Under the pieces are notes generated by a model, which made no database searches, had not been told where the DNA came from, and worked only from the letters and a program-made list of their open reading frames with translations. From the sequence record PZ212788.1: a stretch of DNA of 64,000 bases. The stretch is one strand, 5' to 3'. This document shows, in pieces, positions 1 through 64,000 of this stretch. The stretch comes from a phage. The translations under genes and the position numbers were made by a program. Each line of letters starts with the position of its first letter. Within the stretch, counting starts at the first letter, position 1.

Positions 1-89
1 TCTTTATGATACTCTGTAGAGCCAAACCATAAATTAGGCTCAGTAACGCAGCGATCTGCAACAACACCTTTCCAGTTACGGTATTTCAT
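1..89 (-). CDS. hypothetical protein, partial (N-terminal 29 codons; gene continues past window start)
   Basis: Minus-strand ATG at 89 opens a frame (MKYRNWKGVVADRCVTEPNLW...) running off the window edge; abuts stop of the upstream minus gene. Confidence 0.3.
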   Translation of the reverse strand, partial: MKYRNWKGVVADRCVTEPNLWFGSTEYHK

Positions 90-681
90 CCTGATCAGGA
101 CTGAGTCGCAAGGATTGAATACCTTTTTCATCCCCATAGAAATCTCTCTCCTCAGTTTTCTTTATAAACTCCTGCATGTAGAACTCAATAGCCTCATGCT
201 TGGTGCACTCCGGATTAATGACAAGATTGAGATCTGATTCTGCTCGTGCAATGATCGTAGCTTTAGAGCATCTCCTCAAGAACTTTGTCATATCATCTCT
301 GTAGTTTTTGTGGAGCGGGAAGTCGCTGTAGTCTTTCTCCAGATAGTCAGCCATCCGGCGCAACGCCTCTGATAAACTGCAATCTGTATACTCGTTACAG
401 TATTTCATCCAGTATTTAAGCACATACCCCTCAAAGGTATTAGTGCATTGAGACAAAACACCCCTGCAACGACCAGTCAGATGATCATGATCTAAACAAG
501 GCTTACGAAGTGGCTCGCACAAGATTGGATCAAGACCATCCTGCTCCTCTGACAATTCTTTTCGAAAGTTGGCTATGTCCTTAGAATCTTTTAACCACCC
601 GTTATGAACGGGAGCTTTGACAGCTTTCTTTCTTATTTTACGCTTTGCGATAATCCCTCCAGATGCGCCCTGCCTATCCAA
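76..681 (-). CDS. Endonuclease VII-like (HNH-type) junction-resolving nuclease
   Basis: Motif CLDHDHLTGRCRGVLSQCTN matches the C..DHDH.TG..RG.L...CN zinc/HNH signature of T4 endo VII family; start overlaps upstream gene by 49 nt so true start uncertain. Confidence 0.55.
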   Translation of the reverse strand: MDRQGASGGIIAKRKIRKKAVKAPVHNGWLKDSKDIANFRKELSEEQDGLDPILCEPLRKPCLDHDHLTGRCRGVLSQCTNTFEGYVLKYWMKYCNEYTDCSLSEALRRMADYLEKDYSDFPLHKNYRDDMTKFLRRCSKATIIARAESDLNLVINPECTKHEAIEFYMQEFIKKTEERDFYGDEKGIQSLRLSPDQDEIP

Positions 682-1262
682 TAAGCATCTGCAAGATCGG
701 CCTTACCTTGTACCAAATTGATCCCATCTAGGAACCCAGGTTCAGATACTTCGCAGGCCTTAACCATCAACTTTTTATCCATCGTAACAGGTTTCTTCAC
801 AGTATGCTCTTTACCTGTCCTTTTGTCAAGCTTTTTCTTCTCCTCAAAAGCAAGTTCCTCAGGAAGATGACTACGAGCAAACTTTTTGGCAGTTGTTGGT
901 GTCACTGTGTGAACCTTAAACAGGCCGTCATTTTCACAATCAGCTAAAGCATCCCAAAGCATAACTTCGAGACCGTAAAACAACCCAGCCAGTTCACGTG
1001 TGGCATCCCCGCGTGATCCAAAGGAAAGCCCTTCCATAACCACGGTGTCAACGTGGTGCGTGTGGATATAATATCTGACCTGTTTGCAGATCCAGTCAAT
1101 ACGCTCAGCAGCTGTTGCAAAAGAAACCGTCCCTGGTTTCTTCTCTTTTGCAGATGAGCTTTGAGTTCGTAACACAACCTTGTGAACAGGCTTTCCATCG
1201 TCCCATACAACGCAAGCTGTGTGTGTCAACGACTGGTCTATGGATAATAGACGCTCTCTCAT
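633..1262 (-). CDS. putative RuvC-like Holliday junction resolvase
   Basis: RNase H-fold-like spacing of acidic residues (LSIDQS..., VVMEGLSFG, ADLADAYWIG); assignment from motif pattern only. Confidence 0.4.
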   Translation of the reverse strand: MRERLLSIDQSLTHTACVVWDDGKPVHKVVLRTQSSSAKEKKPGTVSFATAAERIDWICKQVRYYIHTHHVDTVVMEGLSFGSRGDATRELAGLFYGLEVMLWDALADCENDGLFKVHTVTPTTAKKFARSHLPEELAFEEKKKLDKRTGKEHTVKKPVTMDKKLMVKACEVSEPGFLDGINLVQGKADLADAYWIGRAHLEGLSQSVK

Positions 1263-1594
1263 GCTTCCTCATCCTCCTCTCCTTCATCAGGAGCATAAGC
1301 CTTATCTTTGAACAGGACGAGAGAGCAAAGCTTAACATCTGTTTCCACACTGGTGAACATGCATAACCGCTCGCCCTCAATCAGCTCACAATCCTCTTTT
1401 AAAACAGCAGACCATACACGGTCATCTGCGTAATCATCCGTGTACAGGATGTATGAAATGGTGTCATCTTCATACAACCGCCACATACCTGTGGCAACAA
1501 TAAATGTATTTTTTGTTTTAATGGCCCCTGTTGTATGATCATCCTCAAAAACAGCTTCCATGATTGCATTATCTACAGAATTTTTAGTCATCAA
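1259..1594 (-). CDS. hypothetical protein (acidic C-terminus)
   Basis: ORF in co-directional early operon, stop overlaps next start. Confidence 0.4.
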   Translation of the reverse strand: MMTKNSVDNAIMEAVFEDDHTTGAIKTKNTFIVATGMWRLYEDDTISYILYTDDYADDRVWSAVLKEDCELIEGERLCMFTSVETDVKLCSLVLFKDKAYAPDEGEEDEEA

Positions 1595-2730
1595 ATTGCT
1601 CCAACATTTCTAAGAACGTTAACAAGTTTTGTTTGATCATTGAATGTTCGCTTCATATACAAACAGTCAAAAATTATACTCATCCATTGACCTACGGAAA
1701 TTCTACGATCAACACCATTGAAGTCAGTATACTTAACAACACCTTTCGGGAACCACTTCTTGTACTGATCAATAATAGCCACCCACATCTCCTTTGGAGT
1801 GCTGCACTGAGACAGTAGGTAGAATGCTGAGGCATCCCCGAACTTACCCTTACCGATAAGTCCTTGATACGGCTTGATATTGTCAGCAGAGTCACCACAC
1901 AGCATTTGGTATCCGAAGAACAGCATTCCGTAACCACCAACCTCTCCATTAGGCTTCATGAAGATGTTCCCCATACCGTTATCGATCAGCATAGGGGTTT
2001 CCCTTACAAAATCTCCCTTATCGTTTCGCATGGGATCGAACACAAGCCCCGGTAGTGTTCTTTGGTCCTTATCAATAGAGATAATAAACTTGTTGAACTT
2101 ACCTGTTTTTTGGTAGTGGTTCCAACCTTCAAATTGCTGAATAGCTAACCAGTCGTCAGCCTCGATACCGTTGATCACTTGAGCATTATACTGCTTTTGG
2201 AGATACTGTCTTGCATCTCCAAGCAGCAGTGGTCGAAGAGTATTGTTACGGTTGGCCTTGTATCTTTCCGGCATTGGAAGATCTAGTCTGAAGTTACCTG
2301 TGCCTCCCAACACCCCGACACATCGCTCTTCCGGAATACCCAGATAGTTAAGAACTGCATTAGCTTTACACTTAATTGTGTGTAAGCAGTTCTCTACAGG
2401 ATCAGGGGTTTGGATATCCAAGACATCGAAATCTTCTCGTGTCCACGGAATAAACTCCTTGCCAGCCTTTTTACATGCAGCTTCACGGTTGGTATTCTCA
2501 GCTTTTAACCAACCTCCAACGGTGTTCTTCTGCCGCCCCCAGAACTCTGTTCGTGTTTTAAACATCTTCTTACGTCCGGAGGCTTTGTGTGTTACCTCAA
2601 TTGTCCTTTTTTCACAACTTGCTGCAGCTTGATATGCAACCTGATCGAAGTCATAATAAACTATAGCGTCAGGTTCAAGAAGATCAGCCAGACAATCTAT
2701 GGACTCAATAAGTGGATATTCTCTACTCAA
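1591..2730 (-). CDS. 5'-3' exonuclease / flap endonuclease (FEN, T5 D15-like)
   Basis: FEN motifs ERYKANR, NGIEADDWLA and H3TH-like GDSADNIKPYQGLIGKGK, comparable to T5 D15 EYKGNR / GVEADD / GDLGDNIRGVEGIGAK. Confidence 0.65.
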   Translation of the reverse strand: MSREYPLIESIDCLADLLEPDAIVYYDFDQVAYQAAASCEKRTIEVTHKASGRKKMFKTRTEFWGRQKNTVGGWLKAENTNREAACKKAGKEFIPWTREDFDVLDIQTPDPVENCLHTIKCKANAVLNYLGIPEERCVGVLGGTGNFRLDLPMPERYKANRNNTLRPLLLGDARQYLQKQYNAQVINGIEADDWLAIQQFEGWNHYQKTGKFNKFIISIDKDQRTLPGLVFDPMRNDKGDFVRETPMLIDNGMGNIFMKPNGEVGGYGMLFFGYQMLCGDSADNIKPYQGLIGKGKFGDASAFYLLSQCSTPKEMWVAIIDQYKKWFPKGVVKYTDFNGVDRRISVGQWMSIIFDCLYMKRTFNDQTKLVNVLRNVGAI

Positions 2731-3031
2731 AGACCCTCCTGTTAGTTATTCTGCAAGATGGTTGGATGCTGTAATGGAATGCATCATCACTCTCTGCAAT
2801 AAGTGACTCAACATCCCAATACTTTTCAAAAAGGAACGGATTAGACCCCCAGTGGTGGGTTATTTTCATCAAGGAGTCTGGTATCATATAACCACAGATC
2901 TTAATTACATCGCCAGGTTGAATTGTGTTTTCATGAAGGTTGCTTGCCTTCTTCAGAATCATACCTTTATGATTCTCGTTTGCATACAACTGGACAATAT
3001 CTTTATCTTCAACAATAAAAATTTTAAGCAT
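2723..3031 (-). CDS. hypothetical protein
   Basis: ORF in operon context. Confidence 0.4.
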   Translation of the reverse strand: MLKIFIVEDKDIVQLYANENHKGMILKKASNLHENTIQPGDVIKICGYMIPDSLMKITHHWGSNPFLFEKYWDVESLIAESDDAFHYSIQPSCRITNRRVFE

Positions 3032-3090
3032 ATCTAGTTCTCCTAGTTTATAGATATCTGACCGATAATATCAGATTAATAACACTTTTG

Positions 3091-3384
3091 TCAAGACTTT
3101 TTAGTCTTTCTTGGAGAGCTTTTTGTTGATCTTTTCCTTTTGTGGTAGATTCCAAGTGCAGCGTTTTCTTGGGCGCACGTTTTAACAGTTCTCAGAGAAG
3201 AACTTTCAGCTTTAGGCAGGTTTAACTCCCACCAACCGAGCCAGTAAAGTTCTGATTCCGACAGCTGCTCAGATTCAGCCTTCCGATACAATGATTGCAT
3301 ACCTCTAATGATGTCGTCCAGAGGTGTATCGAATACAAAAGCTGTCTTATCGAATTTCTCTTTTACAGGTCTCTTAGCCATCAA
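3091..3384 (-). CDS. hypothetical protein (basic C-terminal tail)
   Basis: ORF in operon context. Confidence 0.4.
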   Translation of the reverse strand: MMAKRPVKEKFDKTAFVFDTPLDDIIRGMQSLYRKAESEQLSESELYWLGWWELNLPKAESSSLRTVKTCAQENAALGIYHKRKRSTKSSPRKTKKS

Positions 3385-3889
3385 GGTAACCCTCTATCCA
3401 CGAAAAGTCAGTCTTCCATTCTGGAACTTTACTAAGCTCACGCCACTCTGCAAAGCAGTCTCGGTAATACGCCTCTGCCATACTCTTGGTGATCTTATTC
3501 ACCTTAGCCAACTGATTAACTGCCTGAGCATACTTTCCACGGATATTTGCTAACCCAGGATGCACCGATGTGTGACAATCTGGGCACAACGCTATCAGTC
3601 CGACAAGCCGGATCACTCCCTCTTCGAAAGTGTAAAGTTCATGACACTCCACTGGGTGTTTGCTGCCTTTACCGCCGCACACCTCACAAGTGTAGTTGGC
3701 TTCTCTATAGCACTTCTTACGTATCTTATCCCACTCACTCTTCGTCACAGAGTTTCGGAGGTTATTATACCAAGCTGTTTCTGGGATCAGTTGCACAATA
3801 AGCCTGCGTTCAGACTTCATTAAACGTCCGTCTTCCACGTGTTCTCCCTCATTCAAAGAAATGGGTGCGAGGGCAGGAACCTGCCTCAC
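3374..3889 (-). CDS. zinc-finger protein, HNH-like
   Basis: CEVCGG...ECHELY...LCPDCH cysteine/histidine cluster. Confidence 0.35.
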   Translation of the reverse strand: MRQVPALAPISLNEGEHVEDGRLMKSERRLIVQLIPETAWYNNLRNSVTKSEWDKIRKKCYREANYTCEVCGGKGSKHPVECHELYTFEEGVIRLVGLIALCPDCHTSVHPGLANIRGKYAQAVNQLAKVNKITKSMAEAYYRDCFAEWRELSKVPEWKTDFSWIEGYLDG

Positions 3890-4055
3890 CTTGTTTCACA
3901 AGCTCGTAGAGCTCACCTTGACTTGTCTCATAAAGGCAAATACGTTTACCATTGTCCCGATATACATCGACAAGATACGCTGTTTCACCTGCAAACACGA
4001 CACCACAGGACAGACATGCTACCATGAACAAAATTGCCAACAGAAAATCTTTCAT
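3849..4055 (-). CDS. small lipoprotein
   Basis: N-terminal signal MKDFLLAILFMVACLSCG with lipobox L-S-C; AGGAGGG RBS 7 nt upstream; immediately downstream of endolysin; overlaps 3374..3889 by 41 nt. Confidence 0.45.
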   Translation of the reverse strand: MKDFLLAILFMVACLSCGVVFAGETAYLVDVYRDNGKRICLYETSQGELYELVKQGEAGSCPRTHFFE

Positions 4056-4086
4056 GGTTAAGCCCTCCTAAACATTTTATGAGGTA

Positions 4087-4115
4087 ACAATACCACGTCC
4101 GTGTGGTTATGTCAA
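4087..4115 (-). promoter_or_regulatory. sigma70-like promoter (TTGACA-N17-TATTGT) for lipoprotein gene
   Basis: Minus-strand reading TTGACA taaccacacggacgtgg TATTGT just upstream of RBS/ATG at 4055. Confidence 0.4.
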
Positions 4116-4118
4116 TGA

Positions 4119-4589
4119 TCAATCAAGGACAACACCGCCTGCCTTTTTAAACACCTCGATCAACTTCTCGATCTTCTGTTCATGCTGACCATATCCAGCA
4201 CCAGGTAACGAAGCCCAGCGGGAACGGCATTTATGGATAGCCTCGTGGATACGCCCTTCGTCAATGTCGGCGAGAGCCTTGCACTCACGGATCAGTTGCA
4301 ACGCAATCTTGTCCTGACTGGCGGGGCCAAAATCTGGCAATCCTAACTGTTCCATGTAGTGTTTAGCAAACTTCTCCAAAACCTGGTAACGACCAGCAGC
4401 GGAGGAGGTAAGTTTAGCATTTAGCTTAACGTACACACCTGGATGCTTGCTGTAATCGCTAAACAGCTTGCCACCAACTATGACATCGTATCCCCGATCC
4501 TTAGTGGGTTGCCTACCATTATCTGTGCCTTCCGAATATGCGATCATGTCCAAGAAAGCTTTTCGTTGAACATTTTTATCAAGTTTCAT
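4119..4589 (-). CDS. R: endolysin, lambda R-like lytic transglycosylase
   Basis: Near-colinear with lambda R: QRKAFLDM, YSEGTDNGRQPT, GYDVIVGG, ASLPGAGYGQHE, FKKAGG. Confidence 0.85.
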   Translation of the reverse strand: MKLDKNVQRKAFLDMIAYSEGTDNGRQPTKDRGYDVIVGGKLFSDYSKHPGVYVKLNAKLTSSAAGRYQVLEKFAKHYMEQLGLPDFGPASQDKIALQLIRECKALADIDEGRIHEAIHKCRSRWASLPGAGYGQHEQKIEKLIEVFKKAGGVVLD

Positions 4590-4712
4590 TTTTCATACTC
4601 TCCAGTTTACTCATAACTAACACGATCAACAACACTACACAGTGTGGTTATGTAGGTGCCGATTGAAAACCATCATTCAATTGGCTACCGTTACCTACTG
4701 AACCTTCCTACA

Positions 4713-5996
4713 TCATTCAAGCACCTCCCAAGTGTCTGGGTTAACATTTCGGACGCAGATACCGACAGGGAATTGGTAGTTGTTGTCTTCTGTCCTTGCT
4801 TGGTATTTGAAGGTGACAAACTTGCCGATCATTTCCTGCATCCTGTCATAGCTACGCTCCTCGTGCGTGCCTTTCATCTTCATTTTAACAACAACACCTT
4901 CCTTGTCAACACAGATAAGAACACCTTCATCATTCTTATCTTTCTCAACGTCAATAACTTTCACCTCTGCGTCGTTGAACTTTTTCCATTTCAATGCTTC
5001 AGATGTTCGCTGACCATACTCATATTTACCGCAGAAATTACGCATGATAGTACCTTCATATCCTTCGGACATGAATATACCAACAGATTCTTCGCAATGA
5101 TCAACTGTGTACGCAAGCTCTGCGTCAACAACCTTGATATGATCAAGCATCAGAGTGGTAACGGTATCCTCTGCATCCATAAGATCCTTGCAGCGTCCAG
5201 ACTCTGTTTCTGGATCCCACCACACCTTGTCGCTAGGAATATCAAAAATGTGATACTCCAGATCGTAGCTACAGTATCCACCGTAACGCAAATCATCACG
5301 AACAGGCTCAACATCGACAGGAATATCTACCTTGTTGAAGTTTTTGTATGTTGATAAGCCTGCCTTAATTGCTGCATGACGGCGTTTTTTATCTGCCTCA
5401 TAGTCTTTATCGATCTCGGCCTGAATCTCTTCCTGTGTGCGCCACCGTTTAGCAAGAGACACTATTTTCTGCAAAGGAAGACCATGAATGTATAGTTCCC
5501 CATCAAGTTGTTTAATCCCAGTGGTAGAATGGAAAGAACGAAGTTGCTCTAAAAGCTTTCCTTGAATAGGGTAGGACTTATTACCACGGGAAATAAATTT
5601 AGGCTCACCATTTTGGAAAACAACAAGCAGACGAAGGCCATCTAACTTACGCAAGATCCAGCAAGGTAATTTAAGTGCCTTGCCACGCTTCAGGTAGTCA
5701 TGCACCAGCATAGGTAAAAGATCAACACCCTGCTCGCAATCTTCCATGTTTTCAACATACCCCAGACGGACTTGTTTTTCCCACTTGCTGATAGCCTCAA
5801 GCTCGGCCTGTTGCTCAGCTGTAGTCTCGTTGGCACGACCTACGTTTTTAGGTGTACATACCGTCTCTTTGTACTGCAATTTACCGTCAAGCTTGCCAAA
5901 CTCTACGATAACCTTTTCGCCATCAGTGAATACTTTCCACTGTTGGTAGCTGCCATCTTTGTTCAGTGCGTACAGTGTTGTTTTGATTTGATGCAT
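4713..5996 (-). CDS. ATP-dependent DNA ligase
   Basis: Adenylation motif I KLDGLR, motif IV-like EGTIMR, motif V-like KWKKF; 427 aa. Confidence 0.8.
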   Translation of the reverse strand: MHQIKTTLYALNKDGSYQQWKVFTDGEKVIVEFGKLDGKLQYKETVCTPKNVGRANETTAEQQAELEAISKWEKQVRLGYVENMEDCEQGVDLLPMLVHDYLKRGKALKLPCWILRKLDGLRLLVVFQNGEPKFISRGNKSYPIQGKLLEQLRSFHSTTGIKQLDGELYIHGLPLQKIVSLAKRWRTQEEIQAEIDKDYEADKKRRHAAIKAGLSTYKNFNKVDIPVDVEPVRDDLRYGGYCSYDLEYHIFDIPSDKVWWDPETESGRCKDLMDAEDTVTTLMLDHIKVVDAELAYTVDHCEESVGIFMSEGYEGTIMRNFCGKYEYGQRTSEALKWKKFNDAEVKVIDVEKDKNDEGVLICVDKEGVVVKMKMKGTHEERSYDRMQEMIGKFVTFKYQARTEDNNYQFPVGICVRNVNPDTWEVLE

Positions 5997-6265
5997 TACT
6001 CGGCCTCTTCCTTAAAAATTTTAAACATCTCTTCTTTACTCATTACCAACCAGTCTCCCATAAAGTCAACTAACCAATCTCCCTGGTACAAAACCAAGTT
6101 GCCAAACGGCTCAACAAGCTCACACATGCGACGAATATCTCTGGTCCGAACAGGTGACGATGTAAACACACCTGTATCAATCCACCGTTGCAGATCAGAT
6201 ACTGATGAAGAGCTTCCATCAAACTGGTGTGCTTCTACAGGTTTAGCAAGATTAAATAACGGCAT
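5996..6265 (-). CDS. hypothetical protein
   Basis: ORF, start overlaps stop of upstream gene. Confidence 0.4.
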   Translation of the reverse strand: MPLFNLAKPVEAHQFDGSSSSVSDLQRWIDTGVFTSSPVRTRDIRRMCELVEPFGNLVLYQGDWLVDFMGDWLVMSKEEMFKIFKEEAE

Positions 6266-6560
6266 TGCAGTCCTCCTTCTGTAGTAGGTCTTTTATAGGA
6301 TAAACAAGTAAGTGTGGATCGGAATAACGTATAGTCCTATTCTGCCACACTATGAACTTTATTACAACCAAATTTACAATATCTTTATCACCATGTAGCC
6401 CAACACACACATTTGTCCATATTTTGTGGTTGAAGATCTTGCTATCGATGTAGATTTTAGTGTCAAACTTATCTTCCATTCTACCTATAAGTTTGATCAG
6501 CTCCTTCATCTGGTCGCCAAACACAGCATCTTTTTCAAGATCTCTGGAATGCTTGTACAT
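6252..6560 (-). CDS. hypothetical protein
   Basis: ORF in operon context. Confidence 0.4.
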   Translation of the reverse strand: MYKHSRDLEKDAVFGDQMKELIKLIGRMEDKFDTKIYIDSKIFNHKIWTNVCVGLHGDKDIVNLVVIKFIVWQNRTIRYSDPHLLVYPIKDLLQKEDCNAVI

Positions 6561-6598
6561 AACTAACTACCTCACTGCATACTTTCCATAATAAGTAA

Positions 6599-6616
6599 AG
6601 CCGGGTAATCCCGGCT
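6599..6616 (-). terminator. hairpin terminator after gene 6623..7336
   Basis: AGCCGGG-TAAT-CCCGGCT stem-loop followed on minus strand by U-rich tract. Confidence 0.45.
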
Positions 6617-6622
6617 ATGTTG

Positions 6623-7336
6623 TTAAATATACTCTGTTACATCCTTGAAGCTCGAAGGCTTCATAATCTTACCTTTACTGTCAAGGAATATAATAACTTT
6701 ATTACCGTTGTAGAACTCCTCTTTAGCAACGAAACCTTCGTAGCGACCACCAAAACGACGCTCAAGATCTTCAATCTCTAACTCTATGAGCAATTCAGTA
6801 GACATATCTGCACTGGCACCGTGAGAATATCGTAGATGGTTGATCCGTGCAAACTTGCTGTCATTAGATTTGAGAACCTTCCGCATCATCCCACACACAT
6901 CGCCGCGAAGCTGGAACAGCAAAGCTGTTGACAACTCCGCTAAGCGGTAAGCTGACGCTCTTTGCTTGGATGTGTTTTTCGCAGCGATCAGTGTATCATA
7001 GAACTCACCGATCTTGAACTTAAGACCTCGTGGATTATCAAACAGGTTTGACCACTTTTCGTGATTATCATTAACAAGATAAGCGGCATAACTTGTGACA
7101 ACGTGAAGATCGCAGGCCTCTTTTAGCAGGTGATCTCCACCATCACCTTTCTCCAGCTCTTCCAAAACCTCATTGAACTCTTCCTCAATGAAGCTAAGCT
7201 GTAATTCGAATGGTGTGTATGATTTTTTCACTTTAGCTGCCACACGGTTCCAGTTTTCCACCCAGTTGGCAGACCAAAGGTAGTTTTCAGGCTGAGACAG
7301 TTTTTCCAGGTTGTCGATCAGTTTAGTATTCAGCAT
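6623..7336 (-). CDS. hypothetical protein; possible all-alpha NTP pyrophosphohydrolase (MazG/dimeric dUTPase-like)
   Basis: EExxE-rich helix FIEEEFNEVLEELEKGDGGDHLLKEACD resembles MazG-type metal-binding helix; weak. Confidence 0.3.
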   Translation of the reverse strand: MLNTKLIDNLEKLSQPENYLWSANWVENWNRVAAKVKKSYTPFELQLSFIEEEFNEVLEELEKGDGGDHLLKEACDLHVVTSYAAYLVNDNHEKWSNLFDNPRGLKFKIGEFYDTLIAAKNTSKQRASAYRLAELSTALLFQLRGDVCGMMRKVLKSNDSKFARINHLRYSHGASADMSTELLIELEIEDLERRFGGRYEGFVAKEEFYNGNKVIIFLDSKGKIMKPSSFKDVTEYI

Positions 7337-7349
7337 TAAAGGTCTCCTT

Positions 7350-8111
7350 TTAAAGTTCCATAAAGTTTTCTACAGTTTCAATAAATGCTTTATCAGAGAA
7401 AGCGTCAACAGCACCGTTAAACCATACAGGGATCCCGCGATCCTCATATTGATAAAGGTCGCTACGTGAAATGCCACTTCCATCTGCACTCTGCGAATCA
7501 TACTTGTTTACAATCAGCAGTTTTGTGCCTTTACAAGTAGCAGGAAACAATTCCCAGTTAAAATTAATAACTGTGTTAGAACAACCTACCAGGATCACCA
7601 TATCATTGCTTGTGAGAGATGTCAACAGGTCATACATGTCTGTATACTTAGGAGCAACCTCACCGAAGAACACTACATTGGGCTTAACCCAGGTATACTT
7701 GCCTGTATCTACCTCCGTGTATCCGATATTTTTAATTACATCATTACCTTCAGCATCTTCGTAGGTGATTTCAGGCAAATACCCGTGGACATGTAAAATA
7801 TCTTCATGTTTTACACCAGCACGCTCCAGCAAATCATCTACATTGGTAGTAAGGTTGATCACACGACCAGACCAGCGGGAATACCACTCAGCGATCCGAA
7901 GATGTGCAAGGTTAGGATCAACACTGCCCAGAGCTACACGACGTGCATTGTAAAAGTCATGCACCTTATAGTAGTTCTTGGCAAAGGTGTGGATGTTGCA
8001 CACCTCATCGATGCTGAAATTCTCCCACATTGCAGTGCTACCAGATCGGAAAGTGGGAATACCAGATTCAGCGCTCAAACCAGCACCGGAGATAATAATC
8101 AGTCGTCGCAT
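7350..8111 (-). CDS. Sir2 (sirtuin) family NAD-dependent protein
   Basis: Sirtuin motifs ISGAGLSAESGIPTFRS, TTNVDDLLERAG, HVHG, PNVVFFGE; no four-cysteine zinc ribbon. Confidence 0.75.
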   Translation of the reverse strand: MRRLIIISGAGLSAESGIPTFRSGSTAMWENFSIDEVCNIHTFAKNYYKVHDFYNARRVALGSVDPNLAHLRIAEWYSRWSGRVINLTTNVDDLLERAGVKHEDILHVHGYLPEITYEDAEGNDVIKNIGYTEVDTGKYTWVKPNVVFFGEVAPKYTDMYDLLTSLTSNDMVILVGCSNTVINFNWELFPATCKGTKLLIVNKYDSQSADGSGISRSDLYQYEDRGIPVWFNGAVDAFSDKAFIETVENFMEL

Positions 8112-8119
8112 AAGTGTCC

Positions 8120-8470
8120 TCAGTAGATGTTTTGTTTAATCTCTATTCCAAACTTCTTGAATGAGTCAGCAGCAAGCATAAATTTACGAGCTGCCGATGG
8201 ATTAGAAGTATGCACGAAAATAATCACGTTGTCAATAAGTGGTGGCTTTCCGAATACAAGTTTCTCCTCTAGCGCAGAGAAGCAGTCGTACCCTTCAAGC
8301 ACTTCACCTAGATCATTGTCAAAATGCCACTCAGAAACGCGCCTGTAGAGCTTTCTATTATCGTTAATAAAATCCATGAACTCAGAAGAGTTCTTCAGCC
8401 AAAGAGCATCTTGGATTCCGTAATTTGACGGATCTCTCAAGTCATCTAGCCACACAATCAACTTCTTCAT
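8120..8470 (-). CDS. REC/flavodoxin-like small protein, translationally coupled to RNA ligase
   Basis: ATGA start/stop overlap with RNA ligase; KLIVWLDD, HFDNDLG, IFVHTSNP resemble receiver-like fold; function inferred from context. Confidence 0.4.
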   Translation of the reverse strand: MKKLIVWLDDLRDPSNYGIQDALWLKNSSEFMDFINDNRKLYRRVSEWHFDNDLGEVLEGYDCFSALEEKLVFGKPPLIDNVIIFVHTSNPSAARKFMLAADSFKKFGIEIKQNIY

Positions 8471-9402
8471 TGCATATAGTCCTCGTTGTGAAAATAGCAA
8501 TCAAGTATCTCACGGCGTTCCTGCTCCAGGAGGCAGTTCCACACATCTTCTGTGTAATTGCTACGAATGAAGTTTACCATGCCATAAAACTCTTCGTCAA
8601 TACGTTTAAAGATATCATCATCCCAAATCTTCCAAGCTTTACCCCTCATTACGGCCTTCCGTGCCAAATAGTATGGAGACTTGATCTTCAGCTGCAGGTC
8701 ATAAGGGTAGTAAGGCTTACGGATCATATACCCTTCGCCCCTTGTTTCTGCAGCTAATTCTTTTGCATAGCTGAACGGGATTTCACGCACAGTGTGAGGA
8801 CGTTTTGCACCAAGGTATTTGGCAATCCCATCTAAAGCTGCTTCTGGTAGCATTATTCCAGAATCATTATATCTGCAACCTATCAAATATGCGCCATGGT
8901 CTTCTTGAACAATATGCGGATCTGAAGGGTGACAAATTTCAAACATGAATGTCATGTTTTCATTGCCCATAACCTTCTTGATAAGATCTAAATTACCACA
9001 TTGCTCTTGGATGGTTTCCTTTGCAAGGTTACAATATGGAGAATCAAGAGACCCGGTTGTTGAGAACAATAGGTCACCTTTATGAGATGATACCACACCA
9101 AGGAATCCGTTCTTTTTCTCTACCGCAGTCACAAGCTTATTGTCAGGCAGGTTGGTGGAGTTTTCTCCCAAGTTAAACACTTTTGTGAAGGGCCATGCCA
9201 CAACATTTCCTTCATTACCTACAACAATGCCTCGGCACTCCAGTAAACGAGGGGACAAATGCCATAAATTGTTGTAAAATACTTTTCTAGCATATTTATA
9301 GATCTTTAACCCGAGATCTGGGTAATACCTACTGGTTACAAGACCTTTATCAACTAGGTCGTCTGCATTAAAATACTTCATCATACGTTCCTCATTTGTC
9401 AT
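8467..9402 (-). CDS. rnlA: RNA ligase, T4 Rnl1 (RnlA)-like
   Basis: PRLLECRGIVVG and VFNLGEN align with T4 Rnl1 PDALECRGIMFE / FFNLNEN; nucleotidyltransferase motif I KKNGF, motif IV EGYMIRK, motif V LKIK. Confidence 0.75.
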   Translation of the reverse strand: MTNEERMMKYFNADDLVDKGLVTSRYYPDLGLKIYKYARKVFYNNLWHLSPRLLECRGIVVGNEGNVVAWPFTKVFNLGENSTNLPDNKLVTAVEKKNGFLGVVSSHKGDLLFSTTGSLDSPYCNLAKETIQEQCGNLDLIKKVMGNENMTFMFEICHPSDPHIVQEDHGAYLIGCRYNDSGIMLPEAALDGIAKYLGAKRPHTVREIPFSYAKELAAETRGEGYMIRKPYYPYDLQLKIKSPYYLARKAVMRGKAWKIWDDDIFKRIDEEFYGMVNFIRSNYTEDVWNCLLEQERREILDCYFHNEDYMQ

Positions 9403-9413
9403 TTTGTCAGTCT

Positions 9414-9442
9414 ATCCTGTCACACAAATAACCTAGTGTCAA
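9414..9442 (-). promoter_or_regulatory. candidate sigma70-like promoter for RNA ligase operon
   Basis: Minus-strand TTGACA-N17-CAGGAT; weak -10. Confidence 0.3.
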
Positions 9443-9445
9443 CAC

Positions 9446-9474
9446 TTGAAATTAACAAAACAGTTAGATATACT
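9446..9474 (+). promoter_or_regulatory. sigma70-like promoter TTGAAA-N17-TATACT
   Basis: Good -35/-10 with 17-nt spacer, back-to-back with minus promoter; lies upstream of GGGGG RBS and ATG 9503. Confidence 0.55.
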
Positions 9475-9502
9475 ATCGTTGAAATTAAAACGGGGGGTCA
9501 CT

Positions 9503-9913
9503 ATGTCTAAAATGCTATATATCGTGCGTGGTCTACCAGGGTCTGGCAAATCAACACTGGCAAATGCGCTATCTTTAGAGGGTCTGTATCCACATTTTGA
9601 GAACGACATGTTCTGGTATGACGATGACGGCAATTACAACTGGGATGCAAGTAAAGTAACACTCGCAGCGAAATGGTGCAAAGATAACGTAGAAGATATG
9701 ATGCGTATGGGATACGACCGTATCGTGGTAAGTAATACGTTTACAAAAGAAAAACATGTGCAGGAATATGTTGACATGGCAATCAGTCATGGGTATAGTT
9801 ATACCGTGATCGTGGTTGAAAACCGCCACGGTAATAAAAGCATTCATGATGTTCCAGACAAGGTTGTGGATCGTATGGAACGCCAGCTTAAAAACTGCAT
9901 TAAACTTAAATGA
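9503..9913 (+). CDS. P-loop polynucleotide kinase-like protein
   Basis: Walker A GLPGSGKST directly after start, size and layout like T4 Pnk kinase domain; start set at 9503 because ORF-track Met at 9446 lies upstream of the promoter -10. Confidence 0.6.
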   Translation: MSKMLYIVRGLPGSGKSTLANALSLEGLYPHFENDMFWYDDDGNYNWDASKVTLAAKWCKDNVEDMMRMGYDRIVVSNTFTKEKHVQEYVDMAISHGYSYTVIVVENRHGNKSIHDVPDKVVDRMERQLKNCIKLK

Positions 9914-9920
9914 GGAATGT

Positions 9921-10475
9921 ATGAAATACTTTGTAACAAGCGACACACACTTTCTCCACCAGCGGGTCATGGAGTTTGATTCATGTCAAAAACACAGATC
10001 TCAGTATGATCACAATCTTGACAGTATGAATGCGGGAATCATCGCCGAATGGAACTCTGTTGTGTCACCTGCAGACACTGTGTTCCACTTGGGAGATATT
10101 GCGTGCACTAATGATAAGAATATCAACAACTTACTTCCAGATATTCTAAATATGTTGAACGGACATATTATTCTTGTTCGTGGCAACCATGACACAAGGA
10201 CGACTGTCAGAATTATGAAAGAGTTCGGTCATGAGGTTGTAGATTATTACGAGCTTCGCCACAACAAGAATTTGATCTGTATGAGCCATTACCAATTTGC
10301 AAAGTGGAACAGAAAGCCTCACGGATCAGTCCAACTGTTCGGTCATGCTCACGGAACCACACAACAGTTGTTTGGCAGGCAGCTTGATGTCGGTTGGGAT
10401 GTGTGGGGGAGACTCTTACCATTAGAAGAGGCATACCGTATTGCAATGAGTTTTGCTATTGACAGCGGGGAGTAA
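9921..10475 (+). CDS. calcineurin-like metallophosphoesterase (candidate polynucleotide 3'-phosphatase)
   Basis: Motifs SDTHF, HLGDI, RGNHD, GHAH; GAGG RBS; start 9921 eight nt after kinase stop. Confidence 0.6.
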   Translation: MKYFVTSDTHFLHQRVMEFDSCQKHRSQYDHNLDSMNAGIIAEWNSVVSPADTVFHLGDIACTNDKNINNLLPDILNMLNGHIILVRGNHDTRTTVRIMKEFGHEVVDYYELRHNKNLICMSHYQFAKWNRKPHGSVQLFGHAHGTTQQLFGRQLDVGWDVWGRLLPLEEAYRIAMSFAIDSGE

Positions 10476-10522
10476 TCCCTGCTATTTTAAAGAAAATTGC
10501 CACACAAGGAGAATCAGGAGAT

Positions 10523-10873
10523 ATGAAAGATGGGGATAAGCTGCTATATCTTAAAGTCCCCCTTGAAATACTGTCTATGTCAAAAGTTTTGAATGACACA
10601 ACTGGAGAGGTTGTTGTTCTTGACTTGTATGACAAGATCGTATACTGCTACCTGCACAACTGGTATAAGCTTGGAGGAAATTCACGCTTCACACCCAGCA
10701 CAAGGAAAATTGCAGCAGATGTTGGGATAAAGAAAACAAAAGCAGCAGCGTGCGTTAAAACTTTAGAGTGTGCAGGGGTGGTTGAAACATCCACACAAGG
10801 GAGAGGTAAAAGATGCACATTTTCCAAAGTTTTGCCACCAGAAGAAGTTATTCGGATGTCAACAACTGGTTAG
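10523..10873 (+). CDS. winged-helix/HTH DNA-binding protein (candidate iteron-binding protein)
   Basis: HTH-like segment STRKIAADVGIKKTKAAACVKTLECAGVVE; gene directly precedes iteron array. Confidence 0.4.
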   Translation: MKDGDKLLYLKVPLEILSMSKVLNDTTGEVVVLDLYDKIVYCYLHNWYKLGGNSRFTPSTRKIAADVGIKKTKAAACVKTLECAGVVETSTQGRGKRCTFSKVLPPEEVIRMSTTG

Positions 10874-10947
10874 ACCAGTAAAAACTTAAATATCTGTACT
10901 ATAAGGATTCGTATGTTTTATGTTCGCTCTAGAATAGAGGTCAGTAA

Positions 10948-11030
10948 CTGTCCGTGATACGGACACTACTGTCCGTCACGCGGACACATCTGCCCGTAAT
11001 ACGGACACTAACTGTCCGTGATACGGACAC
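10948..11030. repeat. iteron array: four direct copies of 19-bp palindromic site CTGTCCGTGATACGGACAC at 21-22 bp spacing
   Basis: Copies at 10948-10966, 10969-10987, 10990-11008, 11012-11030; copies 1 and 4 identical; each has TGTCCG/CGGACA arms around a 5-nt spacer. Confidence 0.8.
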
Positions 11031-11534
11031 ATAAAGAATATAACTAAAATAACTAAATAATAAAAAATAAAAGATCTAGTACTTATGGTACTAAAGTACA
11101 TATACTTAACTTATGTAGAATATACTAGATCCTAAGTACCATGTTTTAAATTTATTACTTACTATAGGTAGTGTCGGCCCTTCATTGGCACTCGCCTACG
11201 AGGGGCGAGATGCCGGGCCTCCATAGTGCACACAATAACAGAAGTGCATACATGCAGGTCTGTTAACATGTGTGGGAGCGAAGCGATAGCGCAGGCCAAA
11301 GGCCGAGCACTAATGTGGACCACCGACGAAAGCTTGCCAGCGCCGTAAGGAGTCGGTTGAGAGCCTCCCGCGCGAGTTTGGATAAAGTTTATGTGTGGAA
11401 ACTGACAAGAAGGCCCCTAAATCGCTCCACAGCTATATAAACTATACCAAGTAAGGCAATCGCACCAGTTTGATAGAAAAGCTCGTTACAAAGCGATACA
11501 GTGAGTTTTTCTATAACTTGAAGAGGAGTCTGCT

Positions 11535-12113
11535 ATGAGTTCACGCAAAGATGCCAGTGAAAAGATTGCAAAACGTTATCAGAATGAAGAACAGATGGAG
11601 AAAACTTTCAAGTGGAAGCCAGGTTTCCAGCGTAATCATTCTAACGCTCGTGATCGTAAGCATCCTGATAAGTGGCTAACACCGCCAAATGATGGCATGC
11701 AGGTTGGTGATGAGAAGGAGCTATCACCTGGAAAAGATGGCAACTACATTCGCACTAAGGACGCTAGTCCAAAGGATGACAGCTATCTTGTAGATAAGGT
11801 TCTTAATGGTATTGATGTAGATGTTGACACTACACGGAACTTTTTTCTTGGGTGGTATCGCACAGGTTTTTTCGACATCAAGGCCATTCGTCGTGTTTGT
11901 GATATTAAAAAGTCTGCATATGATGACGACTCGTTACATCGCACACTGAGACAATATTCAGAAAGATATGGTCATCCGGTTATCACTCTTGACGATGTTA
12001 ACGAAGTGATGTATCATGCAGAGGTTGTTGCAGGCAGATTTGGTGATGCATATCTTGATATCCTTTCTGCAAACGATGAGGTAATGTTGAATAAGATTTA
12101 CTACGAACGTTGA
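11535..12113 (+). CDS. hypothetical protein
   Basis: ORF with GAGGAG RBS. Confidence 0.45.
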   Translation: MSSRKDASEKIAKRYQNEEQMEKTFKWKPGFQRNHSNARDRKHPDKWLTPPNDGMQVGDEKELSPGKDGNYIRTKDASPKDDSYLVDKVLNGIDVDVDTTRNFFLGWYRTGFFDIKAIRRVCDIKKSAYDDDSLHRTLRQYSERYGHPVITLDDVNEVMYHAEVVAGRFGDAYLDILSANDEVMLNKIYYER

Positions 12114-12123
12114 GGAGAGCTTA

Positions 12124-12312
12124 ATGAACAATCCGGTAGCAAAGAATTGTAATAAGTTCAACAAGTCTGCAATTCACACTGACAGGAAAAAGAGCTGGTC
12201 ACCGGACATTGACGAGGAGCTTGAGAATTACTTTGAAGATCTGGTTACCAATGCAGGTGAGGTTGCGATTAAAGAATACGCAGACAGGAGGGATAAGGCC
12301 GGAATCTGTTGA
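12124..12312 (+). CDS. hypothetical small protein
   Basis: ORF with GAGGAG RBS. Confidence 0.35.
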   Translation: MNNPVAKNCNKFNKSAIHTDRKKSWSPDIDEELENYFEDLVTNAGEVAIKEYADRRDKAGIC

Positions 12313-12337
12313 CAAAAATAATGTTACCTGATAAGAT
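12309..12337 (+). promoter_or_regulatory. sigma70-like promoter TTGACA-N17-TAAGAT
   Basis: Consensus -35, 17-nt spacer. Confidence 0.45.
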
Positions 12338-12388
12338 CTGCAATATGATGTGATACAATTTTAACTTACGAGGTCTACAGGTAATGCT

Positions 12389-12631
12389 ATGTTTAAGGTT
12401 AAGCTCGTTTTCCGTTCCATGAATGAGGATTATTTAGAAGATGAAGGTGAATTTCGTGCACTAGATGATGCAATAGATTTTGCCAACGACTTAGCTTGTA
12501 TGAATACGGGTTATGGGTTATGCTGTTGGGATGGTGGTGTTCAGATCGGTGATAGCAAGATCTTCTACTTCTACCCTGAGCCTGATAACAAACAAATTAA
12601 GTATGTTTTATTTATTTGTGCTTTACAATGA
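12389..12631 (+). CDS. hypothetical protein
   Basis: ORF downstream of promoter 12309-12337. Confidence 0.4.
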   Translation: MFKVKLVFRSMNEDYLEDEGEFRALDDAIDFANDLACMNTGYGLCCWDGGVQIGDSKIFYFYPEPDNKQIKYVLFICALQ

Positions 12632-12919
12632 GGTTGTTTTCGTGTATCATGATGAATATCCAATTTAAAGATGAGTTTGATGGCTTTATCTCCGGATGCT
12701 TTGAAACAGGGTTCGGAGAAGGCTGAGTTCCCCTTAGAGGGCTTGATAGTGCACCACACTTAAAATGGTAGGGGCAGCCAGCACATGACGATGTGACCCC
12801 AGCCAACCTGTAATAAGGTCGAGCCAGAGCGCGGTAATGGGTATCTGGTAACCCACTTGTTGGGTCTTGCTGGTCCAGGACGCTGGGCAAGTCGCAGGGA
12901 ATACCACCCTGCGGCGAAC

Positions 12920-12948
12920 TTGACAATCAGTATTTGCCGTGATAAAAT
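12920..12948 (+). promoter_or_regulatory. sigma70-like promoter TTGACA-N17-TAAAAT with extended -10 (TGa)
   Basis: Consensus -35, 17-nt spacer, TG at -15/-14. Confidence 0.5.
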
Positions 12949-12965
12949 CCACCTATCACGTGATA
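12938..12965. promoter_or_regulatory. operator-like palindrome: CGTGATA half-site plus perfect 12-bp palindrome TATCACGTGATA
   Basis: Overlaps the -10 and extends toward the RBS of CDS 12977; GTGATA core also present in the iterons. Confidence 0.45.
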
Positions 12966-12976
12966 ATGGAGGAAAC

Positions 12977-13315
12977 ATGGCGGATACAACTAAAAAGCGT
13001 CGCCGTAGAGGCAGACCTCTGAAAGAGGAGTCCAACGCCATTCAGCTAGAGAAGAACATTCTTGATATGAAGGAATCTTTTATAGCGATGGTTCCAGAAG
13101 CTCACAAAGTTTTAAGAGAGCTGATGTTGGACCCGAAAACCAAACAAAATATTCGTCAAAGCATTGCAGAGTATGTTCTTGATAAGGCAGACCGAATGCA
13201 GGAAGAATATGATGAGATGTTTGGTGAAGAGGAAGAGGTGGTAGTGGAAGAGGCTGAAAAACCAGCACCTTTTATGCCATTTACCACAGAAATACAGCCT
13301 GTTGGCAATAGTTAA
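12977..13315 (+). CDS. hypothetical protein with basic N-terminus (KKRRRRGRP) and acidic C-terminus
   Basis: GGAGG RBS 4 nt upstream of ATG 12977; ORF-track Met at 12857 lies upstream of promoter. Confidence 0.4.
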   Translation: MADTTKKRRRRGRPLKEESNAIQLEKNILDMKESFIAMVPEAHKVLRELMLDPKTKQNIRQSIAEYVLDKADRMQEEYDEMFGEEEEVVVEEAEKPAPFMPFTTEIQPVGNS

Positions 13316-13324
13316 AATATTTTC

Positions 13325-13353
13325 TTGACAAACTTTGCCTAACAGTGTAATAT
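13325..13353 (+). promoter_or_regulatory. sigma70-like promoter TTGACA-N17-TAATAT upstream of tRNA cluster
   Basis: Consensus -35 and near-consensus -10 about 60 nt before first tRNA. Confidence 0.55.
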
Positions 13354-13411
13354 TATAAACATGGTCTCCCACCTTTTCTGGCGGCTCAGGTGTAAAAGAA
13401 AGCCACCCAGT

Positions 13412-13486
13412 GCCCTGTTAGCTTAGTGGATAAAGCAGCGGCCTTCTAAGCCGTTGACACTGGTTCGAGTCCAGTACGGGGTGCCA
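13412..13486 (+). tRNA. tRNA-Arg (anticodon TCT)
   Basis: Hand-folded cloverleaf: acceptor GCCCTGT/ACGGGGT, D arm GCTT/AAGC, anticodon stem GCGGC/GCCGT with loop CTTCTAA, T arm ACTGG-TTCGAGT-CCAGT, discriminator G, encoded CCA. Confidence 0.8.
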
Positions 13487-13490
13487 AATT

Positions 13491-13577
13491 GGGGAGTTAT
13501 CCCGTAGGGGTAGCGGTGTAGACTGTAAATCTATTGTCATTGCGACTCGGGTGGTTCGACTCCACCACTCCCCACCA
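13491..13577 (+). tRNA. tRNA-Tyr (anticodon GTA), type II
   Basis: Acceptor GGGGAGT/ACTCCCC, anticodon loop CTGTAAA, long variable arm, T arm GGTGG-TTCGACT-CCACC, CCA encoded. Confidence 0.8.
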
Positions 13578-13692
13578 AATTTATAGTTTTAAATGCATAA
13601 ATCATACAGATAATGGCATTGATATTTATCGTCGTTTATACTAGTCACTAACTGCTCGAAAATCAGTGTCATTATCAGTATTGTTTATAAAT

Positions 13693-13778
13693 GAGGGTAG
13701 GGAGCAATGGTGCTCAAGCGGTCTTGAAAACCGTCCCGTTGAGGATGACTTGATGATGGTTCGATTCCATTACCCTCA
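13693..13778 (+). tRNA. tRNA-Ser (anticodon TGA), type II
   Basis: Acceptor GAGGGTA/TACCCTC, anticodon stem GCGGT/ACCGT with loop CTTGAAA, long variable arm, T arm ATGG-TTCGATT-CCAT. Confidence 0.75.
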
Positions 13779-13879
13779 GCCATATTGTTGACCTTGTAAT
13801 TAATCGAAAGCCGGAAGCAGAACCGGATTATCAAATGTTACAGTCGTCATCGCCGACTAGCAACATGGTCAACATACTG

Positions 13880-13976
13880 AGCTAGGTAAGCCCTTTGGCA
13901 AGGGCGAGGATTTTTAATCCTGAAAATAGACGAGGTAGTCGTTGAATACATAGGTGGTTCGATTCCATCACCTAGC
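13880..13976 (+). tRNA. atypical tRNA-like element (97 nt), anticodon hairpin presenting TTT (Lys-like), with about 30-nt variable-region insertion
   Basis: Acceptor GCTAGGT/ACCTAGC, D arm GCCC-TTTGGCAA-GGGC, hairpin AGGA-TTTTTAA-TCCT, T arm GGTGG-TTCGATT-CCATC; too long for canonical tRNA. Confidence 0.4.
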
Positions 13977-13985
13977 ACCTTTTTT

Positions 13986-14061
13986 GCTGATGTAGCACAA
14001 TTGGTAGTGCAATTGATTTGTAATCAATAGGTTGCAGGTTCAAGTCCTGCCATCAGCACCA
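13986..14061 (+). tRNA. tRNA-Thr (anticodon TGT)
   Basis: Acceptor GCTGATG/CATCAGC, D arm GCAC-AATTGGTA-GTGC, anticodon stem ATTGA/TCAAT with loop TTTGTAA, T arm GCAGG-TTCAAGT-CCTGC, CCA encoded. Confidence 0.8.
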
Positions 14062-14062
14062 T

Positions 14063-14137
14063 GGCCCTGTAGCTGGAAGGTTCAAGCAAGCGACTCATAA
14101 TCGCCAGACGGTGGTTCAATTCCACCCAGGGCCACCA
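14063..14137 (+). tRNA. tRNA-Met or tRNA-Ile2 (anticodon CAT)
   Basis: Acceptor GGCCCTG/CAGGGCC, anticodon loop CTCATAA, T arm GTGG-TTCAATT-CCAC, CCA encoded. Confidence 0.7.
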
Positions 14138-14148
14138 AATAATAAATA

Positions 14149-14225
14149 CTCCGCGTAGCTCAGCTTGGTAGAGCGCCTGATTTGGGATCAGGAGGTCGAG
14201 TGTTCGAATCACTCCGTGGAGACCA
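14149..14225 (+). tRNA. tRNA-Pro (anticodon TGG)
   Basis: Acceptor CTCCGCG/CGTGGAG, D arm GCTC-AGCTTGGTA-GAGC, anticodon stem CCTGA/TCAGG with loop TTTGGGA, T arm GAGTG-TTCGAAT-CACTC, CCA encoded. Confidence 0.8.
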
Positions 14226-14271
14226 CTTTCAGTTATACTTTAAACATATACAAACAAAAGGAACCTTTAAA

Positions 14272-14541
14272 ATGTATACACTTAAAATTGTAGAGCGTGT
14301 AAATCCAACCCATACCGTAGATTTTCGTGACGATTTCAATCCTCTGGCTGTAAATCTTCGAGAGTCATATCATGAACTCAGCTGCGATGCAGTGGTGGTC
14401 TTTTTTGAAGACAACTCTGAAGGGGCGGTAGCTTGTGTTGTTGATAGTGAGCAGAAGTTTTATATTTACAGAGATGTAGATGCATACTTGATGAATGAAA
14501 ATGCAGTTACTGTTAGAATCATCCACCGAGTGCCTCGATAA
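14272..14541 (+). CDS. hypothetical protein
   Basis: ATG 14272 preceded by AAAAGGAA; ORF-track start at 14182 would overlap tRNA-Pro. Confidence 0.4.
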   Translation: MYTLKIVERVNPTHTVDFRDDFNPLAVNLRESYHELSCDAVVVFFEDNSEGAVACVVDSEQKFYIYRDVDAYLMNENAVTVRIIHRVPR

Positions 14542-14597
14542 GTATTAGTCTCCTTTTAGTTAGTTTCGATCTATTTAGGTTACTCAATTTTAACCCG

Positions 14598-14628
14598 CCC
14601 CGTTAGCTGTATAGCTGCGGGGTTTTTT
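14598..14628 (+). terminator. rho-independent terminator
   Basis: GC-rich hairpin CCCCG..AGCT/AGCT..CGGGG followed by TTTTTT. Confidence 0.6.
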
Positions 14629-14646
14629 CGTTTCTGGAGCCTTAAA

Positions 14647-15045
14647 ATGATTTCAGTTTTAACATGGCTGAGCAGGTATAGAGGGATCATAAAAGGTTTA
14701 GTTTTTGCAGCTGCGATAGGTACAGCTTATCTTGGGGCCGTGTATTGGTTTAACTCTAAGCTTAATGATGCCTACCAAGAAGGTGTGTCAGCAACAGAGT
14801 TAAAGTGGGAACGGATCCTTGATCAGCAACAAAAGCAGGCCGACAAAATTAAAATGGGCCACGCAGAGGAGGTTAAAAACCTTGAAAAATCCCTTTCTGA
14901 TCTACAGGATAAATTAAATATGGCTGAGAAGGCAGGTAAAGAAAAGCAGATTATCTACCTCCAATCACCTGAAGGTAAGAAGTCAACACTTCCTGATCAG
15001 CTTATAGATATTTATAATGAGAGTATCAATCAGGAGGATCGATGA
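14647..15045 (+). CDS. i-spanin (Rz-like)
   Basis: N-terminal TM helix followed by coiled-coil periplasmic domain; stop overlaps lipoprotein gene. Confidence 0.5.
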   Translation: MISVLTWLSRYRGIIKGLVFAAAIGTAYLGAVYWFNSKLNDAYQEGVSATELKWERILDQQQKQADKIKMGHAEEVKNLEKSLSDLQDKLNMAEKAGKEKQIIYLQSPEGKKSTLPDQLIDIYNESINQEDR

Positions 15046-15329
15046 GAGTTGCTACACTGTTTATTGCGTGCTTGTTATTATGTGGGTGTGCAACCAGTGT
15101 TGAGAAAGAATACAAGATTGACCCTCCAGATGTAGGAAGGTTGATTGTTAAACCCCCAGAAGGTGCCATGAAACCACCTGCTAAAGCTATGCCTTTGAAG
15201 AAAGGTGCGCCAGATGCAGTGAACTCTGGCATTATGAGGGATAATAATTTGTCTTGTAGCAATGATAGAGCTAAATTGATCATTTTGCAAGACTATATTA
15301 GAACACTGTTTCCAAAGGAGAGAGGTTAA
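15042..15329 (+). CDS. o-spanin (Rz1-like outer-membrane lipoprotein)
   Basis: Signal peptide with lipobox LLCGCA, proline-rich mature part, AGGAGG RBS. Confidence 0.55.
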   Translation: MRVATLFIACLLLCGCATSVEKEYKIDPPDVGRLIVKPPEGAMKPPAKAMPLKKGAPDAVNSGIMRDNNLSCSNDRAKLIILQDYIRTLFPKERG

Positions 15330-16876
15330 TGTCTAAGATTTACGGACCGTGTTCTGAAAAGCAGAAGATGATCCTCGAAAACGATGCAGATATTTTGGTA
15401 ATCGGCGGTGCCGCAGGGTCTGGCAAGTCGTTCCTCTTGCAGTTGATGCCGCTTAAAATTATTGATGACCCCCACAGCTCTGTAGTTATGTTCCGAAGAA
15501 CAACTCCCCAGTTGGAAGGTGAGGGTGGGCTATGGCCTAAAGCAGTAGCTATTTATAGTGATCTGCCTGAAAACATTAAGCCAAAGTTCAGAGAGAAGGA
15601 TCATAAGTTCATTTTTCCACGGTTTGATCCGAATACTGGTAAGTGGGATAGAAGCAAAAAGGGAGCTGTTGTAAAATACTGCCATATGGAGTATGTACAA
15701 GATAAGCTTAACCATCAGGGGCTTGAGTACACCATGGTTTGCTTCGATGAGGGCACGCAGTTCGAATGGGAGCAGATAGACTACCTGATGTCTCGTCTGC
15801 GATCTCAGTCAAAGTATCCATCAAGGATGGTTATCAGCTGTAACCCTGATTCAGAACACATGCTTGCCAAACTGGTTAGATGGTGGTTGGACGATGAAGG
15901 GTATCCAGATCCGGAGAAATGCGGTAAGAAAAGATATTTTATCCGACGCGACGGTGAATTTATTTGGGGAGACTCTAAGGAAGAGTTGATAGAGAAATAC
16001 ACCACGGTTAACGGACTGGGTGTAGAGATCAAGCCAAGACCGTTGTCATTCTCGTTCATAGGCGCAACAATATTCGATAATCCTGTCTGTTTGAGAGACA
16101 ACCCAGAATACCTTGCTTTCCTAGAAGGTCTACCAGAGCTGGAAAAAGCTCAGCTTCTCCATGGTAACTGGTTTGCAAAGCCTGAGGGTGCAAACTATTT
16201 TCAAAGATCTTTCCTTCGTGATGCCGATAGAGTACCACTTGGATCAGTATCTTGTAGGGCATGGGATAAGGCAGGAACCGAGAGAACTTCCGGTAATAAA
16301 TTTCCTGACTTTACTGCCAGTATTAAGGTAAGTAAAGATAGCGACGGCTTTTATTACCTGTCCGGTGATTATTGTCCTGAGAACGTGGATGACGGGAGGT
16401 ATTCCACAGGTCTGGAAGGCAAGTTCTGTAAAAAGGCTGGTGAACGAGATGTGATCATCAGGAAACAGGCGCAGTTCGATGGTGATGATTGCATAATCGT
16501 CTTCTCTGTGGACCCAGGACAGGCAGGTAAGAGTGAGTTCTTAACCTCCTCCAGATCCTTGCTCGCCGAAGGGTTTAGGGTTGAAGAAGACCCAATGCCT
16601 TCCAACAAATCTAAACTGACAAGGTTCTCACCTTTTGCCAATCTTGCCCAACAAGGGATGGTGAGGATTGTAAAATCCAGTTTCCATCCTGATACTCTGG
16701 AAGCATTTCTGACTGAACTTGAAAAATTCAACGGGGAAAGATCAACATTTAACAGAAAAGACGACTGGGCCGACTGTGTAGCTTCTGCGATTAATTTCCT
16801 GGAGAAAGAGGAGGTAGCACTTCCTTGTGTGATTCCATCAATCTCATCACCTTCTATGTTCAAGCGTTTTATCTAA
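15329..16876 (+). CDS. terL: terminase large subunit
   Basis: Walker A ILVIGGAAGSGKSF, Walker B-like VCFDEGTQF, 515 aa, position ahead of portal. Confidence 0.85.
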   Translation: MSKIYGPCSEKQKMILENDADILVIGGAAGSGKSFLLQLMPLKIIDDPHSSVVMFRRTTPQLEGEGGLWPKAVAIYSDLPENIKPKFREKDHKFIFPRFDPNTGKWDRSKKGAVVKYCHMEYVQDKLNHQGLEYTMVCFDEGTQFEWEQIDYLMSRLRSQSKYPSRMVISCNPDSEHMLAKLVRWWLDDEGYPDPEKCGKKRYFIRRDGEFIWGDSKEELIEKYTTVNGLGVEIKPRPLSFSFIGATIFDNPVCLRDNPEYLAFLEGLPELEKAQLLHGNWFAKPEGANYFQRSFLRDADRVPLGSVSCRAWDKAGTERTSGNKFPDFTASIKVSKDSDGFYYLSGDYCPENVDDGRYSTGLEGKFCKKAGERDVIIRKQAQFDGDDCIIVFSVDPGQAGKSEFLTSSRSLLAEGFRVEEDPMPSNKSKLTRFSPFANLAQQGMVRIVKSSFHPDTLEAFLTELEKFNGERSTFNRKDDWADCVASAINFLEKEEVALPCVIPSISSPSMFKRFI

Positions 16877-16879
16877 GTG

Positions 16880-16908
16880 TTGCCAATCTTAATTAGATGT
16901 GGTACAAT
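16880..16908 (+). promoter_or_regulatory. candidate promoter TTGCCA-N17-TACAAT (extended -10 TGg)
   Basis: Motif spacing upstream of portal gene. Confidence 0.35.
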
Positions 16909-16925
16909 AAAGTAATTGGAGATAC

Positions 16926-16952
16926 TAGCCCTCTGACGAGGGCTATTTTGTT
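16926..16952 (+). terminator. hairpin terminator/attenuator between terminase and portal
   Basis: TAGCCCTC-TGAC-GAGGGCTA followed by TTTTG. Confidence 0.45.
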
Positions 16953-16976
16953 ATACTGTTTTGAGGGGTAAAGCTT

Positions 16977-18533
16977 GTGGCCAAAAAGAACCGCAGGAAA
17001 CACAACGCCACAGCCAAAACTGTGAATAAATCTGGGAACGCAGGCGCACCAACTCATAATGTTCGTATGAGTGAGATCGGTTCTGGCGCACTTTCCCAAA
17101 TTATGGCAGAATCGCAATCTATGATGGTTGAGGAATTGCGTTGGCCTCAGCTGATTGCTACAGTGGAGACTATGAAATGTGATTCCACAGTTGCTACTGC
17201 CTTAGATACAAAATATGTTTTCATCACGAAAGCATTCAATGATTTTAAGATCCTTTATAATGTTAAAAGTGAAGACTCTAAAAAAGCTGCCGAGCTTATA
17301 GAGTATTCTTTGCGTAATTTGGCAAACCAACAAACTCTTCGAGATATTGCAAGAAGCGCAGCTACCTTTAACGAGTATGGTTTTTCACTGTTTGAGAAAG
17401 TATACCGCAGAGAGAAAGAAGGTAAATATGCCGGGATGCTTCTTATTGATAAAATTGCATTCCGACCTCAGGCCAGCCTGTCCAGATCAGAGCCGTTTGT
17501 TTTTGACAAGAATAGTAGAACACTGACAGGTATTTATCAGTCACCTAATGCATTTCTAAACACTCAGAATGCACGCTGGGCTGGACCTCTTGCTGCAATG
17601 CCTTCAAAAGGCTTTAATGAGCCTGAAATTTTCATCCCTGCTAAAAAGCTTATGCTCATGACCCTGTCAGGAACAGAATCTAACCCTGCAGGTGTGTCAC
17701 CGATGATAGGTTGCTACAGATCTTTCCGTGAGAAAGTTCTGATTGAAAACCTTGAGGTTGTTGGCTGTTCCAAAGACCTTGGTGGTGTGCTTGAGCTGAA
17801 AATTCCTTCCAATATTTTGAACAAGGCCAGCATTGACCCGAATTCAATGGAAGGGAGAATGGTTGCAGATCTTATGCTTGACGCAGCAAACGCCCATAGT
17901 GGTGAGCAAAGTTTCTTTATACTTCCGTCTGATAGAGATAAGTCTGGTAAAGAGCTTTACTCCATGACCCTGAAGGGGGTTGACGGTATGGGTAAGCAGT
18001 ATTCCACTAAAGATTTGATTGATGCCCGTAAGAAGGCGATTCTTGACCGTTTCGGTGCTGGCTTTATTAACCTCGGTAACGATAACGTTGGATCCTTCTC
18101 TCTGTCTGAATCAAAACAGTCTATCCATGGTCATTTTGTTCAGCGTGATATAGATATTATCACTGAAGCCTTCAATAAGGATCTTATTCCACAGCTTTTG
18201 GCATTGAATGGTATCATCCTTGAAGATGATGATATGCCTAAACTGAAACCTGGTCTGATTGAAGAGGTGGACATGGAGAGCTTCTCCAAATTTGTCCAGA
18301 GGATCGGTGCTGTAGGTTACTTGCCAAAAACTCCTGCAGTAATTAATAAGATTCTTGAAGTAGGCGGGTTTGATGAAAGATTTGACGAGGACATGGATCA
18401 GGAAGAGCTGATGAAGCTCTTGGGCCAGGATATCAGCAGGGCTGGTGATGGTATGGCTGCAGGATCCACTGGCAACGGCACTTCTAAGATGTCATCGACC
18501 AGAGATAATTCCATATCTAACATGGAAAATTAA
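16977..18533 (+). CDS. portal protein (putative)
   Basis: 518-aa ORF immediately after terminase; GTG start with GAGGGG RBS; assignment by position and size. Confidence 0.55.
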   Translation: MAKKNRRKHNATAKTVNKSGNAGAPTHNVRMSEIGSGALSQIMAESQSMMVEELRWPQLIATVETMKCDSTVATALDTKYVFITKAFNDFKILYNVKSEDSKKAAELIEYSLRNLANQQTLRDIARSAATFNEYGFSLFEKVYRREKEGKYAGMLLIDKIAFRPQASLSRSEPFVFDKNSRTLTGIYQSPNAFLNTQNARWAGPLAAMPSKGFNEPEIFIPAKKLMLMTLSGTESNPAGVSPMIGCYRSFREKVLIENLEVVGCSKDLGGVLELKIPSNILNKASIDPNSMEGRMVADLMLDAANAHSGEQSFFILPSDRDKSGKELYSMTLKGVDGMGKQYSTKDLIDARKKAILDRFGAGFINLGNDNVGSFSLSESKQSIHGHFVQRDIDIITEAFNKDLIPQLLALNGIILEDDDMPKLKPGLIEEVDMESFSKFVQRIGAVGYLPKTPAVINKILEVGGFDERFDEDMDQEELMKLLGQDISRAGDGMAAGSTGNGTSKMSSTRDNSISNMEN

Positions 18534-18552
18534 AAATTATCAACACAGGGGG

Positions 18553-18581
18553 TTGCAAAACCTCCTTTGGCGTGATAAAAT
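18553..18581 (+). promoter_or_regulatory. candidate promoter TTGCAA-N17-TAAAAT (extended -10 TGa)
   Basis: Shares GTGATAAAAT core with promoter at 12920. Confidence 0.4.
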
Positions 18582-18600
18582 AATCCACATGGGGAATAAA

Positions 18601-19020
18601 ATGCCACAGGAAGAAATGATTTCCTACGAAATCATCTACGAACCTGACACTAAAGATGCTCACGGTGAGTGGATGAGTAAAGACACCATCAAAAAGGCTA
18701 AAGATAACTGGGACGCAGCATACGCCGCAGGCCTAGTTTCTGAAAACCTTTTTCACTTGACCTCTACAGATGCTTTCACCATTGAAAAGACGTGGATTCA
18801 AGAAGAGTTTGATGTTGTAGTGATTGGCACTGAGCAGGTCATCAAGGCTGGCTCTTGGGTTGCTAAAGTTAAATACAATAATCCTGAATTATGGGAAGCT
18901 AAGAAGGCTGGCATTGTTGGTGGCCTAAGCATTCAGGCAACAGGTAATGTTGATGAAGAAACTGGTGAAATTACCAACGTAAACTTCGGGATCAGTGTTG
19001 TAGAAGAGGGCAATGAATAA
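18601..19020 (+). CDS. head morphogenesis protein (possible prohead protease)
   Basis: 139 aa between portal and scaffold; GGGGA RBS; function by position only. Confidence 0.3.
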   Translation: MPQEEMISYEIIYEPDTKDAHGEWMSKDTIKKAKDNWDAAYAAGLVSENLFHLTSTDAFTIEKTWIQEEFDVVVIGTEQVIKAGSWVAKVKYNNPELWEAKKAGIVGGLSIQATGNVDEETGEITNVNFGISVVEEGNE

Positions 19021-19997
19021 TGTCTGAAAAAACGATTACTATTAAAGAGAAGGGGATTGCCCTGTGCCATAAGGCGCAAGGCTATAGCGCTAACAACAGA
19101 CCTGTATCTCTTTTGATGAAGAGTGATCTTAAGCCTGAGCAGTTAACAGACGATATTGTTAAGGCACTTCGCCAAGTTACTGTGGAGCTTAGTTTTGAAG
19201 AATACCTGCGTCGTTTCTTCGATATGTGGTATGATGATGCTAAAGCACTTGCACACATGCTTGGTTTTGAGATTGAAGAGGAGGCTTGGGCTAAAGAGCA
19301 TCCTGATTGGGAATGGGCGCAAGCTGACGCAGAGTCTTGTATTGCATGGCTGGAAGAGCGTTGTGATAACGTGACCATTCATAAAGCTGCAAAAGAAGGT
19401 AAGCAGCTTAGCGTGGCAGATCAGTACAGCCTGTTAAAAACACAACAGATTTTTGAACAAGTAACCGCTGATCTCTTCGATAAAGAAGGGAACCTGATCA
19501 AGGCGGTACAGGAACCCGCTGAGGTGGATAAAACTGCCGAGGTGGATGATGTTGCAAAATCCGCAAATACCGAGGAGAATCCGGTGGACGTAACCAAAAC
19601 TAAAGAGTATCTGGATCTGCTGAAGCAAGTAGAAGAGCTGAAAGCAACCCAGAGTAAAGCTGAAGAAATCATCAAGGCCCAGGTTGAAGTTGAAAAAGCT
19701 AAAATGCTGACTAAGGCTCAAGCTTTAAGCTTTGTTGGTGAAGAAGATCATGCAACCCTGGTTGACTTCATGCTGGAAAAAGCTAACGAACCTATCGTAG
19801 CTATGCTTGAGAAAGCTCAAGCAAAAATTGAAGAGCTGGAAGCAGAGGTGCATAAAACCAAAGAAGAGTTTGCCACCACTGAACATGGTAATGATGGCGA
19901 ACCTGTTGTGGATGATATTGCGAAATCCGCAGAAGAAATTCTTGCTGAAAACGTTGCAAAAGCACTTGCTCGTGCACGTGCAGAATCTACCAAATAA
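19020..19997 (+). CDS. scaffolding protein (putative)
   Basis: Highly acidic, alanine/lysine/glutamate-rich coiled-coil protein upstream of capsid gene. Confidence 0.5.
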   Translation: MSEKTITIKEKGIALCHKAQGYSANNRPVSLLMKSDLKPEQLTDDIVKALRQVTVELSFEEYLRRFFDMWYDDAKALAHMLGFEIEEEAWAKEHPDWEWAQADAESCIAWLEERCDNVTIHKAAKEGKQLSVADQYSLLKTQQIFEQVTADLFDKEGNLIKAVQEPAEVDKTAEVDDVAKSANTEENPVDVTKTKEYLDLLKQVEELKATQSKAEEIIKAQVEVEKAKMLTKAQALSFVGEEDHATLVDFMLEKANEPIVAMLEKAQAKIEELEAEVHKTKEEFATTEHGNDGEPVVDDIAKSAEEILAENVAKALARARAESTK

Positions 19998-20017
19998 GAC
20001 ATTAACGGGGGAAATAA

Positions 20018-20404
20018 ATGATTACCGCTCAATATTCTGATATCGTGCTCGGCAAAGTTGATTCTAGCGATGCTGGCTACAATTTTAAAGAGATCAAGGT
20101 AACACTGACAGAGCATCACCACGCTGGCACTGTTGTAACAAAAACTGGTACCATCGCTAACGCAGATGGTTCTGATGTGTACGGCGTTCTTGTTGACCGT
20201 GCTCTTGTCAAAGATGCTGGTACGGTCCATCTTGCAAAACCGTTAGAAGTAGGACAATCCTATAACCTGGTTGTTGCCGTCCATGGTGTTACCTTTGCAA
20301 AAGACATGCTGTTAGGTGCAGATGGAGCTAAAGCAGACCAAAGAATTCTGGATAAGTTGGAAGCTTTAGGTAACAAAGTTCACGTCCAGACTCTTGGTGA
20401 ATAA
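20018..20404 (+). CDS. head decoration protein (putative)
   Basis: 128-aa ORF directly preceding major capsid gene. Confidence 0.35.
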   Translation: MITAQYSDIVLGKVDSSDAGYNFKEIKVTLTEHHHAGTVVTKTGTIANADGSDVYGVLVDRALVKDAGTVHLAKPLEVGQSYNLVVAVHGVTFAKDMLLGADGAKADQRILDKLEALGNKVHVQTLGE

Positions 20405-20454
20405 TAAGCCCTAAATTGTTCGGGAAATATTTAAGTTTTACTTTGGAGAAATAA

Positions 20455-21465
20455 ATGATTACTCGTAAAGATGAATTTGGCATTGTCGATTTAGGTGCTA
20501 CTCTGGACCTTGTTCCGCGTCAATTCCGCCTGATTACTGGTATGGATCTGTTCGAAACCCGTCTCGGCACCTCAACAATTGCTCAGATTGAGCGTGTTGA
20601 TGAAGTTGTAACCGACATTCCGGCACGCCGTCGTGGTGGTGAGCGTAACTACGTTGGTAGTGAACGTGCTCAGGTTAAAAACCTGAACATCCCGTTCTTC
20701 CCTCTGGACAAAGGCATCACCGCAGCAGATGTTCAGAACTTCCGTCGTTACTTCACCCCTGATGCTCCGAAAACTGTTCAGGACGTAGTAACCCGCGTTG
20801 TTCGCCGTATCCGTGTTTCTCATGAAGCACTGCGTGAGAAAGCGCTGTTCCAGGCTATTCTGGGTAAATCCTATGCACCTGGTGACGCTACCTGCCAGTA
20901 TGATTACTACACTCTGTGGGGTGTGTCCCAGAAGTCTGTTGAGATCGACCCTGCAAAAGCAGATCAGGATCCGATGGAGGTTCTGGAAGAAGCTCGTCTG
21001 CACATCGCGCTGCAAGCTGGCGATAACGCAGCTGGCTATCGTATTGTAGCCCTGTGCTCACCAGAGTTCTTCAGTGCTATTACCCATCACCCTCTGGTAG
21101 AACTGGCATACACCTATTACGGCTCTGCTCAGGAACCTCTGCGTCGCCGTCTTGGTGCTGGCGGTCAAGACAGCGTATACCGTGTGTTTGAGCATAAAGG
21201 TATCACCTTTATCGAAGATATCTCTGGCAATATTCCTAAGAAAGAAGCTCGCATTCTGCCGATGGGTATTGATCAGATGTTCCAGCTGCACTTTGCTCCG
21301 GCAGACGATGTTAACGAAGCAAATACTCCAGCACAGGAACTGTATATGTGGTATAAACACTCTGCATACCTGCGTGAAGAGAAGATTGAATCTGAAACTT
21401 CTATGCTGGCAGTTAACACTCGTCCAGAGCTGGTTGTTAAAGTAACTCTGAAAAACGGTGGCTAA
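20455..21465 (+). CDS. major capsid protein (putative)
   Basis: 336 aa, strongly biased codon usage, follows scaffold/decoration genes, followed by strong terminator. Confidence 0.6.
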   Translation: MITRKDEFGIVDLGATLDLVPRQFRLITGMDLFETRLGTSTIAQIERVDEVVTDIPARRRGGERNYVGSERAQVKNLNIPFFPLDKGITAADVQNFRRYFTPDAPKTVQDVVTRVVRRIRVSHEALREKALFQAILGKSYAPGDATCQYDYYTLWGVSQKSVEIDPAKADQDPMEVLEEARLHIALQAGDNAAGYRIVALCSPEFFSAITHHPLVELAYTYYGSAQEPLRRRLGAGGQDSVYRVFEHKGITFIEDISGNIPKKEARILPMGIDQMFQLHFAPADDVNEANTPAQELYMWYKHSAYLREEKIESETSMLAVNTRPELVVKVTLKNGG

Positions 21466-21489
21466 TCACTAAGGTGATTCATCCCATAT

Positions 21490-21520
21490 GGGGAGGGGGT
21501 TCTCCCCTCCCCTTTTTATT
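21490..21520 (+). terminator. rho-independent terminator after capsid gene
   Basis: GGGGAGGGGG-TTCT-CCCCTCCCC hairpin followed by TTTTT. Confidence 0.7.
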
Positions 21521-21545
21521 TATTAGGGTTTAACAGGAGTGTCCC

Positions 21546-22391
21546 GTGAAGAGAGCCGTATATCCAGTTGAGTATGATCCTCTATTAAGAGTTTTCAACA
21601 ATCAATTAAGTTTTTATCAATTTTTAGCACAATACAATCCAGAAATCAATGTTGGTTTATCAGCTCTTCTGCCACCAACAGAATTCGTTATTGGCAGTGT
21701 TCACTATCCATGTAGAACGATTGTAGACTTCTTCCAGAAGATTGCAAAACACACAGGCCTGCCAATTGATACTGGTATTTCAACTATCCGTATGGGTGTT
21801 ATTCTTCTGTTCTTCACAGAGAACCTTGATGAAAGCACTTTAACACTGCAAAGCGGGGATGTCAATATTACACTCACTCCGTCAGTGTTTAAAGAGGTAG
21901 ATGCTGCTTTCAAAGTTTCCGTGGCAGAGGGTCATCTGTGGGACCCTGAAGGTATGCCTAAAAAAGTGACCATAAACGATGAGCAATGCAACATTGTTTA
22001 TGAAGAAGATACCCAAACTTTCACCATCGAGTGGCCTAAGAAACGTTCTCAGGTTGTAAATCTTGGGCTGGTTTCTACGGTAGCTCCACTGCCTGAACCA
22101 GAGCCGGAGCCACCTGTAGGTCCTACTGAACCAGGTGGTGGCGGTGAAGAATCCCCAGATCCGGCTGCACCGGGAGGCACTGAGCAGGATCCTGAACAGG
22201 CACAAGAATCAAGATCTTCTCGCAGTGATGTTGATGCCATACTGCAGCAGGCCGCAGCTCTTAACAACGAAGATGACAAAAGTGGTTCAAAAGATGCACT
22301 CCAAACCTTCGCCAAAGAGCACGGTGTTACCTTAAGTAAGGCAAAAACTTTCCAAAATATGATGAAAGATTTTGAGGCTGCACTGGCATAA
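21546..22391 (+). CDS. structural protein with Pro/Glu-rich linker (hypothetical)
   Basis: GTG start with AGGAG RBS; internal PLPEPEPEPPVGPTEPGGGGEESPDPAAPGG low-complexity linker. Confidence 0.4.
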   Translation: MKRAVYPVEYDPLLRVFNNQLSFYQFLAQYNPEINVGLSALLPPTEFVIGSVHYPCRTIVDFFQKIAKHTGLPIDTGISTIRMGVILLFFTENLDESTLTLQSGDVNITLTPSVFKEVDAAFKVSVAEGHLWDPEGMPKKVTINDEQCNIVYEEDTQTFTIEWPKKRSQVVNLGLVSTVAPLPEPEPEPPVGPTEPGGGGEESPDPAAPGGTEQDPEQAQESRSSRSDVDAILQQAAALNNEDDKSGSKDALQTFAKEHGVTLSKAKTFQNMMKDFEAALA

Positions 22392-22401
22392 TTTTGTTAA
22401 G

Positions 22402-22440
22402 GCCCCTTCCAAATCAGGAATGGGGCTTTATTTTTACGAG
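22402..22440 (+). terminator. hairpin terminator
   Basis: GCCCCTTCC..GGAATGGGGC stem followed by TTTATTTTT. Confidence 0.45.
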
Positions 22441-22450
22441 GTATTTTCAA

Positions 22451-23071
22451 ATGGCATGGTATGAAGATGAAGAGATTATCCCGTCACCGCCTAACCATGA
22501 TGGTGTAGTCGATACCCCAGAAGAACCACCAAAAGAAGATCCTGTACCTCCGGAACCTGATCCAGACCAACCTCTTATTAATATTATGAGGTTGTTACTT
22601 GGCAATGTTGATGAGGAAACACTCCCTGATGAGGTAATTAAAACATTCCTTGACATGGAGAAGCTGAAACTAAATTATCCGGAAGATCCTGATAAGCTGC
22701 CCCTGCTTAAGTACAATGTGCTTGTGCAGCTTGTGCGGTGGCTGATGATGCAGGAAGTGTCCAGTGGTAATGCAAGTATAACTTCCCGTCTGGAAAAAAT
22801 AGGTGATGAGACCATAGAGATTCGTGGTGGATCTGCCTACGCCCAATGGAAAGATTTCCTTGATTGGCTGCTGGCACACCCAGACTATGTAGATTCTGAG
22901 CTAGATGCTTACAGCAGAATGATTATCATTGGCGGTGTTCGTGTAGACGAAGGAATTCGGGTTAAATTTAATGAAAACAGCAACGGACCGTTCGATGTCC
23001 AGGGGATTACACCTATCAGTGGTCTAAATAACCAACCTCCTAGACACCCAAGACGCAAACGCAGTTTTTAA
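22451..23071 (+). CDS. hypothetical structural protein (proline-rich N-terminus)
   Basis: ATG 22451 downstream of terminator; ORF-track start at 22394 lies inside terminator hairpin. Confidence 0.4.
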   Translation: MAWYEDEEIIPSPPNHDGVVDTPEEPPKEDPVPPEPDPDQPLINIMRLLLGNVDEETLPDEVIKTFLDMEKLKLNYPEDPDKLPLLKYNVLVQLVRWLMMQEVSSGNASITSRLEKIGDETIEIRGGSAYAQWKDFLDWLLAHPDYVDSELDAYSRMIIIGGVRVDEGIRVKFNENSNGPFDVQGITPISGLNNQPPRHPRRKRSF

Positions 23072-23077
23072 AAATTG

Positions 23078-23106
23078 TTGCTTTTGATGTATCTTTGTGG
23101 TAAAAT
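23078..23106 (+). promoter_or_regulatory. candidate promoter TTGCTT-N17-TAAAAT (extended -10 TGg)
   Basis: Contains recurrent TGGTAAAATAC motif. Confidence 0.4.
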
Positions 23107-23124
23107 ACATTAGTGAGGGATATA

Positions 23125-23583
23125 ATGCTAAAGGTTAAATGTCAAACAAGGTTCAACCTAAAGCGTTTAGATCGCTTCTACAAAGAACTTGTGAGACTTG
23201 AAAGCAAAACAATAACCTACGGCTTTTATGACGAACCTCACCCGTCAGGCTTAAATATGGCAACATTGGCAGCCATTCACAACTTCGGTTGGAACGGGCT
23301 GCCTGTTCGCAATTTCATGGAGACAGCCTTCGCATTTCACAGCACTCAACTACAGACCTTGACAGAAAAATTGTTGAGAGCTATGGCTAGAGGATCAAGT
23401 GCAGAGGCTATTCTTAAGCAGATGGGGGACACAGGGGCCAAAGCTATCCAGTTTGTTATTGAGGCTGGTCAATTTAGTAATCCTACTGTTAGTGAGCAGT
23501 GGGCACAAGAAAAGGGCTTCAACGAGGCTATGCGGCATTACGATGTGCTGCTTGAATCTGCAACCTTTAAAATCGGACAGTAA
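23125..23583 (+). CDS. hypothetical protein (head-tail joining region)
   Basis: GAGGGA RBS; position between head and tail modules. Confidence 0.35.
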   Translation: MLKVKCQTRFNLKRLDRFYKELVRLESKTITYGFYDEPHPSGLNMATLAAIHNFGWNGLPVRNFMETAFAFHSTQLQTLTEKLLRAMARGSSAEAILKQMGDTGAKAIQFVIEAGQFSNPTVSEQWAQEKGFNEAMRHYDVLLESATFKIGQ

Positions 23584-23599
23584 AAATAAGGGGGGTTGA

Positions 23600-24025
23600 G
23601 TGGCAGCAGGTTATAAGCTGATAGGAAAGAACAGACTAATACCTCGTAAAACATTCAAAGGTCGCCACAGAGTGTATAACAAAACAGTTGGTGGTCCTTT
23701 TGTCAACGAGGGGTTAGAGCTTGAGTATGAAGAGTTTGATGTCTTAGAGTGTGTTGTGCAGCCGTTGACAGGAAGGGCAGCTAAAGATTACTCCTCTCAA
23801 ATAAACCCTGAAGGTGACAGACAGTACGAGGCTTTTACAGTTTACTCCTCAACCAAGTTGTATAGTCCGGACGAAGGAACATATGCAATGGCTGACCAAA
23901 TTCAGCTGCCTGACATCCGTGGTGACTTGAAATGGTTTACCGTTTTAAAATGCGATGCATATGTTACCTCTGGTGGTGGGAGATATAGATTTTTTGTGGT
24001 AGAAGAGCCTGAAGGAGAAAACTGA
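23600..24025 (+). CDS. hypothetical protein (neck/tail completion region)
   Basis: GTG start with AAGGGGGG RBS. Confidence 0.35.
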   Translation: MAAGYKLIGKNRLIPRKTFKGRHRVYNKTVGGPFVNEGLELEYEEFDVLECVVQPLTGRAAKDYSSQINPEGDRQYEAFTVYSSTKLYSPDEGTYAMADQIQLPDIRGDLKWFTVLKCDAYVTSGGGRYRFFVVEEPEGEN

Positions 24026-24576
24026 TGGAAGCTTTCGAAAAAGTTTTTTCTGATCTTGAAACAACCATTGCTAAGCTTGTCAAGGTTGCCACAGGAAGAA
24101 CTGTAGTTCTGGCAGAAAGCTCTACCATACCGAAGCCGGAAGGTGAGTTTGTACTCTTACAAACCTTGGCGATCAATCCCACCACTTGGGAAGATAATGA
24201 GTTTCAAGATGCTGAGGGTAATGCTTACGTCACCCACAGCTACACTGTTACCTATCTGCTAACAGCTTATCGTGGCAGAGCATATGCTGCACTTAGCAGA
24301 GTATTGCAAGCAATAAACCTTCCAATGTTTTATGACAAGTATTTCCCTCTGGGATCGTGCTTTGCCTACTCTAACAATTCAACAATCTCACCTCAAAGAG
24401 TGCCGTTGAATAAGCAGACGTATGAAAATAGAGCCACTGTGATGCTGACATTTAACGTAAGGTTTGTTGAAACAGACATTGGGGCTTTTGAGGATCTTGA
24501 GGGAATTAAGGCTGAAATAACCACACACTTCCCTTCACCCAATTCTGGTAAAGCGGTTACAGACAGTGGTCAGTAA
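24025..24576 (+). CDS. hypothetical protein (neck/tail completion region)
   Basis: Start overlaps upstream stop (TGATG). Confidence 0.35.
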   Translation: MEAFEKVFSDLETTIAKLVKVATGRTVVLAESSTIPKPEGEFVLLQTLAINPTTWEDNEFQDAEGNAYVTHSYTVTYLLTAYRGRAYAALSRVLQAINLPMFYDKYFPLGSCFAYSNNSTISPQRVPLNKQTYENRATVMLTFNVRFVETDIGAFEDLEGIKAEITTHFPSPNSGKAVTDSGQ

Positions 24577-24648
24577 TCGTTATAGTTGTGTAGTGTAATG
24601 ATTACACTGCGTGTTTGATATCCGTGCACAGATATTAAGAGGAAACAA

Positions 24649-26025
24649 ATGCCATATTTAGATAAAGTGGTAGATGTTACAGTTAACCTCGGAACCCAGC
24701 CTATTGACACTGTAGGTTTCGAAACTCCCCTGTTCATCGCTATCCACAACAACTTTACTGAGCGAGCTCGCGTATATGCAGAGCTGGATCAGATGGTGGA
24801 AGATGGTTTCGCACAAGGCTCTGCAGCGTATGAGTTTGCAGCAAAAGCTTTTGGTGGTGTATTCCCTCCACAATACGTTATGATCGGCAGACAGGCCAAA
24901 GAAAAGACAACTGTAGATTTTAAAGGTATTGCTGCCGCAGCTGATACCGATGTCGTAATGACTATTGCAAAAGGTAGCTACAATACTTCTTTGATAGTGC
25001 CTATCTCTGGTGGAACAGGTGCAACTCAGATTGCAGAGTCAATGAAGACTAAAATTGAAGCAGATGATAGCTTGAACGATATCACTGTAGAGGCTTCTGA
25101 AGGTGTTCTCACCATCACTGGTGACTGTACTGTTGGTTACCATACTGGTAACTATACAATCAAAAATATCGCCAATGCTGAAAAACCTTCTACAGTAGTT
25201 GATAAGATCAATGCTGAGCGTGACAATTGGTACTTCCTGTGCCATGAAGACCACACCGACATTGAAGCATGTGCTAAGTGGGCTCAGGCTAACTACAAGC
25301 TGCATGTCTACTCTACTGCAGAAGATGTGACTGGTAAAGATAATAACATCGCCACCAAACTGAAAGCTGCACAATATGACAGTGTCGGCATGTACGATCC
25401 TCGTGCAGATAAGGACTTCCCGGAGGGTGGTATCATAGGTGCTATGGCATCCAACGATCCGTCTTACGGCGACAGCTTGCACTTAAAACAGATGCCAGGT
25501 GTGATTGCACCATCTCTGACTTTAACTCAGCGTATGGCTATTTGGGAAAACCACGTTAACTTCTACAGAATGATTAACGGTGTTGGCGCTTTCTGGGAAG
25601 GCAAGTGTGCTTCAGGTCAGTATGCAGACGCTATTCGTTTTGCACACTGGATCAAGTTCAGATCTGAAGAATCCATGTTTGGGTACATGCATCGTCGCTC
25701 TAATATGGGTTTAAGCATGAAGATGTCTGATGATGATCTTCCGGTTATCAAGTCTGTTCTGATGAACAACCCGATCAATACTGGCATTAAGAATGGCGCG
25801 ATCCTGACAGGTTTTGACGAAGACAACAATGTGTTCTACGACCCGATCATCACAGTTCCTAAACGTGCAGAGATTCCAACCAATCAGTTGGCTGCTCGTG
25901 TTCTGGAAGGTGTGAAAGTAGAACTGGTGTATAACAACGCCCTGCACTTCGTTCGTATCCGGATCAACGTCCTTCTGGACAAAGTTGGTTCTAAATCTAC
26001 CAATGCTGTTGCAATGACTGAATAA
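24649..26025 (+). CDS. tail sheath protein (putative)
   Basis: 458 aa, biased codon usage, followed by 157-aa tube-like gene, chaperone with frameshift, tape measure and baseplate spike. Confidence 0.5.
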   Translation: MPYLDKVVDVTVNLGTQPIDTVGFETPLFIAIHNNFTERARVYAELDQMVEDGFAQGSAAYEFAAKAFGGVFPPQYVMIGRQAKEKTTVDFKGIAAAADTDVVMTIAKGSYNTSLIVPISGGTGATQIAESMKTKIEADDSLNDITVEASEGVLTITGDCTVGYHTGNYTIKNIANAEKPSTVVDKINAERDNWYFLCHEDHTDIEACAKWAQANYKLHVYSTAEDVTGKDNNIATKLKAAQYDSVGMYDPRADKDFPEGGIIGAMASNDPSYGDSLHLKQMPGVIAPSLTLTQRMAIWENHVNFYRMINGVGAFWEGKCASGQYADAIRFAHWIKFRSEESMFGYMHRRSNMGLSMKMSDDDLPVIKSVLMNNPINTGIKNGAILTGFDEDNNVFYDPIITVPKRAEIPTNQLAARVLEGVKVELVYNNALHFVRIRINVLLDKVGSKSTNAVAMTE

Positions 26026-26035
26026 GGAAGCCTAG

Positions 26036-26509
26036 ATGGAAACTCAAATTTTAACTCCTTATGCGTATGACCCTAAAAAGGTCAAACTGTATCTGATGCA
26101 GCAGCGTGTCACTGGCTTCGCTGCTGACACCAAGATTGTTGTTTCAAGAAACGAAGACAACATTTATCCTCACGTCGGTGTGGATGGTGAAATGTCTGCG
26201 GCTCTGTCCCGTAACCAATCCGGTGTTATGACTGTATCTTTGCAGAACACTTCTGTATGGAACGCTTACCTTTCTGACTGGCAGAAACAGGCATCTATTA
26301 CTGGCCTGGTATTCTTCCCGGTTCTGCTGGAAGGTAGCCAGGGCCCTGGTATTTCCACAATCGGTTGGATCCAGAAACAGCCTGACCTGACTTACGGAAC
26401 CGAAGTAGGTCAACTGGACTGGGATATCGGTATTCTGGATGCATGGCTCAACCGTGATAACATCACTGGTGCTCTTACTGGCCTCGCAGGTCTTGCAGGT
26501 ATTATCTAA
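26036..26509 (+). CDS. tail tube protein (putative)
   Basis: 157 aa immediately after sheath candidate, followed by strong terminator. Confidence 0.5.
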   Translation: METQILTPYAYDPKKVKLYLMQQRVTGFAADTKIVVSRNEDNIYPHVGVDGEMSAALSRNQSGVMTVSLQNTSVWNAYLSDWQKQASITGLVFFPVLLEGSQGPGISTIGWIQKQPDLTYGTEVGQLDWDIGILDAWLNRDNITGALTGLAGLAGII

Positions 26510-26527
26510 GGGCACACTTTAGCATAA

Positions 26528-26556
26528 GCCTCACCTTCGGGTGGGGCTTTTTGCTT
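26528..26556 (+). terminator. rho-independent terminator
   Basis: GCCTCACC-TTCG-GGTGGGGC hairpin followed by TTTTT. Confidence 0.65.
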
Positions 26557-26599
26557 TTATGGTTTTGACACACGTTCTTGAATTGCTTGAAAGGTTAAA

Positions 26600-26628
26600 T
26601 TGACAATGCACCATAATCATGGTAAAAT
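26600..26628 (+). promoter_or_regulatory. sigma70-like promoter TTGACA-N17-TAAAAT (extended -10 TGg), flanked by inverted repeat ATGCACCAT/ATGGTGCA
   Basis: Consensus -35, 17-nt spacer, TGGTAAAATAC motif. Confidence 0.55.
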
Positions 26629-26671
26629 ACACAAATATGGTGCACAACATGACTAATAAGGATGCTATAAA

Positions 26672-27145
26672 ATGGCTATAAACTTTAGACCTACAACAGA
26701 GATTGATTTAGCAGGGCACAACTTTGTGATCACCCACTGGGGACCGATGAAAGCAATGAAAAACATGCCCAAAATCGGTAAGATTGTGGCTGTCCCGCTA
26801 GGTGCTATCGGTGGATCTATTATCTCTGGTGGTCAGAATATGGCAGAGGTCCTTCCTACTGCTCTGGCTTACCTGTTCCAAGAACTTGATGACAGCTCTA
26901 TTGAAGAGTTATTTAAAATCTTGTTCGAAGATATTACCGTAGATGGCGTGGATAAGCTTAACCCGGATGTTGTGTTTGCAGGGCATCTGCTGGAGATGAT
27001 TAAGCTGGCAGGTAAGGTTCTGGAGGTTAACTACGGCTGTTTTTTCACACAAGACGGTTTAGGAAGCCTTCTGGAGATGTTACAGCAGATGGGTATGATT
27101 CAGCAGGTGAACAACCTGGATCAGACTCCGGAAGAGCAGGAATAA
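26672..27145 (+). CDS. tail assembly chaperone
   Basis: Acidic 157-aa protein directly upstream of tape measure; contains slippery heptamer near 3' end. Confidence 0.55.
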   Translation: MAINFRPTTEIDLAGHNFVITHWGPMKAMKNMPKIGKIVAVPLGAIGGSIISGGQNMAEVLPTALAYLFQELDDSSIEELFKILFEDITVDGVDKLNPDVVFAGHLLEMIKLAGKVLEVNYGCFFTQDGLGSLLEMLQQMGMIQQVNNLDQTPEEQE

Positions 27146-27405
27146 GCAAGGTTGTTGTGAGGGCCAGTGAGTGGGCAGCTAAGAACAGTTCACTCAACTG
27201 GTTCGACTTTCTTTGGTGCAGGGTGCTCAAGAATTTCAAAGGGGAAAATTTTGAATCGCTAAATCTTGCAGATATGGCGTATTTCCTGAAGCTCTGTGAG
27301 TATCTTGATATCGAAGAATTCCTAGATACCGTCCAAAACAGGGAAATGGAGCGGGAGCAGAAGGCTGCCGCAGCTGCTGCGAAAGCTAAGCGCAGGAGAG
27401 GATAA
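26672..27405 (+). CDS. tail assembly chaperone, predicted -1 frameshift extension product
   Basis: Zero-frame T_TTT_TTC at 27040-27046; -1 frame is open from 27031 to stop at 27405, ending 55 nt before tape measure start. Confidence 0.45.
27040..27046 (+). other. candidate -1 programmed ribosomal frameshift slippery heptamer T_TTT_TTC
   Basis: X_XXY_YYZ heptamer in zero frame of chaperone ORF; -1 frame continues to 27405. Confidence 0.45.
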
Positions 27406-27459
27406 TCTAAGGGCCGGATTCCTTTTCTGGGATCTGGTCCTTTTTATTATGAGGAAACC

Positions 27460-29796
27460 ATGGCTACAAACAAAATAGTTGCCACAACAGTCAACAAGAT
27501 TGGCTTTGAGATAGAGAACTCCTCCTACAAAAAAGCTGTAGAGAAAATTCGCAGTATTGGGAGGGAGTTCAGGAAACTGGGCGAAGATTTTAACTCAGCC
27601 AACCCCATGAGCAGATGGCAGGCGGTAGCTGTTAAAACCCAGCAGACAATGCAGCGGGTTGCCAGACAGCAATCTCAGGCAAATGCTAAGCTGCACAGGG
27701 AGAGCGTAGCACAGGCCAAGAAAGAGGCTGCAGTAAAGGCTGCAATAGAGCGTAGGGAGAATGCAAGACGTAGGCAAGCTGTAGGCAATCTTACCGCTAA
27801 AAATCCAGAAATGGCTAGGATGCGTAAGTTCTACCAGCAGCAAGCTAAAGAGGCCAAAAAGGCTGCCAAATCTGCACCAGTGTCTTACGGCGGTTATAAG
27901 GCACCTAAGGCAAGAGTTCTGGCTAATGCCAAAGCTTTCAAATATATCCCCGGTAACCCTAATATGGGTGGTGTGGCTTCCGACCCTAACCTTGTAAAAG
28001 CTCAGACAGCTGCTATGAATCGTTATCATAGACAGCTAAGAAGGGACGGTAAAGCTGGTATGGATAATAGACTTATGTCGGATCGTGAGGCAAGAAGAAC
28101 CCACCTCTACAACTCCGCGATAAGACTTTCTGCCAAGTATGGGGCCGGATTCCGTGGAAGCTTGCCAGGATACTCAGAGTTAGAGTCCAGGTTTGCTCGC
28201 GGGGAGATGAAAAAGTCAACCTTTAACGCCCACCTATCAGCGCTGCAGTCCGGATTTAAAAGTGCCACCAGCCAAACGCTTACACTAGGCGATGCCATGA
28301 GAGATTTACGTAGATCTGTTATTAATGCAACAGCTGCGTATACAGCTTTTTCTGGATTTGCTGCGGTTAACAGATCCGGTCACATGATGGAGGGGGCAAG
28401 TGCTGCTCTTACTGCTGTTACTGGAGATCCAAACAAAGCTAACAGTGAGGTTGCGTTTGTCCAGCAAGAGGCTATGCGTCTTGGTTTTGATCTCAAATCT
28501 GGTCTTCAAGGTTACGCCCAGATGTCGGTAAACGCCAAAAACCAGATGACAAATCAGGAAGTGCATGAGCTGTTTTCTGCATACTCCCAGTATGCTGCTG
28601 CTTATGGTGCCGATGAGGTAAAATACCAGCGCGGTATTATGGCAATCCAGCAAATGCTCGGTAAAGGGCAAGTAATGTCCGAAGAACTGAAGCAACAACT
28701 TGCTGAAGCATTGCCTGGTGCATACGAACCTTTTATCAAGGCCACCAAAGAGGCTTTTGGTCTTTCTGAACTCTCCATGGATCAGTTCATGGACATGATG
28801 AAGAAAGGTGAGGTTAAAACAGCCAAGATCATGAAGTATGTGGCTAAGTACATGAACGAGGCATCTGCAGCTGGTTATGAAAGAATGCAGAAGTCTAACG
28901 TGCTGGCAGAAAACAGACTGAAAACCTTCATCGAACTGACTCGTCAGAAACTGTTCACCCGTTGGTCTGACGAACTAACAGAGTTCTATTATACACTGAT
29001 CCGCACGGGTGAGACTCTGCAATTTGTGTGGGATGCCTCTGGTGATTTTGTTAGCGGGTTTGTGAGAGGCCTTAACTGGGTAGTTGGTGAACTAAACAAC
29101 ACTATAGTCAAGATCCGCATGTTTTTCCTTGAATGGGGGATTAAATGGGGGTTCATAACAGCCAAGACGAAGGAATATTCTGAAGAGCTTCATGACACCT
29201 TTAGCTATGCTAAATGGGCAGGGTTTGCTGCTGCCATCATGCTGGTCGTCAACGCCCTAACAAAAGGTTTTGTCATGGCATCTATGCTTGTAAAAACCTT
29301 TAAATTCCTTAACTCTCTAAGGGGTGCAGCTGGAGCAGCGGGTGCCGCTACTACAGAAGGATCTGGTGGTGGAGCTCCGGCAGGAAAAGGTGGAGGTGGC
29401 CTCAAGACACCTGGTGGCAAAGTTGGTCTGCTCGGTAAGCTGGGCATTATCGGTACAATACTAAGCGCCGGGGAATTATTTAATGACCGTTACAACCCAC
29501 TAAGTGAAAGAAATCAGCAGCTGGATACTATCAGCGATATGATTCGCAAAGATATCATATCGGGAGGTAACGGGTTTGTTAATCCTTTGGACACCTTACC
29601 GGGCGGGACTCTTCCGTTGCCGGGTGGCCCTGGTTTTGCTTCTCAATTAAGAACTATGGAAATGCTACCTTTAGAGATCAGTGATGGGAAAATCACGATT
29701 TCAATAGATGAGGGTGAGTTTAACAAAATATTTGATGCAAAACTTGAGTGGGAGAACAATAAAGATATCAACTTCATGTCTACCGACCTTTGGTAA
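27460..29796 (+). CDS. tail tape measure protein
   Basis: 778 aa, alpha-helical with Gly-rich segment, directly after chaperone pair. Confidence 0.7.
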   Translation: MATNKIVATTVNKIGFEIENSSYKKAVEKIRSIGREFRKLGEDFNSANPMSRWQAVAVKTQQTMQRVARQQSQANAKLHRESVAQAKKEAAVKAAIERRENARRRQAVGNLTAKNPEMARMRKFYQQQAKEAKKAAKSAPVSYGGYKAPKARVLANAKAFKYIPGNPNMGGVASDPNLVKAQTAAMNRYHRQLRRDGKAGMDNRLMSDREARRTHLYNSAIRLSAKYGAGFRGSLPGYSELESRFARGEMKKSTFNAHLSALQSGFKSATSQTLTLGDAMRDLRRSVINATAAYTAFSGFAAVNRSGHMMEGASAALTAVTGDPNKANSEVAFVQQEAMRLGFDLKSGLQGYAQMSVNAKNQMTNQEVHELFSAYSQYAAAYGADEVKYQRGIMAIQQMLGKGQVMSEELKQQLAEALPGAYEPFIKATKEAFGLSELSMDQFMDMMKKGEVKTAKIMKYVAKYMNEASAAGYERMQKSNVLAENRLKTFIELTRQKLFTRWSDELTEFYYTLIRTGETLQFVWDASGDFVSGFVRGLNWVVGELNNTIVKIRMFFLEWGIKWGFITAKTKEYSEELHDTFSYAKWAGFAAAIMLVVNALTKGFVMASMLVKTFKFLNSLRGAAGAAGAATTEGSGGGAPAGKGGGGLKTPGGKVGLLGKLGIIGTILSAGELFNDRYNPLSERNQQLDTISDMIRKDIISGGNGFVNPLDTLPGGTLPLPGGPGFASQLRTMEMLPLEISDGKITISIDEGEFNKIFDAKLEWENNKDINFMSTDLW

Positions 29797-29807
29797 TAAA
29801 CTGTGCA

Positions 29808-29832
29808 GGGGGCTCCGGCCCCCTTTATTTTA
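29808..29832 (+). terminator. rho-independent terminator
   Basis: GGGGGC-TCCG-GCCCCC hairpin followed by TTTATTTT. Confidence 0.65.
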
Positions 29833-29838
29833 TCGGTG

Positions 29839-29867
29839 TTGTAAAAACGGCTATTTTATGATACAAT
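29839..29867 (+). promoter_or_regulatory. candidate promoter TTGTAA-N17-TACAAT
   Basis: Motif spacing downstream of terminator. Confidence 0.35.
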
Positions 29868-29900
29868 ATCTAGATGGTATCGGAGTGTCCTGGAGAGGTT

Positions 29901-30785
29901 ATGCCAAGCAATATAGTTGATGAAAAAGACCTGTACAAGCCTCAAGAGGTTAAATCTCCAAAGGCTGAAAAGGCAGAACAGCAAACTGAAAGCGATGTAA
30001 AGTACACTATGTTTGTCAGCGGTCTTAACTATGGTGGTCGCAATACGGAGATGAAGGGTAAAAACTTTACTAACGATCTTGCCATCATCTTCGATCAGGT
30101 TGAGAATTACTCTTTCAAACATTCTGTTGATAAGACTGGGTTTGCGGTGGAAGATAAATCTACCCTGTCAGACCACGCTGTAATTAAAGATGGTGTATTT
30201 TCTTTTACTGGTAGGGTAAATACATCACCACATATAATCTATGAGCAAAACTACATTGACAGGAATACTGACTCTAAAAACCCTGCAGCGTCTATGCGAC
30301 CAGGCGCTGCACTGGAGGCTTTGACTGAGATCATTAATAAGCGCCAGTTGGTTTCTTTGGTTACCGAGGAGAGACTCCTTGAGAACTACATCATAACCAG
30401 CCTTTCTGCCAACAAGTCTGTTGGTGAAGGTGCTGCGATGGTGTTTGATGTAGAACTTACAGAGTTCCGCACATTCTACTTGAACAAGGTTGTTAATGCA
30501 ACTGTATACAGCAACCCTAAGAAAGTAGGCAAGACCCAGCAAAAAGGTGCTGTCAACGACTGTAAGAATGGCAGTAACGTAGGTAACAAGAGGGACACAG
30601 GGGCATTTGCAGACACTGCATCCACAAATGCCGCAGAAGAGTGGCAGCCCTACAAATCTATGATGTGGACGGATGAAAACGGTGTTACTCAATCTGCTGC
30701 GGATTGGTATTATCAGGAATATGGAAGACCTTCTACCATAGTCCCATCTGAGCAGGGAAACTACAACAAAGTTAACGGAAAATAA
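29901..30785 (+). CDS. tail/baseplate protein (hypothetical)
   Basis: GGAGAGG RBS; position after tape measure. Confidence 0.35.
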   Translation: MPSNIVDEKDLYKPQEVKSPKAEKAEQQTESDVKYTMFVSGLNYGGRNTEMKGKNFTNDLAIIFDQVENYSFKHSVDKTGFAVEDKSTLSDHAVIKDGVFSFTGRVNTSPHIIYEQNYIDRNTDSKNPAASMRPGAALEALTEIINKRQLVSLVTEERLLENYIITSLSANKSVGEGAAMVFDVELTEFRTFYLNKVVNATVYSNPKKVGKTQQKGAVNDCKNGSNVGNKRDTGAFADTASTNAAEEWQPYKSMMWTDENGVTQSAADWYYQEYGRPSTIVPSEQGNYNKVNGK

Positions 30786-30797
30786 GGGGAGCGTGTA

Positions 30798-31178
30798 ATG
30801 GAACTTAAAGATTGGTGCATAATCACCTTTGTGTGGGACATTGACGGCTTTCCTGATCAAACCATGCGTGTTGTTTTAGACAATGAGACGTATGAAATGC
30901 GTATGCAATGGAATGAGAGGGATGAGTCCTGGTGGTTATCTCTTGGTCCGGTAGGTGACAGCCCTTTAGTAACCAGAAAAGTAACAGCTTGTCAAGATAT
31001 TTTAGACGGACTGCATTACAGAGACGATTTACCGAAAGGTAGATTGATGGCGCTGTCGTTTAAAGACGATCAATATTGGGGCAGGGTTGGAAGATATAAC
31101 CTTGGGGCGAGATCTGAGCTACAACTTGTATACGGCACCCCGGTTGATCTTTACAAGGAACAGCAAGGGTTAGAATAA
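30798..31178 (+). CDS. hypothetical protein (tail module)
   Basis: ORF with AAGGGGAG RBS. Confidence 0.35.
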   Translation: MELKDWCIITFVWDIDGFPDQTMRVVLDNETYEMRMQWNERDESWWLSLGPVGDSPLVTRKVTACQDILDGLHYRDDLPKGRLMALSFKDDQYWGRVGRYNLGARSELQLVYGTPVDLYKEQQGLE

Positions 31179-32182
31179 TGGCAGAGTACAGACGTAGAAC
31201 ATGGCGATTATTGTTTGGTCGTCCTGTAGAACATGGCGGTAAATCAAAAACCAATATCCCAAAATCTGTTGAAAAGAAAGGGGAGAGTGATTCCGGAGTT
31301 TATGAAGTTAGCTCAGACACTGGTGCTGCCAATATAGAGTTTGACATACAAAAGGACAATACCAAAGAGCCAAACAAAGGTTATGTGACAGTTTACAACC
31401 TGTCTGACGATACAGTTAACTATCTGGATATGCATCAGGCTGATGCCCTTGCAGTTATGTTTGAAGCTGGCTATGATAATGAGAACCAGTTGATATTCTC
31501 CGGAACTGTGGAGTTTGTTGAAGACAGGTGGGAAGGTCCGACCAGAAAAACTAAGTTCATCTTTGGGGATGGCACTGAGAACATCATTAAGTGCCAAAGC
31601 ACAAGATCTTATCAGAAAGGTACACCTCTGAACTCTGTGCTTAATGACCTACTGAAGGATATGAACTTGCCAAAAGGTAGGGTTGTTGGTTTTGGAAACC
31701 AGACTTTGCAATACTCTATGGCTTTCTCTGGAAACACTGCAGAGAACCTCCGCAGGTTTGCAAGGCTGACCAACTCAACATTTAGCGTTCAGGATGGGGC
31801 TTTGTATTGGACCAAGGTTGGAAAAAGGTTCAAAGACTCTGTGTTTGAAATAAGTGCAGAGTCTGGGATGCACGGATCTCCTACCCCTAAAAACCCAGAA
31901 CCTGCTAAAAAACGAAAAGCTAAAGCTGCTGCCAAAGGTGGTTCGACATCTAAAAAGAAAAAGAAAAACCCGAGAGAGGATGTTGGCCTTACTGTAACCA
32001 CATGCCTTAACGGAGCTATCCTCCCAGAGTCCACTATTTATCTTAAAAGCAAGCAATATACAGGCTTCTATAAGGTGATCACGGTGCATCATAAGGGCAC
32101 CATAGAAGGTGGTGATTACACTACAGAGCTTGGCCTTGGGGAAACAGTGGGTGGAGTTGTTGACAAAACTGAGGAGGTATGA
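31178..32182 (+). CDS. baseplate hub-like protein with lysine-rich insertion (putative)
   Basis: 334 aa after tape measure; internal PAKKRKAKAAAKGGSTSKKKKKNPRE tract. Confidence 0.35.
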   Translation: MAEYRRRTWRLLFGRPVEHGGKSKTNIPKSVEKKGESDSGVYEVSSDTGAANIEFDIQKDNTKEPNKGYVTVYNLSDDTVNYLDMHQADALAVMFEAGYDNENQLIFSGTVEFVEDRWEGPTRKTKFIFGDGTENIIKCQSTRSYQKGTPLNSVLNDLLKDMNLPKGRVVGFGNQTLQYSMAFSGNTAENLRRFARLTNSTFSVQDGALYWTKVGKRFKDSVFEISAESGMHGSPTPKNPEPAKKRKAKAAAKGGSTSKKKKKNPREDVGLTVTTCLNGAILPESTIYLKSKQYTGFYKVITVHHKGTIEGGDYTTELGLGETVGGVVDKTEEV

Positions 32183-32859
32183 TGGCAATAAATAGGAAAG
32201 ATGCTGCTGTAAGATCTTTTATAGAAAAAATAATGAGGGACTACCACACCAGTATCAGGGCCAGAGTTGTCAGTGTAGACTACAGTATACCTTCTGCAGC
32301 CGTGCAGCCAATAGCTGAAACTACGTTTGATGACGGAGATGTGGAGAGATACCCTCTTATCTATGACGTTCCAATTCAGGTGATGTCTGCAAACAGCGGA
32401 AAGGCAAGGTTAACACTCCCTATTAAGGCTGGAGATGTTGTAGGATTGCAGTTTTCAGAGAGAAATGAAAACAATAACGACGATCAACAAACTCACGGCC
32501 TGTTTCCAGGGTGGGCAATCACCTCTGTTCATTCAGACTCAAACGCCTTACAGATCGATCCTGATAACGTAGAGTTATGGAATGATAGGGTTTATTTTAA
32601 ACTGACACCTTCTGGCGATTTTGAGCTTCAAACACCTGGTGGGACATTACGGTGCGACAGCAGCGGGGAGTTTTCTTTCACTAACGGGGCTGCCAATTTG
32701 CGAGCTGCTGTGGATGGGAATATCAGAATGAATGGTGCTACAATAGACCCATCTGGTAGAATTATAACTGCTGCTGGCGTGGATTTGGATTCATTCTATG
32801 CAGAATATAAAGGTCATACCCACTCTTGCCCTGATGGCGAGACAAGTGGACCGCACTAA
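32179..32859 (+). CDS. baseplate central spike protein (gpV/gp5-like, putative)
   Basis: Size and position; C-terminal HTH-S-C (HxH) motif like spike-tip metal site. Confidence 0.45.
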   Translation: MMAINRKDAAVRSFIEKIMRDYHTSIRARVVSVDYSIPSAAVQPIAETTFDDGDVERYPLIYDVPIQVMSANSGKARLTLPIKAGDVVGLQFSERNENNNDDQQTHGLFPGWAITSVHSDSNALQIDPDNVELWNDRVYFKLTPSGDFELQTPGGTLRCDSSGEFSFTNGAANLRAAVDGNIRMNGATIDPSGRIITAAGVDLDSFYAEYKGHTHSCPDGETSGPH

Positions 32860-32871
32860 TAGAGGGCTTTC

Positions 32872-33588
32872 ATGGCTACGCTTTATAGTGATATATTGAT
32901 GGACCCGCAGACAGGCGATTTGGCGATAGACAAAGGTCTTGAGTTGATAGATTCAAACCAGGTAAGTCTGCGCCAGCGCTTGTGGATGAGGTTTAATACG
33001 TGGAAGGGGAGCTGGTACTTTGACGAGCTGTTTGGCTTCCCTTATATGGACTTTCTCAGCAAGAAGGTCATGAAGACTGTTCTTGATAACAAGATCATGG
33101 AAGTGGCAAGACAAGAGCCGGATGTGCTAAACATCATAAACTTCCAGTCTACCATGGACCGAAGATCGAGAACATACCAAGCGTTCTTCGAGGTTGTTAC
33201 CAAAGAGAACGAGATTGTAAGGCTGGCTTTCGTAGGTCTTGATCAGTTCACCTACCCACAGCCTGATTCTGGGACAACCTCTCTCTGTGATGATGAGGGT
33301 TGGATTAAGTGGGCTAATAAACTGTACTATCTGATCAACTTCAGATTGCCTAGAACAGGAGATGCCACATGGTGGAACCAGTATGCTGGCCCTGAGATGG
33401 AAAACCCGATCCCTGTAGGCTCTCTGTTGACTCAGGATAAAGATCTGCTGATGACTGAGGCAGAACAAACCATTAACCGCAATACCTGGACGCTTGCTCC
33501 AGATGAGCGCGAATACTCTGGTGTTATTGCTACCTCCAATGATGAGGCTATTGCCAACCAGTCTGGTCGTGCTATTGATGTTAACTAA
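32872..33588 (+). CDS. baseplate wedge protein (putative)
   Basis: N-terminal DPQTGDLAIDKG-type segment and position after spike. Confidence 0.35.
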   Translation: MATLYSDILMDPQTGDLAIDKGLELIDSNQVSLRQRLWMRFNTWKGSWYFDELFGFPYMDFLSKKVMKTVLDNKIMEVARQEPDVLNIINFQSTMDRRSRTYQAFFEVVTKENEIVRLAFVGLDQFTYPQPDSGTTSLCDDEGWIKWANKLYYLINFRLPRTGDATWWNQYAGPEMENPIPVGSLLTQDKDLLMTEAEQTINRNTWTLAPDEREYSGVIATSNDEAIANQSGRAIDVN

Positions 33589-33597
33589 GGAGAAATC

Positions 33598-34266
33598 ATG
33601 GCTGTAGCTTATCCTACAATACCAATTCCAGATCTTGAAGATGCAGAAACAGTCCTGAGTGATGACTTCTTGGTTGTCAACCAGACTGATGGGACAAGAA
33701 AGGCTAAGATTGACGATGTTGTCAACGATCTTAGTATTACTAAGATAGTCTATTTCACAGAGGGTGGTTATCTTAAGAGCAAGAAGGACTTTGCTTATGA
33801 CCCAGAGACTAAGCGCTACTACACGTGGAACGGGGATTATCCTAAAATAATCCTCCCAGACTCCACCGTAGAGGGTGCTGGGGGCGTGTCTGCAAATGCC
33901 TGGTCTGTTTTTGGTGAGCTTGCTGCAACTTCTTCTGGCAGAATAGTTGATTACGGATCTATCGGTGGTCAGCTTGATATGGATCTTGAAGTTGCGGATA
34001 CCTTTAAGGTTCGACTAACTTCAAATACCACAATCTCTTTTGAAAATCAAACAGAAGGTCTTGAAGGGGTGGCGAGAACTATAACCGTATGCATTACTCA
34101 GACCTCTGGCGGCAACAAAGTCTATTGGCCTGGTAATGTTAAATGGTCCTACGGAAGAGATCCTATCCTAACATTTACAGCTGGTGCAACAGATATTTTC
34201 AAGTTGGAAACCTACGACAACGGGTTAACTTGGTACGGGGCACTGATTATCGCAGGAGCTATCTAA
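33598..34266 (+). CDS. fibre-anchor domain protein (shares N-terminal domain with fibre 36901..40713)
   Basis: LVVNQTDGTRKAKIDDVV...FTEGGYL...DFAYD paralogous to N-terminus of 36901 gene. Confidence 0.4.
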   Translation: MAVAYPTIPIPDLEDAETVLSDDFLVVNQTDGTRKAKIDDVVNDLSITKIVYFTEGGYLKSKKDFAYDPETKRYYTWNGDYPKIILPDSTVEGAGGVSANAWSVFGELAATSSGRIVDYGSIGGQLDMDLEVADTFKVRLTSNTTISFENQTEGLEGVARTITVCITQTSGGNKVYWPGNVKWSYGRDPILTFTAGATDIFKLETYDNGLTWYGALIIAGAI

Positions 34267-34267
34267 G

Positions 34268-36865
34268 ATGCGTATTCAACATAACATTGATAACGTATTT
34301 CAGATGATTGAGGGGCACAGGAAGTGCCTCGATAACAACACAGGTATTACCAACACCTCTACACAAAATAAGCTAGTAAACCCTGATGGTCTTATAGCTG
34401 CAGGGTGGGCAGGTAATAAGATAAATAATGATTGGGCAATGCATGAGTCCCAAGCTGTGTTGATTCTGGGATACATTGAAGCATACAGGGCATCGAAAAG
34501 CGATTTCTATCTGGATAGGGCAAAAGATGCTTGGGAAGCTTACAATAGCCATCTTCTGGGTGCATATGCAGTAGAAAGTAAAATGCAAAGATTGTCCCAC
34601 TACCCTCTATCCACAGATGGGGTTCCATCACATGGTGGGTTTAAAGATGTGGTGGTGTCTTTTACCAACGGTAGAGGAAAAATCCCAGCTGGATCTCCGA
34701 CATGGGGGGAATACCTTGACAAGGCATTCCAAGCGTATAACGGTGTGTTAGGAAGAAACACTGTAGACTCTGATGTTTACGGTGGCACAGATGCTAACCC
34801 AGATTGGACAACATCCGGATTAAGTTGGTGGGTTGAGTGGTACATAGCATGGGATGGTAACCGCTATTGGGCTAACGGTAGCATAGCCGACAGTGGTCAT
34901 ACGTCTGTAGAGTTCGGCACAATCCAATTACAAGATAAGGGTGTTACAGGCAGCCACAAGGTGACCTATTGTGTAAGATTACCTCAAGAGCAGGGCGGAT
35001 CGGTGATACCTGCAGGATCCCCTGTAATTGTAAATCCTATAAACGTGGTTGCAGATAATCAGGCCCCAGAGTTGGACGGGGAAGAAATGTGGTGTGACGC
35101 TTGTTATCAACTCTACACCTTGACAGGTGAGGAAAAGTATTACACCGCGTTTAAACAGTCTTACAACAAATTGCTTAATTTCAGTGATATAAACGCCTAC
35201 GACAAACTGTTTAGGAAGACCACGTTGATTAAGGCACCGTTTACAGATGGTACTTGCCTTGTTGCAGGAACAGTTCCTGCCATGAGCAGGGACAGTGACG
35301 GGTATATCAATTTTAGAATGAACGCACGCCAGCCTTGCGAAATAATTCAAAAAGGGACTACATACAAAATAGGCAGAGATGCTGAAATTGTTATGAATTT
35401 CGGAGGAGAAGGGGTTCTGTTCCAGCCACATTTCATCCTTAATGATGGCAACAATAACAAAAAACAGTACAGGATAGGGGTTCCTTTTGGAGGGGCAGAG
35501 GTAACAGAAATAGTTGCCAAGGTTACTGATTTCGTAGAGGTAGTTGGTAAAGACGGTAATCCGTATCTCTTACCTAAAGAGGAAAACATTGTCGTAAGCG
35601 GTGGCGCTAGTGTTAGTATGCAGTATGATACCGACATTTACAACCACTCTGACAACTTCACCCGTTGTAATATAGCAAGAGGTAAAGTAACTTTCAATTT
35701 TGGGAGAGAGATTTCTTTAAACTCAGTAACTTATCGATCAGATGATGAGATGGTAAGGGTCAAATTTCTTGACAAAGATAGGTGGTTATGGTATGCTGAT
35801 CTATATGCCACTAATGGACAATGGATAACAGAAACTCTTACTCTAGGAGATTTCAAACTAGATCCGACACAACCTCATCACACCGAAGAAGAGATTAAAC
35901 CTTTCTTTGCTAATCCTAAGGGGCTCACCTCTGTAGATTTCAGCCTAAGCGACAGGCAGATAGGTAATGGCTTGTTTGATCTGTACTGCGTAAACACGCT
36001 GCCGCAGTTCTATATTGCAGATAGGGATGCTTATCTGATCTGGTTTAGCGTATGGATGGCAAGCAAGACAGAATCAACCGCTAAGGTTGGTGATTGCTAT
36101 GTCAGAAACTACAAGCAAGGTGCATACAGGCACACACCAGGTGTGTTCCCTGCCGGAAAGGTGATAGATAAGGAAAACTATCTCTTAGAGGAAAGGCCAA
36201 ATTGGCCCTACCCTGGCATGCAATACCCAGCAGTCTACTGCATGGGTGCAGAAAACATAGATCGCCATAGATTGTCAAATACAATAGGCTTTCTGTATGA
36301 CTCTCAAGTCTGGTATAATAATACGTTTAAGACAGAGGGTCCAGTTGCCTCACGTTATGTATGGCAGAGAGGCAATGAAGGGTTGACTGGTTGGTGGGAG
36401 ATGGTAGATAACTCTAAGCTCCAGTCAAGATCTTTTGTTGCTGCGTGCCGCACAATATATGAGCTCAAGAAACATAAAGAACCTGTTGATGAAAGACTAT
36501 TCCTGTTCTGCCAGAAATGGGCATGGTTCCTCAACAGATTCCAGTCATCTCATTCAGGAAATCTGCCTACAGACTTTAACACCTCTGGGGGATATTCTTA
36601 TCAGGACAGAGGAGACAGGATGTGGGTGGTAGGTGAATGGCTTGCAGGTTGCTGCTGGCTAGGTCTGTGCGGGTATTCAGAGACAATACCTCAAATAGAT
36701 ATTGTTGTGGAAGCCTGTGTGAAGCTACTGCAAAAGCACCACTTCATTAATGGGGATAATATTTTAAACGGCTGCTGGGCAGTTTCTGATCCGGTAGGCT
36801 ATCACTCTGGCGAAATCCTTCGCGGTCTGGGCCTTTATGCTCAATACCGTGGATTGTACCTTTAA
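34268..36865 (+). CDS. large tail/baseplate structural protein (hypothetical)
   Basis: 865-aa Trp/Tyr-rich ORF in tail module. Confidence 0.4.
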   Translation: MRIQHNIDNVFQMIEGHRKCLDNNTGITNTSTQNKLVNPDGLIAAGWAGNKINNDWAMHESQAVLILGYIEAYRASKSDFYLDRAKDAWEAYNSHLLGAYAVESKMQRLSHYPLSTDGVPSHGGFKDVVVSFTNGRGKIPAGSPTWGEYLDKAFQAYNGVLGRNTVDSDVYGGTDANPDWTTSGLSWWVEWYIAWDGNRYWANGSIADSGHTSVEFGTIQLQDKGVTGSHKVTYCVRLPQEQGGSVIPAGSPVIVNPINVVADNQAPELDGEEMWCDACYQLYTLTGEEKYYTAFKQSYNKLLNFSDINAYDKLFRKTTLIKAPFTDGTCLVAGTVPAMSRDSDGYINFRMNARQPCEIIQKGTTYKIGRDAEIVMNFGGEGVLFQPHFILNDGNNNKKQYRIGVPFGGAEVTEIVAKVTDFVEVVGKDGNPYLLPKEENIVVSGGASVSMQYDTDIYNHSDNFTRCNIARGKVTFNFGREISLNSVTYRSDDEMVRVKFLDKDRWLWYADLYATNGQWITETLTLGDFKLDPTQPHHTEEEIKPFFANPKGLTSVDFSLSDRQIGNGLFDLYCVNTLPQFYIADRDAYLIWFSVWMASKTESTAKVGDCYVRNYKQGAYRHTPGVFPAGKVIDKENYLLEERPNWPYPGMQYPAVYCMGAENIDRHRLSNTIGFLYDSQVWYNNTFKTEGPVASRYVWQRGNEGLTGWWEMVDNSKLQSRSFVAACRTIYELKKHKEPVDERLFLFCQKWAWFLNRFQSSHSGNLPTDFNTSGGYSYQDRGDRMWVVGEWLAGCCWLGLCGYSETIPQIDIVVEACVKLLQKHHFINGDNILNGCWAVSDPVGYHSGEILRGLGLYAQYRGLYL

Positions 36866-36900
36866 CATAGGGGGCTGTTTGCCCCCTTTCAGGAGAAAGA

Positions 36901-39900
36901 ATGGCTGATATTAAAGTTGTCAGAATTGAATCTCTTCCTGCCACTACCGCAGTGACAGAGGATGATTACCTGGTTGTTCAACAACCAGACCTGACTCGTC
37001 GTGTAAAAATTGGCGATGTTGTCCATGTGGATGGGACTGTTTCTCATGTAATCTCCTTTAAGGAAGGTGGTAAGTTAAACGGCCCAATGGATTTTGCCTA
37101 CTTCGAAGAGGAAGACCTCTACCTGCGTTGGAAAGGCGAATTTCCACACACTGTTCCTGCACTGTCTTCACCGTACTCCGATGGTGGGATTACTGACGCT
37201 GCATGGATGGTATATACAGATCCGTCCTTAAGGGAGGAGCTGGAATCTACTATTGGCGCATCTATGATCATGACAGCCGAAGGGCAGTCTGTCCAGGATG
37301 TGATGGATGTTACGGTTCAGACAGCTAACGATGCTAAAGCACTTGCACAGCGGGTAGATTTTGGTACAGTACATACTGTAGGCGATGTTATTCACCTTGT
37401 CAACTTTGTGGGTCCTGCAGTTATTGAGGAGGGAAGAACCACCAACTACCCTTCCGTAGCAGCTGGTGAAAGATTTCTGAACGGTGTGGTATCTCGTCGT
37501 GATACTACAACTGTTGATGGTATTTTCCGTGGCGCTACCACCGGAGCCATGTACACCATTGCAGTAACCAACGGTGTAGCAACAACGAAAAGAATAGCAC
37601 TTCGTGATGAATTTAAACGCCTAGAGGCAAACAACCCAACAAGAACAGTTATCCGTGCTGGAGATGATTTAAATACGGCAGGGTACTTGCAGCTTGATGC
37701 AACAGGCCGTTGGGGTATGTGGAACCAACAAACAGCTTCGTGGCAACCTCTTGCTATAGAGCAAGGCGGCACAGGGGCTAGAGATGCCGCTGGAGTCCGT
37801 ATCAATATCGGTGCTTTCTATAAGCAACGTGCAGCCCTTGAGCCAAATTTCAATATCAATAACTTGACTGGTAATCAGGATGGTGTATACTATCAGCCAA
37901 TGACTGCTTATGCAACTGAGGCGAATGGTTACCCTGCAGGTTCTGGTGCGGGTCACTTGATTGTTTGGCAGAACAATGCTAACGGCGGTACAGGTTGTCG
38001 TCAGGAATACTATCCATTCTCTAACGTAGATGTTTGGTATTTGAGAACCTATCAGGCCAACACAAATCAGTGGACTGCATGGCAGCCGATGGTCAGACCT
38101 CGTAACGATGATACCTTCAGATCTCATATTGGCCTTGGTAAAAACAACTCGCCAGCCTTCGGGCACCTTTACTTAGCTCAATACTCGGGAGATGTTAAAT
38201 CGGCCTCAGGTATTCTCCATGGAGATAAATATAATACTGACGGTGTCCTTGAGCATGGATATAGGATCTATTCTGAGGTAAGAAACGACAATAAGGCTTG
38301 GTTGACAATCCACCTGCACAAAGGCGCAAAAGGATCTGAAACTCATAGATATTTAGGCTTCCGTGAGGATGGGGTCTTAGATTGTCCTAAATATATGCAG
38401 GTTGGTGATCTGAACGGTCAGATGGCAAACTGGGGACTTGGAGAATGGATCCGCAGTTCAGGAGCAGAAAGAGGTTTCTGGGGATCTAAGAAAGCCGCCA
38501 AGATGGTCATCTGGGATGGCGGTATGGACGAGCAAGGTGAAGGAACGCTTGAGTGGGGTGTTTATAACAACCGGAAAGCCAAATGGGAACCACTACCGAT
38601 AGCTTGTGGTGGTACCAGTGCCAGGACTGTAGGGGATGCTCAAGCACAATTCAGAATCCCTCTGGCAGCAGGTGCTAGACCATATGTAAACCTGCCTAGA
38701 ACTGCAGCTATGCAGGACGGTAAGTATTATCCTATTATCGTCAGAACTGACCCCAACTTTGCAGCAACTATCGGGACAGATTTAACCATTGTCACCAGAT
38801 CTTCTTCTGGCGGCGACCCAATGAACTGTGCTACACTACAGTGTCACTACAGAACTGGTGGCTGGACAGACAGAGGTGATTCTTTCCAAGGGGTTATTAA
38901 TTTCTACCAAAACGAGAAAGCAATCCTCGGATGTGTATCTCCAACCAGAGGTAAGCAGGAGTATGTTGCATTCTATGTAGAGGCACGTGCATTCCCTGTT
39001 ACAGTATATGCTGGCGCTACTGTAATAGAAGTGTCAACCAGGGAGGCTGATTGGCAGGTAGGCAACGTGACAGGTAACCAAGATGGTGTCAAGTTCTGTG
39101 CTCCTCTGGAATCTGCAGATTTGAGTCTTGCAATCAAAGGTGATGATGTAACAAACACCAGACCTCTGGTTGAGTTCAAAGGAACATCAGGTTTCTACAC
39201 TGGTGGTGGAACTATGTGGCACTACCTGGGGACTCCTGAACGCTATGCAGTGATGAGCAAAATGAACATGCCTAAAGTCGAGCTTTGGGCAGACGGTATT
39301 GACTACATTTGTCCTGGTAGTCAGACCACTAGAAAAGCACTGTTCTCTAACGCAGGGTTCCAAGCTGCATCGGAAGGAACAGAGGATCTGATCAACAACA
39401 CCTTTACCTCTAAATGTGGTAATGGTGCAAGACTGCAAGGCCAGGCAGAGTTCAGATCTACTCCGGAAGCTGGTCAAGTTATCGTTCGCGATGTTGTAGG
39501 TACAGCTCATAAGTTCTACAATTTCAACAAAGACGGCACATTTTTCCCTCCTGGAGGCTATGTTTGCCAGACAGGTGCTGACTGGAACAATCAGTTTGGT
39601 AATACAAACCCCTCCAAGATAATGGCTGGCAATGTCAACGGGCCGGAAGGTTCGATGGTTGTTGGTGGACTGTCTGTGGCGTTTTCTGGAAACTATGCTT
39701 TCCAAATGGCTGGTCGCCTTGATCAGTTATACACTAGGTCTATCGAAGGTGGTAACCATAGGGCATGGAACAAGGTTATTCAGCACCGTGGTCAAGGTCT
39801 GGGGACAGAAGACCTTAATGCCTACGATGGTAGCCGTGAAGGTTTCTATCACCAGGGTTCAAACGCTGACGCACTTGTAACAGATCGTCACTACCCTGCT

Positions 39901-40713
39901 CCGTACGCTGGTACACTGCTTGTTTACAAAAACACAGCTAACAGACCTCAAGGTTGTGTGCAGGAATATATCACCTATTTTGGTGACAGATATACTCGTG
40001 CTGGTAACTACGTTGGCGATGTCTTTACTTGGGAAGAATGGAGACACGATGCTGGTAAGGGCATCCAGTTAAGACCTAATTACACTTTTGGTGAAACCAG
40101 TAATCAACTGGAAATTCATATCGGTGCTAATGGTCTTCCCTCCAACGCAGATGGCTTACCTAAGGATGATGCTGTACTCCATTATTGGGGTAACGGCAGC
40201 ACAGGGGATCGTCCAAACGTGTTAGAGTTTAAGGTTCGTGACGAGTCTCAAGCAAATTGGGTATGGCATTGCGGTACCTTGCCGGATAAATCAAGATATC
40301 TTTCTGTAAACGGTGCTGTGAATTGCACATCTGTCAATCAGAGTTCTGACAGAGACCTGAAAGATAACATAGCTGTTATTCCTGATGCGTTAGAAGCTAT
40401 CCGGAAGATGAAGGGTTATACTTACACTCTTAAAGAGAACGGTATGCCTTATGCAGGTGTTATAGCACAAGAGGTGCTTGAAGCGCTGCCGGAAGCAGTT
40501 AGCTCTTTCGTGCAAAGAAAGGAAATCCCAAACCCTGATCAGGATGGAACTCCTTTAGTAACAGAGGAAAGATTCTACAGCGTGGATTACGCAGCCGTAA
40601 CAGGCTTGCTTGTCCAGGTTTGCAGGGAACAGGACGATAAAATAACCGCCCTTGAGGAGCAGGTTAAAAAATTGACAGAGGTTGTTACTGGGTTGCAAGA
40701 GAAACTTAAGTAA
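36901..40713 (+). CDS. tail fibre protein with C-terminal intramolecular chaperone domain
   Basis: 1270 aa; C-terminus SDRDLKDNIAV...GVIAQEVLEALPEAV...EERFYSVDYAAVTGLL matches auto-cleaving chaperone domain of endosialidase/long tail fibres. Confidence 0.7.
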   Translation: MADIKVVRIESLPATTAVTEDDYLVVQQPDLTRRVKIGDVVHVDGTVSHVISFKEGGKLNGPMDFAYFEEEDLYLRWKGEFPHTVPALSSPYSDGGITDAAWMVYTDPSLREELESTIGASMIMTAEGQSVQDVMDVTVQTANDAKALAQRVDFGTVHTVGDVIHLVNFVGPAVIEEGRTTNYPSVAAGERFLNGVVSRRDTTTVDGIFRGATTGAMYTIAVTNGVATTKRIALRDEFKRLEANNPTRTVIRAGDDLNTAGYLQLDATGRWGMWNQQTASWQPLAIEQGGTGARDAAGVRINIGAFYKQRAALEPNFNINNLTGNQDGVYYQPMTAYATEANGYPAGSGAGHLIVWQNNANGGTGCRQEYYPFSNVDVWYLRTYQANTNQWTAWQPMVRPRNDDTFRSHIGLGKNNSPAFGHLYLAQYSGDVKSASGILHGDKYNTDGVLEHGYRIYSEVRNDNKAWLTIHLHKGAKGSETHRYLGFREDGVLDCPKYMQVGDLNGQMANWGLGEWIRSSGAERGFWGSKKAAKMVIWDGGMDEQGEGTLEWGVYNNRKAKWEPLPIACGGTSARTVGDAQAQFRIPLAAGARPYVNLPRTAAMQDGKYYPIIVRTDPNFAATIGTDLTIVTRSSSGGDPMNCATLQCHYRTGGWTDRGDSFQGVINFYQNEKAILGCVSPTRGKQEYVAFYVEARAFPVTVYAGATVIEVSTREADWQVGNVTGNQDGVKFCAPLESADLSLAIKGDDVTNTRPLVEFKGTSGFYTGGGTMWHYLGTPERYAVMSKMNMPKVELWADGIDYICPGSQTTRKALFSNAGFQAASEGTEDLINNTFTSKCGNGARLQGQAEFRSTPEAGQVIVRDVVGTAHKFYNFNKDGTFFPPGGYVCQTGADWNNQFGNTNPSKIMAGNVNGPEGSMVVGGLSVAFSGNYAFQMAGRLDQLYTRSIEGGNHRAWNKVIQHRGQGLGTEDLNAYDGSREGFYHQGSNADALVTDRHYPAPYAGTLLVYKNTANRPQGCVQEYITYFGDRYTRAGNYVGDVFTWEEWRHDAGKGIQLRPNYTFGETSNQLEIHIGANGLPSNADGLPKDDAVLHYWGNGSTGDRPNVLEFKVRDESQANWVWHCGTLPDKSRYLSVNGAVNCTSVNQSSDRDLKDNIAVIPDALEAIRKMKGYTYTLKENGMPYAGVIAQEVLEALPEAVSSFVQRKEIPNPDQDGTPLVTEERFYSVDYAAVTGLLVQVCREQDDKITALEEQVKKLTEVVTGLQEKLK

Positions 40714-40720
40714 CTGTTTT

Positions 40721-40747
40721 GCCCTCGCTTCGGCGGGGGCTTTTTGT
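40721..40747 (+). terminator. rho-independent terminator
   Basis: GCCCTCGC-TTCG-GCGGGGGC hairpin followed by TTTTTG. Confidence 0.65.
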
Positions 40748-40752
40748 TTGTA

Positions 40753-40781
40753 TTGCGTATTAACTCAAAATCTGGTAAAAT
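40753..40781 (+). promoter_or_regulatory. candidate promoter TTGCGT-N17-TAAAAT (extended -10 TGg)
   Basis: TGGTAAAATAG motif. Confidence 0.4.
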
Positions 40782-40812
40782 AGCTATCATGATTGTTTAA
40801 CCTGGAGGCACA

Positions 40813-41403
40813 ATGTTTTTATGGGAAAGGCCTAGATACCTTCCAGATATTAGATTAGAGCTGCTGGCAGATATTGTTACGTTTAAAAGTCCGTTTACAG
40901 GTAAAACGCAAAAAGTAACCTATGCCACACCTAACTGGAAAGGCACTTTGACGGTCTCCAATATCAGCGAATCCCAGTTGCTAGAGCTTAAGAGCTTTGT
41001 TGATCAGGTGTATAAAGATGGGAACATCTTTCTCATTAAAACTTACGGTCACTCAGTAACAGCTAATGAGCCAATCGCCCTTGGGCCTACTGGTAACGAC
41101 GATTTTTTGAAGACGGTCGGGTGGGAGCCAAACAGAGACATAGCCAGAGCTGGAGATAAAATATCTGTCAATGATGAATTGAAAGTGGTAACAGCTCCAG
41201 TGCGTAGTGATGGTGTTGGGTCTGCTGTTATAGGCATATCTCCAAGACTTAGAAAACCTATTGCCGCAGGGGACACCATGAAGATAATAACTCAATCTCC
41301 GAAGGGTAGGTTTCATATCAGAGATATTTATAAAATTAAGCAAAAAGTCGATGCTATGCAAAAAGGTGATAATATAGTTATCAACTTCTTTGAGGATTTC
41401 TAA
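40813..41403 (+). CDS. baseplate/distal tail protein (hypothetical)
   Basis: 196-aa ORF with GGAGG RBS. Confidence 0.35.
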   Translation: MFLWERPRYLPDIRLELLADIVTFKSPFTGKTQKVTYATPNWKGTLTVSNISESQLLELKSFVDQVYKDGNIFLIKTYGHSVTANEPIALGPTGNDDFLKTVGWEPNRDIARAGDKISVNDELKVVTAPVRSDGVGSAVIGISPRLRKPIAAGDTMKIITQSPKGRFHIRDIYKIKQKVDAMQKGDNIVINFFEDF

Positions 41404-41404
41404 G

Positions 41405-41956
41405 ATGATCAGAGCGCCATTAGATAATTTATTTCTTGAAAAGCTGGAGCTTGATGGTGTTGAGATCTTAATTGCTGCAAAGCTGGAGCTACCGACAGGA
41501 ACTGTCAGGGTGTGCTCAGGCACTGGTGTTGTAGTAATTGAGGGGCAACATTTTATAGGGATAGGTGGATCAGCAACATTGACCGCTGTGTCTGAGAAAG
41601 ATGCCACCAACTTCGGATCTGTGGTAGCAACATTGAACGGGTTTGATCCTAAGTATGTAGGTGATCTGCTGAAGACGGAGTATTCTGGTTGTCGTGCCAC
41701 GTTGTACATTACCGCTATGGAGAATGGTTTGCCTGTTACAACTAATGGCTTGTTTGACGGACTTATAACAGATATGGCTATTCAGACAGGCGAGAATAGT
41801 GCTTTGTCCATATCCATCTCTTCCATCTTCAACAGCTGGTTAAGAGGTTTTCCTTATCGGTACACGGAGGAAAGCCACAGCTCAAGAAACGATAACGACA
41901 GATTTTTTAAATATGTGGATCAGGTGGCGAGCCGCCCGATCATTTGGGAGGTTTAA
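41405..41956 (+). CDS. baseplate/tail-tip protein (hypothetical)
   Basis: GAGGA RBS before ATG 41405. Confidence 0.35.
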   Translation: MIRAPLDNLFLEKLELDGVEILIAAKLELPTGTVRVCSGTGVVVIEGQHFIGIGGSATLTAVSEKDATNFGSVVATLNGFDPKYVGDLLKTEYSGCRATLYITAMENGLPVTTNGLFDGLITDMAIQTGENSALSISISSIFNSWLRGFPYRYTEESHSSRNDNDRFFKYVDQVASRPIIWEV

Positions 41957-42381
41957 TGAGCACACACCCTCGTTTAGTGGATTGGCAAGAAAGATTGTGG
42001 AAAGTGTTTGACGAAGAGGCCACCATACCTTTTGAATGGGGATTCCACGATTGTTGCACCTTTGCAGCTAAGTGTGTTGATGCCCAATACGGAACAGATT
42101 TTCTTTCTAACTTTGAAGGAACGTATAAAACAGAGTTGGAAAGCAAGAGATGGTGCATGCTTCATTTCAAAACCACACATCTGCCCACTATTTTTGATTT
42201 CTTTATGACTCGACTGGACACTCCTAAACAGGTTCAGCGTGGTGATATTGTTATTTTCGAAGGCCTGAACGGGCTCACCGCTGGTGTGTTCTGGAACAAC
42301 CAGATTTGGGCGAAAGGGGATAAAGGGGTCTTTATGTTCGACATGAAAGATTCTATCGTTGTTGATGTCTGGAGGTATTAA
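41956..42381 (+). CDS. tail-associated protein with cysteine-peptidase-like motif (putative cell-wall hydrolase)
   Basis: FHDCCTF and GDIVIFEG segments resemble NlpC/P60/CHAP-type motifs; weak. Confidence 0.3.
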   Translation: MSTHPRLVDWQERLWKVFDEEATIPFEWGFHDCCTFAAKCVDAQYGTDFLSNFEGTYKTELESKRWCMLHFKTTHLPTIFDFFMTRLDTPKQVQRGDIVIFEGLNGLTAGVFWNNQIWAKGDKGVFMFDMKDSIVVDVWRY

Positions 42382-45300
42382 TGCCAATTGCAATGATTGA
42401 TAACATCGTTGCTTCTGCAAGATCTTCAAGTTATGACTGGAACGCATCCAAGGCAGCTCTGGCTGACAGCCTGAACACTGTTACCACCAGAACTCTGGAT
42501 AAGATTTTTGAGGGCAACAAATCTTACAGAAGTCAGCAAGATAGACAAAAGCTTCTCAGATCTTCTGCTGCACCTTGCTCTGTAGTGTATGGGAAGACAC
42601 GCACATCTGGATTACTTGCGTTTTTGGAGCAGGACAGGGACAGGACCCTCCATTGTGCTATTGTTCTTGCCAATCATCCCCTGGAAGGTATAGAAGATAT
42701 ACTCATCGACGGTAATCCTATTTCCTCGTATGGAGATTTGATATCGTGGGAGCTACATAACGACAGAAAAACATCTGATCCTTTCATGGGTACACACTGC
42801 CCGTCGTGGTCACCAGACATGATAGGTAGAGGGATCAGTTGGCTACGTGCCAGCTTCAGGTTTGACCCTAACAAGTTCCCTTTTGGGTTGCCAAACGTTA
42901 CACTCGTCAAGGTTGGTAAAAAATGCTATGATCCTCGTATCAGTAAAGAGGTGTATACCAATAACGCGGCCTTGGTGATTCTAGACTATTTAAGAACGTA
43001 CCTTAAATGTCCTGACGAAACCATCAACTGGGAGTCCTTCAAGGAGGCTGCTAACATATGCGATGAGGCGGTAAGAAACGCGGACGGAACTAGTGAGCGC
43101 CGTTACACCATTAATGGTGAGTTCGATATGGATGAGGCCCCAGCAAGTATTATGGCAGAAATGCTGAAAGCTTGTGGTGCAGATCTCAGCTATGTAGCTG
43201 GTAAGTATGGACTGCTGGTAGGTGCATATTATGGTCCGGCAACAATGACACTGAGTGAGGACTGTGTCTGTGGTGAGGTTAAGATCTATCCGGAAGCCTC
43301 GTTTGACAAAAGATCCAACACAATAACTGGCAGATTCACCAGTCCGACTAAAGGGTATTCTGAAACAGATTTTCCATCAGTATTTGTCCCAGAGTGGATA
43401 GAGAAGGATGGAGAAAGAAAGATAATCGATATAGACTACCGCTTTGTTACCAGTCCTTACCAAGCTCAGCGTGTTTCTGCAATCTTCTTAAGACGTGCTA
43501 GAGCTGGCAGGATTATTGAAGTCACCTGCAATATGCGAGGTTTTAAATTTAAGCCTGGTAGTTACGTTACAATGGACCTTCCAAGTATTGGTATAGTGGG
43601 CCAAGAAATGAGGGTTCTTGAGTGGGAGTTCACTAAAAAGGGTGGTGTTAAGGTAAAACTTCGCCAAGATGCTAAAGAGTGGAATGATGCCACAGGGCAA
43701 CTTCCTGATTCCGGCGATGTAGATATTCCGATATCCCCGTCCGGTGTAGCTCAACCGCAAAACTTCAGATACTCCGTTCTCCAAGCTGGGGAAGTAACTC
43801 ACGGTGTTTTGGCTTGGGACAACGTTGGAACTTACGCTCAAAATATTGTGCAGGTAAGAAAGAACGGAGAGATTGTTTGGACAGCACAGACAGTTGAGCA
43901 GTTTGTCCGAGTAGAAGGCTTGACCAAAGGGTCATACACAGCAACCGTGGTTGCAACATCTTATAAAGGTGGTGTATCTCCAGAAGCCTACTGCGAGTTC
44001 AACATTCAAGCACCTGAAGCTCCTGTTTCTGTAGAAGTTAAGCAGGGATACTTTGCTATCACCTTGATTCCGCATAGTAGGGATTTAGCAAGTGTTAGCA
44101 CCCAGTATGACTTTTGGACATCCGGTATGACAAGGTTGCCAGACACCAGTGATGCAACCGTTACTTCAAAAGCCACCCGTATGGGTGTTGGTTCAACTTG
44201 GACATCTGAAGGTCTGCAGAACGATAAGATTTATTATTGGTATATTAGAACCACAAACGCTTTTGGTAGTTCTCAGTTTGTAGAATGCGCTGCACGCTGC
44301 TACACCTCTATTGAGGATTTGATGCCTCAGATAGATGCTGAATTCAAAAAGACAGAAACTTATAAAGAGTTGATGAGTACTTTGGATTCCTCTATTGAAG
44401 AGGTTGAAAATCGTGTCACAGAACTTAACAGGTACATGGATGGTAGGGTAGATGAAGCGTTCCAGCAACTTGGGGACAGAATAGGTGCGGTAGTTACAGA
44501 AACAACTCAGAAGTTTGAAGATGTCAATGGTAACATTACAGCGCTGGATAGGAAACTTGTTGCTGCACAGAACAAATTCACCAACGATCTGAACACTGAA
44601 AGTGGCAGACTGGCATCTCTGATCGAGACAACCAATAAAGCAACTACTGATCTTCTGAACAAAAAGACAGAGGCTTTAGATGAGAAATTGGTTGCCGCCA
44701 AAGGTGAGCTGGTAGAGCAGATAGAGGGAGTTGAGAGCGGGTATTTAGCCGGAGATAAAACTCTGGATGGTAAGATCAATACTCAGAGAACAGAACTTGA
44801 CGCAAGCATCTTGAGCACTAACCAGGCAACTGTGGATCTTTTGAACAGGACATCTGAAACTCTGGATCAAAAGATCAGTCAGACAAACGCGACGGTATCT
44901 AAAAACTATACCACCCTGGATGGCAAGATAACCACCGCAAAAACTGACCTCAACACCTTGATTGCCAATACCAACAAGGCCACCACTGACTTGTTGAATC
45001 AGAAAACATCTGCACTGTCAGAGCAGATAACTTCTGCACGTGGGGAGATTTCTACCAACAAGCAGGCGATTGATGCTTTGGATGGAAAACTGACTTCCAC
45101 AAAAACAGCGCTGGATGCTACAATTTCCGATACCAACAAAGCTACTGTGGACCTTATCAACGGCACAGCGTCAGCTATTCGTCAAGAACTTGCTGTTGCT
45201 AAGCAGGAGATCATTGATGATGTTGGGGATGTGTCCGAAATCAGGGCTGCAGTAGCTACAACATCTAAGGCTGTAACCGACTTAGAGGGTAAAGTAAATG

Positions 45301-46220
45301 CTCAATGGGGCACAAAAATACAGGTAGACTCCGCAGGGAATAAATATGTTGCAGGTATCCAGTTGGGGATGGAAGGGTCTGGAGGCCAAGTTCAATCCTA
45401 CTTCATGGTTAGTGCAAACAATTTTGCGGTATACAACCCTGGAAATGGAACAGCAACCCTTGCTTTCGCAATCAAGAACAACCAAGCGTTCTTGAAAGAT
45501 GCTTTTATAGAGAACGGGACGATTTCATCTGCCAAGATCGCACAAGAAATTTCGTCAAACAACTACGATGGCAACGGGTACCATAAATACGGTTGGTATA
45601 TTAACAAGAACGGGCACGCCCAATTTATGGATGTATGGGTGAAAGGCAACATCAACGCCAGTTCTGGTAACTTCACAGGGGCAGTTAACGCCACTAGTGG
45701 TACCTTCCGTGGGGATGTTTATGCCAATAATGGTAGCTTTAGGGGCACCATAGATGCAACTGGAGGTACCTTCCGTGGACGTGTAGAAGCTTCCGTTATC
45801 CGTGCTAACCAGTTCGAAGGTGCAATCGTTGCACATAGGACCTACGGTGACTGTTCTCCAGTGTACAACTCGCAGCAAAGGGTTTGCCGTTGGAGGTGGA
45901 GATATGTGGACAACGTGCAAGGCCAAGGTAAGAACGTAACATTCTTCTTTAAACTGAATGGTACTCTTGCCAGCTCACAACTGAATGCATGGATAGCTGG
46001 TCATCAGATCCTTGCTGGCAAGAAGTATTTTAACGACAACAACGGCATGTGTGCGGTAGGGATAACAGGTCTGGGTGAACAAACTATAGACATTGTTATC
46101 GAGATTTACACACCGTGGTCAACGTCTAGCGTGACAGGTGTCACAATCTCCTGTCCTACTGTGATCGTTAGTCGTTCTAACTCAAGCTTCCAGGGACCTT
46201 GGAACGAGTCTCACGACTAA
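42381..46220 (+). CDS. large tail fibre/baseplate protein with FN3-like region, tandem coiled-coil repeats and Gly-rich C-terminal repeats
   Basis: 1279 aa; repeated NKATTDLLNKKTEALDEKL-type units; C-terminal repeated G(T/S)FRG. Confidence 0.5.
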   Translation: MPIAMIDNIVASARSSSYDWNASKAALADSLNTVTTRTLDKIFEGNKSYRSQQDRQKLLRSSAAPCSVVYGKTRTSGLLAFLEQDRDRTLHCAIVLANHPLEGIEDILIDGNPISSYGDLISWELHNDRKTSDPFMGTHCPSWSPDMIGRGISWLRASFRFDPNKFPFGLPNVTLVKVGKKCYDPRISKEVYTNNAALVILDYLRTYLKCPDETINWESFKEAANICDEAVRNADGTSERRYTINGEFDMDEAPASIMAEMLKACGADLSYVAGKYGLLVGAYYGPATMTLSEDCVCGEVKIYPEASFDKRSNTITGRFTSPTKGYSETDFPSVFVPEWIEKDGERKIIDIDYRFVTSPYQAQRVSAIFLRRARAGRIIEVTCNMRGFKFKPGSYVTMDLPSIGIVGQEMRVLEWEFTKKGGVKVKLRQDAKEWNDATGQLPDSGDVDIPISPSGVAQPQNFRYSVLQAGEVTHGVLAWDNVGTYAQNIVQVRKNGEIVWTAQTVEQFVRVEGLTKGSYTATVVATSYKGGVSPEAYCEFNIQAPEAPVSVEVKQGYFAITLIPHSRDLASVSTQYDFWTSGMTRLPDTSDATVTSKATRMGVGSTWTSEGLQNDKIYYWYIRTTNAFGSSQFVECAARCYTSIEDLMPQIDAEFKKTETYKELMSTLDSSIEEVENRVTELNRYMDGRVDEAFQQLGDRIGAVVTETTQKFEDVNGNITALDRKLVAAQNKFTNDLNTESGRLASLIETTNKATTDLLNKKTEALDEKLVAAKGELVEQIEGVESGYLAGDKTLDGKINTQRTELDASILSTNQATVDLLNRTSETLDQKISQTNATVSKNYTTLDGKITTAKTDLNTLIANTNKATTDLLNQKTSALSEQITSARGEISTNKQAIDALDGKLTSTKTALDATISDTNKATVDLINGTASAIRQELAVAKQEIIDDVGDVSEIRAAVATTSKAVTDLEGKVNAQWGTKIQVDSAGNKYVAGIQLGMEGSGGQVQSYFMVSANNFAVYNPGNGTATLAFAIKNNQAFLKDAFIENGTISSAKIAQEISSNNYDGNGYHKYGWYINKNGHAQFMDVWVKGNINASSGNFTGAVNATSGTFRGDVYANNGSFRGTIDATGGTFRGRVEASVIRANQFEGAIVAHRTYGDCSPVYNSQQRVCRWRWRYVDNVQGQGKNVTFFFKLNGTLASSQLNAWIAGHQILAGKKYFNDNNGMCAVGITGLGEQTIDIVIEIYTPWSTSSVTGVTISCPTVIVSRSNSSFQGPWNESHD
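44570..45200 (+). repeat. in-frame tandem repeats encoding coiled-coil heptad units
   Basis: At least four imperfect copies of about 120 nt (TNKATTDLLN.KT..L...). Confidence 0.5.
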
Positions 46221-46228
46221 CCTTTAAA

Positions 46229-46254
46229 GCCCCGCTTCGGCGGGGTTTATTTTT
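46229..46254 (+). terminator. rho-independent terminator
   Basis: GCCCCGC-TTCG-GCGGGG hairpin followed by TTTATTTTT. Confidence 0.65.
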
Positions 46255-46263
46255 ATGCTCAGA

Positions 46264-46292
46264 TTGACTATTGTTACAAAATTTGGTAAAAT
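46264..46292 (+). promoter_or_regulatory. sigma70-like promoter TTGACT-N17-TAAAAT (extended -10 TGg)
   Basis: TGGTAAAATACC motif. Confidence 0.5.
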
Positions 46293-46325
46293 ACCTTGTA
46301 GAGATTTTCATACCGGAGGAGTGAC

Positions 46326-47816
46326 GTGGCTAAGTATGGATTGACAGAGGCTGGTTTCGTTATACCAACCCTAAATGACCTAATCGTTGAAACTAAGCAA
46401 AGCCTGATCCGTGCTTTTGGCGAAAACTTCAACGTACAGAGTAACTCCGTTGCAGATAAGCTGACCACTATCTTCAACGAGCGAGAGTATCAACTTATTC
46501 TTATGGCAGCATCTGTATACGCATCACAGACGCTGTATGGGGCAGAAGGTATCTACCTAGATGAGCTTCTTGGAAGACAGGGTATTTACCGAAGAGGCCG
46601 TTCTAAATCATCAGGTACCTGCCAGTTGACAATCAACACAACTGTGCCGTACAATATGATTTATGATTCCAAAACTTATACGCTGGACAGTGGCAACTTT
46701 GTTCTTAGCAACGATGTGCAAGTAGCAGGGAATCTTATTGCTCACAGAATAAATGCTCCAGACCTAAGGATTGGGAAATACAACTTCCAAATTACCAACC
46801 AGACAGATGGAAGTATCAAAACAAAAAGTCTGGTTTTAACAGATAAGTCTCTGGACTCTTCTGATTTGCCAAGCTTTTACGGAGAGATTAAGCAATTCAT
46901 TGTCGATAATACAACCCTGTTGAACGACGATTTGATTCAGGTCGATATGTTGACAGGAACGTTGTGGATAGGGTACAATTCGAATCTTGATCAAGTTGGA
47001 CTTAATAGTAGAGTAGATTTCAGAGTATCCCCGATTGTAGGGGAAAGAACTATCACCCTGGATGTTATCGCTAACGAGGCTGGTGAGCTGTCAAGAGAGG
47101 CAGAAACCGTGACAACAATGTCACCTACTCCCAGTGGATTTATCAAGCTTACCAACCGAGAAAGATTCAACGAGGGCAGGGATGTTGAGAAAGATTCCGA
47201 GTATCGCTTAAGAGCTTCCAGCACAAAACAGTTAACATCGAAGGCTACCCGTCCTGCAATCCTTAGCGCTGTAAGCGAGGTGAAAGGTGTTGAGAAAGTG
47301 AGAGTGTTCTCCAACAACACTGATAAAACTGATGCTAAAGGTATACCTCCTTACAAGTTCCAAGTGGTTGTGTTTGGTGGTGCAACGGAGGACATTTGCC
47401 AAGCACTTTACCAAACTATAGCCTGTACGAACAGGACTTATGGTAATATTTTCTACGATGTCACTACATCTGACGGTCAAACTGAAAGAATTTATTACTC
47501 CAAGGCAAATACCTACCGCCTAGATGTAAGAATTACCTATTCCGGCGCTGCGCTTTCCACAACCGAAAAAGATGCCATTGTAGAGGCTCTTTTGCAGGTT
47601 GTTAACGGACTGGATGTTGCAGATACGTTGTACAATATCCAATTGGTCGGTGCTGCATCCGCTGCTGTGTCGATAGGTAGATTTAATAGACTGGTAATTC
47701 AAGTTAAACCAGTAGGAGCTTCTGATGAAGCTTACACTACAAACGATATTGTTGCGAACATGACCGAGGTGTTTGACCTCGACGAAAGTAATATAACTTT
47801 CCAACAAACTATTTAA
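46326..47816 (+). CDS. baseplate J-like protein (putative)
   Basis: GTG start with GGAGGAG RBS; N-terminus YGLTEAGFVIPTLNDLIVETKQSLIRAFGENF resembles baseplate J/gp6 family. Confidence 0.5.
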   Translation: MAKYGLTEAGFVIPTLNDLIVETKQSLIRAFGENFNVQSNSVADKLTTIFNEREYQLILMAASVYASQTLYGAEGIYLDELLGRQGIYRRGRSKSSGTCQLTINTTVPYNMIYDSKTYTLDSGNFVLSNDVQVAGNLIAHRINAPDLRIGKYNFQITNQTDGSIKTKSLVLTDKSLDSSDLPSFYGEIKQFIVDNTTLLNDDLIQVDMLTGTLWIGYNSNLDQVGLNSRVDFRVSPIVGERTITLDVIANEAGELSREAETVTTMSPTPSGFIKLTNRERFNEGRDVEKDSEYRLRASSTKQLTSKATRPAILSAVSEVKGVEKVRVFSNNTDKTDAKGIPPYKFQVVVFGGATEDICQALYQTIACTNRTYGNIFYDVTTSDGQTERIYYSKANTYRLDVRITYSGAALSTTEKDAIVEALLQVVNGLDVADTLYNIQLVGAASAAVSIGRFNRLVIQVKPVGASDEAYTTNDIVANMTEVFDLDESNITFQQTI

Positions 47817-47827
47817 GGCGGCGAGAT

Positions 47828-48514
47828 ATGGCAGAGATTAAGTCGGATGTTAACCACATCCACACTCTGCCAGATTTTGTTCAGGGAGGTCTTGACTACC
47901 TGCCTGGAGATTTTCTGGCTGAGAAGGTTAATTTAGTCACATTCTTAACCGTATACCTTAAAAGGTTGGAGGATGTTGATAAGATGCTGGTAGGTTTGGC
48001 TGAAGGAAGATTGCTTAACAATGCCAGCGGAAGATACCTTGACGAAGTTGGTAATCAACTTGGTATTCTTAGGAATGGACTTTCAGATGCTGATTTTCGT
48101 GCCACACTAATTATTCAGCAGGCCGCAGCATCAAGGGGCGGGACTCGCGAAGATGTCATCTCCACCTTGCGACAATTGTTCGGAAGAGACAATTTCGATA
48201 CGTGGAAAGGAGACAACTTCAGGTTTGACATAAATATTAGAAAAACTTGCTTTGACATATTGCAGTCTATCGATCAGATCTTAGATATGCTACCATTGCC
48301 TTGTCATTTGCGTCTTACAGAATCGCAAGGGCAAGCTTTTGGTTTTGAAGGGGACTCTACAGCTCTTGGCTTCGGATCAGTATGGGAAGAAAACCAGTTT
48401 GGAGTTGGTGGGCTGGCTACTTTGCTGTATGTTCCTGACGTAAGACCTGATTGGGACACCACAACCATTTATTGTGAAAGTATTACAGTAAACGCAACTA
48501 GACAGGAGGGTTAA
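47828..48514 (+). CDS. baseplate/tail protein I-like (putative)
   Basis: Follows J-like gene; LDYLPGDF motif. Confidence 0.4.
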   Translation: MAEIKSDVNHIHTLPDFVQGGLDYLPGDFLAEKVNLVTFLTVYLKRLEDVDKMLVGLAEGRLLNNASGRYLDEVGNQLGILRNGLSDADFRATLIIQQAAASRGGTREDVISTLRQLFGRDNFDTWKGDNFRFDINIRKTCFDILQSIDQILDMLPLPCHLRLTESQGQAFGFEGDSTALGFGSVWEENQFGVGGLATLLYVPDVRPDWDTTTIYCESITVNATRQEG

Positions 48515-50586
48515 TGGCAACAGCTGTTTTTAAACCTTACCGTGATTACTCTACAATGGCTGCACGGTTTCATTACCGAACAGTTCAGGATACTGCCGTT
48601 CCTGGTAGGGATTATGATCATGTTGAGGGCGATGTAACTATCCCAGTTGGGGCAACCAGTATTGAGATCCCCGTGGAAATTGTTGACAAATTACCCAACA
48701 GGTTGCCAAGAAGCTTCTTTATGGAGTTTTCATCAAAATCTCAAGGGGTGATGATTGGAACACAAAGGGCGAAATGTACAATAGTTTCAGATGAGAATCT
48801 TGACAGGATATCTTGGGATACTGTTGAGGAGAGAATGTTTCACCCAAGATATTGGGTTACAACCACTCAGCAGACTGAAAGTACCTGTATTGTTGCAGAT
48901 AACAACTGTTGTATTAACCGTTTAGTGTCAAGAACATATGGAGGTATGGCTGGGTGCATTTGGGAAACAGTTGACAAGTATGACCATTTCGGTATTGGGT
49001 TTGATGATCACTATGAGATGAGAAACACCAAGCTTTGGTTCAGAATGTCAATAACCAATGCCAGCAACTTCTCCACCCCTGAAAAGATGATTATGACTGT
49101 AGACCTTGTTGATGGCACAATCATCTATGTTCCTTTAGCTCAATATGCTGTCAGCATCTCAGAGGATAAGAATGTTGCAGAGATTCATATTGATTTCGAG
49201 GACTGCGTCGGGATGGATCAGAACAACAACATGATGGGTGTTGATCCTCGACAGGTGAGAAGGATTTTAATACCGCTTATGCCTAAAGACTGGGTAAGTA
49301 ATAGCACAGACCCGAGAACGGAAAATGTAGAGTGTGAGTTGCGCCTAGATCTGCTCCAGCCAGACACAGGCTGGAAAATGATGCAACTTAACAATATTCA
49401 GGTTAAAGAGCACGACGTTGGGATCTGCACCGCATATGACGATATGTGGAACGTATCTCCTTTAAGGGTGTTGAACAATATCAAGCGTCTGGGCTATACC
49501 GGAACCATAAACCATTATGTTGGTATGAGTCATTATTATGACTACACATGGTCAGGAACCCAATGGTCTATAAACAGAACAGGGGCGCTAAACGCTGCAG
49601 CTTATAAATGGCATGATGATTTTATGTACAATGCCAAACGACATAACTTCGACGTTATGCAATCTGTAAGTTTTGAGCTTTTCAGCGATGCCTGCCCGTT
49701 GGAATGGACCCAAAGAGACTGGAACGATAACTACGCTAAAACAGGGTATACACCCTGTAGCTACCTCCTGTCTCCAACCATTGAAGAGGGTATGAATTTC
49801 CTTACTGCAGTATTTAAGAATTTTGCATCAGCCGCTATGAGAAACAACCTGCCAGTGATTATGCAGGTTGGTGAACCGTGGTGGTGGTACAATACCGATA
49901 CTCGTAGACCTTGTATTTATGATTACCCTACAAAGCAGGCGTTTTATGATGAGACAGGTGAGTATGCATTAGATATTGGGACTATTGACGATCCTAAAAC
50001 TGGCGGTGTTTACGACAAGTATGTAGCATTTTGTCGTGGTAAGCTTGGCGCTCGTATTGCGGCTATTTCAAAGGCAATAAAGGCACACGCTGCATCAGCT
50101 CAGATGACAGCTTTGCTGTTTTTCCCAACCATCATGGAAACCGAGCTTACGCAAAAGCTGAACCTTGCTGACCAATATAAAAAGGAAGCAGGTGCTCTTG
50201 ATTTCTTCTGCACCGAGTGCTACGATTGGGTGATGCAGGGAGGTATTGAAAAGGCAAAAGAGTCTGTAAACATACCTATCGTTAAGTTAGGTTGGCAACC
50301 GTCTGAAATACAATACCTTGCAGGGTTCGTTCCTAGTAAAGAGCTTGCTCCGGTATATGGCTACGACCCAACCAGGAATTACCAAGAATTTTTATGGAGA
50401 TGTATCTGCGGAAACATGGCAACCATAGAGTATAGATACCCTGAGGTAAAACAGTATGTGTGGGCATACCCGCAAGTAATGTCTGACAGCATCACTGTTA
50501 CAGCCAGAGATTCTACCGTGCTTCATATGGGGCAGGTTGCTCTGAAAGGGTATGTAGAAGATGTTGTCCCTCCAGACTTCTCATAA
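48514..50586 (+). CDS. tail fibre/receptor-binding protein with Calx-beta-like N-terminal segment
   Basis: DYDHVEGDVTIPVGATSIEIPVEIVD resembles Calx-beta motif; Trp-rich C-terminal domain. Confidence 0.4.
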   Translation: MATAVFKPYRDYSTMAARFHYRTVQDTAVPGRDYDHVEGDVTIPVGATSIEIPVEIVDKLPNRLPRSFFMEFSSKSQGVMIGTQRAKCTIVSDENLDRISWDTVEERMFHPRYWVTTTQQTESTCIVADNNCCINRLVSRTYGGMAGCIWETVDKYDHFGIGFDDHYEMRNTKLWFRMSITNASNFSTPEKMIMTVDLVDGTIIYVPLAQYAVSISEDKNVAEIHIDFEDCVGMDQNNNMMGVDPRQVRRILIPLMPKDWVSNSTDPRTENVECELRLDLLQPDTGWKMMQLNNIQVKEHDVGICTAYDDMWNVSPLRVLNNIKRLGYTGTINHYVGMSHYYDYTWSGTQWSINRTGALNAAAYKWHDDFMYNAKRHNFDVMQSVSFELFSDACPLEWTQRDWNDNYAKTGYTPCSYLLSPTIEEGMNFLTAVFKNFASAAMRNNLPVIMQVGEPWWWYNTDTRRPCIYDYPTKQAFYDETGEYALDIGTIDDPKTGGVYDKYVAFCRGKLGARIAAISKAIKAHAASAQMTALLFFPTIMETELTQKLNLADQYKKEAGALDFFCTECYDWVMQGGIEKAKESVNIPIVKLGWQPSEIQYLAGFVPSKELAPVYGYDPTRNYQEFLWRCICGNMATIEYRYPEVKQYVWAYPQVMSDSITVTARDSTVLHMGQVALKGYVEDVVPPDFS

Positions 50587-50598
50587 TCAGGAGATAAA

Positions 50599-51639
50599 AT
50601 GTCAAAACCTAGTTTTCCATTAGAGATTTGGGCAGAGGAGGATCAGGTTCTGCCTAACACCCACAGACAGAACAGGCTACGCCCGATTGATGATTTGTGG
50701 AGAAAAGGTTGGGATCTTGGTCAAAAGCCATCCTGTGAAGAACTTAACTATATTTTCAATATGCTCGGAACTTGGGCAAAATACATTGCTGACGAGCAGA
50801 TCCCCGCTCAAGAAGGCCGTTATCTGGTACGTGATAATAACTTGAGCGATCTTTTGAACATCCCTGTTGCCCGTAGAAACCTTGGGATTATCACTAAGGA
50901 AGAGGCAGACGCCAGGTATGTAAAAGTTACAGGTGATACAATGACAGGCCCCTTGGGGTTGCAACGTATCAACTTTAAAGCTGCCGAGACAGATAAGGCT
51001 TGGATAGAGACAACTATTGGCCCAGATAAGACAACTCTCGACTTTGGGTTAAGTGATAATACCGGGTCGTTTGATGATGGTGGTACATCTACAGTAGATG
51101 CGTTTCGTTGGAGATTCCAGCCAACTCAGCCGGATATTAATCCAGAGTTCACTTTGATGTACCTTAACGCGATCACGGCTAATCGTGCGCTGTTGAAAGT
51201 GGTAGGCAATGTTGAAGTTGTCGATAACATGAGGTGCAATAACCTTACTATCAGCAATACAGCAACATTCACCAACTGTAATGTGGCTAGTCAGTTGACG
51301 GCTGGGTCAGTATATGTTAATGGTGGTGCAAGTTGTGACAGTATGGTTGTAAGAAGCCAGCACTGTGTTGTCGGTAACAGAAATGTGGTGCGCTCCGTGA
51401 ATGGAGTGACGGCTAACGGTAACGGTGATGTAACGATCACTATCCCGCAGACAGGTGTGCAAGACATCAGAATCGGTGCAAGACTTGTGGACGGCGTTTC
51501 TGAATCTCCAATCCGCAACGGCTACGTTGTCACAGGCTGGCATTTCGGTGACAAAAAAGAGATGCGTGGTTCAACCTACTGGGCAGGACCTTTACAAAAA
51601 CTTGTAAATGGTCAATGGATCACTGTTAATTATGCATAG
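50599..51639 (+). CDS. tail fibre protein, paralog A
   Basis: Shares N-terminus and C-terminus QKLVNGQWIT with 52654..53697. Confidence 0.55.
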   Translation: MSKPSFPLEIWAEEDQVLPNTHRQNRLRPIDDLWRKGWDLGQKPSCEELNYIFNMLGTWAKYIADEQIPAQEGRYLVRDNNLSDLLNIPVARRNLGIITKEEADARYVKVTGDTMTGPLGLQRINFKAAETDKAWIETTIGPDKTTLDFGLSDNTGSFDDGGTSTVDAFRWRFQPTQPDINPEFTLMYLNAITANRALLKVVGNVEVVDNMRCNNLTISNTATFTNCNVASQLTAGSVYVNGGASCDSMVVRSQHCVVGNRNVVRSVNGVTANGNGDVTITIPQTGVQDIRIGARLVDGVSESPIRNGYVVTGWHFGDKKEMRGSTYWAGPLQKLVNGQWITVNYA

Positions 51640-51653
51640 ATCGGAGGACTAGC

Positions 51654-52238
51654 ATGAAAATACTTCAAGAGTTTAAACTTTACCAACCGGGATCTGGCGA
51701 ATACCACTCCAACAAGGAAACCAAGGAGCTGACCCCTCAAGAGGTCGAGGATTACACCGCATACACTGGGTATTTTTTACGTAATGATGATGGTGATTGG
51801 TATGTGCAGTCACGAACATTACGACAAGAAAATCCAGGGTGTATCTTCCTACTTGTTGACGAGAAGGGAATTCTTAAGACATCTACAGAAGAACCTGATG
51901 CCTTATGGCCTGCTCCAGGTCTTCGTGTGGTTATCGCCAAAAAAGAAGAGGTACCAGAAAACATTATGCTTCACCACGACGCTTTGCGTTTAGTTGGTGA
52001 TGAATTTGTCACAGACAATGAATTCTTTGTTCAACAGGCAGAGGGTGTCATAGAGACAGAACTTGCTTGGGCTACTGCTAGAATTGGTGCCTATCAAGAC
52101 ATGATTGACCTTGAATATGATCTTACTGATGACCAGAAACGTAACATCAGAGATTTGAAAATGTACAGGGTAAAACTTCTTGAAATAGATACATCTAAAG
52201 CCCCTGACATTTTCTTCCCGGAGCGACCTACCCTCTAA
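51654..52238 (+). CDS. tail fibre assembly protein (Tfa-like chaperone)
   Basis: C-terminal YRVKLLEIDTSKAPDIFFPERP matches conserved tail-fibre-assembly C-terminus. Confidence 0.55.
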   Translation: MKILQEFKLYQPGSGEYHSNKETKELTPQEVEDYTAYTGYFLRNDDGDWYVQSRTLRQENPGCIFLLVDEKGILKTSTEEPDALWPAPGLRVVIAKKEEVPENIMLHHDALRLVGDEFVTDNEFFVQQAEGVIETELAWATARIGAYQDMIDLEYDLTDDQKRNIRDLKMYRVKLLEIDTSKAPDIFFPERPTL

Positions 52239-52249
52239 GAGGAGGTGTT

Positions 52250-52564
52250 GTGGAGTTGGATTTGGCGGCATTGTACGGTATCTGCATGGGTACCGTTGTC
52301 CCGATCTGTGTATGGGCTTTCAACCAGTGGCACACCAAATGGAAAGGCATTTCCAAGAGGTTGGATGAGCTGGAGAAAGACCTCATCTTAGTGAAAAACA
52401 GTATGGTTACAAAAGATAGACTTGATTCCGTTATCGAGACTCGGTTAAGCAAGCTAGAGGCCGATATTAACGACCTTAAGCAGGATGTCAGGACAGATGT
52501 CTCCGGCATCCGAGCTGATGTACAAAAGATTTTGCACATGCTCGTAGAGCATAGTAAAAGGTAA
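52250..52564 (+). CDS. membrane-anchored coiled-coil protein
   Basis: GTG start with AAGAGGAGG RBS; N-terminal TM segment then heptad-repeat region. Confidence 0.4.
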   Translation: MELDLAALYGICMGTVVPICVWAFNQWHTKWKGISKRLDELEKDLILVKNSMVTKDRLDSVIETRLSKLEADINDLKQDVRTDVSGIRADVQKILHMLVEHSKR

Positions 52565-52573
52565 ACAAAGGTC

Positions 52574-52606
52574 AGAACGGAAAGGACTCCGTTCTTGCAT
52601 TTTGTT
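52574..52606 (+). terminator. hairpin terminator
   Basis: AGAACGG-loop-CCGTTCT followed by TTTTGTT. Confidence 0.4.
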
Positions 52607-52623
52607 CTCTAAAGTGTTAAAAT
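52595..52623 (+). promoter_or_regulatory. candidate promoter TTGCAT-N17-TAAAAT (extended -10 TGt)
   Basis: Motif spacing upstream of fibre paralog B. Confidence 0.4.
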
Positions 52624-52653
52624 AGTCCTAAGGAATTTTCTCAGGAGAACGTG

Positions 52654-53697
52654 ATGACTAAACCAGTTATCCCTCTTGATATTTGGGCCAATCAGGATGT
52701 TGTGCTTGAAAATACGGGAGAGTTGAATAAGTCTCAACCAAAAAAAGAAGAGAGATTGAAAGGTTGGGATATGACACAAAGAATGGCATGTGAAGTTGTT
52801 AACTTTGAACTTCACATGCTTTCTGCGTGGTTGAAGCATTTAACAGAAGATGTTGTCCCAGGATGGGATAATAGATTCTTAAAGGTCACTAATAATCTAG
52901 CAGACGTTCCAGACAAAGCTGCTGCACGTCAAGTTCTCAATGTATACTCACCTGAAGAAATGGACGATCTATATGTTGACAAGTCTGGAGACATAATGAC
53001 TCAGACTCAAACTTTAGGTCTCCAAAGAATCGAGTTTGCATCTGCGTCAACAGACAGTGCGGCAATATATACCACCATAACGCCAGACAAGACGACGATG
53101 GATTTCTGGATTATGGACAACATCGGTGGTGCTGACGGCACAGACCTTGATGATCCTTCTCACCAAATAGACGGGTTCCGTTGGAGATTTCAACCTTCTG
53201 GTGGGCAGCCTGTGTTTTCGGCTATGAAGCTCAATGCTATAACTGCCAACCGTGCAAGACTGGCTATCCAAGGAAATCTTGAATGCAACGATGCAAAAAG
53301 TTCCTCTGCAAATGCCAATGCGGTCACGATACCAAGAGCCACTGTTAACGGACAACAATCCTGCGGAAGCGCTCAAATAGGTGGAAGAGTTGATTGTAAC
53401 GATGAAACCGTTAGAGGCCAATATGCAACCGTTGGTGGAAGAAACGTGGTCCGCAGGGTAAACGGTAACAGCGCAGACGGTAGTGGTAACCTTACTGTCC
53501 CTATGCCCAGTAGAGGGGTTGACGATGTAAGGATAGCAAACCGTTTCAAAACCACCTACAGAGAGTCAAGAGTCTACCCTGGACATGTGATGTGCTCTGG
53601 TAACTACGCTTATAAACACCCTTATCAAGGTGATTACTGGACAGGTGCTATCCAAAAACTTGTAAACGGTCAATGGATCACTATATCTTATGCTTAA
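52654..53697 (+). CDS. tail fibre protein, paralog B
   Basis: AGGAG RBS; conserved termini with paralog A, divergent central region. Confidence 0.55.
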   Translation: MTKPVIPLDIWANQDVVLENTGELNKSQPKKEERLKGWDMTQRMACEVVNFELHMLSAWLKHLTEDVVPGWDNRFLKVTNNLADVPDKAAARQVLNVYSPEEMDDLYVDKSGDIMTQTQTLGLQRIEFASASTDSAAIYTTITPDKTTMDFWIMDNIGGADGTDLDDPSHQIDGFRWRFQPSGGQPVFSAMKLNAITANRARLAIQGNLECNDAKSSSANANAVTIPRATVNGQQSCGSAQIGGRVDCNDETVRGQYATVGGRNVVRRVNGNSADGSGNLTVPMPSRGVDDVRIANRFKTTYRESRVYPGHVMCSGNYAYKHPYQGDYWTGAIQKLVNGQWITISYA

Positions 53698-53708
53698 AAA
53701 GAGGGTAA

Positions 53709-53975
53709 ATGAAACTAACTCAGTTTTTATGGGGACTGGTTGCGGCATCTGATGACCCTACGAAAGTATCCCAATCTAAGCTATGGTCGAACATAGGCAT
53801 GGCGGTGATGACTGGGGTGTTTATTCATATGGGGTATAATGATACGCTTCCTGAATGGTATGCGTGGATATATGCACCTTCAGTAGCCTGCCCCCAGCTT
53901 ATTAGCAAATTCATCTCGCTCCGGTGGGGTTGCCAGCACCCTGACCACGTTAAAAACGAAGAGCAAAAAGCTTAA
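53709..53975 (+). CDS. small membrane protein, candidate holin
   Basis: 88 aa, two hydrophobic segments, charged C-terminus; no other holin-like ORF found near endolysin. Confidence 0.3.
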   Translation: MKLTQFLWGLVAASDDPTKVSQSKLWSNIGMAVMTGVFIHMGYNDTLPEWYAWIYAPSVACPQLISKFISLRWGCQHPDHVKNEEQKA

Positions 53976-53984
53976 GGAGAAATC

Positions 53985-55730
53985 ATGGCGCAAGACATGA
54001 CAAGCTTCGAGCAGGCGGTAGATCAAGTAATTGTTGATTCTGAACGTTTGCACTTGATTGTCAACGGTAACGCTGTGGATGAAGTTGTCGTAGAGGATGG
54101 GACCACTATCCCTACGGTACGAAAAGCCATGCTTGACACCCTTTATTTTAAAACGCCACCAATCCCTTGGGCGTATGGTGCATCCACAACAGTTTTTAAC
54201 CAGTTGTATGAGTTTAAAGGGGATACAGGCACTCAGTGGTGGTACGCCCCAGCAGCATCAAAATCTAACCCGGTTAGAATGCCAGCAGATCCTTCACAAT
54301 CTCCAAACTGGAGATTATACACCGACTCTGCAGTAATGGCAAAATACTACGCAAAACTTAACAGCCCAAGGTTCGAAGGTGACCCGCGAGTACCTACACC
54401 TCCAATGGACGACAAATCCGAGTCTATAGCAAACACAGAGTTTGTTGTTGACTATGTGGATAGCATATTTGAAGCCATGGAGGGAATGAAAGTTACTGTA
54501 GGGTCTTTGGTGGTAAAAGGTCTTACAGAACTTGCTAACACTATAGTTGGTGGCACACTCACCTTACATGGGCCTGTTAATGGAGCAGATTCTACTGCAC
54601 GCTTCAGGAACCTAATCCTCACGGCAAATACTTCTACACTTACTTTTGCGTGGAGTGATCCTAAGCATGCAGACTGGAGAAGCACAGAGCTGCAACCTCA
54701 TGAAGTGTCCACCCACAGGGTTATAGCTGACACTATAACTTCTGGGAAACCAGTGGCTAATAATAACGATGTGCATTTTGATGGTCTAGGTAATAACTTT
54801 TTTGACTACGTGTACATTCGTGGTAATGCCATGAAGGCAGCAACCGAACCGACATTGCAGGTAGATGGAACCACCAGGGTTAAGAACCTTGAGGTGACAG
54901 GCACTGTTACAGGGATAACCTACTCTGTCGATGGCACCATGATTTACCCTAGCTATATTGAAAGCACGGGGGACGCATTAATAAATGGTGATTTAGAAGT
55001 TGGCGGATCTGTAGTTATTCGAGGTACAGCCTCTATCCAAAACATAGCTCTGAATACCCTAAGAGTCAATGAGCGTGCAACTTTTGAAGGGGAAGGGCTT
55101 ACAGCCAACAAAGGTGTAATTACCGAGCTGACAACCACTACTTTAACTGCAACAACTGCAAACTCTGAAAACTGCAACGTTACCAGAAACTTGCAGGTAA
55201 ATGGAGATGTTAGTTTAAACGCAGCAGGGACGGGCACCACCTACCTTCACAACCTTGAAATATCCGGCACAGTGACTGGGTGGCTGCCAGACTTCTCTAA
55301 TGTCAACTTTGTTTGTAATGGCATTAACTCCAGTGGCAAGATAACCACCTCTCAAGAAATTGAGGCGGGTAAAACCATTACTGCCCCTACTTTCCACGCA
55401 GGAAAGGTAGATTTTGATTTAGAGGAGGTTGACGCGTCCAGTGGGACATGGACACCTAACGGGCAGGCCAGTATGTATGTTGTCCACGCGAAAGGGGATT
55501 TTACAATAGGACAATGGCCTGGTACATCAGCGGAAGATAAACCTTATCCATTCACTGCGGTTATCTATGTCATTCAGGATGCTGTAGGTCACAACGTGAC
55601 TTTGCACGATAAGTATGCTATCCTGTCGGCAACGCCTGTTATTAATAACAAGGCTAATAGTGTTACCTTGCTGCAATTAACATATTGTGGTGTTGGTGAT
55701 ATCGTAGACGTAGTAATTGCACAACGTTAA
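53985..55730 (+). CDS. tail fibre protein
   Basis: N-terminal FEGDPRVPTPP...SIANTEFV resembles conserved fibre collar motif of Stf/gpH-like fibres; beta-repeat middle. Confidence 0.6.
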   Translation: MAQDMTSFEQAVDQVIVDSERLHLIVNGNAVDEVVVEDGTTIPTVRKAMLDTLYFKTPPIPWAYGASTTVFNQLYEFKGDTGTQWWYAPAASKSNPVRMPADPSQSPNWRLYTDSAVMAKYYAKLNSPRFEGDPRVPTPPMDDKSESIANTEFVVDYVDSIFEAMEGMKVTVGSLVVKGLTELANTIVGGTLTLHGPVNGADSTARFRNLILTANTSTLTFAWSDPKHADWRSTELQPHEVSTHRVIADTITSGKPVANNNDVHFDGLGNNFFDYVYIRGNAMKAATEPTLQVDGTTRVKNLEVTGTVTGITYSVDGTMIYPSYIESTGDALINGDLEVGGSVVIRGTASIQNIALNTLRVNERATFEGEGLTANKGVITELTTTTLTATTANSENCNVTRNLQVNGDVSLNAAGTGTTYLHNLEISGTVTGWLPDFSNVNFVCNGINSSGKITTSQEIEAGKTITAPTFHAGKVDFDLEEVDASSGTWTPNGQASMYVVHAKGDFTIGQWPGTSAEDKPYPFTAVIYVIQDAVGHNVTLHDKYAILSATPVINNKANSVTLLQLTYCGVGDIVDVVIAQR

Positions 55731-55738
55731 TATATCTA

Positions 55739-55764
55739 ACCGCTCCTGACGGGGCGGTTTTCTT
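55739..55764 (+). terminator. rho-independent terminator
   Basis: ACCGCTCC-TGAC-GGGGCGGT hairpin followed by TTTCTT. Confidence 0.55.
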
Positions 55765-55778
55765 ATCTGGAGAACACA

Positions 55779-58700
55779 ATGCTTCCAATCCCTTTGCTAA
55801 AACTTGGTCGTCATTTCCTCGATAAGAGGGGTGGAATTAAGGAACTTGCTGTTCTGTCATACCCAATAGACAACAGTGATGGTACAAGCAACACAGTATC
55901 CTATGTAAATAGCTTAGCTATACTTTTTGATGATGGTCAGCTTAATATTACTGGCTATAATAGGTTCGGAGAGTGTCGGACTGGAGATCTTGATACAATA
56001 AACTATCCTAATGAGGCAGCTTGGAACGTAGACCATGTTTGGAGAGCTGACCGTGCATTTGTAATCCGCACATTCGATAATAAATTTTTCTATATTGGTT
56101 GCACAGCTGGTCTTATCGGATCGGAGGCAGCAGGTGGAAACGATGTTTGTGTCAGAGAGTGGACACCTTTGCCGGAACAGATCGTAACAGGGTTGCATTT
56201 GGACACCCATCCTGAGAGACTTGTTGAAGTAATGGGTGGCGTAAACAATACCGTGTGGGTAATTGCTGCACCAGAGGCTGATGGTATGCTTCACCTGTAC
56301 GGCTCTGGCAATAATACTTACGGCTCTCTTCATGTTGACAAAAGTCAACACGCTACTCCAGTTAAGATCGGTGAAACATCTGAAAGTCCAGAGACAGGTC
56401 CTTGGAAAAATCCAAGAATTAATTGTGAAGTTCATGACAACTCGGTTATTTTTGGTGGTCCTAACGGATTCTGGATTGCAGGTTACGACTTTCTGAGAAA
56501 TAACAGTAGAAACGACCTTGTTTGGCCTCCTGTGCAGATTACTCGTAACGATTTGAGGGGCATTCCTGCAGATGAGGAGTGGAAAGGGTTTATGTGTGGT
56601 CCTAACGGGGCAGTAATTGCTACACAGAGGATGCATAGACCCGATGACCAGCAGCTTGTTAACGTATTTTATGGTCAAAACATTTGGGGAGATGATACAT
56701 GGCGGGAACTGAATATCACCTACACCCATGAGGTAATGATGGCTCGTGGGTACGGCACAAGTGGCATTTTCTTCAATAATGGCACCAAGCAGTATCGTGG
56801 ATTCTCTCGCAACTTGTGTAATGATATTGGTGCACAATCTGCAAACAATAGTCCTAGGTCCGATTTTATCCACTATCAAGCTCTTGCTACAGCTAAATAT
56901 GTTGAGCAACGCCTGCCAGTTAGCTGGACAGAGAGTGTTTATTTCCAAGGCATCCATAGAGAAGGTTTCTTAGGGACCTTTACTGTTGTTAATGGTAAAC
57001 TTTGGTGGTCAGGCATCCCAAGGGGAAGTTTTGCAGGCTCTAACAACCTGTTTGGAGGCAGACTTAATAGCCAGGGGTTCACAGAGGTTCCTGAGAATTG
57101 GTATAAAAATGTCCCGGTAGACAGTTGGGGTGTTGAGGATATTTTCGACGTTAACGGTGTTAGCAGCGTTAGCAATATTTACATTGGTGACACGGTCAAG
57201 ATGAAGTTGAAGCCTCAGCCAGAGGGGGCTACGTTCATTATTGACAAGATTGAACTGGTAAATGCTGCAGGTACGGTTGTTACAGATGCAAATTACCAAT
57301 TCTCCACCAACTGGAACCACGGAGGGGCCAATGAAGTTGTTGTCACCCAGTATAACAGAAATGTTAACAGACGTGGCCTGTACTCTGTAAAAATAACCTA
57401 TCATGACAAGCATGGCACAGGCAGAACCCATACGACAAGGACTTTGAACTGGAACACCATAGTTCCTGCGTACCCGTCTGATGGTAAATGGCATACTGTC
57501 GGTAGAAACAAACAGTTCCATGTCAACGATACTGTATACTTTGGGTTGAATGCGGCTCAGCCTGCAGTAGAAGGGGATACATCGTATATGGTCAGACTCC
57601 ATAGAATGGATGCCGGATCAGTAACTTATGATGTTACCCAAGAGATTTATAATCAGCGACGAAATACCTATGATAACTTGGTGCAGACACAGGCCTTATG
57701 GGAGTTCAACCCAAACGGCAGAGGTGGTAAAATGTTGCAGGTCAATGAACAAAACGGGACATCGTTAACTGTTCACGAACACCCAAACCCTTGGCCTGAT
57801 CCTGGAAAACCTAACTCTGGTGCTCGTACACTGAAAATTGTCAGCCATGATGTAGGATATTTCGGAATACGCTGGGAAGCTACAGTAAGATATGCCGACG
57901 GGACAACAAACAACATAGGGATCACTCTTGGTGGCACTAGTGAGGATAACTCACTGAAAATTGCCTACACCCCTAGAGGCATCTCTATTGACAATATGGA
58001 TGTTGTTCGCAACGGTTACGGCGATGTGAATGTCAAAGTTACTCTTGGCGAACATCTTGGTGGGGAAAGGATCATCATGTATGCCTTTGATCATGACCCT
58101 CGCACCAACGGAACCTATGCAGACCAGGCGTGGAGCTACCTGATAAGCGCACCTGAGCCAAATACTAAAGAGTTCTACTACGGTATGAAGCGAGATGTGT
58201 GCAAGAAAACAGGAACACATGACTGGATTGCTATCTGCGTTAAAGATGAGCGCACAGCTTGGGACGAGCCTGTTAACAGATGGTTCATAGGGATTCCTAC
58301 CAGAAGTGATAAATACGTTGAAGACTATATCGTGTGTATGGGCGGCACCAACCTCAACATGTGTTGGAACGAGGATGCTGCAAACAAATACTCTGACTAT
58401 GACTATATGAGGGACTACTCTTGCAATCAATGGTTTAACCAATCCGGATATGCTAATCGACAGTCAAGAGTAAATCCTGCAATCTTTACAGATACGCAGG
58501 TTTTCTTGTTGAAACAGGCAAACGAGGTTCAGACCTTCAAGAATAACTATGACCCTAATAAGTGGTTCTACAACTGTTACGGGGCATACTTTTGGGGACC
58601 TGCTGAACTGCCTGACAGCGGCTCTTGCTTCGAGGCTGCAACCTACGGCAGCGACTATATCATGGGACAGGTCAAGAAGTACAAGATGATCCCAGGGCCT

Positions 58701-61406
58701 GAAACTTTAGGTAACGCTGTTGACCCATACATAAATTTCGCAGCTTTGCATGCGAATATGGATGGTGCAAGGTATCCGTTCAACGTTCCAGTCGCCAATG
58801 GGTACAGACGTGTCGTGATGATTATCAAATGCGATCTGATCGGAAAGCAAGTTCTTGCAGAAAACGGAACATCCACACATCCTTTTGAAGTTGCTCTGCA
58901 CTACCAGTTTGCAGACTCACCATATGCGGGAGATAAAAGAATCTCCGACACAGACTCTAAGCGCTGTAAGAAAGTTTTACTTGGAGCCGGGTGGTGGTGG
59001 TACGAGTTTGATTTAACAGATAAGTTCACAGATGATACCAAAACTCTCACAGGTATCCGTCTGGACCTTGGTGAGAACATGCACAAAGCTGTTTGTGATG
59101 GCACCTACGGTGATCCTACAGTATACTTGAAGTATGTCTCTCTTGAGCATCCAGAGGATGCCGTAATCGGTCCTAAACTGAAATTGTTCGGCTCATGGAT
59201 TGCCAAGGATAGAGTAGGAATGGGTAAGAAAGTGAGAGGATTCCTGATAGACGCAGGGACAGAGGACATGCTGGTTAATGCAGTGTGGCCTACGCTAGAA
59301 GGCACTGCCTACAACAATGCAGCTAGGTCTATAAATTGGTTCAACATTCACAGAGCTATGTGGACCACTAACTGCTACTTGTGGAGAGAGCTTAACGATC
59401 AGGCCTTTGGCTTTAGTGACGGCAGAAGGATGGCGATCATTTGCTGGACAACACTGCAAAGATGTTATGACCATGACTACGAGATTGGCGGTAGAGCATG
59501 GAAAGATATCAGAGATAGAATCATATACAATTTTGCAGATGATAATGGTGGCGGGGCATATAACTTTGGCACAAGCCGACTTATCCACTTGAACGGATCT
59601 TTAGCCTACAAGAAAGAAGGTTACTCTGGGTCCATGATCGAGTGGGGCCTGGTAAAAGATGCTCGTATATTGATGGGCCAGCAACTTGCTGCCGCAATAG
59701 GACCTAGCGCAGTGCAGTCTGTTAAACCAGCGTGGTTCGATATTCCATTGTGGTCACCTGGAACACCAGGAACTGCTGCAATCAACCCTACCACTGGGGA
59801 TCTAGAAATCTCATGGGAGGACTTGAAGCAGGTCGGTGGTTGGGATAAAACAGGGTATCAGGTTCAGTGGTGGAGGCCTGATGGATCTTTAGCCGCTGAT
59901 GAGTTTGTTAAGGACAATTTCTACACTATGTCTTCTGCAAAAGCACAGCAATTGTTCGGTCAGGCCACTCCGTCAACGATCACCATGTCTATGTGCTGTA
60001 AAGACAACAGGACTGGAGCTCTGGGACCGAGGGTTGCTAAGGTTTTCTCAGGTATTAAATGGAATCTTCCTGTTCAAAGTGTTTCATGGAAGCAAATAGG
60101 TGATAACAAGCTGCTGGTTACCCCTGCCTGTCAGTTCAACGCAACTCTTAACGTTGATCCTGCTGTTGCGGCAAACTCAGCTAAAGCTTCTGACTTCTCT
60201 GTGTCTAACACTGCTATGGCAGATGTGAGGAAGATTGACACACTGAACGCCAGAATTACCTGTAAAAACACTTATGGCACATTCCAAATCATCAACAACT
60301 TCACAGATGCTGATTCTAAGGTAGTAAGGACAGCAAGCCAGACTCTGAGTTTAGGGACTCTGGCCTATGCGGCCCTGATCACCGAGCAGTCGGCAACACT
60401 CCAAGGAGGTGGTGTAGGCAAGTCCATTGCAACACCTGTGTGGAAGCCAAATGAGTGGGTTGTGTTTGATTTGACTGTGGACTTCTCCAGCGATAATAAC
60501 TGGACATGGGTAAGGAATTGTTTGTCACAATTGATGGGAGGTCCAAGCTCCGTTAGTGATAGTCACGACTCTACTGACCCGAGTGTGTTCCAGGTAGGTA
60601 AAACTCACCCAGAGACTGGAGAAACGTTGCCTGACAGGAAGTATGCGTTGGTTTGCATCTCTTACGGGAAGGCAGATGTCACCTTCTCGGGGACACACAC
60701 TTATAACGGAACATACAATTTCTCAAGGAAGTATAGTCTCAAAGCAGGGAACATTATAGACGAGGTTGGTGCACTGTATAATCCTGGAAACGGCATAGGG
60801 ATTGTGGGTGGTCAACTGCAGATGCAGGAACCTTCTATTACCCCTTCCAACGTATCTGGGATTAGAAAGACTTGGGAAAGTAGCAATACCAACATTGCAA
60901 CAGTGGATGCTACCACAGGGCTGGTAACATTTAAAGCTACTGGGAATGTCACCATAAAGTTTGTAGTTACAGATGATGCAGGCCGCAAAACGTCCTCAAC
61001 ATCATTCACTGTCAAACAGATGGCACCTCAGTGGTTTATTTGGGAAGGAAATCCTCTTGACGGGGCCTACCCTAGACCTGCAGGAACGTCTAATATGAGG
61101 GTCTTTACCGGTCCGGTAATGAACAATCCGACCACAACCACCAACCCTACATTTTTTGGTGCTTACATACCTGAAATTATTGGCCTACCAAGGAACCAGA
61201 TACAACTGCTTTTCGGAGCAGGTGTTGATGGTCTAGCCACTTTTGGGTACAGTGACAACATTGATGCAGCCAGAAGCTCTGGTTGGATTGGATTTAAGTT
61301 TCAGTGGAACCCTGGTGGTAGAACATTAGGTATTGCAAGCATAGGTGTTATGCTACCTGGTAACCAGCAATACCATCTCGAAGCTTATACAAACTTCCCT
61401 AGTTAA
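55779..61406 (+). CDS. giant structural protein (1875 aa), candidate adhesin/fibre with Ig-like domain
   Basis: Single uninterrupted ORF with GGAGAA RBS; Ig-like (Big_2-type) segment near C-terminus. Confidence 0.5.
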   Translation: MLPIPLLKLGRHFLDKRGGIKELAVLSYPIDNSDGTSNTVSYVNSLAILFDDGQLNITGYNRFGECRTGDLDTINYPNEAAWNVDHVWRADRAFVIRTFDNKFFYIGCTAGLIGSEAAGGNDVCVREWTPLPEQIVTGLHLDTHPERLVEVMGGVNNTVWVIAAPEADGMLHLYGSGNNTYGSLHVDKSQHATPVKIGETSESPETGPWKNPRINCEVHDNSVIFGGPNGFWIAGYDFLRNNSRNDLVWPPVQITRNDLRGIPADEEWKGFMCGPNGAVIATQRMHRPDDQQLVNVFYGQNIWGDDTWRELNITYTHEVMMARGYGTSGIFFNNGTKQYRGFSRNLCNDIGAQSANNSPRSDFIHYQALATAKYVEQRLPVSWTESVYFQGIHREGFLGTFTVVNGKLWWSGIPRGSFAGSNNLFGGRLNSQGFTEVPENWYKNVPVDSWGVEDIFDVNGVSSVSNIYIGDTVKMKLKPQPEGATFIIDKIELVNAAGTVVTDANYQFSTNWNHGGANEVVVTQYNRNVNRRGLYSVKITYHDKHGTGRTHTTRTLNWNTIVPAYPSDGKWHTVGRNKQFHVNDTVYFGLNAAQPAVEGDTSYMVRLHRMDAGSVTYDVTQEIYNQRRNTYDNLVQTQALWEFNPNGRGGKMLQVNEQNGTSLTVHEHPNPWPDPGKPNSGARTLKIVSHDVGYFGIRWEATVRYADGTTNNIGITLGGTSEDNSLKIAYTPRGISIDNMDVVRNGYGDVNVKVTLGEHLGGERIIMYAFDHDPRTNGTYADQAWSYLISAPEPNTKEFYYGMKRDVCKKTGTHDWIAICVKDERTAWDEPVNRWFIGIPTRSDKYVEDYIVCMGGTNLNMCWNEDAANKYSDYDYMRDYSCNQWFNQSGYANRQSRVNPAIFTDTQVFLLKQANEVQTFKNNYDPNKWFYNCYGAYFWGPAELPDSGSCFEAATYGSDYIMGQVKKYKMIPGPETLGNAVDPYINFAALHANMDGARYPFNVPVANGYRRVVMIIKCDLIGKQVLAENGTSTHPFEVALHYQFADSPYAGDKRISDTDSKRCKKVLLGAGWWWYEFDLTDKFTDDTKTLTGIRLDLGENMHKAVCDGTYGDPTVYLKYVSLEHPEDAVIGPKLKLFGSWIAKDRVGMGKKVRGFLIDAGTEDMLVNAVWPTLEGTAYNNAARSINWFNIHRAMWTTNCYLWRELNDQAFGFSDGRRMAIICWTTLQRCYDHDYEIGGRAWKDIRDRIIYNFADDNGGGAYNFGTSRLIHLNGSLAYKKEGYSGSMIEWGLVKDARILMGQQLAAAIGPSAVQSVKPAWFDIPLWSPGTPGTAAINPTTGDLEISWEDLKQVGGWDKTGYQVQWWRPDGSLAADEFVKDNFYTMSSAKAQQLFGQATPSTITMSMCCKDNRTGALGPRVAKVFSGIKWNLPVQSVSWKQIGDNKLLVTPACQFNATLNVDPAVAANSAKASDFSVSNTAMADVRKIDTLNARITCKNTYGTFQIINNFTDADSKVVRTASQTLSLGTLAYAALITEQSATLQGGGVGKSIATPVWKPNEWVVFDLTVDFSSDNNWTWVRNCLSQLMGGPSSVSDSHDSTDPSVFQVGKTHPETGETLPDRKYALVCISYGKADVTFSGTHTYNGTYNFSRKYSLKAGNIIDEVGALYNPGNGIGIVGGQLQMQEPSITPSNVSGIRKTWESSNTNIATVDATTGLVTFKATGNVTIKFVVTDDAGRKTSSTSFTVKQMAPQWFIWEGNPLDGAYPRPAGTSNMRVFTGPVMNNPTTTTNPTFFGAYIPEIIGLPRNQIQLLFGAGVDGLATFGYSDNIDAARSSGWIGFKFQWNPGGRTLGIASIGVMLPGNQQYHLEAYTNFPS

Positions 61407-61423
61407 CAGGAGGAAAATAAAAA

Positions 61424-61448
61424 AGGGGCCAAACGGCCCCTTTCTTTT
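61424..61448. terminator. bidirectional rho-independent terminator
   Basis: AGGGGCC-AAAC-GGCCCCT hairpin flanked by A-run upstream and T-run downstream; sits between convergent genes. Confidence 0.7.
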
Positions 61449-61453
61449 TATAA

Positions 61454-61654
61454 TTAGTAATATTCCCAACATGCCCCATCTTCAGACGGCTTGACGCGCT
61501 TACCTTTATGGTCAACATAGGTATAGCCACAACCTTCACAAATAACAGGTGCTGCATAGCCTTCCTTCCACTGATCCTCAGTGATCAGACCTTCCAAATC
61601 TTTGCAGTCAAAGCCAAACAACTCTTCAGAGCAATCTTTACAAAAATCAGCCAT
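61454..61654 (-). CDS. small zinc-ribbon protein
   Basis: CKDCS ... CEGCG cysteine pairs. Confidence 0.4.
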   Translation of the reverse strand: MADFCKDCSEELFGFDCKDLEGLITEDQWKEGYAAPVICEGCGYTYVDHKGKRVKPSEDGACWEYY

Positions 61655-61657
61655 TTC

Positions 61658-62122
61658 TCAGTCCTCGCATTTAACAAATTTTTCTATAGATCCACCAAGC
61701 ACAGCTTGTTGTTTGATGGCACTTTCTTCATCATAGTGGATAGACTTATGTTCCGTACCTCCAAACTTACCTGTGTGGAAGGTGTGCACCCAAATCTCTT
61801 TAGGAAGGGATTTATTCTCTTCCTCCACCAACTCCCACATACCCCACAAGTGATCTGTGATATCTCTGATGAAATATCCCTCGCCGAGGTTTGTATTCAC
61901 ACTGTAAGCTGATTCGTGATCTCCGCAAATATAACGGAAGGCAGTGTACTCTTTACCTGGTGTGAAGTGAGTATCCATTAGTATGGCTGTTAAAGAATAA
62001 GGGTCTCGAAAGCCCAAGAACTTTAGTTTAACAATTTCGACATTTACATCTGCAAGATTATCCATGACGATCTCCTCTGTTTGGTTGGTGAGAATTATAT
62101 ATAGATCTGGTGGTGGTGTCAA
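61658..62122 (-). CDS. hypothetical protein
   Basis: ORF in minus-strand operon. Confidence 0.4.
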   Translation of the reverse strand: MTPPPDLYIILTNQTEEIVMDNLADVNVEIVKLKFLGFRDPYSLTAILMDTHFTPGKEYTAFRYICGDHESAYSVNTNLGEGYFIRDITDHLWGMWELVEEENKSLPKEIWVHTFHTGKFGGTEHKSIHYDEESAIKQQAVLGGSIEKFVKCED

Positions 62123-62226
62123 GCTTAATTTTAAGAGATCTGAGAGGGTATTTTATTCAGGAAGGCAATCGCACAGGGTGGAGAAATTTATGAAGGCACA
62201 GGCCTCGTTTGAGGCCTTAAATTCTA

Positions 62227-62607
62227 TTATGACACTTTGACATAGCGCTCTGACAAAGCTGGGAAGCCAAAAGTAGTGCCTATACTACCATAGGCTATCC
62301 ACCATTGGAGTTCATCGTGACACCATTTTCCGATCAGGAAGGTGCTGGGATAGCGGGTCAGTATTTTGGCATAAGCTTTAGGATCTGCATCTTCTGGGAT
62401 AATGATGCTTGGAATATCTTTGTTATGACCACAGCAGCAGTTTAGCGTTTTCAAACCTGCTGCCCACAAACTCATGATAGGCTTAGCCATACACTTATCA
62501 AGGCACACACGTTTTTTGCCGTCACGAAGATTTTTAGGCACATCAACGATAACATTTGGATGCTTGGCACCTTTCACTTTCCAATTATAGGATTTACACT
62601 TGCACAT
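62227..62607 (-). CDS. cysteine-rich hypothetical protein
   Basis: CKCK, CLDKC, CCCGH clusters. Confidence 0.4.
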   Translation of the reverse strand: MCKCKSYNWKVKGAKHPNVIVDVPKNLRDGKKRVCLDKCMAKPIMSLWAAGLKTLNCCCGHNKDIPSIIIPEDADPKAYAKILTRYPSTFLIGKWCHDELQWWIAYGSIGTTFGFPALSERYVKVS

Positions 62608-62657
62608 TTAATCAGTCTCCGTCTAGAAAGCCGCACTATACGTTTTTGAGGTATACT

Positions 62658-62828
62658 TTACTTAAAGTCTTTATCACCTGCCACGATTGCATGAATCCAC
62701 TCATTGTGATGCTCAATAGCGGTGAGATGTAACATGATGTAGTGATCGTCATTGCCAAACATGATATGATAGGCTTTGGCAGCATTTTGATATAACTTCC
62801 ACATCAGGTAATGATATCTTCGCCTCAT
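62658..62828 (-). CDS. small hypothetical protein (56 aa)
   Basis: ORF below 60 aa filling the gap between 62607 and 62834, GGAG 9 nt upstream. Confidence 0.25.
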   Translation of the reverse strand: MRRRYHYLMWKLYQNAAKAYHIMFGNDDHYIMLHLTAIEHHNEWIHAIVAGDKDFK

Positions 62829-62833
62829 GGCTC

Positions 62834-63304
62834 TTACTCCGGTGCAGGATCTGGGTAATCTTCAATAATAAAGGGCCATCCGTTCCGCTTAGCCTCAGAC
62901 TTATACTCAATCTCCTTCATTGCAAACTCTAACTGATTCTTAGCCGGAATACATGCCGGAGAATCATCAATCCAGATATCTGGGTAGATATCAAACTGCG
63001 CCAGGTAGGCTGCCTTCTGAACACCACCTGTGTAGAACACACCAACATCGAGCTCCTTGCGCCAATACTCAATGTCTACATTGTCTTGAGTAATGAATCG
63101 GAAAGTCACAAGGTAGACTGTCCACCCCTCCTTCTTCAGATCCCTGATCAGGCGGGAGAAGATGAAAGGGCTCGCATTAAACGTTCCATCAAAGTCGATG
63201 GCAATGATGTGCGTGCCGTGGCGAGTCTCATATGGATTGCTCGTGGTAAGATTGCTGTAATTAAAAGGGACTTCTTCCCCGCAGTAGCTGTAGTCCATAT
63301 TCAC
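62834..63304 (-). CDS. HAD-superfamily phosphatase / nucleotidase (putative)
   Basis: HAD motif I IAIDFDGTF and motif IV-like WIDDSP. Confidence 0.5.
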   Translation of the reverse strand: MNMDYSYCGEEVPFNYSNLTTSNPYETRHGTHIIAIDFDGTFNASPFIFSRLIRDLKKEGWTVYLVTFRFITQDNVDIEYWRKELDVGVFYTGGVQKAAYLAQFDIYPDIWIDDSPACIPAKNQLEFAMKEIEYKSEAKRNGWPFIIEDYPDPAPE

Positions 63305-63576
63305 ACCTTCTCGTTGATAAATTTACGGGCGGTTTGGTGAGTTGTTTCTGCTGTCTTCAGAATGATATTAATTTTATCGTCAAGATCATTCATCTCGGCA
63401 GTTAATTCAGGAATCTCTCCGGCATGCATGGTGAAATCATACATAGACATGCCCAAGATCTCATTGATGCGGCGGTTGCATTCTGCAGCACGCTGGTTCA
63501 TTTTCCAAGCTAACACCAAAGCCTCCTGCGTAGCCTCTAGTGCAAAATCTAATACGTCGGCCTCTTCTTTCGTCAT
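63301..63576 (-). CDS. hypothetical protein
   Basis: ORF, stop overlaps next start. Confidence 0.4.
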   Translation of the reverse strand: MTKEEADVLDFALEATQEALVLAWKMNQRAAECNRRINEILGMSMYDFTMHAGEIPELTAEMNDLDDKINIILKTAETTHQTARKFINEKV

Positions 63577-63633
63577 CTTAGTCTCTCCTGTTGTATTGTT
63601 GGTAGGTGTATGAATACCTTATAACTCACCTTT

Positions 63634-64000
63634 TTATTCAAACTGCAATAGTAAGTCCACCACCGCGCTAGGTCTGTCAACAAATTCCCCAGGTCCACAT
63701 GCCCACAGAGGGTATCCGTCTACATACCGCCAAATCCAACCTGCAGTGTGGAGTTCGAGCAGGGCAGTACCGTCCTTACTGTCAACCACTCTTTCCCACA
63801 GTGTCGGGCAGCGAAGCTTGAGGATCGGATCCCCTCCCTTATACCCATCCATGTAGATACCCATTGCAAAGTTCAGCATCATCTTTTTGTGCACTGATCT
63901 TTTACTGAGGGTACTCATCACTTCCTCTTTGTGAATGTTTGTAAGCTTCTCCTTGGCTACCCGCAGATCGTTGCAACCATTGTTCAGCAGATCTTCCAGA
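63634..64000 (-). CDS. hypothetical protein, partial (frame open to window end)
   Basis: Minus-strand frame has no stop between 63921 and 64000, so the gene probably starts beyond the window. Confidence 0.4.
   Translation of the reverse strand, partial: LEDLLNNGCNDLRVAKEKLTNIHKEEVMSTLSKRSVHKKMMLNFAMGIYMDGYKGGDPILKLRCPTLWERVVDSKDGTALLELHTAGWIWRYVDGYPLWACGPGEFVDRPSAVVDLLLQFE

Follow-up and report, generated by a model that had tools for sequence, protein, structure and literature searches.

The DNA analysed here (the window) comprises 64,000 nt of sequence record PZ212788.1, from an rV5-like phage of E. coli that is a Vequintavirus, the genus of the prototype rV5. A cassette of 3,126 bp (7350-10475), 100% identical to a deposited Vequintavirus, contains five open reading frames at the coordinates reported in an earlier note on the same sequence. 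On the minus strand lie a Sir2-family (sirtuin) protein of 253 aa (7350-8111), a cREC ('cyclic-phosphate processing receiver') protein of 116 aa (8120-8470) and a Rnl1-family ATP-dependent RNA ligase (8467-9402, 311 aa in its longest form); on the plus strand lie a stand-alone P-loop kinase of 136 aa (9503-9913), a putative polynucleotide (RNA) 5'-OH kinase, and a calcineurin-like dinuclear metallophosphoesterase of the aq_1665 family (9921-10475, 184 aa). The five are real genes rather than chance reading frames, as shown by the strong homologues of each (PHROG E-values 1e-34 to 1e-108) and by retention of the 3,126 bp at ≥90% identity in 119 of the 120 deposited phage genomes that match. Beyond the Sir2 gene is a MazG-like all-alpha nucleotide pyrophosphohydrolase of 237 aa (6623-7336, minus strand), and an ATP-dependent DNA ligase is encoded at 4713-5996. 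Seven tRNA genes (13412-14225, on the strand of the kinase) were identified with ARAGORN and Rfam as Arg-UCU, Tyr-GUA, Ser-UGA, an atypical Lys-UUU-like tRNA, Thr-UGU, Met/Ile-CAU and Pro-UGG; they lie 2.9 kb from the phosphoesterase, in agreement with the distance of about 3 kb given previously.

The two divergent gene sets are separated by a spacer (9403-9502), which is the main coding-strand switch of the window and coincides with its cumulative GC-skew minimum (at 8-10 kb). The spacer had been described as a 100-bp divergent promoter region, and this is half borne out: a sigma-70-like site for the kinase operon (TTGAAA-17-TATACT, 9446-9474) is present on the plus strand, and a relative approximately 90% identical at the protein level has it in the form TTGACA-17-TAATAT, whereas a search of the minus strand of the spacer returned no acceptable site.

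The ligase matches PF09511 at 55.3 bits (cutoff 28.3) across model positions 1-227, and its fold is nearer to Rnl1 and Trl1 than to Rnl2, Rnl3, DNA ligases or capping enzymes, so that profile and fold together place it in the Rnl1 family and rule out a DNA-ligase or capping-enzyme family. Across 41 homologues of 41-98% identity, residues K96, N98, G99, E155, E223-G224, K239 and K241 do not vary; from their positions and by comparison with T4 Rnl1, we take these to represent the motif I KxxG lysine, the motif III glutamate, the motif IV EG and the motif V KxK. The Rnl1-like identity proposed earlier is thereby upheld. The protein is not an equivalog of T4 RnlA, scoring 38.7 bits against a TIGR02308 cutoff of 242.25, and by its sequence belongs to a separate subfamily, about 300 aa long and with a reduced C-terminal region. 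Its true start is likely to be Met7 or Met8 (9384 or 9381, giving 305 or 304 aa) rather than 9402, because Met7 is preceded at 4 nt by a GAGGA Shine-Dalgarno sequence, homologues begin MKF or MKY, GenBank record MZ501061 annotates the gene as 918 nt, and residues 1-6 have pLDDT below 50; the spacer then extends to about 118 bp. At the other end of the gene, the sequence bears out the translational-coupling overlap noted before, with the ligase stop and the cREC start sharing an ATGA at 8467-8470.

The kinase matches PF13671 (AAA_33, E 1e-10), phrog_2071 (E 3e-58) and phrog_505 'polynucleotide kinase' (E 4.7e-10). All of its profile matches to the PDB are weak (E 1e-3 to 1e-5); the best full-length match is Pnkp1 (4xrp, E 1.2e-4), and PSTK (E 1.8e-4), T4 Pnk (E 5e-4) and CthPnk (E 1.5e-3) also align over nearly the whole protein, the four alignments covering about 100-130 residues. 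The top E-value belongs to RazKIN, a fungal stand-alone tRNA-splicing RNA 5'-OH kinase, over the P-loop segment only, and gluconate, adenylate and deoxynucleoside kinases are likewise confined to the P-loop. A dNMP-kinase family was therefore rejected, the best full-length solved relatives being polynucleotide or tRNA kinases. Among 30 homologues, G10, G13, G15, K16, T18 and D35 (Walker A and an aspartate) are invariant, as are N78, T79 and R108, and S17 is nearly so. D35 aligns with an aspartate in the RDDF segment of Pnkp1 and is presumably the equivalent of the T4 Pnk catalytic aspartate, the general base after strand 2. Hence, the protein is probably a polynucleotide (RNA) 5'-OH kinase. 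It consists of the kinase domain alone, as had been supposed, and the ten ORFs scanned (4.7-10.9 kb) include none with a HAD (DxDxT) domain. None of the refuting outcomes listed in the earlier note, for ligase, kinase or phosphatase, was obtained.

The phosphoesterase matches PF12850, PF00149 and phrog_547 (E 1.3e-51), and the dinuclear-site motifs DxH, GD, GNHD/E, H and GHxH are all intact, with D8, H10, G58-D59, G88-N89-H90-D91, H123, G141-H142 and H144 invariant in ten homologues. It is thus a calcineurin-type metallophosphoesterase, as first described; the further description 'bacterial Pnkp type' is accurate at the level of the superfamily but not of the sequence family, which is that of Aquifex aq_1665 (1xm7, E 4.7e-17), the CthPnkp phosphatase (4j6o) returning E 0.47 with no significant stretch and lambda phosphatase no match in the same profile search of the PDB. 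Metallophosphoesterases of the CthPnkp and lambda-phosphatase types hydrolyse 2',3'-cyclic phosphates (PMC2190708), and the window's enzyme may by homology be a 3'-end healing enzyme acting on a 2',3'-cyclic phosphate or 3'-phosphate. Against this role, aq_1665 has no known substrate and is distinct from the family with proven RNA end-healing.

The small protein coupled to the ligase matches PF20274 above cutoff and has a receiver fold, so the receiver-like character suggested for it was borne out by both profile and structure. It keeps the acidic residues of the receiver pocket (after strands 1 and 3) and the Thr/Ser after strand 4: as placed by the secondary-structure string rather than by 3-D superposition, D9 and D10 come after strand 4-8, D51 and D53 fall at and after the end of strand 45-51, and T88 and S89 at and after the end of strand 82-88. 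In phage loci its neighbours are RNA ligases, the kinase, the metallophosphoesterase, Sir2 and MazG, and no histidine kinase was seen beside it in those examined; matches in bacterial genomes are 24-37% identical and their contexts uninformative. The literature predicts cREC to be a cyclic phosphodiesterase. The sirtuin (PF02146, E 6.9e-28; phrog_2162, E 1.5e-108), which adjoins the cassette as previously stated, has E. coli CobB (1s5p, E 3e-21) and SIRT5 as its nearest solved relatives, retains the GAGxSxxSGIPTFR, TTNVD and HVHG motifs with the catalytic histidine, and lacks zinc-binding cysteines, the CobB positions not being conserved. A PADLOC search gave no defence-Sir2 match for it. The MazG-like protein is assigned by phrog_671 'nucleotide pyrophosphohydrolase' (E 5.7e-22) and by an EExxE...D pattern (E52, E53, E56 and D76) invariant in nine homologues; it matches the phosphoribosyl-ATP pyrophosphatase 1yvw weakly by profile, and a Pfam search gave no match for the protein itself and a weak PF01503 match in one homologue.

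Linkage was assessed among IMG/VR loci encoding the kinase, using the best-scoring 80 of more than 563 (kinase 42-51% identical, many cut by contig ends) and raw counts with no random-locus baseline. Within these best 80, a phosphoesterase of the same family lies within 6 kb in 57 loci (directly adjacent in 28), an RNA ligase is present in 44 (26 Rnl1-type and 20 Rnl2-type), and both occur together in 34. Independent metagenomic contigs have the kinase and a Metallophos gene with overlapping stop and start and an RNA ligase nearby. In INPHARED each component of the trio is found in 616-1101 records (665 for the ligase, 616 for the kinase), and the host-genus counts for ligase and kinase run in parallel: Escherichia 199/198, Pseudomonas 175/173, Klebsiella 36/36 and Acinetobacter 24/24. 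Kinase, phosphoesterase and RNA ligase, of either Rnl1 or Rnl2 type, are a conserved trio in many unrelated phages. Sir2 occurs in only one of the same best 80 loci, from which it follows that the widespread trio works without it, and cREC, Sir2 and MazG are additions particular to certain lineages. Relatives of the Vequintavirus, Seunavirus/Mydo-like and Phapecoctavirus groups retain the membership with the gene order shuffled.

Iyer, Burroughs, Anantharaman and Aravind (Viruses 2022; PMC9503650, section 3.7.3) have described, in a purely computational account, a sirtuin-centred RNA-repair neighbourhood of the rV5/Proteus phage Mydo type, with 'Escherichia phage V5' as prototype, comprising a sirtuin, a T4-like tRNA ligase, cREC, a nucleotide kinase, a pyrophosphatase of the MazG superfamily and a calcineurin-like phosphoesterase. 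This list is identical to the contents of the window, with no material difference, and all six genes lie within 6623-10475. The published definition concerns medium-sized phages of proteobacteria and treats the phosphoesterase as optional. The earlier note had omitted the MazG-like gene and left Sir2 and the receiver-like protein without a role; published work includes both in the system. The novelty that it implied does not survive, because the neighbourhood was described in 2022 and GenBank records already carry the labels RNA ligase, polynucleotide kinase, phosphoesterase and sirtuin; with both system and proposed role in print, the window adds little as a discovery. What is new here is the phosphoesterase subfamily, the counts that show the trio to be a widespread core, and a natural variant without ligase and kinase. 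We found no experimental study of these enzymes or of the cassette in the literature.

We consider it probable that the cassette is the RNA-repair set of rV5-type phages, built on a three-gene heal-and-seal core. The kinase would phosphorylate the 5'-OH of a broken RNA, the aq_1665-type metallophosphoesterase would strip the 2',3'-cyclic or 3'-phosphate from the opposite end, and the ligase, by way of a lysyl-AMP at Lys96, would seal 3'-OH to 5'-phosphate; host or phage-encoded tRNAs whose anticodon loops had been nicked by defence ribonucleases of the host would be the likely substrates. Co-expressed with the ligase, cREC could be an accessory 3'-end factor that probably opens or handles the cyclic phosphate, and Sir2 and the MazG-like protein may be lineage-specific NAD+- or nucleotide-linked additions of uncertain role in the pathway. 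That both cREC and the phosphoesterase are candidate 3'-end enzymes counts against a simple assignment, and any division of labour between them is one we infer. The statement that the cassette supplies every activity needed to heal and seal RNA is backed by comparative genomics for the split gene set, the activities themselves being predicted.

The proposed repair set may be compared with three known systems. T4 Pnkp and Rnl1, which counter the PrrC anticodon nuclease, are to our knowledge the only phage-encoded RNA-repair pair to have been characterised biochemically. The T4 kinase is fused to a HAD phosphatase, whereas kinase and phosphatase here are two separate ORFs, as the earlier note recognised; the window's 3'-end enzyme is a metallophosphoesterase rather than a DxDxT/HAD phosphatase, its ligase falls short of T4 Rnl1 by about 60-70 aa and is not an equivalog, and cREC, Sir2 and MazG are additional. 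Pnkp/Hen1 of Clostridium thermocellum and Pnkp1-Rnl-Hen1 of Capnocytophaga share a kinase of the same clade (Pnkp1, E 1.2e-4) and the use of a dinuclear metallophosphoesterase for 3'-end healing, a role predicted in the window. Fungal tRNA splicing by Trl1 and Tpt1 includes a split version in Mucorales that pairs a stand-alone ligase with a stand-alone RNA kinase (PMC11571804, PMC10946426); the window's scanned ORFs contain neither a 2H cyclic phosphodiesterase nor Tpt1/KptA, for which sirtuin and cREC would putatively have to substitute.

Such a substitution is the hypothesis of Iyer et al. (2022), a Trl1/Tpt1-like, NAD+-dependent pathway that seems possible but unlikely to us. cREC and/or the phosphoesterase would produce a 2'-phosphate by opening the 2',3'-cyclic phosphate, kinase and ligase would then join the ends, Sir2 as a KptA/Tpt1-like ADP-ribosyltransferase would remove the 2'-phosphate using NAD+, and the ADP-ribose cyclic phosphate by-product would be cleared by cREC, the phosphoesterase or MazG. 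The nearest solved relatives of Sir2 are, however, ordinary protein deacylases, and we know of no sirtuin that acts on an RNA 2'-phosphate; moreover, Sir2 is all but missing from the best 80 kinase loci, lies 32 kb from cREC in Phapecoctavirus, and is not accompanied by a 2H or KptA domain among the ORFs scanned. Its narrower form is somewhat more doubtful: Sir2 and cREC would jointly clean RNA 3' ends, cREC opening the cyclic phosphate and the sirtuin acting as a Tpt1/KptA-like 2'-phosphotransferase, so that the phage ligase would resemble in its action the tRNA ligases of fungi or plants and not T4 Rnl1. If true, this would provide the first RNA-acting sirtuin and the first enzymatic receiver domain of its kind; as a hypothesis it is already in print, and only proof would be new.

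It is also rather improbable that the cassette unites two unrelated neighbouring modules, kinase and ligase (with or without the phosphoesterase) serving RNA, and cREC, Sir2, MazG and perhaps the phosphoesterase serving counter-defence, with NAD+/ADP-ribose derivatives or immune signals of the cyclic-nucleotide or cyclic-phosphate kind as targets instead of RNA ends. The Phapecoctavirus phiWec188 retains cREC-Y16D-phosphoesterase, MazG, Sir2 and NADAR and lacks ligase and kinase genome-wide, and therefore cREC, phosphoesterase, Sir2 and MazG cannot all depend on the ligase. NAD+ salvage genes adjoin in relatives, 28 of the best 80 of more than 563 loci have a NUDIX gene upstream of the kinase-phosphoesterase pair, and reports on jumbo phages describe fusion of cREC to Nudix and its linkage to ADP-ribose-processing domains. 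Set against this separation are the ATGA overlap coupling cREC to the ligase, the recurrence of cREC in distant lineages (four loci) as a neighbour of RNA ligases from the two families, and the standing of the kinase as the most frequent partner of the phosphoesterase.

Repair of DNA ends, in which kinase and phosphoesterase would clean 5'-OH/3'-phosphate nicks for the DNA ligase at 4713-5996, is very improbable: in every Vequintavirus-like and Phapecoctavirus relative examined that ligase does lie ≤3 kb from Sir2, cREC or MazG, and T4 Pnk-type kinases and MciKIN accept DNA too, but the family of this DNA ligase occurs in only 3 of the best 80 kinase loci against 44 for RNA ligase, and it is the RNA ligase whose phyletic counts match the kinase in INPHARED. 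We give hardly any credence to a ligase acting mainly as a tail-fibre attachment factor among unrelated neighbours, since the database label 'RNA ligase and tail fiber protein attachment catalyst' and others like it go back to T4 gp63, the catalytic residues are all invariant in the 41 homologues, and the gene is linked to kinase and phosphoesterase on the strand opposite the tail genes.

Defences that cleave tRNA are common in E. coli and include anticodon nucleases, PARIS, retron effectors and Cas13, in addition to PrrC and RloC, and phages answer such cleavage with tRNAs of their own or with repair enzymes. The trio is present in hundreds of sequenced phages, among them a large group of therapeutic candidates including Vequintavirinae and Stephanstirmvirinae. 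Work on the cassette would show how these phages escape tRNA-targeting immunity, and could yield the first activity for cREC and for the aq_1665 phosphoesterase family.

Records matching the 3,126-bp cassette (7350–10475) come from rV5-like myoviruses of the genus Vequintavirus; the region is 100% identical in Escherichia phage vB_EcoM_10C2_SA_NWU and at least 90% identical in 119 of the 120 matching records, and curated records already label its genes RNA ligase, polynucleotide kinase, putative phosphoesterase and sirtuin-domain deacetylase. Some 18–23 records named 'Campylobacter phage' (host C. jejuni) share ~98% identity over the cassette with rV5-like phages of E. coli, which suggests that their hosts are mislabelled or that coliphages contaminated the isolates.

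The five open reading frames that the earlier note had placed here were all recovered: Sir2 (7350–8111), the 116-aa cREC (8120–8470) and a 311-aa RNA ligase-like protein (8467–9402) on the minus strand, with a 136-aa P-loop kinase (9503–9913) and a 184-aa metallophosphoesterase (9921–10475) on the plus strand. The proposed overlap of the ligase and cREC frames is real, the minus strand reading ...tatatgcaATGAagaag..., in which TGA closes the ligase and ATG opens cREC. A sixth, MazG-like gene (6623–7336, minus strand) matches phrog_671, carries an EExxE...D motif and has a weak relationship to PRA-PH. The tRNA cluster said to lie nearby comprises seven plus-strand genes called by ARAGORN (13412–14225). 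Translation of the ligase probably begins at Met7 or Met8 (9384 or 9381) rather than at 9402, the longest-frame start, upstream of which there is no Shine-Dalgarno sequence, because a GAGGA Shine-Dalgarno lies 4 nt upstream of Met7, homologues begin with MKF or MKY, the coding sequence in GenBank MZ501061 is 918 nt long and residues 1–6 are disordered in a predicted structure model.

Genes to the left of the cassette serve DNA metabolism and lie on the minus strand, while to the right small open reading frames and tRNAs precede the late genes (spanins, terminase, capsid and tail) on the plus strand; hence coding in this genome region changes strand mainly at the ligase/kinase spacer, where the window's cumulative GC skew also reaches its minimum (about 9400–9500). 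The sole candidate in the spacer for a sigma-70 promoter driving the ligase operon (TTGACA, 22-nt spacer, TAGACT) was rejected. The third gene to the right of the spacer (10523–10873) matches HTH_36/DUF6945 and the PHROGs family 'replication initiation protein' (phrog_12838, E 5e-80), and a replication origin may lie near the spacer or this gene. On the left, an ATP-dependent DNA ligase occupies 4713–5996 on the minus strand (phrog_114, E 2.8e-83).

Three of the products resemble the parts of a polynucleotide end-healing and sealing apparatus. The kinase matches AAA_33 and phrog_505 'polynucleotide kinase', within a family of at least 7,989 stand-alone matches of about 130 aa. Profiles built from 9 and 30 homologues and compared with PDB aligned over most of their length with Capnocytophaga Pnkp1 of the Pnkp1-Rnl-Hen1 complex (E 1.2e-4), PSTK, T4 Pnk (E 5e-4) and the kinase domain of C. 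thermocellum Pnkp (E 1.5e-3), whereas small-molecule and nucleotide kinases aligned across the P-loop only, which argues against a dNMP-kinase family. The lowest E-value, again restricted to the P-loop, belonged to RazKIN, a stand-alone RNA 5'-OH kinase of fungal tRNA splicing. The ligase scores 55.3 bits against Pfam RNA_lig_T4_1 (cutoff 28.3) and E 7e-66 against phrog_562, with a score far under the T4 RnlA equivalog cutoff; neither its single sequence nor a 9-sequence profile matched PDB sequences, and only fold comparison placed it among known structures. Its invariant residues are K96/G99, E155, E223-G224 and K239/K241. The phosphoesterase retains every dinuclear-site motif. Its description as a phosphatase of the bacterial Pnkp type is right for the superfamily but not for the family, which the protein shares with the functionally unassigned Aquifex aq_1665 (1xm7, E 4.7e-17); the phosphatase domain of C. 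thermocellum Pnkp was matched at E 0.47, and lambda phosphatase was absent from the PDB matches of the profile.

The receiver-like fold predicted for the product of 8120–8470 agrees with its match to PF20274, the 'cyclic-phosphate processing receiver domain', or cREC. Both that name and the prediction of cyclic phosphoesterase activity go back to a computational study of jumbo phages by the Aravind group in 2021, and the group's 2022 paper calls cREC experimentally uncharacterised. Its conserved residues (D9/D10, D51/D53 and T88/S89) lie at or just past the ends of strands 1, 3 and 4 and so would occupy the phospho-acceptor pocket positions of a receiver, an equivalence that rests on secondary-structure positions because hhalign against a CheY sequence gave no usable alignment. 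The protein stops directly after strand 5, so the last helix of the canonical receiver appears to be missing. A profile search for Rosetta-stone fusions (1340 matches in 1.84 billion representatives) returned almost entirely stand-alone proteins of about 100–130 aa, and the ten longest of the top 150 matches contained no second Pfam domain. Bacterial cREC-like genes have mixed and uninformative housekeeping neighbours, except at one locus in a Clostridia MAG, where a single open reading frame separates cREC from a phosphoesterase; distant cREC genes adjoin RNA ligases of either family or a phosphoesterase. Several GenBank records label a 114–118-aa cREC gene 'putative RNA ligase and tail attachment protein' (NC_052658.1 gp254, at 14306–14662 of our locus L022; OM386659.1), evidently carried over from the adjoining ligase. 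A 354-bp contig of Dyella japonica DSM 16301 (NZ_JPLA01000145.1) encodes part of a cREC protein with 97% identity to that of the window; phage DNA contaminating the bacterial draft assembly is its likeliest source.

Sir2, correctly recognized as a sirtuin neighbour, is class-III-like and nearest to CobB (E 3e-21) and SIRT5; its catalytic histidine is kept and the zinc cysteines are absent. Sir2, cREC, the ligase and the phosphoesterase matched no PADLOC defence system, defence Sir2 included, and the kinase gave weak P-loop matches only; for this reason we rejected the cassette as a hijacked defence system.

Among close and middle-distance relatives gene order shifts and membership holds. Seunavirus and Mydo-like contigs carry, on one strand, phosphoesterase ... 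ligase-cREC-kinase-(x)-Sir2-DNA ligase ... MazG, and Phapecoctavirus nepoznato carries cREC-Y16D-phosphoesterase-ligase-kinase ... DNA ligase ... MazG, its ligase and kinase sitting between phosphoesterase and DNA ligase; the divergent arrangement is confined to Vequintavirus among the relatives examined. The whole genome of phiWec188 (Phapecoctavirus, LC739537.1) retains cREC, a T4_Y16D-like frame, phosphoesterase, MazG and NADAR, with Sir2 32 kb away, and tblastn (E <= 1e-3) found neither an Rnl1-type ligase nor the kinase in it; this phage thus offers a natural deletion variant with which to dissect the system. NAD+ salvage genes (NAPRTase, PRPP synthetase) lie directly upstream of the cassette, divergently, at loci L018 (3376–6107) and L020 (1380–3949, 15081–15605), the latter with a NADAR gene downstream as well; none of these genes occurs within the 64-kb window.

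Further afield, we scanned with local HMMs the best 80 of more than 563 IMG/VR kinase loci (42–51% identity to the window kinase), counting features within about 6 kb of the kinase. As lower bounds, since contig ends cut many loci, a phosphoesterase of the window's family was present in 57 of 80 (directly adjacent in 28), any RNA ligase in 44 (Rnl1-type in 26, Rnl2-type in 20), both in 34 and neither in 13; cREC occurred in five, MazG in two and Sir2 in one. In 28 loci, many of them freshwater phage contigs, a NUDIX gene precedes the kinase-phosphoesterase pair by 1–4 kb on that pair's strand; given the cREC-Nudix fusions on record in the literature, Nudix may recur as one more partner of the repair set. 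In each of three unrelated metagenomic contexts, too, a Metallophos gene follows the kinase; stop and start overlap in two of them, and two have an Rnl1- or Rnl2-type ligase nearby. Counts per host genus in INPHARED are nearly equal for the ligase (665 records) and the kinase (616); the phosphoesterase family is found more widely (1,101 records) and cREC less widely (343).

The tightest and most widespread unit is ligase plus kinase, usually with the phosphoesterase, as one would expect of a heal-and-seal system in which a split Pnkp works with a ligase. The kinase would phosphorylate the 5' ends of broken RNA, the phosphoesterase would dephosphorylate the 3' ends and the ligase would seal the healed ends, a core reading that we hold with moderate confidence. 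Repeated recruitment of cREC to the unit, and its coupling to the ligase in the window, make a predicted role at RNA 3' ends our best guess; Sir2 and MazG are particular to the window's phage group. Two other schemes keep some probability, given the phiWec188 genome and the redundancy between cREC and the phosphoesterase. The published NAD+-dependent, Trl1/Tpt1-like one has a modest chance of being correct; in the computational study behind it (PMC9503650) the sirtuin is proposed to remove RNA 2'-phosphates in the fashion of KptA/Tpt1. There is a slim chance that the cassette is two modules, with cREC, Sir2 and MazG serving a separate NAD/ADP-ribose or cyclic-signal counter-defence role. Repair of DNA ends with the adjoining DNA ligase is unlikely: every Vequintavirus-like and Phapecoctavirus relative examined has that gene no more than a few kb from its RNA-repair genes, but one of the window's type occurs in only 3 of the 80 kinase loci, and we rejected this explanation on the neighbourhood counts. 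A purely structural, gp63-like role is also unlikely.

One tRNA gene beside the cassette is atypical. ARAGORN gave the 99-nt gene at 13881–13979 (plus strand) a four-base anticodon and no identity; by eye its anticodon loop, UUUUUAA, is Lys-UUU, and GenBank MZ501061 has it as tRNA-Lys. Its extra arm of about 28 nt is unusual in tRNA-Lys; it folds into a cloverleaf with an extra hairpin (MFE -34.2 kcal/mol, z -3.7) and scores 35.5 bits against the Rfam tRNA model. PrrC and PARIS target tRNA-Lys(UUU), and thus a phage tRNA-Lys of altered structure beside the cassette may offer a second means of escape.

Overall the earlier observation is confirmed and its interpretation was largely right, though imprecise on the phosphoesterase family and incomplete on MazG, Sir2 and cREC. 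Our literature search for experimental work on cREC or on phage sirtuin/Tpt1-like RNA repair returned only two Aravind-group comparative papers and reviews. Since Iyer et al. (Viruses 2022) had published the prediction with the same phage group as prototype, the finding is a correct rediscovery, and the remaining value of the cassette is as a biochemical target of a published prediction rather than as a discovery from the window.

Follow-up and report, generated by a model that had tools for sequence, protein, structure and literature searches.

A zinc-less phage sirtuin encoded in an operon with RNA-repair-type genes

A sirtuin gene lying among genes of RNA-repair type raises the question of what such an NAD-dependent enzyme would do for a phage. 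The window analysed here, a stretch of 64,000 nucleotides, comes from a Vequintavirus (rV5-like, E. coli) and is 93-99% identical to phages of the rV5 group, with 99% identity to Vequintavirus genomes. The Sir2 gene itself is not new: public records already carry it as "Sir2-like", as does the T5 record AY543070, and the protein of the window is 100% identical to one of phage I29 that is annotated "putative Sir2-like protein". The original prediction had called the role unknown and thereby overlooked that Iyer et al. 2022 (section 3.7.3, PMC9503650) had predicted for exactly this neighbourhood a KptA/Tpt1-like role, that is, NAD-dependent removal of the RNA 2'-phosphate, so that both the gene context and an RNA-repair prediction are already in print. 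We asked what the enzyme, its operon and its relatives say about this role and its competitors.

The sirtuin gene and its closest relatives

The ORF at 7350-8111, on the minus strand (the original prediction named no strand), matched the Pfam SIR2 profile (PF02146) with 98.2 bits (E=6.9e-28, profile positions 1-178 of 180), which is far above chance level given a curated cut-off of 24 bits. All of the sirtuin motifs quoted in the original prediction were found in it, and the motif alignment was retained on profile search, with the catalytic residues aligned to those of CobB. The PHROG 2162 profile (phage Sir2) matched residues 1-252 with 363 bits (E=1.5e-108). An AF2 model of the protein (pLDDT 89.6, pTM 0.88) had CobB as its best Foldseek match (E=2.8e-18, TM 0.75/0.83), and the top 50 matches were all deacylase sirtuins. 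By sequence and fold together, the best PDB matches were CobB, Sir2Af1 and SIRT5, with sequence E-values of ~1e-21 to 1e-19 for these three, ~1e-13 for Sir2Tm and ~1e-12 for SIRT2. The closest class is thus that of the class III sirtuins (CobB/SIRT5 type). The best NCBIfam matches were "NAD-dependent protein deacylase" models (E=1e-35); the scores for the subfamily model NF001753 (122.6, cut-off 243) and for the equivalog models NF040867 (104, cut-off 320) and NF001755 (93, cut-off 318) all fell below the respective cut-offs. Judged by these sequence scores, Sir2 is a divergent relative and not a CobB orthologue, and it is a single-domain sirtuin of class III (CobB/SIRT5-like) descent with its catalytic residues intact.

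The motifs of the phage protein align to those of CobB (Table 1), and the invariance of their residues was scored over 69 members of the phage clade. Invariant were S16, F21 and R22 in the cofactor loop; Y54, R57 and R58; T89, N90, V91 and D92; H109 and G110; P144, F148, F149 and E151 in the FGE loop; and G130 and K143. The Tyr/Arg pair binds the carboxylate in SIRT5 and CobB. Most of the conserved basic residues that can be aligned are common to Sir2 and CobB (R22, R57, R58 and R97), and K143 is Arg in CobB. Set beside CobB/SIRT5 (PDB 1S5P, 6RXQ, 2B4Y), the phage protein belongs to the same Pfam family, finds in them its best matches by sequence (E about 3e-21) and by fold (TM 0.75-0.83), is similar in size and single-domain architecture, and has in common with them the GAGxSxxSGIxxFR loop, FYNARR with its Tyr/Arg pair, N-x-D, the catalytic His and the FGE loop. 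It differs in having VINF in place of VYP after the GxS strand, in a C-terminal stretch of 70 residues that cannot be aligned by sequence, in an identity of only 25-27% over the structural alignment, in being essentially phage-encoded within the searches made, in scoring far under the CobB equivalog cut-offs, and in two further changes, the absence of the zinc cysteines and the replacement of the TQN glutamine by threonine.

Table 1. Coordinates of the Sir2 gene, its motifs and the neighbouring features in the window
Feature	Position	Strand	Basis or remark
GC-rich hairpin, 7-bp stem with 6 GC pairs, 6 nt past the MazG-like stop	6599..6616	-	Terminator-like site
MazG-like nucleotide pyrophosphohydrolase, operon gene 4	6623..7336	-	PHROG 671 E=5.7e-22; weak PRA-PH match
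Sir2 (sirtuin) CDS, 253 aa	7350..8111	-	ORF; Pfam SIR2, PHROG 2162, AF2 model, Foldseek
PNVVFFGE, aa 144-151, FGE substrate-binding loop	7659..7682	-	Aligns to CobB PHVVWFGE
Zinc-module equivalent, aa 111-143, 0 Cys	7683..7781	-	4 Cys in CobB
Catalytic His109-Gly110	7782..7787	-	Aligns to the catalytic His of CobB H-M-H-G
TTNVDDLLERAG, aa 88-99, sirtuin TQN(I/V)D motif, Thr89 in place of Gln	7815..7850	-	Aligns to CobB TQNIDNLHERAG
FYNARR, aa 53-58, with the class-III Tyr54/Arg57 pair	7938..7955	-	Identical to CobB FYNARR
NAD-binding/cofactor loop GAGLSAESGIPTFRS, aa 9-23	8043..8087	-	Aligns to CobB GAGISAESGIRTFRA
cREC (predicted cyclic-phosphate-processing receiver-like domain), operon gene 2	8120..8470	-	Pfam cREC_REC E=5.7e-14
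Rnl1-type RNA ligase, operon gene 1	8467..9402	-	RNA_lig_T4_1 E=1.1e-14; PHROG 562 E=7e-66; annotated "RNA ligase 1"
P-loop polynucleotide-kinase-like protein, divergent	9503..9913	+	AAA_33 E=1e-10; PHROG 2071, PHROG 505 "polynucleotide kinase"
Calcineurin-like metallophosphoesterase	9921..10475	+	Metallophos_2, Metallophos; PHROG 547 E=1.4e-52
ATP-dependent DNA ligase, downstream of Sir2, same strand	4713..5996	-	DNA_ligase_A_M, DNA_ligase_OB_2; PHROG 114
Phage tRNA cluster, 7 genes (context only)	13412..14225	+	ARAGORN; ~3 kb from the repair module

The absence of all four zinc cysteines, which had been predicted from the sequence, was borne out. Sir2 has only three cysteines, at positions 38, 177 and 193, and the 33-residue stretch from HG to PNVVFFGE, where the cysteines of CobB lie, contains none. 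The loss extends through the clade: among 108 parsable close homologues this stretch held no Cys in 62, one in 45 and two in a single sequence, whereas related Cys4 phage sirtuins carry four, like CobB. In the region of the zinc module the AF2 model predicts strands at residues 110-118 and 124-128 and a third at 142-146 that runs into the FGE loop, the block having a pLDDT of 95-97. The Sir2 clade is thus without a Cys4 zinc site and, according to the model, probably keeps a three-stranded module; a non-Cys metal site may be present in the small domain. Thr in place of Gln in TQN is associated with the loss of cysteines (144 of the best 150 representatives could be scored), and the change from TQN to TTN is found throughout the Sir2 clade. 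The text of PMC9503650 makes no mention of zinc in connection with a sirtuin, and neither the cysteine loss nor the change to TTN is, apparently, remarked on there. The Lactobacillus sirtuin Sir2La was considered as a zinc-less precedent and dropped, the preprint and the review containing no such statement, and a JBC 2023 sirtuin paper held nothing about zinc or phages.

The operon and its counterparts in other phages

Sir2 is the third gene of a translationally coupled operon that comprises, in order, the Rnl1 RNA ligase, cREC, Sir2 and the MazG-like gene. The stop codon of the ligase gene and the ATG of cREC overlap (ATGA), the remaining gaps are 8 nt and 13 nt, with Shine-Dalgarno sequences, the MazG-like gene beginning 13 nt past the Sir2 stop, and beyond the MazG-like gene there is a hairpin, all of which indicates a tight four-gene operon. 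By its terminator-like form, the hairpin probably marks the end of the transcription unit. The start of cREC was set from the I29 annotation and the sequence, and that of the metallophosphoesterase from the I29 annotation. The operon is divergent from the kinase and metallophosphoesterase genes, and the five repair-type neighbours (ligase, cREC, kinase, MazG and phosphoesterase) all lie at most 2.4 kb from Sir2. The original prediction was correct that RNA-repair genes stand beside Sir2, as shown by the RNA_lig_T4_1, cREC_REC, AAA_33 kinase and metallophosphoesterase matches, and it erred in placing Sir2 upstream of a ligase operon: the gene lies inside the operon, downstream of those for the RNA ligase and cREC, and is upstream only of the DNA ligase. 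The RNA ligase had no match in a PDB sequence search made to tell a T4 Rnl1-like from a Trl1-like enzyme.

The clade and the arrangement are the same as those described by Iyer, Burroughs, Anantharaman and Aravind 2022 as configuration 2 (Escherichia phage V5/Proteus phage Mydo; PMC9503650). The neighbours that they list, a T4-like RNA ligase, cREC, a nucleotide kinase, MazG and a calcineurin-like phosphoesterase, are all present in the window, and there is no substantive difference between their clade and the window's Sir2.

Homologues of Sir2 were found in 1012 phage records, T5 included, 289 of them from Salmonella phages, and homologues of Rnl1 in 813 phage records, with Salmonella phages contributing only 14. 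These Salmonella counts imply that most T5-like carriers of Sir2 are without Rnl1. When 185,579 species genomes were searched with patterns of the Sir2 clade, only 2 contigs matched, both from MAGs, and the clade appears, by sequence, to be essentially limited to phages within the searches made.

The repair neighbourhood is retained, in rearranged form, in Mydo-like and other myoviruses whose Sir2 is 45-58% identical. Mydo-like phages have Rnl1, cREC, kinase, phosphoesterase, MazG and DNA ligase around the homologue in another gene order, and the same repair genes surround it in loci L048, L050/L057 and L058 (44-47% identity). The DNA ligase is found within 1-2 kb downstream of Sir2 in the Mydo-like loci, L048, L050 and L058, and 6.6 kb off in L052. 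In T5-like phages, a HAD_SAK_2 gene lies 1.1 kb downstream of the homologue. The T5 gene T5.102, a "putative Sir2-like protein", is 57% identical over its full length, falls in the same PHROG 2162 and has the same zinc-less TTNVDD / IGY / K-PNVVFFGE architecture, but its neighbours are HAD_SAK_2 and two DUF7415 genes and not Rnl1, cREC, kinase and phosphoesterase, and T5.100, a small gene immediately upstream, is not a cREC gene. In a jumbo Yersinia phage, a Nudix-cREC fusion is encoded directly downstream of the homologue, a 2H protein with Acb1 (anti-CBASS) as its best match and a PIN-PhoH protein are encoded nearby, and the NAD-salvage genes NadM and NAMPT adjoin the homologue. Phi92-like phages have both Sir2 and Rnl1, ~31 kb apart, and no repair gene was found in the Sir2 neighbourhoods of phi92-like phages and Vibrio phage nt-1. 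The annotation of T5 bases 1-50,000 contains no RNA ligase, and in a tblastn search of the window's neighbour proteins against the T5, ukendt and nt-1 loci Sir2 alone matched. A universal pairing of cREC with Sir2 was considered and rejected: the genes directly upstream of Sir2 that were checked as divergent cREC (120-160 aa; T5.100 of T5, gene 137 of phage ukendt and ORF307 of Vibrio phage nt-1) gave an hhalign probability of <1% and no Pfam match. The link that had been suggested between Sir2 and the RNA-repair genes goes beyond local coincidence, being kept in Mydo-like and other myoviruses, with other RNA-end-processing partners in T5-like phages and a jumbo phage. The coupling to a phage RNA ligase is not general, most carriers being T5-like and without RNA ligase.

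Possible functions of the phage sirtuin

We tentatively favor a role for Sir2 as the NAD-dependent step of phage tRNA or RNA break repair, analogous to Tpt1/KptA, as Iyer et al. 2022 predicted, and prefer it only slightly over a CobB-like deacylase. A host anticodon-type nuclease would leave 2',3'-cyclic-phosphate and 5'-OH ends, the 5' end would be phosphorylated by the kinase, the cyclic phosphate would be opened by cREC (or the metallophosphoesterase) and the break would be sealed by Rnl1. Where a 2'-phosphate was left, held by the invariant Tyr54/Arg57 pair, one of its oxygens would then attack C1'' of the NAD+ bound by the sirtuin, with departure of nicotinamide, after which the ribose 2''-OH, activated by His109, would resolve the adduct, and the resulting product would be degraded by cREC and the MazG-like pyrophosphatase. 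A ligase, a kinase, a cyclic phosphodiesterase and an NAD-dependent 2'-phosphotransferase together make up the logic of fungal and plant Trl1 and Tpt1. What is proposed for Sir2 shares with Tpt1/KptA the dependence on NAD+, an oxygen nucleophile on C1'', the loss of nicotinamide and the tie to RNA ligase, kinase and cyclic phosphodiesterase genes. The two differ in fold, an ADP-ribosyltransferase as opposed to an unrelated Rossmann-type sirtuin, and have no sequence similarity; no Tpt1-family Pfam match of Sir2 was found even at E up to 10, and its fold matches were sirtuins only. Sir2 would hence be at most a functional analogue of Tpt1/KptA and not a member of that family, its RNA activity being hypothetical. 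The two-step chemistry described for Tpt1 (PMC11417386) parallels both sirtuin steps.

Several observations argue for this role in RNA repair. The enzyme should be competent, judging by its SIR2 profile match, CobB/SIRT5 fold and invariant catalytic residues, and the coupled operon and repair context are kept across lineages, with different RNA-end-processing partners in unrelated ones (HAD_SAK_2 in T5-like phages, Nudix-cREC in the jumbo phage). The NAD-salvage genes beside the jumbo-phage homologue fit a real NAD consumer. A Macro domain is the usual product-processing partner of sirtuins, and none was found among the Sir2 neighbours scanned, which also favors RNA repair. Further support comes from the nearby tRNA cluster and from the published prediction (PMC9503650). 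On the other side, the coupling to Rnl1 is not general, since most T5-like carriers are without the ligase, and the phi92-like and nt-1 Sir2 loci are without a repair gene. The kinase and metallophosphoesterase already form a complete end-healing set of T4 type that leaves no 2'-phosphate, which counts against the proposal. Part of the argument is circular, since for cREC and HAD_SAK, too, a function in RNA repair is no more than predicted, and with Acb1 as the best match of the jumbo-phage 2H protein the context there could be anti-defence instead of RNA repair. The protein shows no clear adaptation to RNA binding. Its pI is 4.9 and its net charge -12, with a median pI of 5.1 in the clade; most of the conserved basic residues that could be aligned are common to CobB, and the FGE peptide-binding loop is invariant. 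Charge as such was uninformative for telling an RNA from a protein substrate: the sirtuin is acidic, and the ligase, the kinase and other neighbours are acidic too. To our knowledge, no sirtuin has been demonstrated to act on RNA; literature searches on phage sirtuins found no experiment with any member of the Sir2 clade, and a broader one returned defence-system papers only.

It is possible, if slightly less so, that Sir2 is an ordinary CobB-like protein lysine deacylase (deacetylase/desuccinylase) that strips acyl groups off host or phage proteins, for example returning enzymes of translation, transcription or metabolism to activity after their acetylation or succinylation. Its place among RNA-repair genes would then reflect the usual clustering of early auxiliary genes with no common pathway. 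Characterised PF02146 proteins act by default as deacylases, and the whole active site and substrate cleft are invariant here (cofactor loop, N90, D92, His109, FGE loop and Tyr54/Arg57), including the Tyr/Arg pair that defines class-III recognition of acidic acyl groups. The deacylase models that lead the NCBIfam matches, the sequence and fold similarity to CobB, Sir2Af1 and SIRT5, an acidic character like that of CobB and the absence of a linked RNA ligase in most carriers (T5-like, phi92-like and nt-1) all point the same way, and the well-ordered three-stranded sheet predicted for the zinc module suggests that the peptide cleft is probably intact. Less easily reconciled with a deacylase are the scores far under every CobB equivalog cut-off, the clade-wide exchange of the TQN glutamine for threonine together with the loss of CobB's structural zinc site, the linkage, in at least three phage lineages unrelated to one another, between the homologue and RNA-end-processing genes, and the finding of no Macro domain nearby for O-acyl-ADP-ribose. 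Phages are also not known to need a deacylase, and E. coli CobB is reportedly among the sirtuins that act against viruses, restricting phage T4. Koyuncu et al. 2014 (PMC4271551) report sirtuins as viral restriction factors.

That Sir2 is an NAD-consuming counter-defence or host-manipulating enzyme seems to us quite improbable. It would act as an NAD glycohydrolase or as an ADP-ribosyltransferase whose target is a host protein, DNA or an immune signal of NAD-derived or cyclic-nucleotide type, with the nucleotide products then processed by cREC, Nudix or MazG. It is favored by the resemblance of Sir2 to defence SIR2 NADases (ThsA/DSR-type), which likewise lack the zinc ribbon and have Thr for the TQN glutamine, in a motif of TTN(V/Y)D type. 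The jumbo Yersinia locus, with NadM, NAMPT, the Acb1-like 2H protein and Nudix-cREC, also looks like an anti-defence island. A pairing of SIR2 with an NTP-pyrophosphatase is described for the Kongming defence system (PMC13454610) and is an analogy only. Against this reading, the FGE loop and Tyr/Arg pair, both invariant in the phage clade, would not be expected in NADase-type SIR2 domains. The profile and structure comparison that had been proposed to separate SIR2 from SIR2_2 gave 98 versus 13 bits, the SIR2_2 match (13.2 bits, E=0.097) being under the cut-off of 24.5, with CobB, Sir2Af1 and SIRT5 as fold neighbours and deacylase sirtuins only among the top 50 fold matches. No PADLOC defence model matched Sir2 except PDC-S65, irrelevant at 13 bits (PADLOC-DB 2023, believed older than Kongming). 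Unlike the defence SIR2 NADases (ThsA, DSR1/2, SIR2-HerA, SIR2-APAZ/pAgo), this 253-aa single-domain protein has no sensor or partner (SLOG, HerA, Argonaute/APAZ or a large C-terminal sensor) either fused or adjacent. Free NAD hydrolysis would, moreover, harm a phage that needs NAD. On the profile, PADLOC and fold evidence we reject a defence-type SIR2, and the step taken in the original prediction from the zinc-less state to the NAD-depleting type of defence effector is not supported.

Returning to RNA repair, a bolder version of the proposal, which we consider doubtful, holds that the phage Sir2 is the first sirtuin with RNA as its physiological substrate. As an analogue of Tpt1/KptA with a Rossmann fold and no zinc, the enzyme would clear the 2'-phosphate from repaired tRNA with NAD+ or, in a variant, deacylate a modified tRNA end. 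In both cases cREC would clear the ADP-ribose cyclic-phosphate product and so become the first cyclic phosphodiesterase of receiver fold to be characterised. If the predicted activity were real, the chemistry of sirtuins would reach beyond acyl-lysine to RNA phosphate, and phages would have rebuilt the eukaryotic Trl1 and Tpt1 tRNA-splicing logic from unrelated parts so as to survive host tRNA nucleases. This would amount to a second, convergent branch of NAD-dependent RNA repair in many of the ~1000 sequenced phages that carry the Sir2 clade. If Sir2 is instead a plain deacylase, the clade would supply ~1000 sirtuins from nature whose folding does without the zinc site of CobB, which has some value for structural work on sirtuins and for their engineering.

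The sirtuin gene, its protein family and its operon

The 253-codon Sir2 ORF holds every sirtuin motif that the original prediction had assigned to it. The protein has three cysteines (residues 38, 177 and 193), none within the 33 residues separating the catalytic His-Gly from the FGE loop, which bears out the claimed lack of zinc-binding cysteines. This stretch is the usual site of the sirtuin zinc-binding cysteine pairs, and E. coli CobB carries four cysteines in the aligned stretch. The sole correction to the observation concerns position, as the gene had been placed upstream of the ligase operon and instead lies inside the RNA ligase operon. The Rnl1-cREC-Sir2-MazG transcription unit probably ends at a GC-rich hairpin that precedes two small ORFs and the DNA ligase gene.

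Features of the Sir2 protein and of its surroundings in the window
Feature	Position	Strand	Detail
Rnl1-type RNA ligase	9402-8467	minus	first in operon order
cREC	8470-8120	minus	ATG overlaps ligase stop as ATGA
Sir2	8111-7350	minus	8-nt gap before start, preceded by GAGGA
Cofactor-loop motif GAGLSAESGIPTFRS	Sir2 residues 9-23
FYNARR	Sir2 residues 53-58
Motif TTNVDDLLERAG	Sir2 residues 88-99
HVHG	Sir2 residues 107-110
PNVVFFGE	Sir2 residues 144-151
MazG-like pyrophosphohydrolase	7336-6623	minus	13-nt gap before start, with AAGGAG
GC-rich hairpin	6616-6599	same on both strands	perfect 7-bp stem, AGCCGGG-ATTA-CCCGGCT; 6 nt past MazG-like gene
Two small ORFs	between hairpin and DNA ligase	minus
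ATP-dependent DNA ligase	5996-4713	minus
P-loop polynucleotide-kinase-like gene	9503-9913	plus	divergent
Calcineurin-like phosphoesterase	9921-10475	plus	divergent
tRNA cluster	13412-14225		seven genes

ARAGORN read the tRNA cluster as Arg, Tyr, Ser, ???, Thr, Met, Pro and placed within it, at 13881-13979 (+), a tRNA-like gene of 99 nt whose anticodon has four bases (atcc); the GenBank annotation of phage I29 has only four tRNAs for the matching cluster.

Profile and structure comparison, named in the original prediction as the means of separating SIR2 from SIR2_2, agreed on the family. Pfam SIR2 (PF02146) matched over nearly its full length (E = 6.9e-28, 98.2 bits), the defence-type SIR2_2 scored 13.2 bits at a permissive threshold, under its cut-off of 24.5, and a PADLOC search gave no relevant match. 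The top NCBIfam matches were CobB-type 'NAD-dependent protein deacylase' models (E = 1.3e-35), and because the scores fall far under every curated cut-off, CobB orthology is ruled out and the protein is a divergent relative. In a PDB sequence search, E. coli CobB, human and zebrafish SIRT5 and Archaeoglobus Sir2Af1 ranked first (E about 1e-21 to 1e-19), with Thermotoga Sir2Tm and SIRT2 behind them. An AlphaFold2 model built from a 69-sequence alignment was confident (mean pLDDT 89.6, pTM 0.88), and the 50 best PDB hits that Foldseek gave for it were all deacylase sirtuins, with CobB first (TM 0.75/0.83). The zinc-module region was modelled as ordered strands (residues 110-118, 124-128 and 142-146; block pLDDT 95-97) that match the 'three antiparallel beta-strands' of the CobB zinc domain (PMC8556138). 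In this model the module appears to be retained and its metal ligands lost.

Zinc loss and the Gln-to-Thr change in the phage clade

Vequintavirus (rV5-like) phages of E. coli match the 4.5-kb region at 99% identity, and their records label the gene 'Sir2-like' or 'sirtuin domain NAD-dependent deacetylase'. The I29 protein is 100% identical to the window Sir2, which falls in PHROG 2162 (E = 1.5e-108). Homologues were found by tblastn in 1012 phage records; among the carriers are T5 (T5.102, 57% identity), jumbo phages, KVP40-like vibriophages and myoviruses of the Mydo-like and phi92-like types. When 185,579 species-representative genomes of bacteria and archaea were scanned for the clade patterns, only 2 MAG contigs matched, and by this evidence the clade is essentially phage-restricted. 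About two dozen 'Campylobacter phage' records (MG065653, MG065676, MG065635, MG065650 and others) share 97-100% identity over this region with rV5-like or phi92-like phages of E. coli, suggesting that their hosts were mislabelled or that coliphages contaminated the data set.

Residues S16, F21, R22, Y54, R57, R58, N90, D92, H109, G110, F148, F149 and E151, which take in the cofactor loop, the catalytic Asn, Asp and His, the FGE loop and the Tyr/Arg pair of class III, are invariant in 69/69 clade members, as is Thr89, which replaces the sirtuin Gln. Of the close homologues, 108 could be parsed, and the module has no cysteine in 62 of these, one in 45 and two in 1. HMMER, run exhaustively against 1.84 billion representatives, yielded 5496 relatives. 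In the 144 scorable sequences of the best 150, position 89 was Gln with at least three module cysteines in 77 and with at most two in 9, Thr with at least three in 11 and with at most two in 36, and Ser, Ala, Met or Cys in the remaining 11. Relatives of the Cys4/TQN type are present on viral contigs too (L066, L068), and therefore zinc loss and the Gln-to-Thr change arose together within the phage sirtuin radiation. We conclude that zinc loss and TQN-to-TTN are clade-wide and associated, with an origin among phage sirtuins in which the Cys4 module is otherwise retained. Cys38 (window 7998-8000, motif EVC.I) is invariant in 69/69 members despite the zinc-cysteine loss; CobB has Ala at the aligned position.

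Gene context across phages

We compared 64 viral-contig and 5 GenBank loci, whose sirtuins form 21 clusters at 70% identity, by searching 10 kb on either side with iterated HMMs from the window's neighbouring genes. The sirtuin has Rnl1, kinase, phosphoesterase, MazG and DNA ligase as neighbours in the rV5-like locus, on contigs L048 and L050/L057 and, with differing gene order, in 8-9 of 10 Mydo-like loci; a further contig, L058, whose end cuts the locus short, has only the phosphoesterase, MazG and DNA ligase. In T5-like clusters the partners are instead HAD_SAK_2 (E = 4e-20), the 'HAD domain in Swiss Army Knife RNA repair proteins', and two DUF7415 genes. Downstream of T5.102 (L001 6142-7481) lie T5.105 (HAD_SAK_2) and T5.106 and T5.107 (two DUF7415 copies each), a trio retained in 28 of the T5-like loci examined; DUF7415 without the rest of the trio adjoins Sir2 in two further clusters. 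Jumbo Yersinia phage fHe-Yen9-03 has a Nudt16-like Nudix-cREC fusion directly 3' of the sirtuin (cREC E = 1.2e-23) and, nearby (L005 1-8500), a 2H phosphoesterase best matching Acb1 (PF23474, E = 2.6e-17), PIN-PhoH, and the NAD-salvage genes NadM-type NMNAT/ADP-ribose pyrophosphatase and NAMPT; the locus resembles an NAD/anti-defence island. No recognisable neighbours were found by these HMMs within 10 kb in the phi92-like clusters, in Vibrio phage nt-1 or in several metagenomic clusters, and small genes just upstream of Sir2 in phi92-like phages and nt-1 were rejected as cREC. In the Mydo-like Klebsiella phage Iguana_ER37, about 5 kb separates the Sir2/RNA-repair cluster from an upstream 'ribose-phosphate pyrophosphokinase' gene (L004 1-130); genes of this type serve phage NAD+ reconstitution pathways.

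Rnl1 homologues occur in 813 phage records, and since only 14 of these are Salmonella phages, against 289 Salmonella-phage records with the sirtuin, most T5-like carriers lack the ligase. Phi92-like genomes have the two genes at a distance of about 31 kb (MG065650: 37303-38103 and 68380-69318). At the genome level ligase and sirtuin are thus largely independent, and their link is lineage-specific, not general.

The gene was already annotated, and the clade and its context are published: Iyer et al. 2022 (PMC9503650) described exactly the window's arrangement, as well as jumbo-phage (2H, Nudix, cREC, PIN) and T5-like (HAD 'Swiss army knife') types, both recovered independently here. They proposed a KptA/Tpt1-like sirtuin that removes 2'-phosphates through ADP-ribosyl transfer, with no mention of the missing zinc site. 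A literature search for experiments on any clade member found none. The present analysis adds the linked zinc loss and TQN-to-TTN change across the clade, their origin, the invariant class-III Tyr/Arg pair and the lineage-specific ligase link.

Candidate roles

The sirtuin carries the full set of residues by which such enzymes bind NAD+, expel nicotinamide and, via His109, activate the ribose 2''-OH; in a Tpt1/KptA-like reaction the attacking nucleophile, we infer, would be an RNA 2'-phosphate. We favor this role only slightly over that of a plain deacylase, as a possibility rather than a probability. Trl1 + Tpt1 logic combines a ligase, a kinase, a cyclic phosphodiesterase and an NAD-dependent enzyme. 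That logic argues for RNA 2'-phosphate removal, as do the translational coupling of the operon, the RNA-end-processing partners that recur in three unrelated lineages, the lack of a Macro partner among the neighbours scanned and the closeness of sirtuin chemistry to that of Tpt1 (PMC11417386). However, most carriers lack the RNA ligase; the kinase and the metallophosphoesterase already make a full T4-type healing set; cREC and HAD_SAK have RNA-repair roles only by prediction; and the jumbo-phage 2H neighbour is Acb1-like. The sirtuin sequence also has no visible RNA-binding adaptation; it is an acidic protein that shares most of its alignable conserved basic residues with CobB.

The agreement of all homology measures and the invariant FGE loop and Tyr/Arg pair support a plain deacylase, a possible reading that is nearly as likely but explains neither the replacement of Gln by Thr across the clade nor the loss of the zinc site nor the recurrent gene context. 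An NADase or counter-defence enzyme, for which only resemblance and the jumbo-phage island speak, is improbable. The original prediction stands in its observation and only partly in its interpretation. The question is of moderate interest, since a single simple enzyme assay could tell whether the sirtuin acts on RNA.

A MazG-like NTP-pyrophosphohydrolase gene lies directly 3' of Sir2, the two together spanning window 6623-8111. The effector of the bacterial Kongming defence system is likewise a SIR2 protein paired with an NTP pyrophosphatase (PMC13454610), a likeness by description in which the pyrophosphatase folds may well differ.

Follow-up and report, generated by a model that had tools for sequence, protein, structure and literature searches.

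The origin of phage lambda contains four dyad-symmetric boxes of ~19 bp spaced approximately two helical turns apart, with an AT-rich unwinding region directly on one side. These iterons and the AT-rich region lie inside gene O, in the linker of the two-domain initiator O, whose N-terminal part is a winged helix and whose C-terminal domain brings in P-DnaB. In plasmids, iterons are typically direct repeats that are not palindromic and to which monomers bind. The specificity of iterons normally drifts fast along with the initiator. Our literature search found nothing linking Vequintavirus with iterons, nor any report of the palindrome TGTCCG-N5-CGGACA as an iteron.

The window analyzed here, a stretch of 64,000 nucleotides of phage DNA, contains four such palindromes. 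A 1.2-kb query around them matched 119 phage records at 90–100% identity, three of them at 100%, and all 119 were Vequintavirus, so that the window was assigned to this group of rV5-like E. coli myophages with a genome of ~136 kb. The 'Campylobacter phage' records among the matches are misattributed Vequintavirus. In the annotated relatives, RNA ligase and Sir2 genes on one strand are followed by a divergent switch, after which the genes for polynucleotide kinase and phosphoesterase, a 116-aa gene named 'transcriptional regulator / replication initiation protein', a 660-bp gap, small genes, a tRNA cluster, spanins, and the large terminase are arranged in this order. The features of the locus are as follows.

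10459–10488, plus strand: sigma-70-like promoter ahead of the 116-aa gene, TTGACA-18-TATTTT with an upstream TG, 10 of 12 consensus matches
10523–10873, plus strand: 116-aa winged-helix gene, candidate initiator, corresponding to rV5 gp075/ORF79; no C-terminal domain
10948–11030, no strand: array of four 19-bp dyad-symmetric boxes, core TGTCCG-N5-CGGACA; proposed initiator-binding iterons
10948–10966 and 11012–11030: boxes 1 and 4, identical, CTGTCCGTGATACGGACAC
10969–10987: box 2, CTGTCCGTCACGCGGACAC, three substitutions
10990–11008: box 3, CTGCCCGTAATACGGACAC, two substitutions
11031–11165, no strand: AT-rich tract of 135 bp, 19% G+C vs 44% in the window; candidate DNA-unwinding element
11166–11500, no strand: conserved G+C-rich stretch of 335 bp, 52% G+C vs 44% in the window; apparently non-coding

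A repeat search placed the starts of the 19-bp boxes at 10948, 10969, 10990, and 11012, with start-to-start spacings of 21, 21, and 22 bp, and the core palindromes begin at 10949, 10970, 10991, and 11013. An earlier sequence-only reading of this DNA had described four 19-bp copies at these positions, two identical and two with 2–3 substitutions, each containing the inverted repeat TGTCCG-N5-CGGACA; the sequence confirmed both points, every box being a dyad. The half-site centers within a box are 11 bp apart and the boxes lie two helical turns from each other. The helical-phase geometry claimed in that reading, with dimer sites on one face of the DNA, follows from the 11-bp half-site distance and the 21/21/22-bp spacing, and its placement of the array after the winged-helix gene at 10523–10873 and before an AT-rich tract was also correct on both sides. 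The array is intergenic, with the first box 75 bp past the stop codon (10871–10873) of the 116-aa gene. When one mismatch was allowed, the pattern matched only these four sites in the 64-kb window, where 0.04 ± 0.24 matches were expected, and none of 100 shuffled sequences reached four matches. In the complete rV5 genome (137,947 bp), the only boxes with at most one mismatch were likewise the four of the array, at 65,152–65,232. A few records annotate the array merely as 'repeat_region'.

The locus resembles ori-lambda in three respects. Four dyad boxes of ~19 bp are set about two turns apart, an AT-rich region (here 11031–11165) directly flanks them, and the boxes are linked in cis to a gene for a protein whose winged helix, at the N-terminus, is predicted to bind them as dimers. 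It differs in that the lambda origin is inside gene O, whereas the Vequintavirus array starts downstream of the stop codon; O has a second domain, whereas the 116-aa protein is a winged helix only; the iteron sequence is unrelated; and rV5, a lytic myovirus of 137 kb, encodes a primase-helicase and a polymerase of its own. Furthermore, Phage_rep_O (PF04492) was absent among the Pfam families matching the 116-aa protein at E values up to 1. Because two lambda features (origin within the gene and two-domain initiator) and a Phage_rep_O match are missing, we class the array as a candidate iteron-type origin of the lambda kind and do not place it in the O family proper.

The 116-aa protein showed borderline similarity to DUF6945 (27.4 bits; cut-off, 28) and HTH_36 (PF13730; 24.5 bits, E = 2.3e-5; gathering cut-off, 25 bits). 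PF13730 was also listed in precomputed tables for the cluster representatives P0001 and P0003, with the P0003 match marked 'weak' in the locus tables. Weaker Pfam matches were to generic winged-helix regulator families such as CodY, LexA, TrmB, and MarR-like. Against PHROG 12838, 'replication initiation protein', of which it is the founding member, the protein scored 5e-80, and weaker matches were found to the initiator PHROGs 8102, 428, and 270. Among structures, it matched PDB 4ro3 (E = 3e-6). HMMER and word-based searches for relatives yielded genus-level homologues at 87% identity or more and a few weak matches only. Two distant relatives, P0009 and P0011 (194–217 aa), share the N-terminal winged helix and carry acidic tails (...DEAPF and ...DPDAPF) reminiscent of the C-terminal protein-interaction tip of SSB; the 116-aa protein has no such tail. 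P0011, the sole weak match for which DNA was available, is located on a 1.7-kb contig in which no iteron array was found. A single-sequence AlphaFold model of the 116-aa protein had a pLDDT of 39 and was unusable.

The putative promoter at 10459–10488, at whose equivalent position the rV5 RefSeq record annotates the sigma-70-type promoter 'P76', implies early expression of the 116-aa gene by the host polymerase. A scan restricted to promoters of the sigma-70 type detected none between 10489 and 11896 on either strand, and no terminator-like site (G+C-rich hairpin followed by a T run) was found in 9300–12200.

The AT-rich tract, which contains an inverted repeat (GATCTAGTA at 11073–11081 and TACTAGATC at 11123–11131), corresponds in rV5 to the most AT-rich 120-bp windows of the whole genome (20% G+C), at 65,011–65,150, adjoining the array. 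Windows around 105.96 kb are also among the most AT-rich of the rV5 genome, and at a convergent junction in this part of the genome, outside our window, 2.6 kb (NC_011041.1, 104013–106618) carries no annotated gene and the GC skew changes there too. The whole-genome GC skew was a check named in the sequence-only reading. The cumulative skew of rV5 has its global minimum at 66–67 kb, 1.5 kb from the array at 65.15–65.23 kb, and the profile of the window agrees; the same point, however, is the divergent switch in transcription direction. The rV5 genome paper stated that skew analysis showed only changes that follow transcription direction, and the origin was not located. Since the switch in skew falls where transcription diverges, we treat GC skew as weak evidence. 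The uniqueness of the array and the AT extreme are independent of gene orientation. DnaA boxes did not cluster at the locus.

The G+C-rich stretch at 11166–11500 had RNA folding z-scores of −2.45 and −4.10 on the plus and minus strands, respectively. An Rfam scan of the intergenic region yielded no family, the best local match being a spurious one to rli43 (26 bits; cut-off, 100), and a covariation test among eight genomes found no compensatory changes in 11166–11500. Its small ORFs showed no protein-family similarity in a local comparison. Some records call tiny ORFs in this stretch (rV5 ORF78), and an 18-bp indel polymorphism (AGTGCACACAATAACAGA) occurs among isolates. This region could be a structured RNA or DNA element or a remnant, and its membership of the origin is uncertain.

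Conservation of the repeats in related phages, another check named in the sequence-only reading, was found across Vequintavirus. We aligned the intergenic region of 11 genomes or contigs spanning the genus, among which protein identity falls to 87%. The half-sites were variable at 1 of 48 positions, the central N5 spacers at 7 of 20, the inter-box linkers at 0 of 13, and the 75 bp between the stop codon and the array at 26 of 75; in the genus alignment the AT-rich tract was variable at 11 of 136 positions. The differences between the half-sites and the central spacers (Fisher test, p = 5e-4) and between the half-sites and the upstream flank (p = 9e-6) were significant. Within the genus, selection acts on the half-sites and not on the central spacer, a pattern that would be expected for dimer-binding dyads at fixed phasing. 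The number of boxes ranged from two to four among isolates: four in 10 of 14 sequences, three in A147 and V18, and two in vB_EcoM_YN3. The reductions are whole-unit deletions that regenerated intact boxes and kept the box adjoining the AT-rich tract. Three short-read Logan contigs (L175, L176, and L177) end within the array, and GenBank record MG065672.1 begins exactly at it; these ends are most likely assembly breaks at the repeat and not physical genome ends.

To place the box among other phages, we scanned IMG/VR. A single-box scan gave mostly chance single matches and several clustered loci, whereas the two-box pattern was specific and returned 17 loci with 3–7 boxes placed 20–25 bp apart. 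At all 17 loci, the array was inside one ORF, directly 3′ of an N-terminal winged helix. The ORFs belong to six unrelated protein families.

Family A, nine loci, 133 aa: HTH_36 at 1.4e-8; PHROGs 270, 345, 678, and 391, 'replication initiation (O-like)'
Family B, four loci, 363–387 aa: related to the 'replication initiation protein' of Prochlorococcus phage MED4-184
Family C, one locus (L083), 380 aa: PHROG 345
Family D, one locus (L082), 251 aa: PHROG 16167 at 6.6e-15
Family E, one locus (L115), 345 aa: no matches
Family F, one locus (L034), 334 aa: HTH_IclR at 4.5e-6

PHROG matches of the 'replication initiation / O-like' type back families A, C, and D. The 116-aa protein aligns with the box-bearing winged helices of IMG/VR, at an identity of only 11–23%, and hhalign against a profile of the array-associated winged helices gave a probability of 91.8% (E = 7.6e-7). 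In 12 of 14 representatives, the G+C content of the 60 bp downstream of the array was below that of the locus (with values such as 0.38 vs 0.65, 0.45 vs 0.66, and 0.28 vs 0.46), and the AT-rich stretch after the in-gene arrays codes for linkers rich in Lys, Asn, and Glu. Successive in-gene boxes are read in different frames, e.g., as SEIRT, CPESGH, and VRNPD in family A. Because the box spacings (22–23 bp) are not multiples of three, selection acts on the DNA and not on the peptide. Genes near the arrays included RusA (three times), Rad52, and DNA methylases, which are typical of replication/recombination modules. These uncultivated loci thus share with Vequintavirus the identical half-sites and 5-bp spacer, the position of the array 3′ of an aligning winged helix, and, in most cases, the AT dip. 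They differ in that their arrays are translated within a longer protein, except in the 133-aa family A, whose gene ends just past its array, whereas the Vequintavirus array is intergenic, and in that their hosts are mostly high-G+C or non-enterobacterial. In the cultured relatives MED4-184 and Klebsiella phage LASTA, this in-gene position is occupied by short repeats of another kind.

The missing C-terminal domain was sought in the neighborhood of the Vequintavirus array. The next ORF starts at 11535 and encodes a 192-aa protein of PHROG 12226, function unknown, for which a local comparison with the C-terminal domains of box-bearing initiators revealed no similarity. This gene and the small ORFs of 11166–11500 gained no support as candidates for that domain. 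No helicase-loader gene is present beside the 116-aa gene; the DnaB-like primase-helicase and T7-like polymerase genes of rV5 are located at 127–131 kb. Further downstream, five tRNA genes are clustered at 13412–14222, ~2.4 kb from the array, one with a long insertion (13881–13977, 35.5 bits), and an Rfam 15 scan of the whole window detected tRNAs only.

In bacterial genomes, the two-box pattern returned a mixed set. Prophage-like copies of the same architecture were found in Actinoplanes, Treponema, Kiritimatiellae (two loci), and Parachlamydiaceae. Seven Burkholderiales loci (L142, L144, L150, L152, L155, L162, and L170) had two boxes at 20 bp, most of them at or near genes for PAS/AAA+ sigma-54-type activators, and these box pairs look like activator binding sites using the same palindrome. 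They resemble known sigma-54 activator sites (TGT-N-ACA dyads) and differ from the window array in having two sites only, at 20-bp spacing, in chromosomal regulatory regions, with neither a winged-helix initiator gene nor an AT-rich tract; the surroundings of the window array, in turn, contain no gene for a sigma-54 activator. Many Myxococcota loci also carried the two-box pattern. Because the set is mixed, the box alone is not diagnostic; a winged helix, at least three phased boxes, and an AT dip are diagnostic in combination.

Plasmid systems were also compared. The RepA_N initiators (pSK41 RepA; PDB 4pql and 5kbj) likewise use an N-terminal winged helix to bind repeats near or inside the rep gene, and the matches of the 116-aa protein to RepA_N chains had E values of about 0.8, which is not significant. 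Plasmid iterons are direct and non-palindromic, whereas the Vequintavirus boxes are palindromic. A PLSDB search for homologues of the 116-aa protein yielded none except a Vequintavirus genome deposited as a plasmid, and the module was rejected as the basis of a plasmid replicon on this result. This deposit (CP057073.1) is a complete 137.6-kb genome, the circular 'plasmid' pRHB39-C03_2 of a cattle E. coli isolate, and hints at a carrier state or episomal persistence; a search of RefSeq complete E. coli genomes for this phage gave no match.

The sister genera were reached via the neighboring phosphoesterase gene. Neither Mydovirus KB57 nor Seunavirus GEC_vB_MG had the 116-aa gene or the boxes; the module is thus genus-specific and not part of the subfamily core. 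In the divergent intergenic region, Klebsiella phage KB57 (L180, 2445–2551) and Salmonella phage GEC_vB_MG (L181, 2713–2758) carry two to three copies of TCTAATTATTCCC-N-GGAAT at 24-bp spacing. These repeats have the form ATTCC-N5/6-GGAAT, differing from TGTCCG-N5-CGGACA, and may be the counterpart, in these genera, of the control or origin site.

The recurrence of one box beside such divergent proteins allows a broader reading, which we put forward tentatively. TGTCCG-N5-CGGACA might be the conserved iteron 'word' of a very old and highly diverged superfamily of HTH_36-type phage initiators, the word having stayed fixed while the proteins fell below 25% identity, and might form part of a portable origin cassette, of which rV5, a large lytic myovirus, would have captured a minimal split form (DNA-binding domain only, iterons outside the gene). 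The corresponding host range, from Enterobacteria to Actinomycetes, Spirochaetes, Chlamydiae, and Kiritimatiellae, is similarly a possibility on which we place limited weight. If this reading is true, the box would allow the origins of many uncultivated phages to be called from sequence alone.

The array could also serve functions other than replication. As an operator, it would be bound by the 116-aa protein acting as a transcription factor that represses or blocks read-through from its own gene into the downstream genes and the tRNA cluster, or regulates a promoter in the AT-rich tract. In many GenBank records, the gene is named 'putative transcriptional regulator'; its Pfam matches are to generic winged-helix regulator families; a roadblock could matter since no terminator separates the gene from those downstream; within the AT-rich tract, a phage-type promoter is predicted in one record; and absence from the sister genera is as for an accessory regulator. 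We nevertheless consider an operator unlikely, because on neither strand does a sigma-70-like promoter overlap or adjoin the array, 500 bp separate it from the start of the next gene, arrays elsewhere lie within O-like initiator ORFs followed by AT-rich linkers and not at promoters, and the coincidence with the AT extreme and skew minimum of the genome would be left unexplained. Far less probable is a pac site ~4 kb upstream of the large terminase gene, whose repeats would be bound by the 116-aa protein as the small terminase subunit. Small terminases are often short proteins that have a winged helix at the N-terminus and bind to repeats, none is annotated in rV5, the locus is on the same strand as the large terminase gene and ~4.3 kb upstream of it, and record MG065672.1 starts at the array. 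The family matches of the 116-aa protein, however, are to replication initiators and not to terminases, family A has a separate 140-aa ORF overlapping the large terminase start with the box-bearing gene 1.7 kb upstream, the rV5 genome is reported to be circularly permuted, and the contig and record ends are explained by assembly breaks at repeats.

Action at the level of RNA or single-stranded DNA is also very doubtful. Each box can form a hairpin with a 6-bp stem and a 5-nt loop, the single-strand fold of 10940–11040 has a z-score of −5.84, and the restriction of variation to the 'loop' is as compatible with a hairpin as with a protein site, so that four hairpins in the 3′ UTR of the winged-helix mRNA could affect its stability or processing, or cruciforms could act without a dedicated protein. 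There is, however, no U-tract or terminator, unrelated phages keep the half-site sequence itself and not just its pairing potential, with no compensatory stem changes, and the linkers and phasing are invariant, which independent hairpins would not need. The origin reading has its own difficulties: the 116-aa protein has no C-terminal domain and its gene no adjacent helicase loader, the array is outside the ORF, the module is genus-specific, isolates with two or three boxes exist, the skew minimum is at a transcription switch, and the same palindrome occurs beside sigma-54-type activators in Burkholderiales.

Taken together, the layout, which the sequence-only reading had ascribed to an origin or a strongly regulated operator, is supported, and the anatomy of the locus, the uniqueness of its array, the AT extreme near the skew minimum, the selection on half-sites, and the recurrence of the box in O-like initiator genes favor an origin. 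By analogy with lambda, the array is probably the iteron part of a lambda-type replication origin of Vequintavirus phages, and we hold this with moderate confidence. All biochemical steps in the following scheme are modeled on lambda. Early after infection, host RNA polymerase would transcribe the 116-aa gene from the sigma-70-like promoter, and the 116-aa protein would bind each TGTCCG-N5-CGGACA box as a dimer with the half-sites on one face of the helix. The same-face dimers, two turns apart, may then assemble a nucleoprotein complex that is wrapped or bent and resembles the lambda O-some, and the resulting strain would open the adjoining 135-bp tract of 19% G+C. The phage DnaB-like primase-helicase and T7-like polymerase would be loaded next, and because the 116-aa protein has no C-terminal recruitment domain, loading would occur by melting alone or via another phage factor.

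Phages of the rV5 type have been isolated widely and are components of cocktails for therapy and biocontrol, and their origin has never been located. A candidate origin of ~220 bp together with a named candidate initiator makes the origin question directly testable and would aid phage engineering. That six or more unrelated initiator families share one box suggests that it could be a general origin marker in metagenomic phage genomes.
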